Part shown: piece by piece, positions 1 to 64,000 of the stretch
Position numbering within the stretch: the first letter of the stretch is position 1
Layout: the number at the start of each line of letters is the position of its first letter
Made by a program: the position numbers and the translations under genes
From: Escherichia coli
GTDB taxonomy: Bacteria; Pseudomonadota; Gammaproteobacteria; Enterobacterales; Enterobacteriaceae
DNA length: 64,000 nucleotides
Direction: 5' to 3' (one strand)
Assembly: GCF_044324785.1 (NCBI RefSeq)
Contig: NZ_CP172127.1
Notes under the pieces: generated by a model
What the model was told of the DNA's origin: nothing
What the model saw: the letters and a program-made list of their open reading frames with translations, nothing else
The model's database searches: none

Positions 1-1
1 A

Positions 2-910
2 TCGCCTAAAGTTATAGAAAGAATTGAGTTTCTTTCTCAAAAAAAAGTATGCTTTCATGAAGGCGATATAAGAGATGAAAGATTTTTGAAATCTGTTTTT
101 AAGGAACATGTCATTACGACGGTAATTCATTTTGCTTCACTTAAATCTGTTTCTGAATCTATTTTAATGCCCATTGAATATTATGATAATAATATTTCTG
201 GAACTCTGACCTTGTTGAAGGTAATGAATTGTTTTGGTGTTAATAATTTTATCTTTAGTTCATCTGCAACAGTTTATGGTACTCCTTCTAGAATTCCGCT
301 TGATGAGTCGTGTGATACTGGAGATACTACAAATCCATATGGAACTTCAAAACATTTTTTGGAGCAGATATTGATTGATACACAACGTGCTAATCCTGCA
401 TTAAATATTATGCTACTGAGGTATTTTAATCCTGTCGGAGCCCATTCATCAGGTTTCATCGGCGAGGACCCGAATGGAATTCCAAATAATCTATTTCCAT
501 ATATTACCCAAGTGGCCATTGGAAGATTACCGAGGTTGTCAATATTTGGAGATGATTATCCAACCGAGGATGGCACTGGAGTAAGAGATTATATACATGT
601 TATGGATTTAGCATCTGGTCATGTTGCTGCTCTCAATAGACAGCCTGTTTTAACGGGATTGCGGTGTTACAATCTTGGCACAGGGAAAGGTTATTCAGTC
701 AAAGAGATTGTTGAAACTTTTCAAAAAATAACTGGAAAAAAAATACCATATATTGTTTCTGCACGTCGTCCCGGTGATATAGCAGAATGTTGGTCGTCAC
801 CAGAGTTAGCTAAAAAAGAACTTCATTGGGAAGCTAAGCGTAGTCTTGAGGATATGGTTATTGATGCTTGGAACTGGCAAAATAATAATCCAAATGGATA
901 TTTAGAATGA
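2..910 (+). CDS. UDP-glucose / UDP-GlcNAc 4-epimerase (GalE/Gne family); 5' end lies outside the window
   Basis: Frame of ORF 86..910 stays open back to nt 2. Translation (..FHEGDIRD..FSSSATVYG..LLRYFNPVGAH..DYPTEDGTGVRDYIHV..) matches the GalE short-chain epimerase family. AT-rich like O-antigen cluster genes, directly upstream of gnd. Confidence 0.8.
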   Translation, partial: SPKVIERIEFLSQKKVCFHEGDIRDERFLKSVFKEHVITTVIHFASLKSVSESILMPIEYYDNNISGTLTLLKVMNCFGVNNFIFSSSATVYGTPSRIPLDESCDTGDTTNPYGTSKHFLEQILIDTQRANPALNIMLLRYFNPVGAHSSGFIGEDPNGIPNNLFPYITQVAIGRLPRLSIFGDDYPTEDGTGVRDYIHVMDLASGHVAALNRQPVLTGLRCYNLGTGKGYSVKEIVETFQKITGKKIPYIVSARRPGDIAECWSSPELAKKELHWEAKRSLEDMVIDAWNWQNNNPNGYLE

Positions 911-1027
911 TGTTATATTATTTCTTTTAAAGGCAGTCTGCTACTATCAATATTTTGTTTGAAATAGTCTAATATATGATTCCAAAACCGCATACATCGC
1001 GGTGAACACCCCTGACAGGAGTAAACA

Positions 1028-2434
1028 ATGTCAAAGCAACAGATCGGCGTCGTCGGTATGGCAGTGATGGGGCGCAACCTTGCGCTCAACATCGAAAGCC
1101 GTGGTTATACCGTCTCTATTTTCAACCGTTCCCGTGAGAAAACGGAAGAAGTGATTGCCGAAAATCCAGGCAAGAAACTGGTTCCTTACTATACGGTGAA
1201 AGAGTTTGTTGAATCTCTGGAAACGCCTCGTCGCATCCTGTTAATGGTGAAAGCAGGTGCAGGCACGGATGCTGCTATTGATTCTCTCAAGCCATACCTC
1301 GATAAAGGCGACATCATCATTGATGGTGGTAACACCTTCTTCCAGGACACCATCCGTCGTAACCGTGAGCTTTCTGCTGAAGGCTTTAACTTCATTGGTA
1401 CCGGTGTCTCCGGTGGTGAGGAGGGCGCACTAAAAGGTCCTTCCATTATGCCTGGTGGGCAGAAAGAAGCCTATGAACTGGTTGCGCCGATCCTGACCAA
1501 AATCGCCGCAGTGGCTGAAGACGGTGAGCCATGCGTTACCTATATTGGTGCCGATGGTGCAGGTCACTATGTGAAGATGGTTCACAACGGTATTGAATAC
1601 GGCGATATGCAGCTGATTGCTGAAGCCTATTCTCTGCTTAAAGGTGGCCTGAATCTTTCCAACGAAGAACTGGCGCAGACCTTTACCGAGTGGAATAACG
1701 GTGAACTGAGCAGCTACCTGATCGACATCACCAAAGATATCTTCACCAAAAAAGATGAAGACGGTAACTACCTGGTTGATGTGATTCTGGATGAAGCAGC
1801 AAACAAAGGTACGGGCAAATGGACCAGCCAGAGTGCGCTGGATCTCGGCGAACCGCTGTCGCTGATTACCGAGTCTGTGTTTGCACGTTATATCTCTTCT
1901 CTGAAAGATCAGCGTGTTGCCGCATCTAAAGTTCTCTCTGGTCCGCAAGCACAGCCAGCAGGCGATAAGGCTGAGTTTATCGAAAAAGTTCGTCGTGCGC
2001 TGTATCTGGGCAAAATCGTTTCTTACGCTCAGGGCTTCTCTCAGCTGCGTGCGGCGTCTGAAGAGTACAACTGGGATCTGAACTACGGCGAAATCGCGAA
2101 GATTTTCCGTGCTGGCTGCATCATCCGTGCGCAGTTCCTGCAGAAAATCACCGATGCATATGCCGAAAATCCGCAGATCGCTAACCTGCTGCTGGCTCCG
2201 TACTTTAAACAAATTGCCGATGATTACCAGCAGGCGCTGCGTGATGTCGTTGCTTATGCAATACAGAACGGTATCCCGGTTCCGACCTTCGCCGCTGCGG
2301 TTGCCTATTATGACAGCTACCGTGCCGCTGTTCTGCCTGCGAACCTGATCCAAGCACAGCGTGACTATTTCGGTGCGCATACTTATAAGCGCATTGATAA
2401 AGATGGTGTGTTCCATACCGAATGGCTGGATTAA
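1028..2434 (+). CDS. gnd: 6-phosphogluconate dehydrogenase, decarboxylating
   Basis: 468 aa, [21 protein letters not shown].. recognised as Gnd; ATG with upstream AGGAG. Confidence 0.97.
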
Positions 2435-2462
2435 TCTGATTTAAATCAATTAATCAATGCAA

Positions 2463-2491
2463 GGCCCGGAGAAACCCTCCGGGCTTTTTTA
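2463..2491 (+). terminator. Rho-independent terminator after gnd
   Basis: GC hairpin ggcccggag-aaac-cctccgggc followed by a T run. Confidence 0.6.
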
Positions 2492-2682
2492 TTATACAAA
2501 GCGGCAGGTTATGGCCTTTTTTTATAATTTATAGTTAAAAACGCGATATAATACAGCGCCGCACAGCAGGATCGCTGCCTTGACAGTTCATCTACATCAG
2601 CGTTAAAAATCCCGCAGTAGATGAAGTTGTGGTGGTGGACTAATGACCACTCTAAATGTTTAACCGGAAGAAGTCAGAGCTA

Positions 2683-3849
2683 ATGAAAATAACAATTTCA
2701 GGAACAGGTTATGTTGGTCTTTCAAATGGTATTCTGATTGCGCAAAATCACGAAGTGGTTGCACTGGATATCGTTCAGGCCAAAGTGGACATGCTTAACA
2801 AGAAGCAGTCACCGATTGTTGATAAGGAGATTGAAGAGTATCTGGCGACTAAAGATCTCAATTTCCGCGCTACGACAGATAAGTATGACGCGTATAAAAA
2901 TGCCGATTACGTTATTATTGCCACGCCTACCGATTATGACCCGAAAACAAATTATTTTAATACCTCAAGCGTGGAAGCGGTCATTCGCGATGTGACAGAA
3001 ATTAATCCTAATGCTGTCATGGTGATTAAATCTACAATTCCGGTAGGTTTCACCAAATCAATTAAAGAACGTCTGGGTATCGATAACCTTATTTTCTCTC
3101 CGGAATTTCTCCGTGAAGGTAAAGCCCTTTACGATAATCTCCATCCTTCACGTATTGTCATTGGTGAGCGTTCAGAACGCGCAGAACGTTTTGCTGCGTT
3201 GTTACAGGAAGGGGCGATTAAGCAAAATATCCCGACCCTGTTCACCGATTCAACCGAAGCAGAAGCGATTAAACTTTTCGCTAATACCTATCTGGCGATG
3301 CGCGTAGCATACTTTAATGAACTGGATAGCTATGCAGAAAGTTTAGGTCTGAATACTCGCCAGATTATCGAAGGCGTTTGTCTCGATCCGCGTATTGGCA
3401 ACCATTACAACAATCCGTCGTTTGGTTATGGTGGTTATTGTCTGCCGAAAGATACCAAGCAGTTACTGGCGAACTACCAGTCTGTGCCGAATAACCTGAT
3501 TTCGGCAATTGTCGATGCTAACCGCACACGTAAAGACTTTATTGCCGATGCCATTTTGTCACGCAAACCGCAAGTGGTGGGTATTTATCGTCTGATTATG
3601 AAGAGCGGTTCAGATAACTTCCGTGCGTCTTCCATTCAGGGGATTATGAAGCGTATCAAGGCGAAAGGCGTTGAAGTGATCATCTACGAACCGGTGATGA
3701 AAGAAGACTCATTCTTCAACTCTCGCCTGGAACGTGATCTCGCGACCTTCAAACAACAAGCCGACGTCATTATCTCTAACCGTATGGCAGAAGAGCTTAA
3801 GGATGTGGCAGATAAGGTATACACCCGCGATCTCTTTGGCAGTGACTAA
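2683..3849 (+). CDS. ugd: UDP-glucose 6-dehydrogenase
   Basis: Starts [16 protein letters not shown] (388 aa) at an internal ATG of ORF 2656..3849; Rossmann GxGxxG motif. Confidence 0.95.
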
Positions 3850-3992
3850 CATCCTGTTATCAGGGCGATTTTCGCCCTGATTCTCTTATGTTCCCTTTGT
3901 AATAATTCATTATTTTTATCATTTATCCTATAGCATTCATGGCGATTATCGCTAAACTATGGCGACTTAAAATTATTTCGTCCGTTAGGGTA

Positions 3993-4973
3993 ATGATGAG
4001 AGTAGAAAATAATAATGTTTCTGGGCAAAACCATGACCCGGAACAGATTGATTTGATTGATTTACTGGTGCAGTTGTGGCGTGGCAAGATGACAATTATC
4101 ATCTCTGTCATTGTTGCTATTGCCCTGGCTATAGGGTATCTGGCCGTTGCCAAAGAAAAGTGGACTTCCACAGCTATCGTTACTCAACCTGATGTGGGGC
4201 AAATCGCTGGTTATACCAACGCGATGAATGTGATCTACGGATCGGCTGTACCGAAAGTCTCCGACATTCAGGCTTCACTTATCGGACGTTACAGCACTGC
4301 ATTCTCAGCATTAGCGGAAACGCTGGATAACCAGGAAGAAGCAGAAAAGCTGACCATTGAGCCTACCGTTAAAAATCAGTCATTACCTTTAGCGGTTTCT
4401 TATGTGGGTGAAACACCTGAAGGTGCGCAGAAACAGCTGGCGAAGTATATCCAGCAAGTTGACGACCAGGTAAACGAAGAACTGGAAAAAGACCTGAAAG
4501 ACAACATCGCGCTGCGTATGAAAAACTTGCAGGATTCGCTGAAGACCCAGGAAGTGGTCGCGCAGGAGCAGAAAGATCTGCGTATCCGTCAGATTCAGGA
4601 AGCGTTGCAGTATGCGAATCAGGCGCAGGTGACAAAGCCACAGGTTCAGCAGACTGAAGATGTGACACAAGACACGTTGTTCCTTTTGGGGAGCGAAGCG
4701 CTGGAGTCGATGATTAAGCATGAGGCGACCCGTCCGTTGGTGTTCTCGCCAAACTACTATCAGACTCGTCAAAACCTGCTGGATATCGAAAGCTTAAAAG
4801 TTGATGATCTTGATATTCATGCTTACCGTTATGTGATGAAACCGACGTTACCTATTCGTCGCGATAGTCCGAAAAAGGCAATCACCTTGATTCTGGCGGT
4901 GCTGCTGGGCGGCATGGTTGGCGCGGGGATTGTGCTGGGGCGTAACGCTCTGCGTAATTACAACGCGAAGTAA
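3993..4973 (+). CDS. wzzB: O-antigen chain length determinant (Wzz, polysaccharide co-polymerase)
   Basis: Translation MRVENNNVSGQNHDPEQIDLIDLL.. with C-terminal TM segment and proline/glycine motif; start chosen at the internal ATG pair of ORF 3939..4973. Confidence 0.9.
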   Translation: MMRVENNNVSGQNHDPEQIDLIDLLVQLWRGKMTIIISVIVAIALAIGYLAVAKEKWTSTAIVTQPDVGQIAGYTNAMNVIYGSAVPKVSDIQASLIGRYSTAFSALAETLDNQEEAEKLTIEPTVKNQSLPLAVSYVGETPEGAQKQLAKYIQQVDDQVNEELEKDLKDNIALRMKNLQDSLKTQEVVAQEQKDLRIRQIQEALQYANQAQVTKPQVQQTEDVTQDTLFLLGSEALESMIKHEATRPLVFSPNYYQTRQNLLDIESLKVDDLDIHAYRYVMKPTLPIRRDSPKKAITLILAVLLGGMVGAGIVLGRNALRNYNAK

Positions 4974-4995
4974 TCTTTTCGGTTTTAAAGAAAAA

Positions 4996-5028
4996 GGGCA
5001 GGGTGGTGACACCTTGCCCGTTTTTTTT
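4996..5028. terminator. Bidirectional intrinsic terminator between wzzB (+) and hisI (-)
   Basis: Hairpin gggcagggtggtgacaccttgccc flanked by a T run on the plus strand and an A run (T run on minus) upstream; a second inverted repeat follows at about 5029-5057. Confidence 0.55.
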
Positions 5029-5069
5029 GCCGGATGCGACAACAATATCGCATCCGCTTACCCCGCAAC

Positions 5070-5674
5070 TCACTGATGCCGTTTACGCAGGTTCTCAATC
5101 ACCGTCGTTAAATCCAGATCCTGATCCTGCAACAATACCAGCAGGTGATACATCAAGTCAGACGCCTCGTTGGTGAGTTCAAAGCGGTCATGTACCGTTG
5201 CTGCTAGTGCGGTTTCCACGCCTTCTTCGCCCACTTTCTGTGCAATGCGTTTGGTGCCGCTGGCATACAGTTTGGCGGTGTAGGAGGTTTCCGGGTCGGC
5301 AGATTTACGTTCGGCGAGCAGTTGTTCCAGTTGATACAGGAACAGCCACTGGTGAGCGGTGTCGCCGAAGCAGCTGCTGGTGCCTTTGTGGCAGGTTGGT
5401 CCGATAGGATTCGCCAGTACCAGTAGCGTGTCGTTGTCGCAGTCCGGCGCAATATTTACTACGTTGAGGAAATTGCCCGACGTTTCGCCTTTGGTCCACA
5501 GCCGTTGTTTAGTGCGCGAGAAGAAGGTGACTTTGCCGCTTTCGATGGTTTTGTCTAAAGCTTCCGGGTTCATATAGCCCAGCATTAGCACTTCACCGGA
5601 TACCGCGTGTTGCACAATCACCGGCATAAGTCCGTCGGTTTTTTCCCAGTCCAGTTCGCGACGTTGTTGTTCTG

Positions 5675-5681
<7 letters not shown>
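5070..5681 (-). CDS. hisI: Bifunctional phosphoribosyl-AMP cyclohydrolase / phosphoribosyl-ATP pyrophosphatase
   Basis: 203 aa, [25 protein letters not shown].. recognised as HisIE. Confidence 0.95.
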
Positions 5682-7759
<2,078 letters not shown>

Positions 7760-7760
<1 letters not shown>

Positions 7761-8826
7761 TACAGCACTCCTTTCGACGAGGGCAGGGTATCGCCTTCCA
7801 CGCGGATGGCCTGGCGCAGGGTGCGACCAAAGGCTTTGAACAGGCTCTCTACACGGTGGTGATCGTTTTTACCTTTGGTTTTCAGGTGCAACGTCACGCC
7901 CATGGTGTAAGAGAGCGAACGGAAGAAGTGCTCGATCATCTCGGTGCTGAGATCGCCGACGCGCTGGTAGGTAAATTCAGCTTTATATTCCAGGTGTGGG
8001 CGACCAGAGATATCCAGTGCACAGCGGGCAAGGCATTCGTCCATCGGCAGCACAAAACCAAAGCGGCAAATACCGCGTTTGTCACCGAGGGCAATTTTTA
8101 ATGCTTCGCCCAGCGCCAGGCCGGTATCTTCGACGGTGTGGTGATCGTCGATATAGAGGTCGCCTTTGACGTTGATTTCCATACGGAAACCGCCGTGGGT
8201 AGCGATCTGATCCAGCATGTGATCAAAGAAGCCAACGCCGGTGTTAATCTTGCTGCCACCTTCGCGATCCAGCCACACCTGGACGTCAATCTGCGTCTCT
8301 TTGGTGTTGCGCACTACATGGGCGTAACGGTCTCGTTTCGTGAGTTGCTCGCCAATCATCGGCCAGTTCAGGGTTTCGCGGTTGTAGCGTAAACCATTAA
8401 TGCCCATGTTTTCCGCCAGTTGAATGTCGGTCGCGCGATCGCCAATCACATAACTGTTGGCGCGATCCATCGCTTGCTCAGCCAGGTAACGCTCCACCAG
8501 TTTTACTTTCGGCTTACGGCAGTCGCACTCATCGGCGGGCAGGTGCGGACAAATCAGCACTTCATCAAACTGCACGCCTTGCGAGGTGAAGATCTGCATC
8601 ATCAGGTTGTGCGGGCCATCAAAATCCGCCTGCGGGAAACTTTGTGTTCCAAGACCATCCTGATTAGTGATCATCACCAGCTTGTAGCCCGCTTTTTGCA
8701 GCTTCAGCAGCTCCGGGATCACGCCTGGTTCAAAGGCGAGTTTGTCAAAACGGTCCACCTGAAAATCACTCGGCGGTTCGCTAATCAGGGTTCCATCGCG
8801 ATCGATAAAAAGATACTTCTGACTCA

Positions 8827-8827
<1 letters not shown>
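7760..8827 (-). CDS. hisB: Bifunctional histidinol-phosphatase / imidazoleglycerol-phosphate dehydratase
   Basis: [15 protein letters not shown].. HisB; second ATG of ORF 7760..8830 taken as start. Confidence 0.93.
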
Positions 8828-11198
<2,371 letters not shown>

Positions 11199-11203
11199 GG
11201 CGA

Positions 11204-12103
11204 TCACTCCATCATCTTCTCAATCGGCAGGACCAGGATTGAACTGGCACCCAGCGCTTTCAGTTTTTCCATCGTTTCCCAGAACAGGGTTTCGCTGCTG
11301 ACCATGTGCATCGCTACGCGCTGTTGATCACCCGCCAGCGGCAGAATGGTTGGGCGTTCGGCACCTGGCAGCAGGGCGATGACTTCATCCAGGCGTTCGG
11401 TCGGTGCGTGCATCATGATGTATTTTGATTCGCGCGCCTGGATCACACCCTGAATACGGGTCAGCAGTTTGTCGATCAGCTGCTGTTTAGATTCTTCCAT
11501 TTCTCCATCGCGCTGGATCAGGCAGGCTTTCGAGCGGTAGATAACTTCGACTTCGCGCAGGCCATTTGCTTCCAGCGTGGCACCGGTGGAAACCAGATCG
11601 CAAATCGCATCCGCCAGTCCGGCGCGCGGGGCGACTTCAACAGAACCGTTCAGTAAGCAGGATTTAAAAGAGATGCCTTTCTGGTCGAGATAACGCTTGA
11701 GCAGGTGAGGATAAGAGGTGGCGATACGTTTACCGTTTAAGGAGAGCGGACCGTCCCAGGCTTCATCAACCGGCGTTGCCAGCGAAAGGCGGCAGCCGCC
11801 GAAATCCAGTCGACGCAGGGTAAAGTAGCGCGGATCTTCACCCTGGGCGCGGCGGTTAAGCAGCTCTTCTTCCAGCACGTTTTCGCCGATAATCCCAAGG
11901 TCTACCACGCCGTCCATTACCAGACCGGGAATGTCGTCGTCACGCACGCGCAGAATATCAATCGGCATGTTTTCTGCCATCGCGATCAGGCGCTGGGTGT
12001 GAAGATTAATTTTAATGCCACAGCGCGCCAGTAATTCGCGTGAGTCATCACTTAAACGGCCGGATTTCTGCATAGCTATGCGTAAACGAGTGTTGTCTGT
12101 CAT
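11204..12103 (-). CDS. hisG: ATP phosphoribosyltransferase
   Basis: [25 protein letters not shown].. HisG (299 aa); internal ATG of ORF 11204..12142 taken as start. Confidence 0.93.
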
Positions 12104-12149
12104 TTTGTTATTCCTCTTTAAACCTGTCTGAACCGTTATCAACCGCGCA

Positions 12150-12186
12150 ATAAAAAAGCCCCCGGAAGGTGATCTTCCGGGGGCTT
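12150..12186 (-). terminator. his operon attenuator terminator
   Basis: On the minus strand agcccccggaag..cttccgggggct hairpin followed by a U run, located between hisL and hisG. Confidence 0.85.
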
Positions 12187-12248
12187 TCTCATGCGTTCAT
12201 GCACCACTGGAAGATCTGAATGTCTTCCAGCACACATCGCCTGAAAGA

Positions 12249-12299
12249 CTAGTCAGGATGATGGTGATGATGGTGGTGTTTAAATTGAACGCGTGTCAT
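12249..12299 (-). CDS. hisL: his operon leader peptide
   Basis: Minus-strand reading gives ATG ACA CGC GTT CAA TTT AAA (CAC/CAT)x7 CCT GAC TAG = MTRVQFKHHHHHHHPD; too short to appear in the ORF track. Confidence 0.95.
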   Translation of the reverse strand: MTRVQFKHHHHHHHPD

Positions 12300-12523
12300 A
12301 AAAGTCTCTGTGAATGTTTATTCAACTGATGTCATTTAACCTAAACCACTTTCACGTTAGAAAGCAAGGGCTTTTTTATATATTTTATGGCGATGGATTT
12401 GTTTAATGAATGAGCGGGGAAAGGTGGGGGCCAGGAGTGACTACGTTAGAAAAGTAATCGTGAAAATATGTCTTTAAAACCCTCAAGAACATTGTGTTCT
12501 GTAACTAAAGTGGGCTTTGTTCC

Positions 12524-12557
12524 TGCCGGATGCGGCGTGAATGCCTTATCAGGTCTA
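12524..12557. repeat. REP (repetitive extragenic palindromic) element
   Basis: gccggatgcggcgtgaatgccttatcaggtctac matches the E. coli REP consensus; lies in the hisL-yeeZ intergenic region. Confidence 0.6.
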
Positions 12558-12725
12558 CAAATGTTGCCTAAATTCAATATATTGATGTTTTTGTAGGACT
12601 GATAAGCGGAGCGCATCAGTCAATGGTATATTTGCTAACAGTTTCGATTTCATTCATAGAATGAATTGTCAGTTTTGATACGCTAGCGTAGCCTTATAGA
12701 TCTAAGGTGTATCAGGAGATAACGG

Positions 12726-13550
12726 ATGAAAAAGGTCGCAATTGTCGGGTTAGGGTGGTTAGGCATGCCGCTGGCGATGTCACTTTCAGCGCGAGGCTGG
12801 CAAGTCACCGGGAGTAAAACCACACAAGATGGTGTCGAAGCGGCCCGAATGAGTGGCATTGATAGCTATCTGCTTCGCATGGAGCCTGAGTTAGTTTGCG
12901 ATTCTGACGATCTGGATGCCCTGATGGATGCCGATGCGCTGGTCATTACGCTTCCGGCACGTCGTAGCGGCCCCGGCGATGAGTTCTATTTACAAGCGGT
13001 ACAAGAGTTAGTGGATAGCGCGCTGGCCCATCGTATTCCCCGCATTATTTTTACCAGCTCAACATCTGTCTATGGCGACGCGCAAGGCACGGTGAAAGAA
13101 ACCACCCCGCGTAATCCGGTGACCAACAGTGGACGAGTATTAGAAGAACTCGAAGACTGGTTGCACAATTTACCCGGTACTTCGGTCGATATTCTGCGTC
13201 TTGCGGGCCTGGTCGGGCCGGGACGTCATCCCGGACGTTTCTTTGCCGGAAAAACCGCCCCTGATGGTGAACATGGTGTTAATTTAGTCCATTTAGAAGA
13301 TGTTATTGGCGCTATCACTCTGTTGTTACAGGCACCTAAAGGCGGACACATCTATAATATATGTGCGCCAGCTCACCCTGCGCGTAATGTTTTCTACCCG
13401 CAGATGGCCCGTTTACTGGGGCTGGAACCTCCGCAGTTCAGAAATAGTCTGGACAGCGGCAAAGGTAAGATTATTGATGGCAGTCGGATTTGTAATGAAC
13501 TGGGATTTGAATACCAGTATCCCGATCCGCTGGTAATGCCGCTGGAGTAA
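12726..13550 (+). CDS. yeeZ: NAD-dependent epimerase/dehydratase-like protein
   Basis: 274 aa, MKKVAIVGLGWLGMPLAMSLSARGWQVTG.. recognised as YeeZ (Rossmann fold). Confidence 0.9.
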   Translation: MKKVAIVGLGWLGMPLAMSLSARGWQVTGSKTTQDGVEAARMSGIDSYLLRMEPELVCDSDDLDALMDADALVITLPARRSGPGDEFYLQAVQELVDSALAHRIPRIIFTSSTSVYGDAQGTVKETTPRNPVTNSGRVLEELEDWLHNLPGTSVDILRLAGLVGPGRHPGRFFAGKTAPDGEHGVNLVHLEDVIGAITLLLQAPKGGHIYNICAPAHPARNVFYPQMARLLGLEPPQFRNSLDSGKGKIIDGSRICNELGFEYQYPDPLVMPLE

Positions 13551-13595
13551 ACGATCACGCCAGCAGGACGCCGCATGCACTGCAAGGGGGCGTGT

Positions 13596-14525
13596 ATGAA
13601 ACCACTGCTGGATGTGTTGATGATCCTCGATGCCTTAGAAAAAGAGGGCAGTTTTGCGGCGGCGTCGGCTAAACTCTACAAGACGCCGTCCGCTCTGAGT
13701 TATACCGTTCACAAGCTGGAAAGCGACCTTAATATTCAATTGCTTGATCGTAGCGGACACCGCGCTAAATTCACCCGCACCGGAAAAATGTTATTAGAGA
13801 AAGGGCGGGAAGTTCTGCATACCGTGCGAGAACTGGAAAAGCAGGCGATCAAACTGCATGAAGGCTGGGAAAACGAGCTGGTGATTGGCGTGGACGACAC
13901 GTTTCCTTTTTCTCTGCTTGCGCCACTCATTGAAGCTTTTTATCAACATCATAGTGTGACGCGCCTGAAGTTTATCAATGGCGTACTCGGTGGCTCCTGG
14001 GATGCCCTGACTCAGGGTCGAGCGGATATTATTGTTGGCGCAATGCATGAGCCACCATCTTCCAGTGAGTTTGGTTTTTCACGGTTGGGCGATCTGGAAC
14101 AAGTCTTTGCGGTCGCGCCTCATCATCCGTTAGCCCTGGAAGAAGAACCGTTAAACCGTCGTATCATTAAACGATATCGGGCGATTGTGGTGGGGGACAC
14201 TGCACAGGCCGGCGCTTCTACGGCCTCACAACTTCTCGACGAACAAGAAGCTATTACCGTTTTCGATTTTAAAACCAAGCTGGAGCTGCAAATTAGCGGC
14301 CTCGGCTGCGGCTATTTACCCCGTTATCTGGCGCAACGTTTTCTCGATAGTGGCGCGTTAATCGAGAAGAAAGTAGTCGCCCAAACTCTCTTTGAACCCG
14401 TCTGGATTGGCTGGAACGAACAGACCGCAGGGCTTGCCAGCGGTTGGTGGCGAGATGAAATTTTAGCAAATAGTGCGATCGCCGGTGTTTATGCAAAATC
14501 TGATGACGGAAAATCAGCCATTTAA
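13596..14525 (+). CDS. yeeY: LysR-family transcriptional regulator
   Basis: MKPLLDVLMILDALEKEGSFAAASAKLYKTPSALSYTVHKLE.. (LysR HTH); internal ATG of ORF 13575..14525. Confidence 0.9.
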   Translation: MKPLLDVLMILDALEKEGSFAAASAKLYKTPSALSYTVHKLESDLNIQLLDRSGHRAKFTRTGKMLLEKGREVLHTVRELEKQAIKLHEGWENELVIGVDDTFPFSLLAPLIEAFYQHHSVTRLKFINGVLGGSWDALTQGRADIIVGAMHEPPSSSEFGFSRLGDLEQVFAVAPHHPLALEEEPLNRRIIKRYRAIVVGDTAQAGASTASQLLDEQEAITVFDFKTKLELQISGLGCGYLPRYLAQRFLDSGALIEKKVVAQTLFEPVWIGWNEQTAGLASGWWRDEILANSAIAGVYAKSDDGKSAI

Positions 14526-14791
14526 AGAAAAATTATTATGACAAGCCTCTCATTCTCTTGTCATTTCCCCCCCATTTAGGCACAATGCGCCGCTGTCAAA
14601 AAATGACTAAAAACCGACGTTTCATCAGCGTCGGTTATTTTTTGCTTCAAACCAATCATTCATACCAAGAGGCCGGGCTTCGTACCGGATAGATATTTAC
14701 TAAAAATCGACAGTTGTTGTCGCTGAGGAATCCAAAAAAATGGGGCAATTTTTTGCTTACGCGACGGTTATCACCGTAAAGGAGAATGACC

Positions 14792-16150
14792 ATGTCGCAT
14801 AACGTTACTCCAAACACCTCTCGCGTGGAATTGCGTAAAACGCTTACGTTAGTTCCGGTTGTAATGATGGGTCTTGCCTATATGCAGCCGATGACGCTGT
14901 TTGATACTTTTGGTATCGTTTCAGGCCTCACGGATGGTCATGTGCCGACAGCCTATGCGTTCGCATTGATTGCGATCCTGTTTACGGCTCTGAGCTACGG
15001 GAAGCTGGTTCGCCGCTATCCTTCTGCTGGCTCTGCATACACTTACGCCCAGAAATCCATTAGCCCGACTGTCGGCTTTATGGTGGGTTGGTCTTCTCTG
15101 CTCGACTATCTGTTCGCGCCGATGATCAACATTCTGCTGGCGAAAATCTATTTTGAAGCTCTGGTGCCTTCCATCCCATCGTGGATGTTTGTGGTGGCGC
15201 TGGTGGCCTTTATGACCGCCTTTAACCTGCGTAGTCTGAAATCCGTAGCGAACTTCAACACTGTAATCGTCGTGTTGCAGGTAGTGCTGATCGCGGTGAT
15301 TCTGGGCATGGTTGTTTATGGCGTATTTGAAGGTGAAGGCGCTGGTACGCTGGCGAGCACTCGTCCGTTCTGGTCTGGCGATGCGCATGTTATCCCGATG
15401 ATTACCGGGGCGACAATCCTGTGCTTCTCCTTTACCGGCTTTGACGGCATCAGCAACCTGTCGGAAGAAACCAAAGATGCAGAGCGCGTGATCCCGCGTG
15501 CGATTTTCCTGACCGCGCTGATCGGCGGCATGATCTTCATCTTTGCAACTTACTTCCTGCAACTGTATTTCCCGGATATCTCTCGCTTTAAAGATCCGGA
15601 TGCGTCACAGCCTGAAATCATGCTGTACGTTGCGGGTAAAGCGTTCCAGGTTGGCGCGCTGATCTTCTCCACCATTACCGTACTGGCGTCCGGTATGGCG
15701 GCGCACGCAGGCGTTGCGCGTCTGATGTACGTAATGGGGCGTGACGGTGTGTTCCCGAAAAGCTTCTTCGGTTATGTACACCCGAAATGGCGTACTCCGG
15801 CAATGAACATCATCCTGGTTGGCGCGATTGCCTTGCTGGCAATCAACTTCGACCTGGTAATGGCTACGGCGCTGATTAACTTTGGTGCGCTGGTGGCGTT
15901 CACCTTCGTTAACCTGTCGGTTATTTCGCAGTTCTGGATCCGTGAGAAGCGTAACAAGACGCTGAAAGATCACTTCCAGTATCTGTTCCTGCCGATGTGT
16001 GGTGCGCTGACCGTTGGTGCGCTGTGGGTTAACCTGGAAGAAAGCTCAATGGTTCTGGGTCTGATCTGGGCGGCTATCGGCCTGATTTACCTGGCTTGCG
16101 TCACCAAGAGCTTCCGTAACCCGGTTCCGCAGTACGAAGACGTTGCATAA
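14792..16150 (+). CDS. plaP: Putrescine importer (APC superfamily permease)
   Basis: [33 protein letters not shown].. PlaP/YeeF; ATG at 14792 has AAGGAG 7 nt upstream. Confidence 0.93.
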
Positions 16151-16168
16151 TCATCTTTTCTAATAATA

Positions 16169-16207
16169 AACCGGAGTCGAATGAATATTTGGCTCCGGTT
16201 TTTTTAT
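16169..16207 (+). terminator. Rho-independent terminator after plaP
   Basis: Hairpin aaccggag..ctccggtt followed by a run of 8 T. Confidence 0.65.
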
Positions 16208-16328
16208 TCTTTTTTATCGATATCCTCATTAATAACCATTTGTTCTAATTTAGAGAATTTGGTTATTGGTCTGCATTCCACCAGTCATGAATAATTTCCC
16301 TATTAACATTCATCTGGTTAATTAATTT

Positions 16329-17387
16329 ATGTTTTCAATGATATTAAGCGGGCTAATTTGTGGTGCTCTGCTGGGATTTGTCATGCAGCGTGGGCGTTTT
16401 TGCCTGACAGGTGGTTTTCGCGATATGTATATCGCAAAAAATAATCGCATGTTTTACGCCTTGCTGATTGCAATTTCGGTACAAAGCGTGGGGGTTTTTG
16501 CGTTAATTCAGGCGGGCCTACTGACTTACGAAGCCGGGGCGTTCCCGTGGCTTGGTACTGTTATAGGTGGGTATATCTTCGGGCTGGGAATTGTTCTGGC
16601 GGGTGGATGTGCCACCGGGACCTGGTATCGCGCGGGTGAGGGATTGATCGGCAGTTGGATCGCGCTTTTCACTTATATGGTGATGAGTGCGGTGATGCGT
16701 TCTCCACATGCCAGTGGTTTAAATCAAACCTTGCAGCACTACAGTACTGAACATAACTCTATTGCTGAGACTTTTAATTTGTCTGTGTGGCCGTTGGTTA
16801 CCGTTTTGCTGGTGATAACGCTCTGGGTGGTGATGAAAGAGTTGAAGAAGCCAAAACTCAAAGTCGCGACCTTACCGCCGCGCCGAACCGGGATCGCTCA
16901 TATTCTGTTTGAAAAACGCTGGCATCCCTTTGTCACTGCTGTACTCATCGGTTTGATTGCGCTTTTAGCCTGGCCCCTGAGTGAAGCAACCGGACGCATG
17001 TTTGGGTTAGGAATCACTTCCCCAACGGCCAATATTCTGCAATTTCTGGTCGCGGGTGACGTGAAATACATTAACTGGGGCGTTTTCCTGGTGTTAGGGA
17101 TCTTCGTGGGGTCATTTATTGCAGCCAAAGCGAGCCGTGAGTTCCGCGTTCGCGCAGCTGATGCACAAACAACATTACGTAGCGGGTTAGGTGGTGTACT
17201 GATGGGCTTCGGTGCCAGTATTGCAGGTGGTTGCTCTATCGGTAATGGACTGGTTATGACTGCAATGATGACCTGGCAGGGCTGGATTGGCCTTGTATTT
17301 ATGATTCTCGGAGTCTGGACTGCGTCCTGGCTTGTGTATGTTCGACCGCAGCGTAAGGCGCGACTGGCAACTGCTGCGGCAAATTAA
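16329..17387 (+). CDS. yeeE: Inner membrane transporter YeeE (thiosulfate uptake, TsuA-like)
   Basis: 352 aa, MFSMILSGLICGALLGFVMQRGRFCLTGGF.. YeeE/YedE family with conserved Cys motifs. Confidence 0.92.
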   Translation: MFSMILSGLICGALLGFVMQRGRFCLTGGFRDMYIAKNNRMFYALLIAISVQSVGVFALIQAGLLTYEAGAFPWLGTVIGGYIFGLGIVLAGGCATGTWYRAGEGLIGSWIALFTYMVMSAVMRSPHASGLNQTLQHYSTEHNSIAETFNLSVWPLVTVLLVITLWVVMKELKKPKLKVATLPPRRTGIAHILFEKRWHPFVTAVLIGLIALLAWPLSEATGRMFGLGITSPTANILQFLVAGDVKYINWGVFLVLGIFVGSFIAAKASREFRVRAADAQTTLRSGLGGVLMGFGASIAGGCSIGNGLVMTAMMTWQGWIGLVFMILGVWTASWLVYVRPQRKARLATAAAN

Positions 17388-17400
17388 GTAAGGTGTAAAG

Positions 17401-17628
17401 ATGGCGATTAAAAAGCTGGATGTGGTGACGCAGGTCTGTCCGTTTCCACTCATAGAAGCAAAAGCAGCACTGGCAGAAATGGCCAGCGGCGATGAGTTGG
17501 TAATTGAGTTTGATTGCACCCAGGCAACTGAAGCAATCCCACAGTGGGCGGCAGAAGAAGGACATGCCATCACCGATTATCAGCAGATTGGCGATGCAGC
17601 GTGGAGCATCACCGTTCAAAAAGCCTGA
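17401..17628 (+). CDS. yeeD: TusA-like sulfurtransferase YeeD
   Basis: 75 aa with CPFP motif (MAIKKLDVVTQVCPFPLIEAK..), immediately downstream of yeeE. Confidence 0.92.
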   Translation: MAIKKLDVVTQVCPFPLIEAKAALAEMASGDELVIEFDCTQATEAIPQWAAEEGHAITDYQQIGDAAWSITVQKA

Positions 17629-17670
17629 CTCAACATTGTCCTCCGCCGTACCAGCGGCGGAGGCTTCAAA

Positions 17671-19098
17671 TTAGACGATCTCTTCCGCGTACTGCCAAAG
17701 CGCTTTTAACAGCGCCACTTTCTCTTTGTTATCGGCATATTGTTGTGCCAGCATCTGCAATTCATCTGCATAACCCTGTAAAAACTCTGGCGTGAAGACC
17801 TGGCGGCGGTGCTCCAGCCAGCGTTGCTGCTCGGCATAATCCAGCGTCCCCGGGAAGTTGCGCGCCCGATAATTGAACAACAGCTTTTCAATTCGTTTAT
17901 CAACAAAAGTGATATCCAGTGCCGGTAAATTACGCGGCTCGGTTTCCAGCACAATTTTCATTGCTGCACGATCGGCGTCACTGAAAAAGCCATTATAAAG
18001 CTGTGCATCCACATTATCTGAAGGTGTAAACGGTTCGGCTTCCGCGAATATCGCTACCACTTTTTCACGCACTTGCGGATTTTCACGCAGAATTTTTAGG
18101 TTATCGAGGCAATGCTGACGATTAATTCCCAGTCGGTCGGCATCTTCCGGGCGTAGCGTATTCGCCTGGGCCAGTACCGGACATTTATTGATATGCACCA
18201 GCTTAACCGGAACGGCGGCGTTATCGCCAAGATCGGCTTTTGCGGTATATAAACGCTCGCGCAATGTGTCGCTATCCAGTTCCAGTAATGGCGAAATGTC
18301 TCCTGCCAAATCCACCATAATTACGGCATTGCGATTTTCAGGATGCCACGCCAGCGGTGCTACCCAGCTGGTATTGCCGCGCCATGCCCCAAACATTCCG
18401 GAAACGTGAACCAGGGGTTTCATCTGCGGAACATCAATCAACGCCATTAGTTTGTGTTTATTACGATGGGTAAAGAGATAATCAAACAGGCGCGGCTGGC
18501 GCGTTTTTACCAGTTTTGCCATCGCAATAGTGGCGTACACATCAGCCATCGCATCGTGTGCGTTGCTATGTTCAATACCATTCGCTTTGGTTAAATGCTC
18601 AAGGCGAAAGCTCGGTAGACCGTCATCATTTTCAGGCCAGTTTATTCCTTCCGGGCGCAGGGCATAACAGGCACGCATAACATCCAGCAAATCCCAGCGC
18701 GAGTTATCATGCTGCCAGCTCCAGGCGTAAGGATCGTAGAAATTACGATAAAAAACGTTGCGTGTGACTTCGTCGTCGAAACGCACATTGTTGTAGCCCA
18801 GAATACAGGTCTTCGGTACGGTAAAAAGCGAGTGAATACGGGCGGCAAACGCGGCTTCGTTTTCTCCTTTCGCCCGTGCTTCCTGCGGGGTAATACCGGT
18901 AATTAATACTGCTCCAGGCTGGGGTAAATAGTCATCCGCGGGCTTGCAGTAAAAGACTTCGGGTTCGCCGATGACATTGAATTCGCTATCGGTGCGAATG
19001 GCTGCGAACTGTGCAGGGCGATCTAACGCGGGGTGCGTGCCAAAGGTTTCGTAATCGTGAAACAAAAAGGTAGATTGTTGCTTACCGTCATTCATCAT
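17671..19098 (-). CDS. sbcB: Exodeoxyribonuclease I
   Basis: MMNDGKQQSTFLFHDYETFGTHPALDRPAQFAAIRTD.. SbcB (475 aa); internal ATG of ORF 17671..19146. Confidence 0.95.
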   Translation of the reverse strand: MMNDGKQQSTFLFHDYETFGTHPALDRPAQFAAIRTDSEFNVIGEPEVFYCKPADDYLPQPGAVLITGITPQEARAKGENEAAFAARIHSLFTVPKTCILGYNNVRFDDEVTRNVFYRNFYDPYAWSWQHDNSRWDLLDVMRACYALRPEGINWPENDDGLPSFRLEHLTKANGIEHSNAHDAMADVYATIAMAKLVKTRQPRLFDYLFTHRNKHKLMALIDVPQMKPLVHVSGMFGAWRGNTSWVAPLAWHPENRNAVIMVDLAGDISPLLELDSDTLRERLYTAKADLGDNAAVPVKLVHINKCPVLAQANTLRPEDADRLGINRQHCLDNLKILRENPQVREKVVAIFAEAEPFTPSDNVDAQLYNGFFSDADRAAMKIVLETEPRNLPALDITFVDKRIEKLLFNYRARNFPGTLDYAEQQRWLEHRRQVFTPEFLQGYADELQMLAQQYADNKEKVALLKALWQYAEEIV

Positions 19099-19306
19099 TA
19101 GGTTAAATCCGTTATTTCTGCTGTCTGCCAGAGTATCAAATATCACCGTGCTAATCAGCTTTAGCGCGACAATTTGACAGCGAGTGGCAACAAATCATGT
19201 CAGATAAAAATGAGAGGGTAGTCACATTTTCTTGCACTTTATTCCAGCCAGTTCATAAGTATTTCCGTAAAAAGAACAGCTATTTGAAACTCCTGAGGGT
19301 TTGCTG

Positions 19307-20473
19307 TTGAAACGCCGTCTTATTATTGCTGCTTCTTTGTTCGTTTTTAACTTATCGTCTGGTTTTGCGGCGGAAAACATTCCTTTTTCACCTCAGCCAC
19401 CAGAGATTCATGCCGGGTCCTGGGTACTGATGGATTACACCACCGGACAGATCCTCACCGCGGGTAATGAGCATCAACAGCGCAATCCCGCCAGCCTGAC
19501 AAAGCTGATGACGGGCTATGTCGTGGATCGCGCTATCGATAGTCATCGCATTACGCCAGACGATATTGTCACCGTGGGGCGCGATGCGTGGGCGAAAGAT
19601 AATCCGGTGTTTGTCGGTTCTTCACTGATGTTTTTGAAAGAGGGCGATCGCGTATCGGTACGTGATTTAAGCCGTGGTTTAATTGTGGATTCCGGAAATG
19701 ACGCTTGTGTTGCTCTGGCTGACTATATTGCCGGTGGGCAACGGCAGTTTGTTGAAATGATGAACAACTATGCCGAGAAGCTGCATCTCAAGGATACGCA
19801 TTTTGAAACAGTGCATGGTCTGGATGCACCTGACCAGCATAGCTCGGCTTATGATTTAGCCGTGCTTTCTCGCGCTATCATCCACGGCGAGCCCGAGTTT
19901 TATCATATGTACAGTGAGAAAAGCCTCACCTGGAACGGTATCACCCAGCAAAACCGTAACGGGTTATTGTGGGATAAGACCATGAATGTTGACGGCCTGA
20001 AAACGGGTCATACTTCTGGTGCCGGGTTTAATCTTATTGCTTCGGCTGTAGACGGGCAGCGTCGCCTCATTGCAGTGGTAATGGGTGCTGACAGCGCAAA
20101 AGGTCGTGAGGAAGAGGCAAGAAAATTACTGCGTTGGGGGCAACAAAACTTTACTACGGTGCAAATTTTGCACCGTGGGAAAAAGGTCGGTACGGAACGC
20201 ATCTGGTATGGTGATAAAGAAAATATCGCCCTGGGAACGGAACAAGAGTTCTGGATGGTGCTACCGAAAGCCGAAATTCCACATATCAAAGCCAAATATA
20301 CCCTTGATGGTAAAGAACTCACCGCGCCAATTAGCGCCCATCAACGGGTAGGGGAAATTGAACTTTACGACCGTGATAAACAGGTGGCGCACTGGCCGCT
20401 GGTTACCCTGGAATCTGTCGGGGAAGGCAGCATGTTTTCCCGGCTGAGTGATTATTTCCACCATAAGGCCTGA
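19307..20473 (+). CDS. dacD: D-alanyl-D-alanine carboxypeptidase (PBP6b)
   Basis: ..KRRLIIAASLFVFNLSSGFAAENIPF.. with SxxK motif (PASLTKLM); ORF-track start 19301 is TTG; the TTG at 19307 is better spaced from GAGGG. Confidence 0.9.
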   Translation: MKRRLIIAASLFVFNLSSGFAAENIPFSPQPPEIHAGSWVLMDYTTGQILTAGNEHQQRNPASLTKLMTGYVVDRAIDSHRITPDDIVTVGRDAWAKDNPVFVGSSLMFLKEGDRVSVRDLSRGLIVDSGNDACVALADYIAGGQRQFVEMMNNYAEKLHLKDTHFETVHGLDAPDQHSSAYDLAVLSRAIIHGEPEFYHMYSEKSLTWNGITQQNRNGLLWDKTMNVDGLKTGHTSGAGFNLIASAVDGQRRLIAVVMGADSAKGREEEARKLLRWGQQNFTTVQILHRGKKVGTERIWYGDKENIALGTEQEFWMVLPKAEIPHIKAKYTLDGKELTAPISAHQRVGEIELYDRDKQVAHWPLVTLESVGEGSMFSRLSDYFHHKA

Positions 20474-20591
20474 CCTTTCTTTTGCAGCAGACTGGCAGGA
20501 GTGCGAGTCTGCTCGCATAATCAACACTCATTCCTTGTGGTTTTAATATTGCAACTATACTGTATATAAAAACAGTATTAATGGAGGCGTC

Positions 20592-21065
20592 ATGAACTAC
20601 GAGATTAAGCAGGAAGATAAACGTACCGTTGCAGGTTTCCATCTTGTTGGCCCGTGGGAGCAGACGGTAAAGAAAGGTTTTAAGCAGTTGATGATGTGGG
20701 TAGATAGCAAAAATATCGTGCCGAAGGAGTGGGTTGCTGTCTATTACGACAATCCAGATGAAACACCCGCCGAAAAATTACGCTGCGACACCGTCGTGAC
20801 GGTACCGAATAACTTTACGCTCCCCGAAAACAGTGAGGGCGTCATTCTGACAGAAATTTCAGGTGGTCAGTATGCGGTGGCGGTGGCTCGTGTAGTCGGT
20901 GATGATTTTGCTAAACCCTGGTATCAGTTCTTTAATAGCCTCTTGCAGGACAGTGCTTATGAAATGTTACCAAAGCCCTGCTTCGAGGTTTACTTGAACA
21001 ATGGCGCGGAAGATGGGTACTGGGATATCGAAATGTATGTTGCGGTGCAGCCAAAACATCACTAA
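20592..21065 (+). CDS. sbmC: DNA gyrase inhibitor
   Basis: 157 aa, [30 protein letters not shown].. SbmC/GyrI; GGAGG SD. Confidence 0.93.
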
Positions 21066-21262
21066 TTCATCTCAGGGCGGTGTGTTAACGCGAAGACCAC
21101 TCTTTTTTTGAAAGTGAAAAGAGTAAGATGCGCCTTTCAAATTTTTCGCTCCTGCCGGGAAATTACACCGTTCCCGGTATGTCCGTCGGATAACTCAGAG
21201 GCGCGCCTTCTGGCCGACAGATGTGTTATGAGCGCTTTTAATCTTCATTACGGAGTTTCTGC

Positions 21263-22321
21263 GTGCGTGCCGATAAGTCATTAAGCCCGTTTGAAATCCG
21301 GGTATACCGCCATTACCGCATTGTGCATGGTACTCGGGTCGCGCTGGCATTCCTGCTCACTTTTCTCATTATCCGCCTGTTTACTATCCCGGAAAGTACC
21401 TGGCCGCTGGTCACCATGGTGGTGATTATGGGGCCAATCTCGTTCTGGGGTAACGTTGTCCCTCGTGCCTTCGAACGTATTGGCGGTACGGTGTTGGGTT
21501 CGATATTAGGTCTTATCGCTCTGCAACTGGAGTTAATCTCGTTACCGCTGATGTTAGTCTGGTGCGCGGCGGCCATGTTCCTTTGCGGTTGGCTGGCGCT
21601 GGGCAAGAAACCGTATCAAGGTTTATTGATTGGGGTGACGCTGGCAATTGTTGTGGGTTCCCCGACAGGTGAAATTGATACGGCGTTATGGCGAAGCGGC
21701 GATGTGATCCTCGGTTCTTTACTGGCAATGTTGTTTACCGGTATCTGGCCACAACGGGCGTTCATCCACTGGCGCATTCAACTGGCAAAAAGTCTGACCG
21801 AGTATAATCGGGTCTATCAATCTGCATTCTCACCGAACTTACTCGAACGCCCGCGTCTGGAAAGCCATCTACAAAAACTCCTGACCGATGCCGTGAAAAT
21901 GCGTGGGCTGATTGCGCCCGCCAGCAAAGAAACCCGTATTCCAAAATCGATATATGAAGGTATCCAGACCATTAATCGCAATCTGGTTTGTATGCTGGAG
22001 TTGCAAATCAATGCATACTGGGCCACGCGCCCCAGCCATTTCGTGTTATTGAATGCGCAAAAACTTCGTGATACCCAGCATATGATGCAGCAAATACTGC
22101 TGAGCCTTGTTCATGCGCTGTACGAAGGTAATCCGCAGCCGGTTTTTGCCAATACGGAAAAATTGAACGATGCTGTGGAAGAGCTGCGTCAGTTGCTGAA
22201 TAACCACCATGACCTGAAGGTTGTGGAAACACCAATCTATGGTTATGTGTGGCTGAACATGGAAACGGCACATCAGCTTGAGTTGCTATCGAATCTGATT
22301 TGCCGGGCCTTGCGCAAATAA
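21263..22321 (+). CDS. yeeA: Inner membrane protein YeeA (FUSC-like)
   Basis: 352 aa, GTG start, MRADKSLSPFEIRVYRHYRIVHGTRVALAFLLTFLI..; multiple TM segments. Confidence 0.88.
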   Translation: MRADKSLSPFEIRVYRHYRIVHGTRVALAFLLTFLIIRLFTIPESTWPLVTMVVIMGPISFWGNVVPRAFERIGGTVLGSILGLIALQLELISLPLMLVWCAAAMFLCGWLALGKKPYQGLLIGVTLAIVVGSPTGEIDTALWRSGDVILGSLLAMLFTGIWPQRAFIHWRIQLAKSLTEYNRVYQSAFSPNLLERPRLESHLQKLLTDAVKMRGLIAPASKETRIPKSIYEGIQTINRNLVCMLELQINAYWATRPSHFVLLNAQKLRDTQHMMQQILLSLVHALYEGNPQPVFANTEKLNDAVEELRQLLNNHHDLKVVETPIYGYVWLNMETAHQLELLSNLICRALRK

Positions 22322-22492
22322 TTCCTGAACTTCAGAATCATCTTGCTGCTGCTTCGATTCAGCAAGGATAAAGGGTATGATAGTGAAAAGGGATAAAAGC
22401 ATTGTCATCTGCGGCAGCTATGAGTAATGTTGGCCCTAACGAATAGCGGTTGCTTAAACGAATCCGACTCTCACATTATCAGGGGTATAAAA

Positions 22493-22822
22493 ATGGAAAC
22501 TACCAAGCCTTCATTCCAGGACGTACTGGAATTTGTTCGTCTGTTCCGTCGTAAGAACAAACTGCAACGTGAAATTCAGGACGTTGAGAAAAAGATCCGT
22601 GACAACCAGAAGCGCGTCCTGCTGCTGGACAACCTGAGCGATTACATCAAGCCGGGGATGAGCGTTGAAGCAATCCAGGGCATCATCGCCAGCATGAAAG
22701 GTGACTATGAAGATCGCGTTGACGATTACATCATCAAAAATGCCGAGCTCTCCAAAGAACGCCGCGATATCTCCAAAAAGCTGAAAGCTATGGGCGAAAT
22801 GAAAAACGGCGAAGCGAAGTAA
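22493..22822 (+). CDS. yeeX: UPF0265/DUF496 protein YeeX
   Basis: [39 protein letters not shown].. (109 aa); internal ATG of ORF 22427..22822. Confidence 0.9.
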
Positions 22823-22922
22823 TTCCTGTTTTATTCAATGAGGGTTGCCTGGCAACCCTCATTGCTCATTGATTCTTTTCTGTGCATCACCGTCATCATT
22901 CTCATCTGAGAACCTGTCGAAA

Positions 22923-23195
22923 TTAGCGACAGCCTTCTTCTGTATGCAGCAAGGCTAAAAGTTCTGCAACTCCATTGTTATTAACCGCACTGGTTACTAA
23001 CACGTTGTGCGCTCCAGCTTCCCGTAACCAACATTTCACCAAAGATATTTGTTCCATGTTGGCTAAATCTGCTTTGGTTACTACTCCAATGACCGGGCGA
23101 TTCATTGACGAGGTAAAGCCTGGCGAAAAAGGGGACCACGGTGCGTCCGCATTAAGCACCAGGGCGATAATGTCCGCTTCGCAGGCGCTGACCAA
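22923..23195 (-). pseudogene. EutP/PduV-like small GTPase, C-terminal fragment only (no P-loop-bearing N-terminus found)
   Basis: 90-aa ORF ..[52 protein letters not shown].. resembles the C-terminal half of EutP/PduV proteins; no upstream ORF encodes a Walker A motif. Confidence 0.45.
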
Positions 23196-23689
23196 CAGAG
23201 CACTGTAGAGGCTGCGGTTTTATCTGTGAGGACTGGCAGCAAGATTTCCAGCCTCTTGATGGTGGGCCTGTGCAATCGTTATCAGATGCGTATAGCGATT
23301 ATACAGTGCTGCTATTGATAGCAGCTGAAAGCGAGATATCCGTACCAGAATGGCTCGCTCATTCTGAAGGAACGACGGTAATTGTGATTGCAGAACACAA
23401 TGCCCGTTTGCTGACTGGTCCGGCTGGTGGGGCTGTAGCATTGATCCATTATCTGAATGAAATCTGTCATTCCAGAGAAACCGCTGTCAATGACGCATTT
23501 TGTCGTACGTTAACACGAGGAAGTCTGGCTATCCCGCAATGCCATCTTCTTTCGTAATGGATTGAGAATGCTGGATTTTTAATTATATTACGCGCAGTAT
23601 TAATCGCGTAAATGTTTTGCGGTCAGCAACGGTGGGGATCCATTGTTCTGTTCAATGAATACCATCATACAATTGAATCAGGAGTCGGT

Positions 23690-24235
23690 ATGATGATTTT
23701 GGTGACGGGGGGCGCACGGAGCGGGAAGAGTCGCCATGCAGAGGCGCTTATTGGGGACTCTTCACAGGTTCTGTATATCGCCACCTCTCAAATCCTTGAT
23801 GATGAGATGGCTGCACGGATAGAACATCATCGGCAAGGCCGCCCGGCGCACTGGCACACAGTGGAGCGCTGGCAACATCTTGATGAATTAATTCATGCAG
23901 ACATTAACCCGCATGAGGCTGTGTTGCTGGAATGCGTTACCACAATGGTGACTAATCTGTTGTTTGATTATGGCGGCGATAAAGACCCTGATGAATGGGA
24001 TTATCAGGCGATGGAACAGGCGATTAATGCTGAGATTCAGTCGTTGATTGCTGCCTGCCAACGTTGCCCCGCAAAGGTTGTATTAGTGACTAACGAAGTG
24101 GGAATGGGGATTGTGCCGGAGAGTCGTCTGGCACGACATTTTCGTGATATTGCCGGGCGGGTAAATCAGCAGCTGGCCGCTGCGGCAAATGAAGTGTGGC
24201 TGGTGGTTTCGGGTATTGGAGTAAAAATCAAATGA
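23690..24235 (+). CDS. cobU: Adenosylcobinamide kinase / adenosylcobinamide-phosphate guanylyltransferase
   Basis: [23 protein letters not shown].. (P-loop); internal ATG of ORF 23612..24235. Confidence 0.93.
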
Positions 24236-24975
24236 GTAAATTATTTTGGGCGATGCTCTCTTTTATTACGCGTCTGCCTGTGCCGCGTCGCTGGTCCCAG
24301 GGACTGGATTTCGAGCATTATTCTCGCGGTATTATTACTTTTCCTTTAATTGGTTTATTGCTTGGCGCGATTAGCGGGCTGGTCTTCATGGCGTTGCAGG
24401 CATGGTTTGGCGTACCACTGGCGGCACTGTTTAGCGTGCTGGTGCTGGCGCTTATGACCGGAGGATTCCACCTGGACGGCCTCGCCGATACCTGTGATGG
24501 CGTATTTTCTGCACGTAGCCGCGATCGCATGTTGGAAATCATGCGTGATAGCCGTTTAGGTACCCACGGCGGTCTGGCATTGATTTTTGTTGTACTGGCA
24601 AAGATTTTGGTGTTAAGCGAGTTGGCTCTGCGTGGCGAACCGATCCTTGCATCGCTGGCGGCAGCATGTGCGGTCAGCCGCGGGACTGCCGCATTATTGA
24701 TGTATCGTCATCGTTATGCCCGGGAAGAAGGGCTTGGCAATGTGTTCATTGGCAAAATTGATGGGCGACAAACCTGCGTCACACTCGGCTTAGCCGCTAT
24801 TTTTGCTGCCGTATTATTGCCGGGTATGCATGGTGTGGCTGCTATGGTGGTGACGATGATGGCGATTTTCATCCTCGGTCAGCTTCTCAAACGTACGCTG
24901 GGCGGGCAAACCGGCGATACGCTGGGAGCAGCCATAGAGCTTGGTGAACTGGTCTTCCTGCTGGCACTGCTATAA
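24232..24975 (+). CDS. cobS: Adenosylcobinamide-GDP ribazoletransferase (cobalamin synthase)
   Basis: [21 protein letters not shown].. CobS; ATG overlaps the cobU stop (ATGA). Confidence 0.93.
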
Positions 24976-24986
24976 AGAGACGTGAC

Positions 24987-26057
24987 ATGCAAATACTTGC
25001 CGATTTACTGAATACGATCCCAGCCATCGATCCTACCGCTATGTCGCGTGCACAACGGCATATTGACGGGTTACTCAAACCTGTTGGTAGCCTGGGAAAG
25101 CTGGAGGCGCTTGCCATACAACTGGCAGGAATGCCGGGGTTGAATGGAATACCGCATGTGGGCAAAAAAGCGGTACTGGTTATGTGTGCCGATCACGGCG
25201 TCTGGGAGGAAGGGGTTGCTATTTCTCCAAAAGAAGTCACAGCCATACAGGCTGAAAATATGACACGCGGAACAACCGGCGTGTGTGTGCTGGCAGCACA
25301 AGCGGGCGCTAACGTCCACGTAATTGATGTTGGTATTGATACTGCTGAGCCTATCCCCGGGCTTATCAACATGCGTGTCGCACGAGGTAGCGGCAATATT
25401 GCTTCAGCTCCGGCAATGAGTCGCCGTCAGGCTGAAAAGTTGCTTTTGGACGTCATATATTATACGCGGGAGCTGGCAAAAAACGGTGTCACGCTGTTTG
25501 GTGTAGGTGAACTGGGGATGGCAAACACGACACCGGCAGCGGCAATAGTCAGCACAATCACTGGCCGGGATCCTGAAGAAGTGGTTGGGATTGGCGCAAA
25601 CCTGCCGACAGATAAACTGGCTAATAAAATTTATGTTGTGCGTCGGGCGATTACGTTGAATCAACCAAATCCTCAGGATGGTGTTGATGTCCTGGCAAAA
25701 GTGGGTGGATTTGATTTGGTCGGAATAGCTGGAGTGATGTTAGGTGCTGCTTCCTGCGGTTTACCCGTGTTGCTGGATGGATTTCTTTCTTATGCTGCTG
25801 CGCTCGCAGCCTGCCAGATGTCTCCTGCAATCAAACCGTATCTCATTCCTTCTCACTTGTCGGCAGAAAAAGGGGCGCGTATAGCGCTGTCGCATTTGGG
25901 GCTGGAGCCTTTTCTCAATATGGATATGCGTTTAGGTGAGGGAAGTGGCGCAGCTCTGGCGATGCCCATCATCGAAGCTGCCTGTGCGATATACAACAGC
26001 ATGGGCGAACTTGCTGCCAGTAATATTGTTCTACCGGGGAATACGACTTCTGATTAG
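24987..26057 (+). CDS. cobT: Nicotinate-nucleotide--dimethylbenzimidazole phosphoribosyltransferase
   Basis: 356 aa, [40 protein letters not shown].. CobT. Confidence 0.95.
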
Positions 26058-26130
26058 AACAGTTAAAAACGAAAAGTCTGATAAAAGCTATACTTAACGG
26101 ATAGCTTTCGCGACATAGGAAAGGGACATG

Positions 26131-27063
26131 ATGCGTCGTGTAAATATTCTTTGCTCATTTGCTCTGCTTTTTGCCAGCCATACTAGCCTGGCGGTAACTT
26201 ATCCATTACCTCCAGAGGGTAGCCGTTTAGTGGGGCAGTCGCTTACTGTAACTGTTCCTGATCACAATACCCAGCCGCTGGAGACTTTTGCCGCACAATA
26301 CGGGCAAGGGTTAAGTAACATGCTGGAAGCGAATCCGGGCGCTGATGTCTTCTTACCGAAGTCAGGTTCGCAACTCACCATTCCGCAGCAACTGATTTTG
26401 CCCGCCACTGTTCGTAAAGGGATTGTGGTTAACGTCGCTGAGATGCGTCTTTATTACTACCCACCAGACAGTAATACTGTGGAAGTCTTTCCTATTGGTA
26501 TCGGCCAGGCTGGGCGAGAAACCCCGCGTAACTGGGTGACTACCGTTGAACGTAAACAAGAAGCACCAACCTGGACGCCAACGCCGAACACCCGGCGCGA
26601 ATATGCGAAACGAGGGGAGAGTTTGCCCGCATTTGTTCCTGCGGGGCCCGATAATCCCATGGGGCTGTACGCGATTTATATTGGCAGGTTGTATGCCATC
26701 CACGGTACCAATGCCAATTTTGGTATTGGGCTCCGGGTAAGTCAGGGCTGTATTCGTCTGCGCAATGACGATATCAAATATCTGTTTGATAATGTTCCTG
26801 TAGGTACTCGTGTACAAATTATTGATCAGCCAGTGAAATACACAACGGAACCGGATGGTTCAAAGTGGCTGGAAGTTCATGAGCCGCTGTCGCGCAATCG
26901 TGCTGAATATGAGTCTGACCGAAAAGTGCCATTGCCGGTAACCCCATCTTTGCGGGCGTTTATCAACGGGCAAGAAGTTGATGTGAATCGCGCAAATGCT
27001 GCGTTGCAACGTCGATCGGGAATGCCTGTGCAAATTAGTTCTGGTTCAAGACAGATGTTTTAA
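26131..27063 (+). CDS. ldtA: L,D-transpeptidase (ErfK/YbiS/YcfS/YnhG family)
   Basis: [21 protein letters not shown].. signal peptide plus YkuD domain (catalytic ..SQGCIRL..); second ATG of ORF 26128..27063. Confidence 0.92.
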
Positions 27064-27085
27064 GAACGTTGGTAATTAGAAAGCA

Positions 27086-27115
27086 AAAAGCCTGCTTGAA
27101 AGCAGGCTTTTTTGA
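27086..27115. terminator. Bidirectional terminator between ldtA (+) and asnV (-)
   Basis: Hairpin aaagcctgcttgaaagcaggcttt followed by a T run; lies immediately 3' of the tRNA on the minus strand. Confidence 0.6.
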
Positions 27116-27118
27116 ATT

Positions 27119-27194
27119 TGGCTCCTCTGACTGGACTCGAACCAGTGACATACGGATTAACAGTCCGCCGTTCTACCGACTGAACTACAGAGGA
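27119..27194 (-). tRNA. asnV: tRNA-Asn (GUU)
   Basis: Reverse complement is the 76-nt E. coli tRNA-Asn, UCCUCUGUAGUUCAGUCGGUAGAACGGCGGACUGUUAAUCCGUAUGUCACUGGUUCGAGUCCAGUCAGAGGAGCCA. Confidence 0.97.
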
Positions 27195-27520
27195 ATCGTG
27201 TGAACGGGGCGCATATTAATGGCAGTGCATGGTGATGTCAAAGGGTGAAATGCATTTTTTTGTTTGTTTGCTGTCAATTTCAACAAAGTGGTGAGCTTTC
27301 AATCTTATTGGGTAATGAACCATCGTGGTGCATACCCTCCTTTTATAGGGCAGGGGAACGCGACAGCTGATTAAAGGAGCCAATGACGAATCTATCATAA
27401 TCTCTTATTTGACAGTTGGTTAGCTTGTACATCAACGCCAAAATAAAACTGGCAAGCATCTTGCAATCTGGTTGTAAGTAATGGCGGCACTTGGGCCGAT
27501 TCTTAAAAACCGGAGGCAAC

Positions 27521-36880: not shown

Positions 36881-39800
36881 ATGAGCGGAAAACCGGCAGC
36901 ACGTCAGGGCGATGCCACAATGAAAGGTGGCCCGATAGTCCAGGGGTCGGCAGGCGTGAGGATTGGCGCGCCAACCGGCGTGGCCTGTTCAGTGTGCCCC
37001 GGCGGATTCACTTCCGGTAACCCGGTGAATCCGCTGCTCGGTGCAAAAGTACAGCCCGGCGAAACCGATTTCGCGCTGCCCGGCCCGTTACCGTTCGTGC
37101 TCTCCCGCACCTACAGCAGCTACCGGACGAAAACCCCTGCGCCCGTCGGTATCTTCGGTCCTGGCTGGAAAGCACCCTTTGATATCCGCTTACAGATACG
37201 CGATAACGAACTGATACTCAATGATAACGGTGGCAGAAGCATTCATTTTGAGCACCTGTTTCCCGGTGAGGATGGCTTCAGCCGCAGCGAATTATTCTGG
37301 CTGGTGCGCGGCGGCGTGGCGAAACTGAATGAAAGTCACCGTCTTGCCCCACTCTGGCAGGCTCTGCCGGAAGAACTCCGCATGAGTCCGCATATTTATC
37401 TGGCGACGAACAGTCCGCAGGGGCCGTGGTGGATACTCGGCTGGAGTGAGCGGGTACCGGGTGTGGATGAGGTGCTGCCTGCGCCATTGCCGCCGTACCG
37501 GGTGCTGACCGGCCTGGTGGACCGCTTCGGGCGTACCCTGACCTTCCGGCGTGAGGCAGTTGGCGAATTTACCGGGGAAATCACCGGCGTGACCGATGGC
37601 GCAGGCCGTCAGTTCCGCCTGGTGCTGACCACGCAGGCGCAGCGGGCGGAAGAGGCCCAGCAGCAGGCGGTTGCAGCCGGAGCAAAACGACCAGATATCC
37701 CGGTTTCATTGCCGGACTATACAGAATATGGCCGGGATAACGGCATCCGCCTGTCAGCGGTGTGGCTGGCGCATGACCCGGAATACCCGGAGAATTTACC
37801 TGCCGCGCCACTGGTGCGCTACGACTGGACGCCACGCGGTGAACTGGCGGCGGTGTATGACCGCAGCGGTACGCAGATGCGCCACTTTACTTACGATGAT
37901 AAATACCGGGGCCGGATGGTGGCGCACCGTTACGCAGGCAGGCCGGAGATGCGTTACCGCTACGACGACATCGGGCGCGTGACGGAACAACGTAATCCGG
38001 CGGGTTTAAGCTACACCTATCAGTATGAGAAAAACCGCATCATCATCACCGACAGCCTGAACCGGTGCGAGGTGCTGCATACAGAAGGCGAAGCCGGGCT
38101 GAAACGGGTGGTGAAAAAAGAGCACGCTGACGACAGCGTCACACAGAGTCAGTTCGATTCCATTGGCCGCCTTCAGTCACAGACGGATGCGGCAGGCCGG
38201 ACGACAGAATACAGTCCGAATGTGGTGACGGGTCTCGTCACACGCATCACCACGCCGGACGGCAGGAAATCGGAATTTTACTATAACAACCAGAACCAGT
38301 TAACCTCAGCATCCGGGCCTGACGGACTGGAAATGCGCAGGAAATATGATGAGTACGGGCGTCTGACGCAGGAAACCGCTCGCAACGGCGATATCACCCG
38401 CTACAGTTATGATAATCCGCACAGTGAATTACCCTCTGCAACTGAAGATGCGACGGGTAGCCGCAAGCAGATGACGTGGAGCCGTTACGGGCAGTTACTG
38501 ACTTTCACCGACTGCTCAGGCTACCAGACCCGTTATGAATACGACCGCTTTGGTCAGATGACGGCGGTCCACCGTGAGGAAGGTGTCAGTCTTTACCGCA
38601 GCTATGACAGCCGTGGTCAGTTAATCTCGGTGAAAGATACGCAGGGCCGTGAAACGCAGTATGAGTACAACGGTGCAGGCGACCTGACCGCCATTATCAC
38701 GCCAGACGACAACAGAAGCGAGACACAGTACGATGCGTGGGGAAAGGCCGTCAGTACCACGCAGGGCGGGCTGACGCGCAGCATGGAATACGACGTTGCC
38801 GGACGTGTCATCAGCCTGACCAACGAGAACGGCTGTCACAGCGACTTCAGTTACGATGTGCTCGACCGCCTGATACAGCAGAGCGGCTTTGACGGGCGGA
38901 CGCAACGTTACCGTTACGACCTGACCGGGAAACTCACGCAGAACGAGGATGAGGGGCTTGTCACCCTCTGGCACTACGACGAATCGGACCGTATCACACA
39001 CCGCACGGTGAACGGCGAACCGGCAGAGCAGTGGCGGTATAACGACCACGGCTGGCTGAAAGAAATCAGCCACCTGAGCGAAGGTCACCGGGTGGCGGTG
39101 CATTACGGCTATAACCGTAAGGGACGTCTCACCGGCGAGCGCCAGACGGTGCATAACCCGGAGACGGGGGAACTGCTCTGGCTGCATGAGACAAAACACG
39201 CCTACAACGAACAGGGTCTGGCAAACCGCGTCACGCCGGACTGCCTGCCTGCTGTGGAGTGGCTGACCTACGGCAGCGGTTACCTGGCGGGGATGAAGCT
39301 GGGCGACACGCCGCTGCTGGAGTACGCGCGCGACCGCCTGCACAGAGAAACGGTGCGCAGCTTTGGCAGCATGGCAGGCAGTAATGCCGCATACGAACTG
39401 ACCAGCACATACACCCCTGCAGGCCAGTTACAGAGCCAGCACCTGAACAGCCTGGTGTATGACCGTGACTACGGGTGGAATGACAACGGCGACCTGGTGC
39501 GCATCAGCGGCCCGCGACAGACGCGGGAATATGGCTACAGCGCCACGGGCAGGCTGGAGAGTGTGCGCACCCTCGCACCGGACCTGGACATCCGCATCCC
39601 GTATGCCACCGACCCGGCGGGCAACCGGCTGCCGGACCCGGAGCTGCACCCGGACAGTACACTCACGGCGTGGCCGGATAACCGCATCGCCGAAGACGCG
39701 CATTACCTGTACCGTTACGATGAATACGGCAGGCTGACGGAGAAGACGGACCGCATCCCGGCGGGTGTGATACGGACGGACGACGAGCGGACCCACCACT

Positions 39801-41062
39801 ACCACTACGACAGCCAGCACCGTCTGGTGTTCTACACGCGGATACAGCATGGCGAGCCACTGGTCGAGAGCCGCTACCTCTACGACCCGCTGGGACGGCG
39901 AATGGCGAAAAGGGTATGGCGGCGGGAGCGTGACCTGACGGGGTGGATGTCGCTGTCGCGTAAACCGGAGGAGACATGGTACGGGTGGGACGGCGACAGG
40001 CTGACGACGGTGCAGACTGACACCACGCGTATCCAGACGGTGTACCAGCCGGGAAGCTTCACGCCGCTCATCAGAATCGAAACAGACGTGACCGAACTGG
40101 AGAAAGCGCAGCGGCGAAGCCTGGCGGAGAAGTTACAGCAGGAAGGGAGTAAAGATGGTCACGGCGTGGTGTTCCCGCCTGAACTGGTGCGGCTGCTGGA
40201 CAGGCTGGAGGGGGAAATCCGGGCAGACCGTGTGAGTGACGAAAGCCGGGCGTGGCTTGCGCAGTGCGGGCTGACGGTGGAGCGGCTGGCGGCACAGATC
40301 GAGCCAGTTTATTTGCCTGAGCGAAAAATACATCTTTATCACTGCGACCACCGGGGACTGCCGCTGGCGCTTATCAGTACTGAAGGTGCAACGGAATGGC
40401 GTGGGGAGTATGACGAGTGGGGGAATCAGCTTAATGAGGAGAACCCGCATCATCTGTTCCAGCCATACCGCCTGCCGGGGCAGCAGTACGATGATGAATC
40501 GGGGCTGTGCTATAATCGTTATCGTTACTACGAGCCGTTACAAGGGAGGTATATTACACAGGACCCGATTGGGTTAAATGGGGGGTGGAATTTATATAAA
40601 TATCCGCTGAATCCAATAAATTATGCAGATCCTCTTGGCTTAGCCGTAGATATAAACCACTTCCCAGTCAACGAAGACATACGAAATTATGCAGAGAAAG
40701 TTTGGAATAATCCTAATATCATTACAATTGGAACACATGGTGATCCTCAATCAGTATATGATGAAAATTATAATAAGATAGATGTCAAGACATTAGCTAA
40801 TGAGGTTCGAAATCATCCTAAATTTAAACCTGGAATGTCAGTAAGACTGTTATCCTGTAATACAGGAAAAGGAAATAACTCTTTTGCACAGCAATTGGCA
40901 GATGAACTAGGTGTGAGAGTCTATGCTCCTGACCAATATGACTGGTACTATTCAAATGGTAAGGTAGAGCCTTGGGGAGGATTCTATGATGCAAACAATC
41001 AATTGCAAATGGACACGAATCAGCCTGGACATGAGTTTACATTCAAGCGAAGGAAACCATAG
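36881..41062 (+). CDS. Rhs-family polymorphic toxin: N-terminal PAAR-like domain, YD-repeat core, variable C-terminal toxin domain
   Basis: 1393 aa; N-terminus [38 protein letters not shown] (PAAR-like); many YD repeats (..RYRYDDIGR.., ..YEYDRFGQ..); core ends in the PxxxxDPxGL motif ([14 protein letters not shown]); SD AAGGAT upstream. Confidence 0.95.
40643..41059 (+). other. Variable C-terminal toxin domain of the Rhs protein (139 aa, low GC)
   Basis: Sequence after [144 protein letters not shown]. Clear drop in GC relative to the core. Confidence 0.8.
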
Positions 41063-41064
41063 GT

Positions 41065-41667
41065 ATGAGGTATTTTCTCTTTATATTTATAACAATCCCC
41101 CTTATCTCTGGAGGTCATATGAGTAATGATAGCGAAAAGATAATATCAACATATTCGCTCAATTTTTTATCACCAGATGATGTGAGGAAAGAAGAACTTA
41201 AGGCATCACAAGGTGATAGTGATGCTGCATTTAAATTGTACAAATATTACCTTTTTTGCGAGCCAAAATCATACAGAAAACAGCACGAATGGTTAATAAT
41301 ATCGGCAAATAATGGAAATGCTATAGCTCAATATAACTTATCAAGAGAACTTGAGTCAGAAGGAAAAGTAGATGAATCAATACAATGGCTGAAAAAATCA
41401 GCGGAACATGGTAATAATTATGCACAATATCAGATGTCAAAATATTTATTAAAAATAGGTGATATTAGAGGATCGGAATATTATCTAAACTTATCTGCGG
41501 ATAACGGATGTGTATTTGCAATAAAAGATATTATCAAAAATATGATGGATAGTGGAAGGTACGATGACGCCCTCATTTGGGTTGAAAAATTGAAAAAATT
41601 GTATCCTGACACAAATACCGAACTTTACATACAAAAAATAACGCAGAAAAAAAAGCAATCCAAATAA
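41065..41667 (+). CDS. Putative cognate Rhs immunity protein with Sel1-like repeats
   Basis: Starts 2 nt after the rhs stop; AT-rich; Sel1/TPR-like repeats (..GNAIAQYNLSRELESEGKV..SIQWLKKSAEHGNNYAQYQMSKYLL..). An alternative start ATG at 41119 has a strong GGAGG SD. Confidence 0.7.
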   Translation: MRYFLFIFITIPLISGGHMSNDSEKIISTYSLNFLSPDDVRKEELKASQGDSDAAFKLYKYYLFCEPKSYRKQHEWLIISANNGNAIAQYNLSRELESEGKVDESIQWLKKSAEHGNNYAQYQMSKYLLKIGDIRGSEYYLNLSADNGCVFAIKDIIKNMMDSGRYDDALIWVEKLKKLYPDTNTELYIQKITQKKKQSK

Positions 41668-41955
41668 TAATTATATATAATTACTCGCACAGAGTTACAG
41701 TATTGCAAGAAATATATCTAGCATATAAAGTCGCCGCCAGTAAAGATAAAGTACTGTGTAATCCTTCCTCCCATATAGGGGTAAAAACTTAGCATCCAGT
41801 GCCCTCGACTTAATTTTTAGTATTTTCTCTGTGAAGTGACACTTCGTAGGATTCAGTTCATGTTTACCAGAAAAAAGGTGGTCATTCTGGTGGTCTTGAC
41901 AATCTCGATTTTTTGTTTTAGCTTTCCAATCAGCCAATTAATGGCTACGGCGATC

Positions 41956-41975
41956 CCAGTCAGAGGAGCCAAATT
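41956..41975 (+). repeat. Island right-end direct repeat (attR): copy of the tRNA-Asn 3' end
   Basis: ccagtcagaggagccaaatt is identical to the 3' end of asnW plus 4 nt of flank (31412..31431). Confidence 0.8.
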
Positions 41976-42032
41976 TTAGTTTTGAGACATCTCTATGAGT
42001 CTCAAGACAGTTAAAAAATAAAAATTATTTTT

Positions 42033-42067
42033 ACCCGGTTACCTTGTAAAAAGTGACCGGGTTTTTT
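42033..42067 (+). terminator. Rho-independent terminator (probable ancestral asnW terminator, displaced by the island)
   Basis: Hairpin acccggttaccttgtaaaaagtgaccgggt followed by a run of 6 T, just after the attR repeat. Confidence 0.6.
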
Positions 42068-42419
42068 GATTTCTGTGTTTCGTGCGCTTAATCGAGTCTC
42101 ACGCTTCGGTGAGCAAATTGCCCCCCAACAGACATCACGATTCGCAAGGTCAAAAAATTCGTTCCGTGAAGTACCATACAAAGGTATAGAGAAAAATGCC
42201 TTATGCGGGATGTTGCTGTCGCGTTTTTATCGGGAAACTAAACGTAATTGCCACTTTGTCTTCTGTAATCAGAAAAAGAAAACCTGGAATTTTAATAAAT
42301 ATTATTTCTCTGGGGCCGGTATTTTTATAATCAATATGATGGGTTGAATATTATATTTTTTATAGGAATATATGAGATTAAAGAAATCTGCCATAAAGAC
42401 AGATTCCTTTAAAATATAA

Positions 42420-43136
42420 TTAGAGATTTGCGACGTTATGATAAACTTTTTGAACATCGTCGTCATCTTCAAGGGCATCAACAAGCCCTTCAAAGATTTC
42501 TAAATCTTCTGGGGAAAGCTCAACTTCAGATTGAGCAATCATTTCTAATTCTGTTGTTGAGAACTCAGTGATTCCAGCTGCTTTTAGAGCCGCGATTCCT
42601 TTATGAAGGTCAGTAGGTTCGGTATAAATAACAATGTTACCTTCTTCTTCAGTCACATCACGAACATCAACTTCAGCTTCAAGTAAAATTTCAAAAATAT
42701 GGTCAGGGTCTGTTCCTTTAAATACAATCACACCCGTATTGTCAAACATATAGCTGACAGAACCTGCCGCTCCGATATTGCCGCCTTTTTTATTGAAAAT
42801 TGTGCGAACGTTAGCAATCGTACGGTTAACATTGGAAGTCAAGGTCTCAGCGATAATCATTGAGCCATTAGGACCAAAGCCTTCATAACGGCCCTGCACG
42901 AACGTTTCATCTCCGCCGCCTTTGGCTTTATCAATTGCTTTATCAATAACATGCTTTGGAACTTGTGCCTGCTTTGCTCGTTCAATAACGAATTTTAAAG
43001 ATGTGTTTAATTCTGGATCGGGTTCACCTTGTTTGGCAGCGGCATAGATTTCTACACCGAATTTTGCATAAATTTTAGACGTCGCACCGTCTTTAGCCGT
43101 TTTTTTAGCAACAATATTGGCCCATTTACGTCCCAC
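42420..43136 (-). CDS. yeeN: YebC/PmpR-family probable transcriptional regulator YeeN
   Basis: 238 aa, [37 protein letters not shown].. YeeN. Confidence 0.93.
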
Positions 43137-43477
43137 TGGAATGATCTCCTCGAAAATTTATTTACATTACTGGTAAATCGTTAACATGTGTTAATTCGGA
43201 ATATTATATCATAACAGGAAAAATCTCGTCTATTAGAAATAAAAATATTCTAAAGCCATAATATTATATTTAATCTCATAAAAACTAATGTCGTTGGCGG
43301 ATTTTTTTATAATTGTGTTTTGAAAGCATACTTGCTTTTAATATGTGGAAATCATTAAGGCTAGAATAAAACTCGTATCCGCCCCAGGAAGCAAACAGCC
43401 TGCTTTATTGCAGGCTATTTGCTGGATGACTTACTAAATCCTTCACATCTATTCCTGATAAAAAGGAACAGAATTTA

Positions 43478-44932
43478 TTACCGGAACGGCGGCTCATTAA
43501 ATGTTCGTAATTTACGTGAATGCAGTCGGTCGCCTTCTGCGCGCAGCAAATCGATCGCCCGAATGCCAATTTGCAGGTGTTCGGAAATAGCGCCTTCATA
43601 AAAACGGTTAGCCTGACCGGGAAGTTTAATCTCACCATGCAACGGTTTATCTGAAACACACAATAGTGTCCCGTATGGCACGCGGAAACGATATCCTTGC
43701 GCGGCAATGGTTGCACTTTCCATATCAATTGCTACGGCCCGGCTTAAGTTAAAACGAAGTGCAGAAGCTGAGTAACGTAATTCCCAGTTCCTGTCATCTG
43801 TGGTTACCACAGTGCCAGTACGTAGCCGCTGTTTAACTTCCTCACCGGGCCTGCCGCTGACTAACTTGGTAGCGTCATAAAGCGCACGTTGCACTTCAGC
43901 AATGCTCGGAATAGGAATATCGGGCGGCAGTACCGCATCAAGAACGTGGTCATCGCGTAAATAAGCGTGTGCAAGTACATAATCTCCAATGGCCTGGCTT
44001 TCACGTAAGCCACCACAGTGACCAATCATCAACCAGACATCCGGGCGTAGCACCGCCAGATGATCGCAGATGGTTTTTGCATTTGACGGTCCCACGCCAA
44101 TATTCACCAGAGTAATACCCTGACCATCGGCGGTAATTAAATGCCATGCTGGCATCTGGTGTTTTTTCCATGCAAGGTCGGAAATGGCTTCTTCTGGCGC
44201 TTTGGTTTCGGCGGTGATCCAGTTCCCGCCAGCACAAGAAAGGGCAATGTAGGGACTATCAGGGTCGAGGATCTGGCTGCATCCCCAACGAACGAATTCA
44301 TCCACATAACGTGTGTAGTTGGTAAACAAGACGAACGGCTGAAAATGTTCAACTGGCGTACCGGTGTAATGGCGCAACCGCGCGAGGGAAAAATCGACGC
44401 GGCGCGCATCAAAATGCGATAGCGGGGAGAATTCCGTTGGATGATAAATGCCGTCTGCAGTTTCATCGCCAATTTGCGCCAGTTCTGTTGTCGGGAAGTA
44501 GCGAGTTAACCCAGCGCTCATTGAGCGATCAAGGGTCAATTCAGAGCCATCGATGACATAAGGATAAGGGATTTCATGCTGCGAGGGTTGCACCGAGATA
44601 TGCGCACCATAATCCTGATACAACAACGTAAGTTGTTCATTGAGATACGAACGAAAGAGAGTAGGGCGAGTAATCGTGGTGGTGTAGCTGCCTGCGTGGG
44701 TAAAGCGACCAAATGCGCGCGTTTTGGGGGGATTGGTTGTGCTACCGTCCCAGGTTACGGTCAGTGATGGATAGACAAAAAGACCTTGTTTGCGGGCGTT
44801 TTCATCAGGTAATTCGCCACTTGTAATATAGTTGCCAATGGCGTTGCGTAAAGCGACTACAGATTGCTCATACAACGCGTCGAGTTTATCCAGTGCCTGA
44901 GCTGGGGTCAGACCGGAGCCCTTATTATTCAT
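43478..44932 (-). CDS. amn: AMP nucleosidase
   Basis: MNNKGSGLTPAQALDKLDALYEQSVVALRNAIGNY.. Amn (484 aa); internal ATG of ORF 43478..45088, preceded by AGGAG. Confidence 0.93.
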   Translation of the reverse strand: MNNKGSGLTPAQALDKLDALYEQSVVALRNAIGNYITSGELPDENARKQGLFVYPSLTVTWDGSTTNPPKTRAFGRFTHAGSYTTTITRPTLFRSYLNEQLTLLYQDYGAHISVQPSQHEIPYPYVIDGSELTLDRSMSAGLTRYFPTTELAQIGDETADGIYHPTEFSPLSHFDARRVDFSLARLRHYTGTPVEHFQPFVLFTNYTRYVDEFVRWGCSQILDPDSPYIALSCAGGNWITAETKAPEEAISDLAWKKHQMPAWHLITADGQGITLVNIGVGPSNAKTICDHLAVLRPDVWLMIGHCGGLRESQAIGDYVLAHAYLRDDHVLDAVLPPDIPIPSIAEVQRALYDATKLVSGRPGEEVKQRLRTGTVVTTDDRNWELRYSASALRFNLSRAVAIDMESATIAAQGYRFRVPYGTLLCVSDKPLHGEIKLPGQANRFYEGAISEHLQIGIRAIDLLRAEGDRLHSRKLRTFNEPPFR

Positions 44933-45033
44933 GTGTGTCTCCTGTTCCATACAATTACCGCACATCCGATAGTATGTCACAGAAATGTGAAACAAAAGTG
45001 TAAGACGAAGATCGGATGATCTTCGCCAGGCTA

Positions 45034-46350
45034 TCAAGCGCGTTGATTGTCTTTCATCAACAAAGCGGTCATTGCGGAAATCAGGCATCCAGCCAGCAAA
45101 TAAATAGCGACGCTATGCCAGTTCCCGGCAAAGTAAGTGATGAGTGCAGCGGCAATAAAAGGTGTAAATCCACCGCCAACCACACTGGCAACCTGATAAC
45201 CGACTCCAGCACCACTGTAGCGATAACTGGCACCAAACATTTCGGTAAACATCGGTTGTTGCACACACACCACCATGTCATGCGCAATGTTTGCCAGCAT
45301 TATGGAGAAGAAAACTATCCAGAAAATAGATTGTGCTTCAAGCGCCATAAAGAAAGGAAATGCGCTCAACGTTCCGATCAACGCGCCTGTGATATAAACC
45401 CTGCGGCGACCAAAACGATCGGCAAGCCAGGCAAAACAGGGAATTGTCAGGCAGCTTAATCCACCGACCAGCAAACCAATATTAAGGAAAAGTTCGCGCG
45501 GTAACCCCATATTCTGGGTTGAATAATTAAGTGCGAAGGCGGTAACGATGTACATCGTCAGCAACTCGCACAGTCGTAGCGCAATAATCTTCAGGAAAGC
45601 ACCGGGATGTCGTAATAGTGCTTCGATAACCGGGATGCGTTTTTTCGCGGCCGCTTGATTATGTTGCTGTTGTTCAAATTCCGCGGACTCCTCCATGCCA
45701 TTGCGCACCCACAATGCTCCCAGTACCAGTACGATGCTAAACAGGAAAGGAATGCGCCAGCCCCAGCTTAAAAACTGTTCGTCAGTCGTCATCATACTGA
45801 TCAATGAAACCAGTCCAGTTGAAAGCAGTAAACCTACACCGTAGCCAACTTGTACACCGCTACTGTAAAAGGCTTTTTTATTTTTCGGAGCACTTTCAAC
45901 AGAAAGCAACGCTGCGCCTCCCCATTCGCCGCCGACGGCAAATCCCTGTATGGCACGCAGCGTCACCAGTAAAATGGGGGCCCACCACCCAATGGTCGAG
46001 AAGGAAGGAAGAATACCAATCAAGGCTGTCGCGATACCCATCATCCAGACGGTCAGCATTAACATGCGCTTACGTCCCAGTCGGTCGCCAAAGTGACCGA
46101 AAATGACACCGCCGAGTGGTCGGAAAAGGAAGCCGACACCAAAGGTGGCAAATGCGGCGAGCGTTCCCATCGCCGGGCTTACTTGCGGGAAAAACTCGCG
46201 ATTAAACACCAGTGCGGCGGTAATGCCATAGAGTAAAAAATCATACCAGTCGACGACGGCACCAGCGAAACTGCCGAACGCAGCTCGTCGGGCGCGACTT
46301 AACGAAAGCGTCCCTTCATCGGGACGAGTGGAGATGAGCGTGGAGTCCAT
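45034..46350 (-). CDS. shiA: Shikimate transporter (MFS)
   Basis: 438 aa, MDSTLISTRPDEGTLSLSRARRAAFGSFAGAVVDWYDFLLYG.. ShiA. Confidence 0.93.
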   Translation of the reverse strand: MDSTLISTRPDEGTLSLSRARRAAFGSFAGAVVDWYDFLLYGITAALVFNREFFPQVSPAMGTLAAFATFGVGFLFRPLGGVIFGHFGDRLGRKRMLMLTVWMMGIATALIGILPSFSTIGWWAPILLVTLRAIQGFAVGGEWGGAALLSVESAPKNKKAFYSSGVQVGYGVGLLLSTGLVSLISMMTTDEQFLSWGWRIPFLFSIVLVLGALWVRNGMEESAEFEQQQHNQAAAKKRIPVIEALLRHPGAFLKIIALRLCELLTMYIVTAFALNYSTQNMGLPRELFLNIGLLVGGLSCLTIPCFAWLADRFGRRRVYITGALIGTLSAFPFFMALEAQSIFWIVFFSIMLANIAHDMVVCVQQPMFTEMFGASYRYSGAGVGYQVASVVGGGFTPFIAAALITYFAGNWHSVAIYLLAGCLISAMTALLMKDNQRA

Positions 46351-46601
46351 AATGATCCTGTTTGTACTGTCTTTTTATAATTAGTATGGAAAAGGTAACT
46401 CACATTGCCGTCGATCTATAAACGAACCTTATGAGACTACCTCGACAGAGCGCATCTGCAAATGATTTTATGGCTGATTAGCGGCAACATGAAAAATTCG
46501 CTGGAAGATGAAAGCGCAGGAGTTGCTGGTGTTGTTTAAGGATTAAGCAGAGGACCCACAGGTTCGAGATATGAAACATAAAAGTCCGCATATGCACAAA
46601 A

Positions 46602-47716
46602 TTGCACCCTGATGATTCTGATAGACTGCATTGCATTATAACCAGTAGGGAGGCGAGGTTAGTTATGTTTTTAGTATCATTGTTGAGACGTATTGCATTT
46701 AGTTACTACGATTATAAAGCTTATAATTTTAATATTGAAAAAACAGACTTTGTTGTCATACATATCCCCGATCAGATTGGCGATGCTATGGCCATCTTTC
46801 CAGTTATTCGGGCGATTGAAATGCATAAAATAAAGCATCTTTTAATTGTTACTTCGACTATTAATTTAGAAGTCTTTAATTCGCTCAAACTTGAACAGAC
46901 TAAATTAACATTAGTCACAATGACTATGCAGGATCACGCAACATTAAAAGAAATAAAAGATTTAGCGAAGAACATAACACAGCAATACGGTACGCCGGAT
47001 CTTTGTATAGAGGCGATGCGTAAAAAGAACCTGAAAACGATGATATTTATCAGTCAGTTGAAAGCAAAAACGAATTTTCAGGTTGTTGGTTTAACCATGA
47101 AGTGCTATTCCCCTTTGTGTAAGAGCGCGTCCCGGATGGATCAGAATCTCCGGGCTCCTGTACCCATGACATGGGCATTTATGATGCGTGAGGCGGGTTT
47201 TCCAGCAGTCAGGCCAATATATGAATTGCCACTAAGTAAGGATGTACTCGATGAGGTGCGCGAGGAAATGCGATCGTTAGGATCTTACATTGCGCTTAAT
47301 TTAGAAGGTAGCTCGCAGGAACGTACATTTTCATTATTGATTGCAGAAAATCTAATAGCAAAAATTCAAAGTGAAACAGATATACCAATAGTGATCGTTC
47401 ATGGACCAAAAGGGGAAGATAAAGCAAGGGTATTAGTGGATTGTTATAATAATGTCTACCGTTTATCCTTATCACCCTCGATTAAACGTTCAGCAGCAAT
47501 CATAAAAGATGCTTATATCGCAATAACTCCTGACACCTCAATATTACATATGGCAAGTGCCTATAATACCCCGTTGTTGCAATTTATGCTGATTATAAAA
47601 CGCGATGGCCCGCAATGGCCAATGTTTCGGAGTCAGTCGTCGTTGGGCAAAAAATTGACAATATAAGTCTGGATGAATTCGCAAAGGCATTAAAAAGTGT
47701 TTTGGCGAGAATATGA
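46602..47716 (+). pseudogene. yeeL: YeeL-like glycosyltransferase (family 9 / heptosyltransferase-like), -1 frameshift near nt 47570
   Basis: ORF 46602..47666 (..PDLCIEAMRKKNLKTMIFISQL..ITPDTSILHMASAYNTP) switches frame in a C4 run (47569-47572); the alternative frame continues ..PVVAIYADYKTRWPAMANVSESVVVGQKIDNISLDEFAKALKSVLARI to a stop at 47714-47716. Confidence 0.6.
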
Positions 47717-48299
47717 AGCAGTACGTATGCAAAGTAATGCCGATCTGTTATGAACGGTGGTGTCATCAATACTCTGAGGCTGGTCAATCATCACAGAAAG
47801 CCAGCCTTTGGATCAAAGCTGTACTCACCGAAAATGATCATAGTCACACCGAACGCGATTCAGGTGGAACTAAAACAATGTAATGTATTTCACCATCATA
47901 AATAAGACAACCTGAACTTAAATCTCCGTTAACAGGCATACATTATTATGAGTGGTACTGATGTAATTTGTAATATTGAAATATGAACTGATATTGTTTG
48001 TTCGTCCTGACATATCTTCCTCCATGATGTAATTAGCTAAACATTAACGTAATTTGACTGCATAGCAACAATGATAGCCATCAAAAATAGCTCATGTACT
48101 TCGTTTTCCGCTGGCGTGGAACAGGTGGTTATACCATGTGTGAAAGCGTTTATTAAAAAAGAAAGGAGGCTCAACTATCTTCAGACTAACAGGGAGGTAT
48201 GGGAAAATGCAGGTATATTAATGGAGCGTTTGACAGCAAACGAATGTAAAAGGCAGAGCGCCCCGAATGGAGCACTCTGTAAGAAAATATAGCGAAAAA

Positions 48300-56915
<8,616 letters not shown>

Positions 56916-57112
56916 GCTTACCTTCCCTGAACGAGCTAACATAAATGCGCCCTTTCTAGCACAGCGAAAAAAAGTAAATCCTGATAGCAATATGATTGAA
57001 AATTAATAACTTTTCGTTAAGCAGTTTTGAGTGTGAGTTGCAAGAGGGGAGACTACTGAATTACTCAAGTTTTATAATCGAGGGGAAAATGGTGATGGCG
57101 TTCATAGCAAAA

Positions 57113-57140
57113 CGCCCTCAACCATAAAGGTTGAGGGCGC
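57113..57140 (-). terminator. Terminator downstream of asnT
   Basis: Hairpin gccctcaaccataaaggttgagggc with a T run on the minus strand. Confidence 0.5.
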
Positions 57141-57227
57141 TTAAGATGTCAAAAACCCGCTATCCGTTAAAAAGCAATGCTCAACTAAGATCAGTGACAT
57201 TGCGCTAAAAAGCGAATTTTTAGAATT

Positions 57228-57303
57228 TGGCTCCTCTGACTGGACTCGAACCAGTGACATACGGATTAACAGTCCGCCGTTCTACCGACTGAACTACAGA
57301 GGA
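57228..57303 (-). tRNA. asnT: tRNA-Asn (GUU)
   Basis: Fourth identical 76-nt tRNA-Asn copy, between yeeJ and mtfA. Confidence 0.97.
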
Positions 57304-57403
57304 ATCGTGTGAACGGGGCGCATATTACTTAGCGGTACCTTGTCTGTCAACACTAAATTTCATAAGCCATTTCAATTGGTTAATTAATCTGCAAAGTTGT
57401 TAA

Positions 57404-58201
57404 TTAATGAACATTCGTCGCCGAAAACGAGTCTGTATCATTAGCGTGATGCAGTCTCTGCAAAGGATCTTGTTGATAAAATTGGCAGAAACGTTGCCAC
57501 AATGAAGGGAAACGAGGAGCAAAAAGTTCTGGGGCGCTAAAGAAATATTCAGAAAGTACGGCAAAACACTCAGCAGGATCACTGGCAGCATAAGCATCGA
57601 TGCTCGCCGCATTCTCGCCAACTAATTCGATTTCTTCCTGAATGTTGTTCATTGCAGCATGAAGATCGTGTTCCCAGCCAGCAACCTCACGCAACGGAAT
57701 AAAGGGAACTCCGCTGGCGCGATCGCCGTTACGGGTGTCCAGCTTATGAGCGACTTCATGAATAATCAGGTTAAAACCAGAAGCATCAAAAGAATCTTGT
57801 ATATCCAACCAGTTCAAAACGATAGGCCCTTGCTGCCAGCTCTGACCTGACTGAACAATACGTTGGTTATGCACCAGACCGATATCGTCTTCCCATTCGT
57901 CATCGACCACAAATGGCGCAGGATAAATTAAGACTTCATGAAAACCATCCAGCCATTCCAGTCCTAACTCCAGAACGGGCAGGCAAAATAGAAGTGCTAT
58001 CCGGCAGCTTCTTAATGAATCCAGTTCAAAGCCCTGTAAAGGAACAAGCCGCTTTTGCTGTAAAAAACGTTCGGCAAGAGTGACTAATTTGCTTTGTTCC
58101 TGTTCCGTCAGACACGTTAAAAGGGGGATCGATAGTGCTTCCTGCCAGGGAAGGGCAGTTTGATGTGCTGATTCTTGTACTTTCCAGGGCCACTTAATCA
58201 T
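57404..58201 (-). CDS. mtfA: Mlc titration factor A (aminopeptidase-like)
   Basis: [31 protein letters not shown].. with HEVAH zinc motif (265 aa); internal ATG of ORF 57404..58240. Confidence 0.92.
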
Positions 58202-58294
58202 CGTTTTGCTCGCAAACTCGTCACTTGAACAAAATTGCACGGACAGGGACTGTTAAAATGCCAAATTTCCTGGCATCATGGCAACCATCTGAAC

Positions 58295-58384
58295 GGAGAG
58301 ATGCCGGAGCGGCTGAACGGACCGGTCTCGAAAACCGGAGTAGGGGCAACTCTACCGGGGGTTCAAATCCCCCTCTCTCCGCCA
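58295..58384 (+). tRNA. serU: tRNA-Ser (CGA)
   Basis: GGAGAGAUGCCGGAGCGGCUGAACGGACCGGUCUCGAAAACCGGAGUAGGGGCAACUCUACCGGGGGUUCAAAUCCCCCUCUCUCCGCCA, 90 nt with long variable arm. Confidence 0.95.
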
Positions 58385-58469
58385 CTTTATCAATGACTTA
58401 CGTCACTCACTTTTCACCGTCGATCCCCCTGTTAGAACGGACTTAGAATATTCACTTAGAATTAGACCG

Positions 58470-59498
58470 TCACGGGTTTCTGCTCAGAACTGTGACATCC
58501 AGCACCGGAATATCCAGAGTCGGAGTTACTGCGGGTTTGCGATCATACGTCAGCACTTGCGCCTCTGTTTTGTGACCAGAGAACAACTGCTTTTCTTTAC
58601 TGCTTCCGTCGTAGTCTGAGATCCCCTTCGCTTTTAAATCGTGAAACGTTCCCGTAATCGGGTAGCCCAGCTTTTCACTTGCCGCCGCCCTGGCTTTACG
58701 CCAGATATCGTTAAATCCGGTATAGCTGTATTGCCCGCCATATTTGTTACAGACCACGAAATGTTGTCCTCCCAACGATTTCGCCTGCTCAAGTGCGAAC
58801 GTCAGTCGCTCTGAATACTGTTTGATCTGCTTTTTGCCAGTCTTACCCTGTTGGATAAACAACCCCTTACTCATTACCTGATCCCACGTCAGCTTTCGTA
58901 TATCGCCGATCCGCGTGGCGCACAGATAGGCGATCTCCATCGCGCACTGTAAAACGGGAGATGCCTCCTGATAAATTGCGATATATTCCTCGTCCGTGAA
59001 ATAGTAGTCGCGGGGCTTGAGGGAAAATTTACTGACGCCCTGGCATGGATTCCCTTTTACGTATCCGCGTTCGTATCCCCAGCGGAATACTCGCGACATA
59101 CTGGCTTTTTCATGGTTCGCCTGTGTTTTGCTTTTCAGCCCCCGCTTGTCCATATACAGCCGCACGTGAGCAGGTTTTATGTTGTCGGCTTTCATTTTCC
59201 CGAACGCGGCGAGTAATTTCTTCTGGTGCTGCAGATAATCCTTTTGTGTACGCTGACCGAGTTCCAGATAGTAGGTGCTGTTGAGAAATTTGTTCCAGAG
59301 TTTACTGAACGTCATGACATCAATAGCATCATTCAGGATCTCTTCGTATTTCACCCATACCTGAGCAATTGACAGATCATTAATTTTACCCAGCGTAATA
59401 CACTCTCGGGGCGTTGGTTTGAAATAATAGCTGTATTTGTTTTTATAAACGCGGGGTGGCAGCTTATTATCTTCCGCGTTTTTTCGTGTTCTGCTCAT
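58470..59498 (-). CDS. int: Lambda-family tyrosine integrase
   Basis: 342 aa; N-terminus MSRTRKNAEDNKLPPRVYKNKYSYYFKPTPRE.. resembles the lambda Int arm-binding domain; C-terminal ..TGTFHDLKAKGISDYD.. catalytic region. Confidence 0.85.
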   Translation of the reverse strand: MSRTRKNAEDNKLPPRVYKNKYSYYFKPTPRECITLGKINDLSIAQVWVKYEEILNDAIDVMTFSKLWNKFLNSTYYLELGQRTQKDYLQHQKKLLAAFGKMKADNIKPAHVRLYMDKRGLKSKTQANHEKASMSRVFRWGYERGYVKGNPCQGVSKFSLKPRDYYFTDEEYIAIYQEASPVLQCAMEIAYLCATRIGDIRKLTWDQVMSKGLFIQQGKTGKKQIKQYSERLTFALEQAKSLGGQHFVVCNKYGGQYSYTGFNDIWRKARAAASEKLGYPITGTFHDLKAKGISDYDGSSKEKQLFSGHKTEAQVLTYDRKPAVTPTLDIPVLDVTVLSRNP

Positions 59499-59713
59499 CA
59501 GATTGCATCAAAATTAGGTTGTTCTTCTTCGGCTATCTGCGCGGGTCTGGCTCCGGACAGCGCGGCGTTTACATGCGTCCACGTGACGCGAGGTCGCCCG
59601 TCGCGGCGTTTTACATAAGAGATCCCGGCACGGGTCAGGGCACCGCATTGTTTTGACGGGAACTGGTAACCGGTCAGTTCAACCAGTTCCTGGTCTGTTA
59701 GCAGGTCGTTCAT
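59498..59713 (-). CDS. xis: Excisionase-like protein (DUF4224-type)
   Basis: 71 aa MNDLLTDQELVELTGYQFPSKQCGALTRAGISYVKRRDGRPRVTW.., immediately upstream of int with overlapping start/stop. Confidence 0.65.
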   Translation of the reverse strand: MNDLLTDQELVELTGYQFPSKQCGALTRAGISYVKRRDGRPRVTWTHVNAALSGARPAQIAEEEQPNFDAI

Positions 59714-59903
59714 GGTCTTTCCTCATAATGCGGTAAATCAGGTCATCTGCCGCCTTGCAGGCACGGGCAATATCAGACTCGGTCAAAGTCTGTTTCCTGA
59801 CGCTGGCCGAGAGTCGGCCAATTTTGATATCAAATGCGGAGAGCAGAGTTGCTCCCGGTTGCCATCGCAGCATTGTGATCCTCCGGTTACTGGTGAATCG
59901 CAA
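59679..59903 (-). CDS. Hypothetical prophage protein (74 aa)
   Basis: ORF in the prophage early-left region; no family recognised. Confidence 0.3.
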   Translation of the reverse strand: MRFTSNRRITMLRWQPGATLLSAFDIKIGRLSASVRKQTLTESDIARACKAADDLIYRIMRKDHERPANRPGTG

Positions 59904-59922
59904 TGCTAGCGATGGTGAGTTT

Positions 59923-60105
59923 TTATTTCTGATTAGGCGTAATCAGTTCTGGTGGGGGGAATGCCGATTTCTCCCGCGTGACCTTAATGTTTTCTGGCAG
60001 GTGTAGCCCAAGTTCGCAGCGGCTCCGTGCTTCAATAATGCCATTGGTACCATCGGCAAGTACCAGGTGAACCGCGTCACCACGCTTTAATGTGAGTTTA
60101 AGCAT
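59923..60105 (-). CDS. Hypothetical prophage protein (60 aa)
   Basis: ORF whose start abuts the stop of the upstream gene; no family recognised. Confidence 0.3.
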   Translation of the reverse strand: MLKLTLKRGDAVHLVLADGTNGIIEARSRCELGLHLPENIKVTREKSAFPPPELITPNQK

Positions 60106-60674
60106 TAGCGTACCCTCAGCGAACGTTCGCCGTGTTCCAGATGTGCGCCTGGTACCGGGTTTAATAATTCGGCTGGTGGTGTTTCTCCACGCGCCAGTAT
60201 TTCGGCGGCAACCGCCTCCGCAGATTCAATCACTTCTTTAATGGCTCGTTTGTTTGGTGTAATAACCGTTTCTACATCAACAAGTGACACGCCTTCATAC
60301 TCATCCGGGATCTTATCTTTGCTATCGATAATTACCCGGATAGCCCCCTGTGCATCAGTAAATGTGTTTTTTGCGGTTTTCAGTTTATCCAGGCCAGCAG
60401 CTTGCAGGCAGGCGAGCATATGCTTCCGAATTGCTTTTTCCTTGCCTTCAAAGGACGTCTTACGGGTAGCCAGGCGAGACATTTCTTCAGCGCAGGTACT
60501 GGCATTGCCCTGTAAATTACGGCAGATGACCATCATGGCGTCCAGTTTGTCTCCCAGTTCTCCTTCCATACCTTCAAGCGTGTCGGCGATCATCTCTGGC
60601 GTCAGTTCGTCGGAGGTTTCCAGCAGGTCAATCAGGCTGGCGTATTCTTTTGCAATAGCGATAGCGGTGCTCAT
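60105..60674 (-). CDS. Hypothetical prophage protein, possibly Siphovirus Gp157-like
   Basis: 189 aa, acidic with a coiled-coil-like N-terminus; sits directly downstream of the large gene whose C-terminus looks like a ssDNA-annealing protein. Family assignment is from memory only. Confidence 0.4.
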   Translation of the reverse strand: MSTAIAIAKEYASLIDLLETSDELTPEMIADTLEGMEGELGDKLDAMMVICRNLQGNASTCAEEMSRLATRKTSFEGKEKAIRKHMLACLQAAGLDKLKTAKNTFTDAQGAIRVIIDSKDKIPDEYEGVSLVDVETVITPNKRAIKEVIESAEAVAAEILARGETPPAELLNPVPGAHLEHGERSLRVR

Positions 60675-62884
60675 GCTGTTTGCTCCTGTGCGGCGGCGAG
60701 AGCGGCGAGGCGTTCGGTTTTGATTTCATTCAAACGGCGCAGGCGCGAACCAAGATAAGTTGAATACTCCTTATCACCTTTGGATTCTGCGGCCTTGCGG
60801 TGAACTTCTACTTCCCGCGCAATAAGGCCATAGACTTTATTAACTTCATTGGGGGTTACGGCTGCAGCCAGTGTTTTGGCAACACCTGAGAGTCGTTCAT
60901 CCAGTTCTTCACGCAGTCGGGTAGCATCCTCTACTTTCTCGCTTGCCTTCTTAATACCGTATTCTGTATTCAGCTCGGCGGTGTAGGCACTATCGTTATG
61001 CATATCCATATAAACATCTGCCGCAAATCCCAGATGAGATAGTGCTTTGACGGTGGCATCAGTAAGAGACTTTTTGGAGGCCTCTTTTTCCATTACCAGT
61101 GCCCCTTTGTTATTTTTTGATATGTAATCCGTGTGGCCATATGACGGAATAAATCCTTTCACTCCGTTCCAGATGTACCAGAGATCTATCCGGATGGTGT
61201 GTACTGACAGGCAGAACAGGGAACCGTCAGCATCCCTGACAGGTTTTTGTCCAATAATTTTCCCTGTCTGATCCTGTATAGGTTCAAGTAATGGCACACC
61301 GCGATCCACTCGCTCCTCCTTGATTTCAACTCCCCAACCAATGCCTTCCATTCCCAGCACTTCAGTCGCACGCATCAAAATATATTGTGCGCGTATGGAG
61401 TGCAGTCCTGCACCGTAATCATTATGTGTGACATACGCAGGATCGGTCCGCTGAACGCGATTCCAGATAGCCAAATTTGCTTTGCTCTGGTCATCATTCA
61501 TTGCTGACAGATAATGCTCCATGCGAATTGATGCAGTTTTTTCCTCGGCATGGATCCGCTCAACCAGCGCGTCAACGTTTTGCACCAGGTCTTTTACCTG
61601 CTCGCTAAGTTTTTCTTGTGGAGGAGTCTCTTCTGTCGGGGTAATAGCTGCAGGTTCCCTCTGTGATACTGCGTTATTTTCAGGTACGTCATACACATGG
61701 CGAGGCGTGACAAACTGCTCACGCAACTGCTGCAAACTACGTTCTCCAGCATTTGCTGCTTCGCTTTTTTCGCCCTGATTTGAGGGTGTTTCTGACATCA
61801 TTCCATCAATTGAGAATCGCCCGCCGCCGTGGTTGGTGACTTTTACATCATCCTTTGGTGCTGTTTCCTTTGGCTTCTCTTCAACAGCATTTGCATCACG
61901 CTGCCCGTTAGCTTGCAGCCAGTTGTCGATGTGACTGCGCAGGGATTGCGGGAAGTGGTACGTGTCTTTTGCGGGGGCGCTCTGAATAACACCGAATACT
62001 GATGCGCGGTCATAGGCAAGGATCTGATCCGTTGTGCGCAAGGCCATTGACCAGCGTTTAAAATCCTCCCGATCCTGGCTGATTATTTCGTCTGCCGCTT
62101 TCAGGACGCTGGGGGTGATTTTTTCCGGGCCAACGGGTAACAGGGCGCAGGCAATTTCACGATCCAGTGTGGCGTGAGTCTGTTTGTAAGGACGTGCGGA
62201 CGGTTTTACCTCCGGCAGCATTTCATCGCGTTTACCGGGATTCTCTACCCATTTTTTTATAAATTTGGAGATAGTCCAACTGGTCGGGTTTTGTTCCTGG
62301 GTATCGCAACTTGCCAAAATTGCATGTATCAGATTATTCAATCCAGCAATATGCATGTACTCGATGGGCTTACACGCCACCATGGCATCAAGAACGATGC
62401 GGTTAAACGCGTCAACCTCATCCTCACTGTCAGTATCACTGTTGTCGAGCATCTCCAGGTATTCACGCGTCTGCGCAAGCAATTCACTGTCGACTTCGTT
62501 GGCGTCGTGGCTGAACAGCAGAACGGCGGCGAATCGTTCACGAGCCGGCAGTTTCATCAGGTCGTTAACCTGTGCGATATCTGCTGAACCGCTATCTACA
62601 ACGGGGGTGTTAACTACCCATTTTTCGCCATCAAAACTGTGTTCTGTGGCGAACGTCTCATCAAACTCACCAACGCCTGGGCGCGGTTGGCCCGGGGCAT
62701 CTTCCCAGATTTTAGGTTTGAAATAGTTGTCGCCGTGGTCAGGGTAGGCTTCCCACAATTTGCCGATGATGATGTTCTCGGCAACTTTTTTGTTAGGGGC
62801 GTCGATGGCGATGGCCAGCGCCGGGATCGCGCCGTTTTTGAGCGCGCCTTTTTTCGCTTCTAACAAGCCGTTAAAAATGGTCAT
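60671..62884 (-). CDS. Large prophage early protein (737 aa); C-terminal third resembles Erf/Rad52-like ssDNA-annealing proteins
   Basis: Strong SD (GAGGAAAG) before the ATG; C-terminal region ..GIGWGVEIKEERV..KKSLTDATVKALSHLGFAADVY.. has the signature typical of phage SSAPs; N-terminal about 450 aa unassigned. Confidence 0.45.
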   Translation of the reverse strand: MTIFNGLLEAKKGALKNGAIPALAIAIDAPNKKVAENIIIGKLWEAYPDHGDNYFKPKIWEDAPGQPRPGVGEFDETFATEHSFDGEKWVVNTPVVDSGSADIAQVNDLMKLPARERFAAVLLFSHDANEVDSELLAQTREYLEMLDNSDTDSEDEVDAFNRIVLDAMVACKPIEYMHIAGLNNLIHAILASCDTQEQNPTSWTISKFIKKWVENPGKRDEMLPEVKPSARPYKQTHATLDREIACALLPVGPEKITPSVLKAADEIISQDREDFKRWSMALRTTDQILAYDRASVFGVIQSAPAKDTYHFPQSLRSHIDNWLQANGQRDANAVEEKPKETAPKDDVKVTNHGGGRFSIDGMMSETPSNQGEKSEAANAGERSLQQLREQFVTPRHVYDVPENNAVSQREPAAITPTEETPPQEKLSEQVKDLVQNVDALVERIHAEEKTASIRMEHYLSAMNDDQSKANLAIWNRVQRTDPAYVTHNDYGAGLHSIRAQYILMRATEVLGMEGIGWGVEIKEERVDRGVPLLEPIQDQTGKIIGQKPVRDADGSLFCLSVHTIRIDLWYIWNGVKGFIPSYGHTDYISKNNKGALVMEKEASKKSLTDATVKALSHLGFAADVYMDMHNDSAYTAELNTEYGIKKASEKVEDATRLREELDERLSGVAKTLAAAVTPNEVNKVYGLIAREVEVHRKAAESKGDKEYSTYLGSRLRRLNEIKTERLAALAAAQEQTA

Positions 62885-62914
62885 TGGTCTTTCCTCATTA
62901 CAGGTCAGTGGTCT

Positions 62915-63235
62915 TTAGTAGGGGATTTCATCAGTATCTGGCGTGTATTCGATGCAAAGTAACTGCTGGATTTTGTCATCGATAGCAGCAATACGCTGTT
63001 GGGCGTCGGCGACTGTTTTCTGTTTTTGTTCACGCAGCTGCTCGACCTGTAAACCGATGATGTCGATTGGCTGGGGCTGGTTGACGGTAATTTCAATTTC
63101 GCGGCTTTCCAGAAGGATGTACCTGTCTGGAAAATTTTTTGACATATCAACCGTCGCAATAAGCAGCTTTTCATGGCTGAAAGTTGAAGTTGCATAATGA
63201 ATAAAGAGTGTTACTGGGATGGTGCGCGCTTCCAT
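62915..63235 (-). CDS. Hypothetical prophage protein (106 aa)
   Basis: ORF MEARTIPVTLFIHYATSTFSHEKLLIATVDMSKNFPDRYILLESREIEITVNQ..; no family recognised. Confidence 0.35.
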   Translation of the reverse strand: MEARTIPVTLFIHYATSTFSHEKLLIATVDMSKNFPDRYILLESREIEITVNQPQPIDIIGLQVEQLREQKQKTVADAQQRIAAIDDKIQQLLCIEYTPDTDEIPY

Positions 63236-64000
63236 AGCGACTCCTTGGTGATGTATACTCGGGACCGATCAGCGAATATTGATCAGCTTCCATAGCGTCA
63301 GTGTCGTTGGTCTTTCCTCATCACAAGTTTGGTCACTTGTGATAAATCCGAATGGTTTGGTCGCCGTTCGGGGTAACTGGCCCGCCTTGTGCGGGTCTTT
63401 TGCTATCTAAAGGGTGCCGGTTACGTTTCCGGCGTCGTTATGTTTCCATCACGACCGTACGGGGCTGGTCTTTCCTGTTTTGAGCTGGTCAGGCTCATGG
63501 TCAACGCTGGTCAGGCGTGGTACTTCCTCCGGTCTTTCCCTGGTGTCACGCTGCGGGTTTGGCCTCTCCTGTTGGGGACTCAGGCACAGCGATAAAACCT
63601 GGCTGTGTGAAAAAATGGCCCATCGTGCGGACTGGGCAAAGACTAAACACAGCAAATTGATGATGGGCGCCCGGAATCGAACCGGGTAACGGGCAGGGAG
63701 TTCCCGTTAAACACCTGTTCACCACAACCGGGAGCGCACTCCGCCATTTCAAAATTTAACGACAAAGCTCAAAGTTGAGTCGATGAAGTGCGCTCTCGTG
63801 TTGTAGCCAGGACTCTTCCCTGGTGGTCACACCGTATCGCCTTGATGGTGAATCAATCGCTCATACCTGGCTGTGGCTTGCACATTCCGGCTACCTGCTA
63901 TGGAGACAACGCGTTAAGGCTCCGCTTCCATCCAGACCGCTTCGACACATGTGCCATATGCCGGTGAAGTCTTTCCCTCTGTCATCGTGCTGTCGGCGAC

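What the first reader, a model, noticed from the sequence alone, without database searches (positions are those of the whole stretch)
58385..64000. Lambdoid prophage at serU with an unusual early-left region
The int-xis pair next to tRNA-Ser is followed by small ORFs, a possibly Gp157-like protein and a 737-aa protein. The early-left region of lambdoid phages often carries recombination, anti-defence and host-takeover genes, so this is a plausible place for uncharacterised functions. The prophage continues beyond the window, so its intactness is unknown.
Basis: partly seen in the sequence, partly recalled or inferred. Interest (0 to 1): 0.5.

Follow-up and report, generated by a model that had tools for sequence, protein, structure and literature searches.

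The report
serU prophage: annealase module, RprA-like leader
This is the left arm of an ordinary, probably intact temperate phage inserted in a serine tRNA gene; its big "exonuclease" is really a DNA-annealing recombinase, and the untranslated stretch upstream carries a copy of the active 3' end of the host regulatory RNA RprA, a module that turns out to be common and unannotated in phages.

Summary
tRNA-Ser(CGA) lies at 58295-58384, followed on the minus strand by int, xis (DUF4224), two small ORFs, a Gp157 protein (Pfam E 3e-27), a 737-aa protein and orf106. From 63236 to the window end there is no credible ORF.

Contigs 100% identical to the window's last 10 kb continue with cI/cro-like genes, replication genes, Q, lysis genes, terminase, portal and capsid. 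A 98% relative has attR. This is therefore a prophage, not a remnant.

The region is under-annotated, not rare. The same module occurs in about 8% of complete E. coli genomes, in Salmonella and Klebsiella, and in the isolated phage BUCT708.

The leader contains an RprA-like 3' module: seed, terminator hairpin and U-run. Its consensus 18-mer is found in more than 120 viral contigs; a central RprA segment is found in none. It is absent from Rfam and from the papers I could search. The window's copy is a lineage-specific variant with two seed changes. Expression and function are untested.

The parts
58295..58384 (+). serU, tRNA-Ser(CGA); the integration target
   Evidence: ARAGORN; Rfam tRNA, 57 bits, in the relative; annotated tRNA-Ser in relatives.
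58324..58400 (.). attL core: the 3' 61 nt of serU plus 16 nt, repeated at attR in the relative
   Evidence: Exact 25-mer of the tRNA 3' end found once more at L004 18733-18757. Reading the sequence shows a 77-bp identical stretch.
58470..59498 (-). tyrosine integrase, 342 aa
   Evidence: phrog_1 E 1.5e-51; PF00589 on the identical gene in L005.
59498..59713 (-). excisionase-type protein (DUF4224), 71 aa
   Evidence: phrog_1266 'excisionase' E 4.7e-31; PF13986. A GGAAAGAC motif lies directly upstream at 59715-59722.
59679..59873 (-). orf64, small conserved protein of unknown function
   Evidence: phrog_27062 E 1.3e-38, matching residues 11-74 of the longer ORF. Called as a 64-aa gene in L005, L007 and L013.
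59923..60105 (-). orf60, small conserved protein of unknown function
   Evidence: phrog_2482 E 5e-35. Conserved directly after Gp157 in all relatives.
60105..60674 (-). Siphovirus Gp157 family protein, 189 aa; the gene directly follows the annealase gene
   Evidence: Pfam PF05565 E 2.9e-27; phrog_253, labelled 'Mu Gam-like end protection', E 1e-45. The same annealase-then-Gp157 order occurs in Pseudomonas phage PseuP_222, where the annealase is a stand-alone protein.
60671..62884 (-). 737-aa fusion protein: YdfE_N region, disordered linker, Rad52-fold annealing domain and helical tail. Annotated elsewhere as 'exonuclease family protein'
   Evidence: phrog_2489; precomputed PF27430 YdfE_N. No hit in the local Pfam-A and none in the PDB by sequence.
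61850..62884 (-). N-terminal YdfE_N region (aa 1-345), homologous to the non-catalytic N-terminal/middle part of RecE/ExoVIII-type proteins
61007..61495 (-). Rad52-fold single-strand annealing core (about aa 464-626)
60674..60991 (-). C-terminal three-helix tail of the annealase (about aa 632-737)
   Evidence: Helices at residues 176-218, 222-245 and 249-280 of the model, pLDDT above 92. Conserved across the family.
62915..63235 (-). orf106, first conserved gene of the early-left operon; function unknown
   Evidence: phrog_2479 E 1.8e-52. Present upstream of the annealase gene in all relatives.
63236..64000 (-). ORF-free leader of the early-left transcript. It continues about 80 bp beyond the window, then a two-gene insert, then pL
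   Evidence: No credible ORF. Never annotated in the 447 E. coli genomes that carry it. About 71% identity between E. coli and Klebsiella over about 860 nt. pL-like promoter at L005 8120-8148.
63610..63656 (-). RprAproc-like module: seed TTTGCTGTGTTTAGTCTT (63639-63656), hairpin (63618-63638), CA (63616-63617), T6 (63610-63615). It is followed by ACACAG (63603-63608), which is complementary to the seed
   Evidence: Rfam RF00034: 37.4 bits, E 0.0088, on 63608-63718. 41.8-50.2 bits in the Salmonella, Klebsiella and BUCT708 copies. Alignments A5 and A6; fold.
63661..63686 (-). tRNA-like T-arm plus acceptor 3' strand fragment (CCCGGTTCGATTCCGGGCGCCCATCA); an insertion specific to the E. coli lineage
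   Evidence: Weak tRNA-Sec hit at 63662-63742. Absent from the Klebsiella and Salmonella leaders in the alignment. Not called by ARAGORN.
63500..63531 (.). protospacer matched 32/32 by a type I-E CRISPR spacer of other E. coli strains, with an adjacent ATG PAM
   Evidence: spacer at L010 1510-1541.

Best explanation
The region is the left arm of a temperate phage integrated into the 3' end of serU. One leftward operon, driven by a pL-type promoter that lies about 1 kb beyond the window end, reads through a long untranslated leader and then orf106, a 737-aa protein, Gp157, orf60, orf64, xis and int.

The 737-aa protein is not a nuclease. It is a single-strand annealing recombinase of the Rad52/Sak type. 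Its annealing domain (about aa 464-626, followed by a helical tail) is fused to an N-terminal region that is otherwise found at the non-catalytic N-terminus of RecE-type exonucleases.

Together with Gp157 it forms the phage's homologous-recombination module. That module has no dedicated exonuclease, so single-stranded ends would have to come from host nucleases or from replication (inferred).

The leader carries a module homologous to the last ~47 nt of the host sRNA RprA, which is its naturally processed and active form: a seed, then an intrinsic terminator. The likeliest working model is as follows. After induction, some pL transcripts terminate there. That 3' end, possibly trimmed by RNase E, acts as an Hfq-type small RNA with an RprA-like seed. 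Transcripts that read through instead express the recombination and excision genes.

What is shown: gene identities, folds, conservation, and the sequence anatomy of the RNA module. What is inferred: annealing activity, the role of Gp157, termination, processing, and any trans-acting function.
For: Prophage:
- attL/attR repeat and a full gene set in the relative.
- Contigs 100% identical to the window carry immunity, replication, Q, lysis and head genes.

Recombinase:
- C-terminal domain model with pLDDT 94.9.
- 9 of 60 homologues hit Pfam Rad52_Rad22 at E<=1e-3.
- Stand-alone homologues are annotated as RAD52-like annealing proteins, and in phage PseuP_222 the stand-alone gene is directly followed by a Gp157 gene.

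Leader module:
- Rfam RprA hits at the same place and in the same orientation in four genera.
- The 18-mer is identical to RprA in the Klebsiella, Salmonella and BUCT708 copies, while the flanks are only about 70% identical.
- 49 of 58 distinct viral variants have a hairpin plus T-run directly after the 18-mer, with diverse and covarying stems.
- More than 120 viral contigs carry the 18-mer; none carries a central RprA 20-mer.
- The module sits at the same position, between the repressor gene and the first early-left gene, in unrelated temperate phages LLS and vB_EcoM-606R2.
- RprAproc is the last 47 nt of RprA and is active on its own (PMC9262595).
- StxS shows that a phage leader terminator can yield a working sRNA (PMC7547250).
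Against: - No biochemical or expression data exist for any part of this.
- The query protein itself does not reach significance against Pfam Rad52_Rad22. The link is transitive plus structural.
- Gp157's function is unknown. The 'Gam-like' label comes only from a PHROG name and one depositor's note.
- The window's own RNA module deviates from the consensus at two seed positions, has a weaker hairpin, and exists only in this one lineage. It may be decaying or retargeted.
- Its Rfam score is 37 bits, far below the gathering score of 70, and its 5' half is unlike RprA.
- No promoter of its own was detected.
- I cannot prove that the window comes from the same assembly as L005. One 100%-identical contig (L008) has a Mu-like element in place of the immunity region about 0.6 kb past the window end.
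Confidence: 0.75

Rival explanations
1. The 737-aa protein is a RecE/ExoVIII-type exonuclease, as RefSeq and PHROG names say, and resects DNA ends for a separate annealase.
For: RefSeq names it 'exonuclease family protein'. phrog_2489 and phrog_7838 are labelled 'exonuclease'. There is a weak NCBIfam exoVIII hit.
Confidence: 0.05
2. The RprA-like stretch is only a transcription terminator or an evolutionary fossil of a captured rprA 3' end, with no trans-acting RNA function. Its conservation reflects a cis role, such as attenuating early-left transcription.
For: It sits in a leader, ends in a hairpin plus T-run, and has no promoter of its own. A downstream ACACAG can pair with the seed in read-through RNA, which suggests a cis structure; 19 of 49 terminator variants have this. 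The window copy is mutated in the seed.
Against: A terminator does not need an invariant 18-23-nt single-stranded segment upstream of the stem. That segment stays identical to RprA while the stems and flanks vary freely, and across phages of Escherichia, Salmonella, Klebsiella, Erwinia and Dickeya, including lytic ones. Capture as a fossil cannot explain more than 58 independent contexts.
Confidence: 0.35
3. One reading: the early-left genes are mainly anti-defence or host-takeover functions.
For: Four small proteins (orf106, orf60, orf64, and the insert just past the window) have no known function. If Gp157 is Gam-like, it would protect DNA ends from RecBCD.
Against: The two largest genes form a recombination pair. 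None of the proteins resembles a known defence-system component in PADLOC, although that library does not cover anti-defence genes. The gene order is fixed across genera, which fits a core module better than variable accessory cargo.
Confidence: 0.15
4. The element in the source genome is a defective remnant, not an inducible prophage.
For: The window stops inside the leader. One 100%-identical contig (L008) has a Mu-like element where the immunity region should be.
Against: Most identical contexts (17 similar places behind L005) have the full immunity region. The same contig continues through to the head genes. All early-left ORFs in the window are intact.
Confidence: 0.12

Closest known systems
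Rad52-type phage annealases (Sak of lactococcal phage ul36 and staphylococcal phage 80alpha; the Rad52/Mgm101 fold)
   Different: Here the annealing domain is the C-terminal part of a 737-aa protein, with a ~345-aa YdfE_N region and a ~110-aa disordered linker in front and a three-helix tail behind. Known Sak proteins are stand-alone. Only about 30 of the best 150 cluster representatives are fused forms.
RecE-RecT of the Rac prophage and lambda Red (Exo-Beta-Gam)
   Same: It is an early-left recombination module of a lambdoid prophage, and its N-terminal region is homologous to the non-catalytic part of RecE.
RprA (Rfam RF00034), in particular its processed form RprAproc (last 47 nt)
   Same: In the consensus phage copies the 18-23-nt seed is identical. 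The order is the same: seed, then a GCCC...GGGC terminator, then a U-run.
   Different: The 5' half is not homologous. Scores are 37-50 bits against a gathering score of 70. It is encoded inside phage transcripts, not as a chromosomal gene. The window copy has two seed substitutions.
StxS, the sRNA made by early termination of the Stx-phage pR' transcript (PMC7547250)
   Same: The concept is the same: a phage leader terminator that yields an RNase E-processed sRNA imitating core sRNAs of the RprA/DsrA/ArcZ group.
   Different: This one lies at pL, not pR'. There is no sequence similarity: no 18-mer within 3 mismatches in the Sp5 stretch searched, from Q to beyond stx2. The homology is to the 3' seed of RprA; from memory (not tested here), RprA's rpoS-pairing region lies mostly upstream of that part.
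Prophage anti-sRNAs AsxR and AgvB (PMC4104026)
   Same: Both are short prophage RNAs with variable 5' ends and a conserved 3' scaffold. Some viral copies of the 18-mer share a 5' hairpin (CACCGGGAGGCACCCGGCACCA) with the Sp5 locus.
   Different: The AsxR locus lacks the 18-mer. Those RNAs lie downstream of pR' and act as target mimics.

Membership tests
Lambdoid temperate phage | Tyrosine integrase and excisionase next to an att site that duplicates part of the target gene | tested here: met
   int and xis at 58470-59713. The 77-bp serU-derived core is repeated at attR in the relative.
Lambdoid temperate phage | Divergent cI/cro-type immunity region, O-type initiator plus helicase, Q antiterminator and lysis cassette in lambda order | tested here: met
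   Seen in contigs 100% identical to the window and in the relative. All of it lies beyond base 64000.
Lambdoid temperate phage | N-type antiterminator gene downstream of pL | tested here: not met
   There is no N-like ORF between pL and orf106 in any relative. A ~40-nt invariant start of the pL transcript may play a cis role instead. HK022 putL shows no copy of the 18-mer.
Lambdoid temperate phage | Lambda-type non-contractile tail | tested here: not met
   The relative TUM11353 has P2-type baseplate, sheath and tube genes behind lambda-type head genes. Not checked in the window's own lineage.
Rad52/Sak single-strand annealing proteins | Rad52 N-terminal domain fold (beta-beta-beta-alpha core) | tested here: met
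Rad52/Sak single-strand annealing proteins | Significant match to Pfam Rad52_Rad22 (PF04098) | tested here: inconclusive
   The query itself gives no hit. Of 60 family members, 9 hit at E<=1e-3 and 24 at E<=0.1.
Rad52/Sak single-strand annealing proteins | Ring oligomer, ssDNA binding and strand annealing | not testable with these tools
   Needs biochemistry or cryo-EM.
RecE / exodeoxyribonuclease VIII | C-terminal nuclease domain; whole-protein score above the NCBIfam cut-off | tested here: not met
Siphovirus Gp157 (PF05565) | Significant Pfam match over most of the model | tested here: met
   E 2.9e-27, model positions 4-149 of 162.
RprA (RF00034) | Covariance-model score at or above the gathering score (70 bits) | tested here: not met
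   37.4 bits in the window; 41.8-50.2 bits in relatives.
RprA (RF00034) | Conserved 3' seed AUUGCUGUGUGUAGUCUUUGCC followed by a terminator and U-run | tested here: met
   16 of 18 seed positions in the window, 18 of 18 in the Klebsiella, Salmonella and BUCT708 copies; hairpin plus T6-7.
RprA (RF00034) | 5' and central stem-loops carrying the rpoS-pairing region | tested here: not met
   The 5' half is not alignable with K-12 rprA. The central 20-mer is absent from all viral contigs.
Leader-terminated phage sRNA (StxS type) | A stable short RNA produced by termination downstream of a phage promoter and processed by RNase E | not testable with these tools
   Only the sequence anatomy is seen: pL at L005 8120-8148, then the terminator at window 63610-63638. 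No transcript data.

The most novel reading that the evidence does not exclude
Phages of Enterobacterales, both temperate and lytic, carry a portable module that copies the processed, active 3' part of the host sRNA RprA: seed, terminator and U-tail. They place it in early leaders or behind genes, so that phage transcription releases an RprAproc mimic that hijacks part of the RprA regulon. Alternatively, the 3' domain of rprA is itself of phage origin. The serU prophage leader would be one somewhat diverged member of this undescribed RNA family.
Probability: 0.4. Interest if true: 0.7.

Novelty: new variant of a known kind. Interest (0 to 1): 0.45.

Why it matters
There are three practical points.

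1. A protein found in hundreds of E. coli genomes and in well over a thousand Salmonella assemblies is named "exonuclease" or "hypothetical". The evidence says it is a Rad52-type annealase fused to the enigmatic N-terminal region of RecE. This gives a handle on what that RecE region does, because the same region is attached either to a nuclease or to an annealase. It may also provide a new recombineering protein.

2. The annealase-Gp157 gene pair is found both as this fusion and, in PseuP_222, as a stand-alone annealase. This nominates Gp157 as a recombination accessory factor.

3. If the RprA-like module is expressed, it would be a widespread case of phages copying the business end of a core stress-response sRNA. 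That would extend the StxS precedent from one toxin phage to many phage families and to lytic phages. It is directly testable by Northern blot, Term-seq or RIL-seq.

Tried and rejected
- **Megablast against isolated phages.** The 5.6 kb gave no match. Only protein-level and short-motif searches found relatives.
- **Sequence searches of the PDB.** The whole protein, the C-terminal profile and Gp157 gave only noise.
- **PADLOC.** No hits.
- **HK022 put antiterminator RNA.** I asked whether the conserved leader motifs are put RNA. The putL region has no copy of the 18-mer. I did not establish any structural similarity of the invariant pL-proximal 40-mer to put.
- **The ~42-nt 3' scaffold of the AsxR/AgvB anti-sRNAs.** I asked whether the 18-mer module is that scaffold. 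The Sp5 AsxR locus lacks it.
- **Native rprA swept into prophage predictions.** Rejected as an explanation of the viral hits: none of the 80 loci has an RprA-like 5' flank, and the central RprA 20-mer has zero viral hits.
- **A fossil attP for an rprA-targeting integrase.** Rejected, because the motif occurs far from int, in more than 58 different contexts, and in lytic phages.
- **Literature searches.** Searches for Gp157 with annealing, for YdfE with RecE, for RprA-like phage RNAs, and for the motif sequence itself returned nothing relevant.
Full report
**1. What is in the sequence**

The window is an Escherichia chromosome. It carries yeeJ (48300-56990, minus strand), tRNA-Asn, mtfA and tRNA-Ser(CGA), which is serU, at 58295-58384. 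Directly after serU a block of minus-strand genes begins:

| Gene | Coordinates | Evidence |
|---|---|---|
| int | 58470-59498 | phrog_1, E 1.5e-51 |
| xis-type DUF4224 protein | 59498-59713 | phrog_1266 |
| orf64 | 59679-59873 | phrog_27062 |
| orf60 | 59923-60105 | phrog_2482 |
| Gp157 protein | 60105-60674 | Pfam PF05565, E 2.9e-27 |
| 737-aa protein | 60671-62884 | phrog_2489 |
| orf106 | 62915-63235 | phrog_2479 |

From 63236 to the end of the window there is no credible ORF on either strand.

**2. Is it a prophage, and is it whole?**

The 5.8 kb is present at 96-98% identity over at least 80% of its length in 19 of 5426 complete E. coli genomes, always next to serU. In strain TUM11353 (98.1% identity) the element is 44.5 kb. 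It holds a cI-type repressor, a cro-type regulator, YdaT, an O-like initiator, DnaB, Q, holins, terminase, gpW, portal, S49 protease, decoration protein, major capsid and FI. These are followed by P2-type baseplate, sheath, tube and tail-fibre genes, and the element ends before yodB. The last 61 nt of serU plus 16 nt (window 58324-58400) are repeated there as attR.

The exact 737-aa protein is on record in 255 index blocks. Three contigs are 100% identical to the last 10 kb of the window. One of them was followed for a further 28 kb. It carries the immunity region, replication genes, Q, lysis genes, terminase, portal, protease and capsid.

Two caveats apply. I cannot prove which assembly the window comes from. 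One identical contig (L008) has a Mu-like element in place of the immunity region about 0.6 kb past the window end.

"Lambdoid" is fair for regulation, replication, lysis and head genes. No N-type gene exists between pL and the first gene, and the tail in the relative is contractile.

**3. How unusual is the early-left region?**

It is not rare.
- A sister prophage at a tRNA-Leu gene next to pgsA has the same order (repressor, leader, orf106, a ~738-aa protein, Gp157, orf60, Xis, Int) with a different integrase. With it, the leader is found in 447 of 5426 E. coli genomes.
- The module is also found in Salmonella (1736 index blocks for one allele), Klebsiella and Raoultella.
- It occurs in the isolated temperate phage vB_SmeS_BUCT708.
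- No isolated phage matches at the megablast level.
- None of the proteins matches a known defence family.

**4. The 737-aa protein**

RefSeq calls it "exonuclease family protein" or "hypothetical". The local Pfam-A finds nothing. The precomputed tag is PF27430, YdfE_N.

tblastn against phages splits the protein in two. Residues 45-330 resemble the N-terminal part of RecE/ExoVIII-type proteins. Residues 466-705 resemble stand-alone ~200-aa proteins, one of which is annotated "RAD52-like annealing protein".

The exoVIII NCBIfam hit covers only profile positions 264-370 of 877, at 45.7 bits against a cut-off of 1269.

An exhaustive search with residues 457-737 found 2351 cluster representatives. 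Most are stand-alone proteins of 240-280 aa, and about 30 of the best 150 are fused forms of 670-815 aa. In an alignment of 60 stand-alone members, 9 hit Pfam Rad52_Rad22 at E<=1e-3 and 24 at E<=0.1.

All other hits are helical bundles that match the C-terminal three-helix tail.

The family alignment also shows two alleles of the annealing core joined to near-identical flanks. That is the mosaic pattern expected of phage recombination genes.

I conclude that the protein is a Rad52-type single-strand annealing protein fused to a RecE-N/YdfE_N region, and that the name "exonuclease" is carried over from that shared non-catalytic region.

**5. Gp157 and the rest of the operon**

In Pseudomonas phage PseuP_222 a stand-alone member of the annealase family is followed directly by a Gp157 gene, as here. 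The pair is also kept in every relative of the fused form. This supports a functional couple.

What Gp157 does is not known. The label "Mu Gam-like end protection" is a PHROG family name and one depositor's note, and the PDB sequence search is empty.

No exonuclease gene is present in the operon, so the source of single-stranded DNA is inferred to be host nucleases or replication. orf106, orf60 and orf64 are conserved and of unknown function.

The octamer GGAAAGAC occurs 7 times in the window against 1.7 expected. Six copies are on the sense strand of this operon, including directly upstream of the xis and 737-aa start codons.

**6. The leader**

In contigs identical to the window, a pL-like promoter with operator-like repeats lies just downstream of the repressor gene (L005 8120-8148). 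In the window's lineage a 677-bp insert with two small genes follows. In TUM11353 the leader runs uninterrupted for about 850 nt to orf106. The leader aligns at about 71% identity between E. coli and Klebsiella over about 860 nt. Shorter Salmonella and Raoultella versions keep four blocks.

*An RprA-like block.* Rfam reports RprA (RF00034) at window 63608-63718, in the direction of early-left transcription: 37.4 bits, E 0.0088, gathering score 70. The same hit appears at the same place in BUCT708 (50.2 bits), Klebsiella (48.2) and Salmonella (41.8).

The similarity lies in the 3' half only. ATTGCTGTGTGTAGTCTT is identical in K-12 rprA and in the Klebsiella, BUCT708 and Salmonella copies. It is followed by a hairpin whose inner sequence differs between lineages, and then T6-7. 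This segment corresponds to RprAproc, the last 47 nt of RprA, which co-exists with the full-length RNA and is active on its own (PMC9262595).

*How widespread it is.*
- None of the 80 stored loci has an RprA-like 5' flank.
- A 20-mer from the centre of RprA has no viral hit at all.
- Among 58 distinct variants, 49 have a stable hairpin and T-run immediately after the 18-mer, with many different stems. Of those 49, 19 have ACAYAR, complementary to the seed, just after the T-run. Six have a ribosome-binding site and ATG within about 50 nt after the 18-mer and no terminator call.
- In an alignment of 27 short-hairpin copies, the conserved part extends to 23 nt plus the outer GCCC/GGGC pairs. The fifth stem pair covaries as A-U, G-C or C-G, with 8 sequences changed on both sides.
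- About 20 of the 80 loci are the same prophage family.
- Isolated phages with the module include N4-like Erwinia phages (directly after thymidylate synthase in Ea9-2), Erwinia and Dickeya jumbo phages, and the temperate E. coli phages LLS and vB_EcoM-606R2. In the last two it again lies between the repressor gene and the first early-left gene.
- E. coli genomes hold about 760 copies besides rprA.

*Is it already known?* Rfam has no family for it, and four literature searches found no description. The closest precedent is StxS, an sRNA made by termination of the Stx-phage pR' transcript and processed by RNase E. It pairs with rpoS at the site used by RprA, DsrA and ArcZ (PMC7547250). The Sp5 region from Q to beyond stx2 has no copy of the 18-mer, so this is not StxS. 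It is also not the AsxR/AgvB scaffold (PMC4104026).

*The window's own copy.* The copy at 63610-63656 reads TTTGCTGTGTTTAGTCTT, two changes from the consensus. It has a weaker hairpin, and a tRNA-like T-arm fragment is inserted just upstream. This variant occurs in only one lineage: 12 of its 15 viral hits are the same element, and the other 3 lack a terminator. It may be a retargeted or a decaying member.

**7. Mechanism proposed**

Shown:
- gene identities, folds and conservation;
- the anatomy of the RNA module.

Inferred:
- After induction, pL transcripts enter the leader.
- A fraction ends at the RprA-like terminator and yields, perhaps after RNase E cleavage in front of AUUGCUG, a short Hfq-type RNA with the RprA 3' seed.
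- Read-through transcripts express orf106, the annealase, Gp157, Xis and Int.
- How read-through is achieved without an N gene is open.
- The first ~40 nt of the pL transcript (CATCAACGACGCACTAACCACGCGGCAGTTGTTCAGAA) are nearly invariant across immunity types and downstream variants, and may be a cis-acting element. They lie beyond the window.
- HK022 putL shows no copy of the 18-mer.

**8. Verdict**

The finding as stated is an ordinary, probably intact prophage. Its early-left region is a conserved recombination module, not a set of exotic genes. Two things raise it above routine:
- the re-assignment of a widespread "exonuclease" to a RecE-N-Rad52 annealase fusion paired with Gp157;
- an undescribed, widespread RprAproc-like module in phage transcripts, of which the window holds a diverged copy.

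Both are variants of known kinds, and neither has experimental support yet.

Noticed in passing
window 63500-63531: A type I-E CRISPR spacer in other E. coli strains (for example strain 702/18) matches this non-coding leader 32/32, with an ATG PAM next to the protospacer. This phage family has therefore been sampled by CRISPR adaptation.
   Followed up: yes
L008 1-8400 (contig ABNVKP010000003.1, 100% identical to the window's last 10 kb): In one lineage a Mu-like element (rve transposase, MuB-type AAA protein, Gam, GemA, Mor) occupies the place of the prophage immunity region, about 0.6 kb beyond the window end.
   Followed up: partly
L005 8198-8876 (just beyond window base 64000): The window's lineage has a 677-bp insert in the pL leader that TUM11353 and the leuZ sister prophage lack. 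It carries a 124-aa gene (phrog_9419) and a convergent 72-aa gene, which looks like a moron.
   Followed up: partly
L005 8155-8198; also L001, L003, L013, L016, L018 and about 20 viral loci: The first ~40 nt of the pL transcript (CATCAACGACGCACTAACCACGCGGCAGTTGTTCAGAA) are nearly invariant across genera, immunity types and different downstream sequences. No N gene is present. It is a possible cis-acting antitermination or processing element.
   Followed up: partly
window 63379-63397 (+), with a T-run to about 63405: A terminator-like hairpin points against early-left transcription. It is conserved with a compensatory change (CCCGC/GCGGG in E. coli and Klebsiella; CCCAC/GTGGG in Salmonella and Raoultella). 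Rfam gives a near-threshold isrB hit there in Raoultella (31.9 bits against 35) but only 15 bits in the window. It may mark an antisense RNA upstream of orf106.
   Followed up: partly
window 59715, 62887, 63310, 63468, 63532, 63969 (all minus strand): GGAAAGAC occurs six times in the early-left operon, against 1.7 expected in the whole 64-kb window. Two copies lie directly upstream of the xis and annealase start codons. Three lie in the leader with no annotated ORF after them.
   Followed up: partly
window 63661-63686 (-): A fragment looks like the T-arm and 3' acceptor strand of a tRNA (CCCGGTTCGATTCCGGGCGCCCATCA). It is inserted just upstream of the RprA-like seed in the E. coli lineage only.
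   Followed up: no
window 60671-62884; alignment A1: The annealing core (about aa 455-640) exists in two alleles (SIRAQYILMRATEV... and SINGTYIAMKATREF...) joined to near-identical N-terminal and C-terminal parts. This indicates recombination within the gene.
   Followed up: no
L004 18775-18900 (relative TUM11353, just outside attR): Right after attR there is a short stretch that resembles the 3' end of an integrase gene and its flank (cgtcactgttttctgttcgatactgtgacattcagcac). It is probably a remnant of an earlier integration at serU.
   Followed up: no
window 48300-56990 (-): yeeJ is an intact 2896-aa ORF here. In the relative TUM11353 it is annotated as split or partial.
   Followed up: no
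L023, L042 and L148 3040-3070 (Sakai Sp5, downstream of stx2B): A hairpin motif, CACCGGGAGGCACCCGGCACCA, precedes the 18-mer in some viral contigs. In Sp5 it precedes a different 3' module. This suggests that prophage small RNAs are assembled from exchangeable 5' and 3' parts.
   Followed up: no
L030, L035, L038, L061, L067, L076 (viral contigs): In six variants the 18-mer is followed within about 50 nt by a ribosome-binding site and ATGTTC, with no terminator call. Two further variants (L059, L097) show the same ATGTTC inside a long GGCGG...CCGCC hairpin. This may be a leader peptide or attenuator form of the module.
   Followed up: no

Follow-up and report, generated by a model that had tools for sequence, protein, structure and literature searches.

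Within the 64,000-nucleotide stretch of Escherichia coli DNA analysed here (the window), the early-left operon of a lambdoid prophage includes, between the repressor gene and xis/int, a gene for a 737-aa protein, and the question that this gene raises is what so large a protein does for the prophage. Members of its family are labelled 'exonuclease' or 'hypothetical', and the preliminary description of the locus had proposed a fused recombination protein or, alternatively, an anti-defence protein. Judged from sequence profiles and a predicted structure, the product of the gene is most likely the single-strand annealing recombinase of the prophage; the proposed annealing domain behind a long extra N-terminal region was borne out, with recombination as its probable role.

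The open reading frame (60671..62884, minus strand, stop codon counted in; 82 kDa, pI 5.2) is real: a good ribosome-binding site (GAGGAA) stands before the ATG at 62884, and the TGA stop of the frame shares an ATGA with the start codon of the following gene. This following gene (60105..60674, minus strand) encodes a 189-aa protein, and what had been listed only as a Gp157-like candidate proved to be a true Sipho_Gp157 (Pfam E 2.9e-27; PHROG 253). A conserved 106-aa gene (PHROG 2479; 62915..63235, minus strand) precedes the 737-aa gene here and in most related loci, and a conserved 60-aa gene (59923..60105, minus strand), recognised by a match to PHROG 2482 and by its presence in related loci, follows the Gp157 gene. 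The operon is closed near the attachment site by the genes for an excisionase (DUF4224; 59498-59713, minus strand) and a tyrosine integrase (58470-59498, minus strand). Beside the latter lies tRNA-Ser(CGA) (58295..58384, plus strand), and this tRNA-Ser gene (serU) is the presumed integration site of the prophage.

For the C-terminal part of the protein, the AF2 model of aa 466-737 (pLDDT 96.4) contains, at aa 466-635 (60980..61489, minus strand), a core with the predicted fold of the Rad52 N-terminal domain, that is, a beta-beta-beta-alpha core with flanking helices. Of 85 aligned family members, 12 matched the Pfam model Rad52_Rad22 (PF04098) at E<=1e-3 and 32 did so at E<=0.1, whereas the 737-aa protein itself gave no match even at E<=10. 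In addition, the family profile aligned by hhalign with human RAD52 over 128 columns, residues 46-176, with an E value of 1.1e-4 and a probability of only 57%. The fold, the matches in relatives and the profile alignment thus agree on the SSAP-like C-terminus that had been suggested, and the domain search did find an SSAP fold. The earlier assignment to an Erf/Rad52 type held for its Rad52/Sak part, by fold and profile, and failed for Erf: the Pfam ERF profile matched neither the 737-aa protein nor any of the 85 scanned family members. The core family comprises 2,324 cluster representatives, most of them stand-alone proteins of 240-300 aa, which is a normal SSAP size. Many of these stand-alone relatives also have the three-helix tail that follows the core at aa 636-737 (60674..60979, minus strand; AF2 helices 167-209, 213-236 and 240-271 of the domain model).

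Ten residues are invariant in the family (T507, G511, G514, G518, W569, G583, K604, K605, D609 and G619), and the family motif KK..TDA..K..LS..G was placed by hhalign over RAD52 K144..T148 D149..R153, with D609 on D149. As for the groove positions of RAD52 (R55, K152, R153 and R156), K613 falls on R153 and the family-consensus KK on K152/R153; in this allele K152 is replaced by V612 and R156 by S616, and the R55 position lies in a gap of the same alignment. By alignment, the core keeps the conserved basic and glycine signature of its family (K604, K605, D609, K613). The replaced groove residues would be in line with a different role, in which the Rad52-fold domain acts mainly as an end protector or RecA mediator (a DdrA- or Sak-like accessory), with Gp157 as its end-binding partner, and not as an autonomous annealase; the invariant KK..D motif, which corresponds to the annealing groove of RAD52, argues against it. 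We return to this alternative below, together with Gp157.

The preliminary description had left about 450 N-terminal residues without a family, but some 335 of them match the N-terminal regions of RecE and of CP-933P-type proteins and, judged from their relatives, the Pfam family YdfE_N. This region, hereafter the scaffold, starts with a small alpha/beta head domain (aa 1-93; 62606..62884, minus strand) inside the segment that carries YdfE_N (PF27430) in close relatives. Among the matches listed, PF27430 is precomputed on all 120 of 120 relatives, one of them 98% identical to the 737-aa protein, and also on relative fragments that have the first ~230 aa only. The head is followed by an acidic helical domain with a net charge of -11 (aa 105-230; 62195..62572, minus strand), which aligns with the CP-933P-type N-terminal region, and by a helical middle domain common to RecE (aa 231-335; 61880..62194, minus strand) with the motif TLD.EIA.AL ... 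F.RWS.ALR. The middle domain is matched by PHROGs 607, 2082 and 6528, is kept in every diverse fusion examined, and aligns with model positions 264-370 of the NCBIfam RecE model NF007259 (E 2.6e-12). Because direct BLASTP against K-12 RecE gave only a weak match in this domain (RecE residues 263-332; E 0.014), the link to RecE rests on the NCBIfam profile and on two further relatives. One is the CP-933P-type protein, whose aa 15-339 align with aa 14-327 of the 737-aa protein (BLASTP, 25% identity, E 9e-19). The other is P0134, in which a stretch collinear with the entire first 518 residues of RecE (49% identity, E 6e-156) continues into an annealase. Foldseek against AFDB50 returned only this prophage superfamily (ExoVIII-, RecE- and PD-(D/E)XK-annotated prophage proteins, or unnamed and mislabelled relatives), with no match pointing to another function, and our search of the literature on YdfE yielded nothing informative. 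These comparisons identify aa 1-335 as a homologue of the N-terminal region, outside the catalytic domain, that RecE-like prophage proteins have, apparently of the YdfE_N type.

Between the scaffold and the core lies the acidic Pro/Glu-rich linker noticed earlier (aa 336-427; 61604..61879, minus strand). Its composition agrees with that observation (13% Glu, 9.8% Pro, net charge -5), and it is predicted to be disordered from a pLDDT <50 and from low column occupancy and conservation. A long acidic helix is predicted directly before the core (aa 428-465; 61490..61603, minus strand); it is absent from the stand-alone homologues, which start at about aa 468-470.

RecE of the Rac prophage is one of the closest comparisons. 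Its gene, like the present one, is found in the early-left operon of a lambdoid prophage a little upstream of xis/int, and the two products resemble each other in size and in domain order (structured N-terminal region, then acidic disordered linker, then C-terminal DNA enzyme) and share a homologous middle domain. K-12 RecE consists of Exonuc_VIII (PF06630) and DUF3799 (PF12684), the latter at residues 615-850, and its nuclease lies in the C-terminal domain (PMC11611040). In contrast, the 737-aa allele has a YdfE_N-type head in place of Exonuc_VIII, an annealase in place of the PD-(D/E)XK nuclease (DUF3799 gave no match in the protein), and Gp157 instead of RecT as its downstream partner. The nearest scaffold relative is the CP-933P-type 826-aa 'exonuclease' of Stx and lambdoid prophages (e.g., VUF53858.1 of Escherichia phage Evi), the gene for which has the same operon position; unlike the 737-aa protein it ends in an Rv2179c-like DEDD 3'-5' exonuclease, and no Gp157 gene follows it. 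Since the same region is found on three unrelated DNA enzymes, it is an autonomous module. In terms of sequence homology, the scaffold is thus a portable module of Enterobacterales prophages that carries a PD-(D/E)XK 5'-3' exonuclease, a DEDD 3'-5' exonuclease or an annealase.

The reading of the protein as an exonuclease with its catalysis hidden in the N-terminal region starts from database labels. PHROG 2489, the only known family that spans the entire protein, is uncharacterised and bears a transferred 'exonuclease' label; PHROGs 7838, 607 and 2082, which also match the protein, have exonuclease labels too, and the RefSeq product names of the family are 'exonuclease family protein' and 'phage-associated endonuclease'. 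Moreover, its N-terminal region is genuinely homologous to that of RecE-like proteins. The nucleases of both RecE and the CP-933P type are C-terminal, however, where the 737-aa protein has the Rad52 fold, and its score against the RecE equivalog NF007259 is 45.7 bits, far below the curated cut-off of 1269. The label on PHROG 7838 looks like a transfer by fusion, because PHROG 7838 is the stand-alone Rad52-like family itself. We therefore regard the exonuclease reading as highly improbable. The whole protein gave zero matches in a Pfam-A scan (with a library version without the YdfE_N and YdfE_C models), and searches of PDB sequences with the protein and with the C-domain profile returned nothing meaningful.

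The decisive activity might also reside in the scaffold, which might for example take over the host, counter its defences or inhibit one of its nucleases, with the annealase as one cargo among several. This would fit the retention of the scaffold across three effector classes and the observation that core alleles differing by about 50% sit on scaffolds that are ~97% identical, and an anti-defence role had been put forward before. Nothing was found in support of that role: PADLOC, with a library without anti-defence genes, gave no match for the 737-aa gene or its neighbours, and neither PADLOC nor Foldseek revealed similarity of the scaffold to characterised anti-defence or enzymatic folds. The N-terminal region of RecE, which comprises roughly 560 residues, is dispensable for basic recombination; it enhances linear-linear recombination, and its role is otherwise a long-standing gap (PMC11611040). 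Moreover, stand-alone pairs of annealase and Gp157 occur without the scaffold, and a scaffold-borne main activity seems improbable.

Gp157, in turn, is a nearly constant companion of the annealase. It adjoins the annealase in 79 of 80 IMG/VR viral loci, the pair recurs in divergent fusions, and Gp157 is also found beside stand-alone annealases, once together with an SSB gene. Gp157 thus tracks the annealase domain, whether the scaffold is present or absent, and not the scaffold. Within 5 kb of the annealase, the same 80 loci contained no match to any of three seed sequences (RecT and the nucleases of the RecE and DEDD types), nor did the operon reveal a cognate exonuclease. Docking of Gp157 to the three-helix tail found no support in a small context sample, in which P0190 has a long tail and no Gp157, and P0204 aligns over the core only and has Gp157; the contigs of two further stand-alone relatives, P0167 and P0184, were too short for informative context. 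The Gp157 profile matched no PDB sequence, and no paper naming Gp157 together with Rad52 was found in the open-access literature.

These data bear on the accessory role introduced above. The failure to find a cognate exonuclease or RecT in the 80 loci is compatible with it, as are reports of Sak-type proteins as RecA cofactors (PMC3945230) and the label 'Mu Gam-like end protection' on PHROG 253. However, the Gam link of Gp157 was not reproduced: Mu Gam itself falls in PHROG 491, and hhalign probabilities for a relationship were 0.3% and 4.6%. In addition, relatives of the core adjoin SSB, RdgC-like and exonuclease-like genes, and the stand-alone relative in LKA5 lies near SSB and exonuclease-annotated genes, which is the classic context of an annealase. 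Taken with the conserved groove motif, this makes a purely accessory function unlikely.

If the protein is an annealing recombinase, as we prefer, it would be expressed from the early-left operon upon induction, oligomerise into Rad52-like rings and bind ssDNA in the basic groove. Complementary strands could then be annealed at resected ends or replication forks with no need for ATP or RecA. The ssDNA is assumed to be supplied by host nucleases, because the operon has no detected cognate exonuclease. Gp157 would be an obligate accessory factor, and the scaffold may render the annealase the same service as in RecE, where it is known to enhance linear-linear recombination. The Red system of lambda (Exo/Beta/Gam) and P22 Erf/Abc are likewise phage annealing systems expressed from the early-left operon and presumably RecA-independent, whereas the annealase described here belongs to another SSAP branch, and no homologues of Exo, Gam or Abc were detected for its module. 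P22 Erf has no dedicated exonuclease, and the same lack in the present system suggests a probable reliance on host nucleases. [quoted passage not shown] It differs from such SSAPs in being too diverged for PF04098 to detect, in its three-helix tail and 465-residue N-terminal extension, and in its pairing with Gp157 and not with an exonuclease. We know of no Sak-type protein with so long an N-terminal extension, and our literature searches likewise found none.

More tentatively, and with clear reservations, the RecE/YdfE N-terminal region could be a portable targeting platform that brings swappable enzymes acting on DNA ends (exonucleases of 5'-3' or 3'-5' polarity, or an annealase) to a single partner shared by all of them, of host or phage origin. 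Independently of this, annealase and Gp157 could form an undescribed two-component recombination system with Gp157 in the usual place of the exonuclease. The annealase core also appears to move as a cassette from one to another of genes that are otherwise almost the same. This swapping is perhaps driven by host systems that sense recombinases. The shared scaffold on three enzymes opens the question of the RecE N-terminal region to clean experiments, and linear-linear recombination, for which this region is required, serves direct cloning (PMC11611040). The near-invariant pairing with the annealase gives functional work on Gp157, which is widespread among phages, its first point of entry, and the two genes may serve as a new recombineering tool. 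An annealing recombinase in place of an exonuclease would also change how the recombination capacity and mosaicism of prophages are scored. Among 5,426 complete E. coli genomes, about 450 gave a match to the gene family, which is also common in prophages of Salmonella and Klebsiella.

The 737-aa open reading frame was found exactly where the preliminary description had placed it, on the minus strand at window 60671-62884, with a Shine-Dalgarno sequence (GAGGAA) upstream of the ATG at 62884. Its stop codon and the start codon of the downstream Sipho_Gp157 gene (Gp157; window 60105-60674, minus strand) share the sequence ATGA, and translation of the two genes is therefore probably coupled. The lambdoid prophage adjoins tRNA-Ser(CGA), with mtfA, tRNA-Asn and yeeJ nearby, and the genes on the minus strand are arranged in the order 106-aa gene, 737-aa gene, Gp157, 60-aa gene, excisionase and integrase. 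A repressor region precedes the same block in a near-identical E. coli prophage. The block occupies the early-left operon slot, where Rac has recE-recT.

When aa 424-737 were searched against 1.84 billion cluster representatives (E<=0.001), 2,324 relatives were recovered; about 30 long fusions headed the list, and most of the others stand alone and have 240-300 aa, the usual size of phage annealases. The AF2 model of this C-terminal domain reached a pLDDT of 96.4 and a pTM of 0.83. The Pfam Rad52_Rad22 scan of the 737-aa protein itself gave no match; when its C-terminal domain and 84 stand-alone relatives were aligned, 12 of these 85 sequences matched at E<=1e-3, rising to 32 with a threshold of E<=0.1. 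In addition, hhalign aligned 128 columns of the family profile with residues 46-176 of human RAD52 (sequence entered by hand; E 1.1e-4, probability 57%), and the invariant family motif KK..TDA..K.LS..G fell on K144..T148-D149..R153 of RAD52, a segment of the ssDNA groove. The earlier description of the C-terminus as SSAP-like is thus confirmed. The model, the matches in relatives and the RAD52 alignment establish the Rad52 fold, and we assign the domain with high confidence to the Rad52/Sak type, not to Erf. That it functions as an annealase is probable.

The N-terminal region, to which no family had been assigned, does have relatives. Positions 264-370 of the NCBIfam RecE model matched aa 231-332 (E 2.6e-12), at a score far under the equivalog cut-off, and several PHROG 'exonuclease' families matched aa 1-450. 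In BLASTP, aa 14-327 aligned with the CP-933P-type 'exonuclease' of Stx/lambdoid phages, an 826-aa protein, over its residues 15-339 (E 9e-19). The recently defined Pfam YdfE_N is present in close relatives, some of which also have YdfE_C, and its match is kept in fragments with only the first ~230 aa. These matches establish the homology of the scaffold. AF2 modelling of aa 1-465, built on 42 sequences with identity down to 16%, placed an alpha/beta head at aa 1-93. In this model two helical domains span aa 105-230 and aa 235-330, aa 339-426 are disordered, and aa 428-464 form a long helix.

The proteins sharing this scaffold differ at the C-terminal end. K-12 RecE combines Exonuc_VIII (aa 2-178) with a C-terminal DUF3799 PD-(D/E)XK nuclease and the CP-933P-type protein ends in a Rv2179c-like DEDD 3'-5' exonuclease, whereas the 737-aa protein ends in the Rad52-type annealase, and no nuclease domain was found in it. 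In the 775-aa relative P0134, a part collinear with RecE residues 1-518 (49% identity, E 6e-156) leads into the annealase domain; four IMG/VR loci also have the RecE-head and annealase combination. Since the scaffold is common to RecE, CP-933P-type and annealase proteins, the label 'exonuclease family protein' on the 737-aa gene appears to have been transferred via the shared non-catalytic region. A true exonuclease, as the label would have it, is contradicted by the domain evidence and highly improbable. CP-933P-type proteins in Stx and lambdoid prophages are commonly annotated 'exodeoxyribonuclease VIII / exonuclease'. In Escherichia phage Evi (L004:3875-6355) the domain is of the DEDD type (Pfam E 1.6e-68), not the RecE PD-(D/E)XK, and neither a RecT nor a Gp157 gene was found after CP-933P-type proteins; these too are probably misnamed as ExoVIII.

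We established that the overlapping gene pair is conserved. Among 80 IMG/VR loci retrieved with the annealase profile, 74 with long fusions (586-829 aa) and three with genuine stand-alone 274-aa annealases, Gp157 began at or overlapped the annealase stop in 79, the remaining locus stopping at the contig edge. RecT, RecE nuclease and DEDD nuclease (only three seeds used) gave no match within 5 kb in these loci. Gp157 also follows the annealase in the divergent fusions P0141 and P0254 and the stand-alone P0155, P0160 and P0204, the last in the order annealase, Gp157, SSB. Because it follows stand-alone annealases but was not found after the exonuclease versions of the scaffold (CP-933P type, RecE), gene neighbourhoods indicate that Gp157 goes with the annealase rather than with the scaffold. 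A role in end protection or as a RecA mediator, instead of autonomous annealing, is unlikely, given the classic annealase contexts around some relatives.

The 'Mu Gam-like end protection' label of PHROG 253, to which Gp157 belongs, could not be reproduced by sequence comparison: Mu Gam itself is PHROG 491, and profile comparison of the two gave no significant similarity (probability 0.3-4.6%). In Pseudomonas phage LKA5 (gp20-gp19, L002 4986-6762) and P0190 (L092 4001-5606), a stand-alone annealase is followed by a PHROG-16469-type protein (280-340 aa, with weak matches to DUF1351 and to exonuclease families) in Gp157's place. Gp157 may therefore fill the slot of an alternative partner, and that protein may exclude Gp157, as far as this small sample goes.

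The overall explanation that we consider likely is a single-strand annealing recombinase on a RecE-type scaffold, paired with Gp157, which supports, with refinements, the earlier reading of an annealing-protein domain fused to a long N-terminal region. The protein would assemble into Rad52-like rings and anneal complementary ssDNA, supplied by host nucleases or replication forks, without ATP or RecA. Gp157 would be an obligate accessory, and the scaffold, on its flexible acidic tether, would give the same service as in RecE. A host takeover or anti-defence role centred on the scaffold is quite improbable, as supporting similarity was looked for and none found.

Databases already group this common gene family (PHROG 2489, Pfam YdfE_N), and the system is not of a new kind. 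The searchable literature yielded no description of the C-terminus of this family as a Rad52-type annealase, of the RecE N-terminal region as a portable module common to three effector types, or of the near-invariant annealase-Gp157 pairing without a detected exonuclease; no open-access paper tying Gp157 to Rad52 was found.

Of 5,426 complete E. coli genomes, about 440 have a match confined to nt 1-1343 of the gene, at ~96.5% DNA identity. In the allele of ST131 strain JJ1886 (L096:3001-5217), identities to the 737-aa protein, read off the alignment, were ~97% over aa 1-447, ~45-50% over the Rad52 core (aa ~450-650) and ~88% over the tail (aa 650-737). The annealase core thus looks to have been exchanged as a cassette within an otherwise near-identical gene. 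E. coli NCTC9112 has a type I-E CRISPR array beside cas1e/cas2e/iap, and in it a 32-nt spacer (L097 1502-1533) is 100% identical to window 62367-62398 (codons ~163-173), flanked at 62364-62366 by ATG, an interference-proficient type I-E PAM; this match and PAM therefore indicate that E. coli has acquired immunity against phages with the gene.

In most related loci the annealase-Gp157 pair lies between the small 106-aa (PHROG 2479, window 62915-63235) and 60-aa (PHROG 2482, window 59923-60105) genes, which are absent from several loci whose scaffold is nearer the CP-933P type. In a RefSeq relative (L001 10654-11649) no gene is annotated in the ~1 kb that separates the repressor gene from the 106-aa gene, and window 63236-64000 holds only short, unconvincing ORFs; the early-left promoter region may lie here, or small genes or RNAs that annotation has missed. 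Just beyond the prophage, window 48300-56990 encodes a 2,896-aa YeeJ-like inverse-autotransporter adhesin with long near-identical internal Ig-like repeats, the counterpart of which in the RefSeq relative TUM11353 is an annotated pseudogene, split in two.

Follow-up and report, generated by a model that had tools for sequence, protein, structure and literature searches.

The early operons of phages P22 and lambda harbour short antisense RNAs, sar and OOP, which have their own promoter and an intrinsic terminator and overlap either a ribosome-binding site (sar/ant) or the end of a gene (OOP/cII). In the satellite phage P4 a single small RNA, CI RNA, pairs with several repeated sites (seqA-seqC) in the untranslated early leader. 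A protein does comparable work in phage T4, where RegA represses many early mRNAs at a sequence shared by their initiation regions. The c4 RNA of P1/P7 is a small phage RNA with an immunity function that pairs around a ribosome-binding site and blocks translation; the OOP RNA of lambda is described in the same source (PMC12197685).

Here we analysed a stretch of 64,000 nucleotides from Escherichia coli (contig NZ_CP172127.1), in the following called the window. From sequence comparison we predict an unannotated small RNA gene on the plus strand, opposite the leftward early operon of a prophage; the transcription, the 5′ end and the abundance of this RNA are part of the prediction.

Prophage setting and gene organisation

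The chromosomal part of the window comprises the his leader, four tRNA-Asn genes, mtfA and tRNA-Ser(CGA) at 58295-58384. A lambdoid prophage is integrated beside tRNA-Ser(CGA), and its genes in the window are all located on the minus strand:

58470-59498, minus strand: integrase
59498-59713, minus strand: DUF4224 excisionase (phrog_1266)
between the excisionase and the 737-aa gene, minus strand: Gp157-family gene
60671-62884, minus strand: 737-aa exonuclease-family gene (phrog_2489)
62915-63235, minus strand: 106-aa gene (phrog_2479, no assigned function); its 5′ leader and Shine-Dalgarno sequence are overlapped in antisense by the predicted small RNA gene and promoter

The layout beyond the window end was read from L001, a genome with 99.9% identity. 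A 74-aa gene is followed there by a gene for a cI-like repressor, and the genes divergent from the latter encode cro-like, cII-like (YdaT), replication-initiator and helicase proteins. A PL-like promoter (TTGACC-17-TAAAGT) is located just left of the repressor gene. An earlier reading of these letters alone (the sequence-only reading) had drawn attention to a repeated motif and a palindrome "upstream of the prophage operon"; both instead lie inside the leftward early operon, with the PL-like promoter about 1.1 kb upstream. When an N-like protein was sought, the 74-aa first gene gave no family match and proved not to be arginine-rich.

That reading had also found no convincing ORF in 63240-64000 and regarded the stretch as non-coding and regulatory, and in both respects we agree. 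Annotation under 63236-64000 is absent from the RefSeq records of the listed E. coli genomes that carry it, and the small ORFs present are unconserved. The check for small ORFs on the minus strand, which had been proposed at the same time, revealed none that is conserved, and a 40-aa ORF at 63171-63293 is restricted to the lineage that has a 24-nt duplication. Of 5,426 complete E. coli genomes, 447 carry at least 80% of the stretch, and many ST131 strains are among the matches listed.

A repeated motif of ribosome-binding regions

The motif GGTCTTTCC has five copies in the window, where 0.35 are expected, and none of 100 shuffles reached five. The exact copies start at the following positions:

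59714: fifth copy; ribosome-binding site of the DUF4224 excisionase gene
62886: ribosome-binding site of the 737-aa gene (GAGGAAAGACCA-AUG)
63309: similar to a ribosome-binding site, but ACG comes next and no conserved ORF follows
63467 and 63531: copies within the ORF-free stretch

The recurrence of ggtctttcc reported in the sequence-only reading is therefore real and non-random, with exact copies at 62886, 63309, 63467 and 63531, which is 1-3 nt away from the positions given there. Its proposed relation to ribosome-binding sites stands insofar as the motif belongs to the ribosome-binding region GAGGAAAGACC; within the range then considered, however, the copy at 62886 is the sole functioning site. 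In relatives the codon after the copy at 63309 is ATG, ACG or ATA. The reservation made at that time, that the motifs might be mere shared ribosome-binding context without evidence for repressor binding, describes the situation literally, yet this shared context is the interesting part.

Other interpretations of the repeats were considered and set aside. For a CsrA sponge the repeats are rich in GGA, but the conserved unit is GAAAGACC and not ANGGA. DNA iterons seemed less likely, since the replication genes are located elsewhere.

Anatomy of the predicted small RNA

Searching with the pattern GACCAA-N8-10-GAGGAAAGACC retrieved more than 120 viral contigs, in which the surrounding 255 nt take 87 distinct forms. 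For the structure alignment 27 representatives with less than 97% identity were used, among which the adjacent 106-aa protein has diverged to 41% identity. The following elements were assigned in the window:

63255-63260, plus strand: candidate −10 element (TATACT) of the predicted small RNA; TATAnT is invariant in the 27 representatives
63267-63401, plus strand: predicted small RNA with four stem-loops and a length of about 135 nt, compared to 112-136 nt in relatives; its 5′ end is deduced from the −10 element
63267-63312, plus strand: stem-loop SL1; pairing between the 5′ GAUCAG and UUGGUC masks the 5′ half of the 13-nt complement
63307-63319, plus strand: UUGGUCUUUCCUC, the exact complement of the cassette GAGGAAAGACCAA, including the motif copy at 63309
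63313-63319, plus strand: linker UUUCCUC, the last 7 nt of UUGGUCUUUCCUC, predicted to be unpaired
63320-63343, plus strand: SL2, identical to the palindrome, a 9-bp stem with an invariant UUGGUC hexaloop
63347-63372, plus strand: SL3, a G·U-rich stem of 10 bp with a second UUGGUC hexaloop
63379-63401, plus strand: SL4, an intrinsic terminator (GGCCCGC-CUUGU-GCGGGUC, then UUUU) that was flagged by the terminator scan

For 63267-63401 a folding energy of −57.1 kcal/mol (z = −5.8) was calculated. The same shape with four stems is predicted for all 27 representatives, with loops unpaired at a probability of about 1.0. Some relatives possess an extended −10 element, TGATATAAT or TGATATACT. A convincing −35 element was not seen, and a consensus scan returned no full sigma-70 promoter at this place. 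The terminator of relatives mostly reads GCCCAC-UUCG-GUGGGC followed by 6-7 U, or takes the covarying form CCCGC-N5-GCGGG-U4-5; one form or the other is present in every representative.

In every predicted fold SL1 sequesters half of the 13-nt complement, so that pairing of this half would need strand displacement. SL1 of the window's lineage contains an insertion, GCUUCCAUAGCGUC, which is a 12-nt complement of two start-codon regions, one in the 106-aa gene and one in the cII-like (YdaT) gene. The UUGG of the hexaloop presumably represents a YUNR U-turn motif, which we take to be typical of antisense recognition loops.

No Rfam family accounts for this RNA. Rfam searches of the whole window at gathering score and of 62800-64000 at E ≤ 10 gave only matches at chance level (RprA with 37 bits, Trp_leader, isrB, isrK). 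The C4 model (RF01695) did not match 63267-63401 even at E ≤ 10, and isrK reached 14 bits compared to a gathering score of 50. A full-text literature search for the cassette or the seed returned unrelated primers and no relevant paper.

A ribosome-binding cassette shared by four early genes

UUGGUC and the linker UUUCCUC together form the complement of GAGGAAAGACCAA. In every relative examined the latter serves four genes, always the same ones, as ribosome-binding region, despite differing flanks; in diverged relatives the form heading these genes is GAGGAAAGACC(A)(A)AUG. These genes are the proposed targets in trans:

62885-62898, minus strand: exonuclease cassette AUGAGGAAAGACCA, abutting the AUG at 62882-62884, with 15 nt of contiguous complement to the small RNA
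59714-59724, minus strand: excisionase cassette GAGGAAAGACC, immediately preceding the DUF4224/excisionase AUG
third cassette gene (phrog_2465): 72-74 aa, ending 3 nt before the replication-initiator gene
fourth cassette gene (phrog_5148): 136-223 aa, located after the helicase gene

For L001 the duplex of the 20-nt seed was calculated at −25.6 to −32.5 kcal/mol for the four cassette initiation regions, compared to −5 to −17 kcal/mol for 23 others. Three of the four targets of this genome have a longest contiguous complement of 15, 13 and 11 nt, and most other genes have 8 nt at most; two genes without a cassette reach 12 nt through the lineage-specific SL1 insertion. The excisionase cassette of L001 carries one substitution, which leaves 8 contiguous nt, while the window's copy is exact. 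With linker and loops predicted to be unpaired, the RNA would thus offer an accessible, target-specific seed, as is expected of a trans-acting small RNA.

The exclusivity of the cassette was determined on 124 phage loci that had been gathered for an unrelated reason. Five loci with the RNA signature (55.6 kb) contain 24 copies of the 11-mer; it is absent from the other 119 loci (1.02 Mb) and from the 58 kb of chromosome in the window. In addition, some lineages have UAGG in place of GAGG at the RNA's own site, and in these 7 of 15 target cassettes start with a base other than G (U in five cases), while 8 of 15 keep G. In all other loci the first base is G in 85 of 85 target cassettes. This co-variation of seed and target is suggestive, concerning one nucleotide in two to three related lineages.

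The same observations bear on a more modest interpretation, which we regard as unlikely though worth weighing. The small RNA could act exclusively in cis, antisense to the leader and Shine-Dalgarno sequence of the 106-aa gene in the manner of P22 sar or lambda OOP, and the other cassettes could be retained as optimal ribosome-binding sites, as module boundaries promoting recombination of mosaic phages, or as sites of a repressor of the T4 RegA type. Indeed, the RNA gene overlaps the 106-aa leader and its −10 element overlaps the Shine-Dalgarno region. A match to the cassette copy at this place is automatic and as such trivial, because the RNA is encoded opposite to it. The invariance of the other copies could likewise reflect a favoured strong ribosome-binding site, a boundary sequence for recombination or a protein regulator; the cassette is located at gene starts with mosaic flanks, and GAGG is maintained by the 8 of 15 targets mentioned above. 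However, action in cis alone hardly explains why two hexaloops repeat UUGGUC, the complement of the 3′ half of the cassette, and keep it invariant on variable stems. It also leaves aside that the cassette is confined to phages carrying the RNA and that targets without the initial G were seen only alongside the matching RNA variant.

Further cassette-like sequences are located in the untranslated part of the PL transcript:

63467-63475, minus strand: partial cassette copy CAGGAAAGACCAG, a possible extra pairing or decoy site
63531-63539, minus strand: partial cassette copy CAGGGAAAGACCGG in a hairpin CCAG-GGAAAGA-CCGG, likewise a possible extra pairing or decoy site
63482-63518, strand unassigned: two copies of GCTGGTCAGGC in small hairpins, GAGC-UGGUCAG-GCUC and CGC-UGGUCAG-GCG

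The partial copies at 63467 and 63531 may serve as additional pairing sites or as decoys for the small RNA. The hairpins carrying them, with 3 G·U versus 2 A·C, do not clearly favour either strand. In relatives the PL leader contains 2-5 such copies, among which a perfect 13-mer is frequent, and the copy number shifts by insertion or deletion of whole units.

Conservation of pairing and assignment of the strand

The sequence-only reading had described the palindrome as perfect, and it is: ATCACAAGT-TTGGTC-ACTTGTGAT has two arms of 9 nt (63320-63328 and 63335-63343) with 100% complementarity and a spacer of 6 nt. Across 24 distinct versions of this hairpin the loop always reads TTGGTC (UUGGUC in the RNA), while the arms vary by compensating substitutions, and both sides have changed in 8 of the 9 pairs. 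Read on the plus strand, these 24 variants of SL2 comprise 198 Watson-Crick pairs, 15 G·U pairs and one A·C mismatch.

For the structure as a whole, pairing is retained in 96.3% of cells of the 27-representative alignment compared to 84.7% in shuffles (0/500), and the covariation score amounts to 0.454 versus 0.227. Slid controls, in which the 3′ partner was moved by 1-3 columns, gave 44-54% pairing. The comparison of relatives thus reveals a conserved secondary structure with compensatory changes, and the G·U pairs within it are specific to one strand: the plus sense has 74 G·U cells, whereas the minus sense has 4 and is paired in 83.8% of cells. For SL3 the values are 95.3% in the plus sense and 70.7% in the minus sense.

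This strand bias bears on the possibility, which we hold to be quite improbable, that no plus-strand RNA is made and that the hairpins function within the operon (minus-strand) transcript, as a cis-acting mRNA leader, either similar to nut/boxB or as translational operator of the 106-aa gene. The region is part of the 5′ untranslated leader of this gene and lies downstream of a terminator on the operon strand, and in some variants a hairpin beside the Shine-Dalgarno sequence appears to pair better in the minus sense. Furthermore, the loops GACCAA and GAAAGA are, as we assume, similar to the boxB loops of P22 and lambda. The pairing and G·U counts given above nevertheless argue against a minus-strand leader, and hairpin and U tract of SL4 form a terminator on the plus strand only. 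A nut site would combine boxA and boxB, a hairpin on the operon strand and an N-like protein; the hairpins lack a preceding boxA, and an N-like protein was not found.

As almost all mismatches in the palindrome are strand-specific G·U pairs, we interpret it as a single-stranded RNA hairpin on the plus strand. Its description as operator-like could not be upheld, because a palindrome bound by a protein would keep its sequence and would have no strand bias, while here only the complementarity of the arms is preserved. The operators of this phage are of a different kind: three copies of an unrelated 21-bp site of the TTACAATTTGTATTTGTAATG type, one of them overlapping PL and two located in the gap between the cI-like and cro-like genes, whereas the palindrome occurs once, at a distance of about 1.1 kb from PL. 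Although the inverted repeat (9-6-9) is perfect and the motif about 14-fold enriched, binding of a repressor or another protein to these sequences as DNA control sites of the prophage operon is not supported by the comparison of relatives, is already contradicted and has hardly any chance of being correct.

Further RNA elements in the ORF-free stretch

The remaining part of the stretch, upstream of the predicted small RNA gene in operon direction, contains:

63789-63963, minus (operon) strand: element E, a 175-nt pseudoknotted structured RNA
63654-63730, minus strand: degenerate tRNA-like remnant with a T arm CCCGG-UUCGAUU-CCGGG at 63671-63687
63610-63637, minus (operon) strand: intrinsic terminator following the remnant, GCCCA-10 nt-UGGGC, then CAUUUUUU

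Element E comprises an H-type pseudoknot and an invariant 20-mer. It is widespread in enterobacterial phages, being present in more than 120 viral contigs and also in the unrelated phages SPN1S, Tyrion, the P1-like D6 and SJ46, and SopranoGao. Pairing is kept in 95.4% of cells compared to 83.0% in shuffles (0/500), and 17 of 29 pairs have changed on both sides. No Rfam 15 family matched element E at gathering score, and a full-text literature search with its conserved 15-mers retrieved unrelated primers and no relevant paper. A role as leader of one conserved protein was rejected, as clustering of the adjoining ORFs yielded only spurious ones. The idea that the GGTCTTTCC copies are decayed units of element E was also abandoned, because nhmmer detected no further diverged E copy in the gap.

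A tRNA gene is found nearby at 41 of 127 E loci, always co-oriented with element E and usually a tRNA-Arg(UCU) starting about 45 nt downstream. Since 63654-63730 occupies the slot of this tRNA-Arg(UCU) in relatives, we treat it as a decayed tRNA copy. ARAGORN did not call it, and the Rfam tRNA-Sec model gave 19 bits versus a gathering score of 47. The terminator at 63610-63637 has a stronger, covarying stem in relatives.

Distribution among Enterobacterales

The RNA family is confined to prophages of Enterobacterales. Besides E. coli, the full architecture was found in Serratia marcescens, S. grimesii, S. quinivorans, a Citrobacter and Escherichia whittamii. A pattern scan of contigs gave 88 matches, about the number expected by chance for 17 specified bases in 298 Gb, and the hairpin architecture was present in five of these only, all from Enterobacterales. 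The sole deposited phages with the RNA architecture are the 'Stenotrophomonas' phages BUCT708 and BUCT709, in which a hypothetical protein is annotated over it.

Proposed mode of action

The model that fits best, and which we consider probable from the comparative evidence, is an antisense phage RNA that would block translation of the four cassette genes in trans, with the 106-aa leader as an additional site of action in cis. The small RNA would be produced constitutively on the plus strand from its own promoter and would end at its intrinsic terminator. A UUGGUC loop would nucleate pairing on GACCAA, and the duplex would then spread across the Shine-Dalgarno sequence GAGGA. Occlusion of the Shine-Dalgarno sequence and the start codon would keep out the 30S subunit. 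Besides this leader, the exonuclease gene, the excisionase gene, the small gene abutting the replication-initiator gene and the gene after the helicase gene would be affected in trans. As a result, excision, recombination and replication would be restrained at the post-transcriptional level, which could give the lysogen a second layer of immunity or else shut off early genes. The untranslated PL transcript, with its partial or complete cassette copies, could compete for the RNA or provide further pairing sites.

A wider scenario is possible, although we see it as rather doubtful. A standardised Shine-Dalgarno cassette on genes for excision, recombination and replication in both early operons might place these genes under a single RNA, as a 'regulon' private to the phage's own genome. 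The PL-leader copies might then be a sponge that times the release from RNA-level immunity after induction, and element E might represent a new, widespread class of pseudoknotted RNAs of phage operons for tRNAs and non-coding RNAs.

If the antisense model is true, prophages of this family in Escherichia, Citrobacter and Serratia use one RNA together with a portable ribosome-binding cassette for post-transcriptional control of excision, recombination and replication, and possess a compact RNA-based immunity beside the protein repressor. This would bear on prophage stability and spontaneous induction, and cassette and RNA would constitute a ready-made orthogonal translational switch. Moreover, about 0.7 kb that is empty in the annotation of the listed E. 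coli genomes appears to be dense in RNA genes.

Comparison with known regulatory systems

An inverted repeat in a prophage regulatory region brings to mind OL/OR of lambda. Those operators keep their sequence and are present in multiple copies over promoters and beside the repressor gene, whereas the hairpin described here keeps its pairing alone. The arrangement also resembles T4 RegA in that several phage genes would share, at their initiation regions, the sequence recognised by one regulator. RegA is a protein, while at this locus a complementary RNA is encoded beside the sites; a protein that reads the cassette is nevertheless conceivable.

The 2-5 cassette copies in the PL leader are reminiscent of the seqA-seqC sites of P4. 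CI RNA, however, is a cleavage product of the same transcript and acts by premature termination, and the strands differ in the present case. Compared to sar and OOP, which act on the overlapping gene alone, the predicted RNA has hexaloops and a linker that match the cassette on further genes in both early operons.

A true C4 RNA was identified by Rfam elsewhere in the window (36413-36501). The predicted RNA has no sequence or model similarity to c4 of P1/P7 (RF01695). In contrast to c4, which is processed from the strand of its target operon and serves one locus (icd/ant), it would be antisense to the operon, with its own terminator and four dispersed genes as targets. Like c4, it displays the complementary bases in loops. 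Although not a member of the c4 or sar family, it is proposed, by analogy, to work like c4 of P1/P7 or sar of P22.

A structured RNA and tRNA-like sequences in the non-coding region

The ORF-free stretch of the lambdoid prophage contains, in the same orientation, a structured RNA (element E), a degenerate tRNA and a terminator.

63789-63963, minus strand: element E, a pseudoknotted structured RNA of 175 nt
63654-63730, minus strand: decayed tRNA-like sequence, T arm intact at 63671-63687
63610-63637, minus strand: intrinsic terminator following the tRNA-like sequence, its stem covarying in relatives

Element E includes an invariant 20-mer, GGUAGCCGGAAUGUGCAAGC, and was found in more than 120 viral contigs as well as in the unrelated phages SPN1S, Tyrion, D6, SJ46 and SopranoGao; Rfam 15 has no family for it. 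tRNA genes near element E share its orientation in every case, and the order element E, terminator, protein gene is often seen. In relatives, the slot of the decayed tRNA-like sequence is occupied by a tRNA-Arg(UCU). As to its role, element E could serve as a leader or as an antitermination element, or it could be a stable RNA belonging to a phage tRNA operon.

In five of the collected phage loci (L004, which is Enterobacter phage Tyrion, L006, L008, L044 and L089) a second recurrent non-coding module lies about 160-330 nt downstream of element E in RNA sense. This module, for which Rfam has no entry, has tRNA-like ends (GUGGUGAAUGCGCAGGCUGAUGCGC ... GCCGGAGAUCAGCACCGGCCACCACA) and is preceded by a boxA-like spacer, GUGCUCUUUCCGUUGUGG, which is also located ahead of tRNAs and of element E. 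That this one spacer is common to all three suggests processed multi-RNA operons.

Extent and variation of the gene-free region

An unannotated ORF was identified past the window end in L001, the corresponding locus of a 99.9% identical genome.

L001 9844-10038 (79-273 nt past the window end), plus strand: 65-aa coiled-coil ORF with RBS

The ORF begins MSELEQLKDELALLKKELK, matches phrog_20080 (E = 7.5e-32) and is convergent with the 74-aa gene, the first of the leftward early (PL) operon. The real gene-free gap thus measures about 840 nt rather than about 1030 nt.

A stretch of the predicted small RNA gene duplicates the start of another PL operon gene, the one that encodes the 106-aa protein.

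63227-63246 and 63285-63304: CGCTATGGAAGC, the second copy inside the small RNA gene

This lineage-specific duplication gives rise to a non-conserved 40-aa ORF (63171-63293) and provides the predicted small RNA with a second 12-nt complement, whose partners are the start regions of both the 106-aa gene and the cII-like gene.

The non-coding region has exact matches to two type I-E CRISPR spacers of E. coli, at 63304-63336 (strain 2020CK-00188, AAG PAM, spacer present in two copies), spanning the seed and hairpin SL2 of the predicted small RNA, and at 63501-63532 (strain XH992, ATG PAM). Therefore, hosts have acquired immunity against the phage family of this prophage at both sites.

Comparison with known RNA families

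In Tyrion, positions 1947-2011, downstream of the E-bearing non-coding region, match the Rfam int-alpA RNA (44 bits; gathering score 35.8). Two further Rfam RNAs are encoded by another mobile element of the window.

36413-36501, minus strand: genuine C4 antisense RNA (62 bits)
34851-34978, minus strand: EFASI RNA (101 bits)

Both are unrelated to the predicted small RNA of the prophage.
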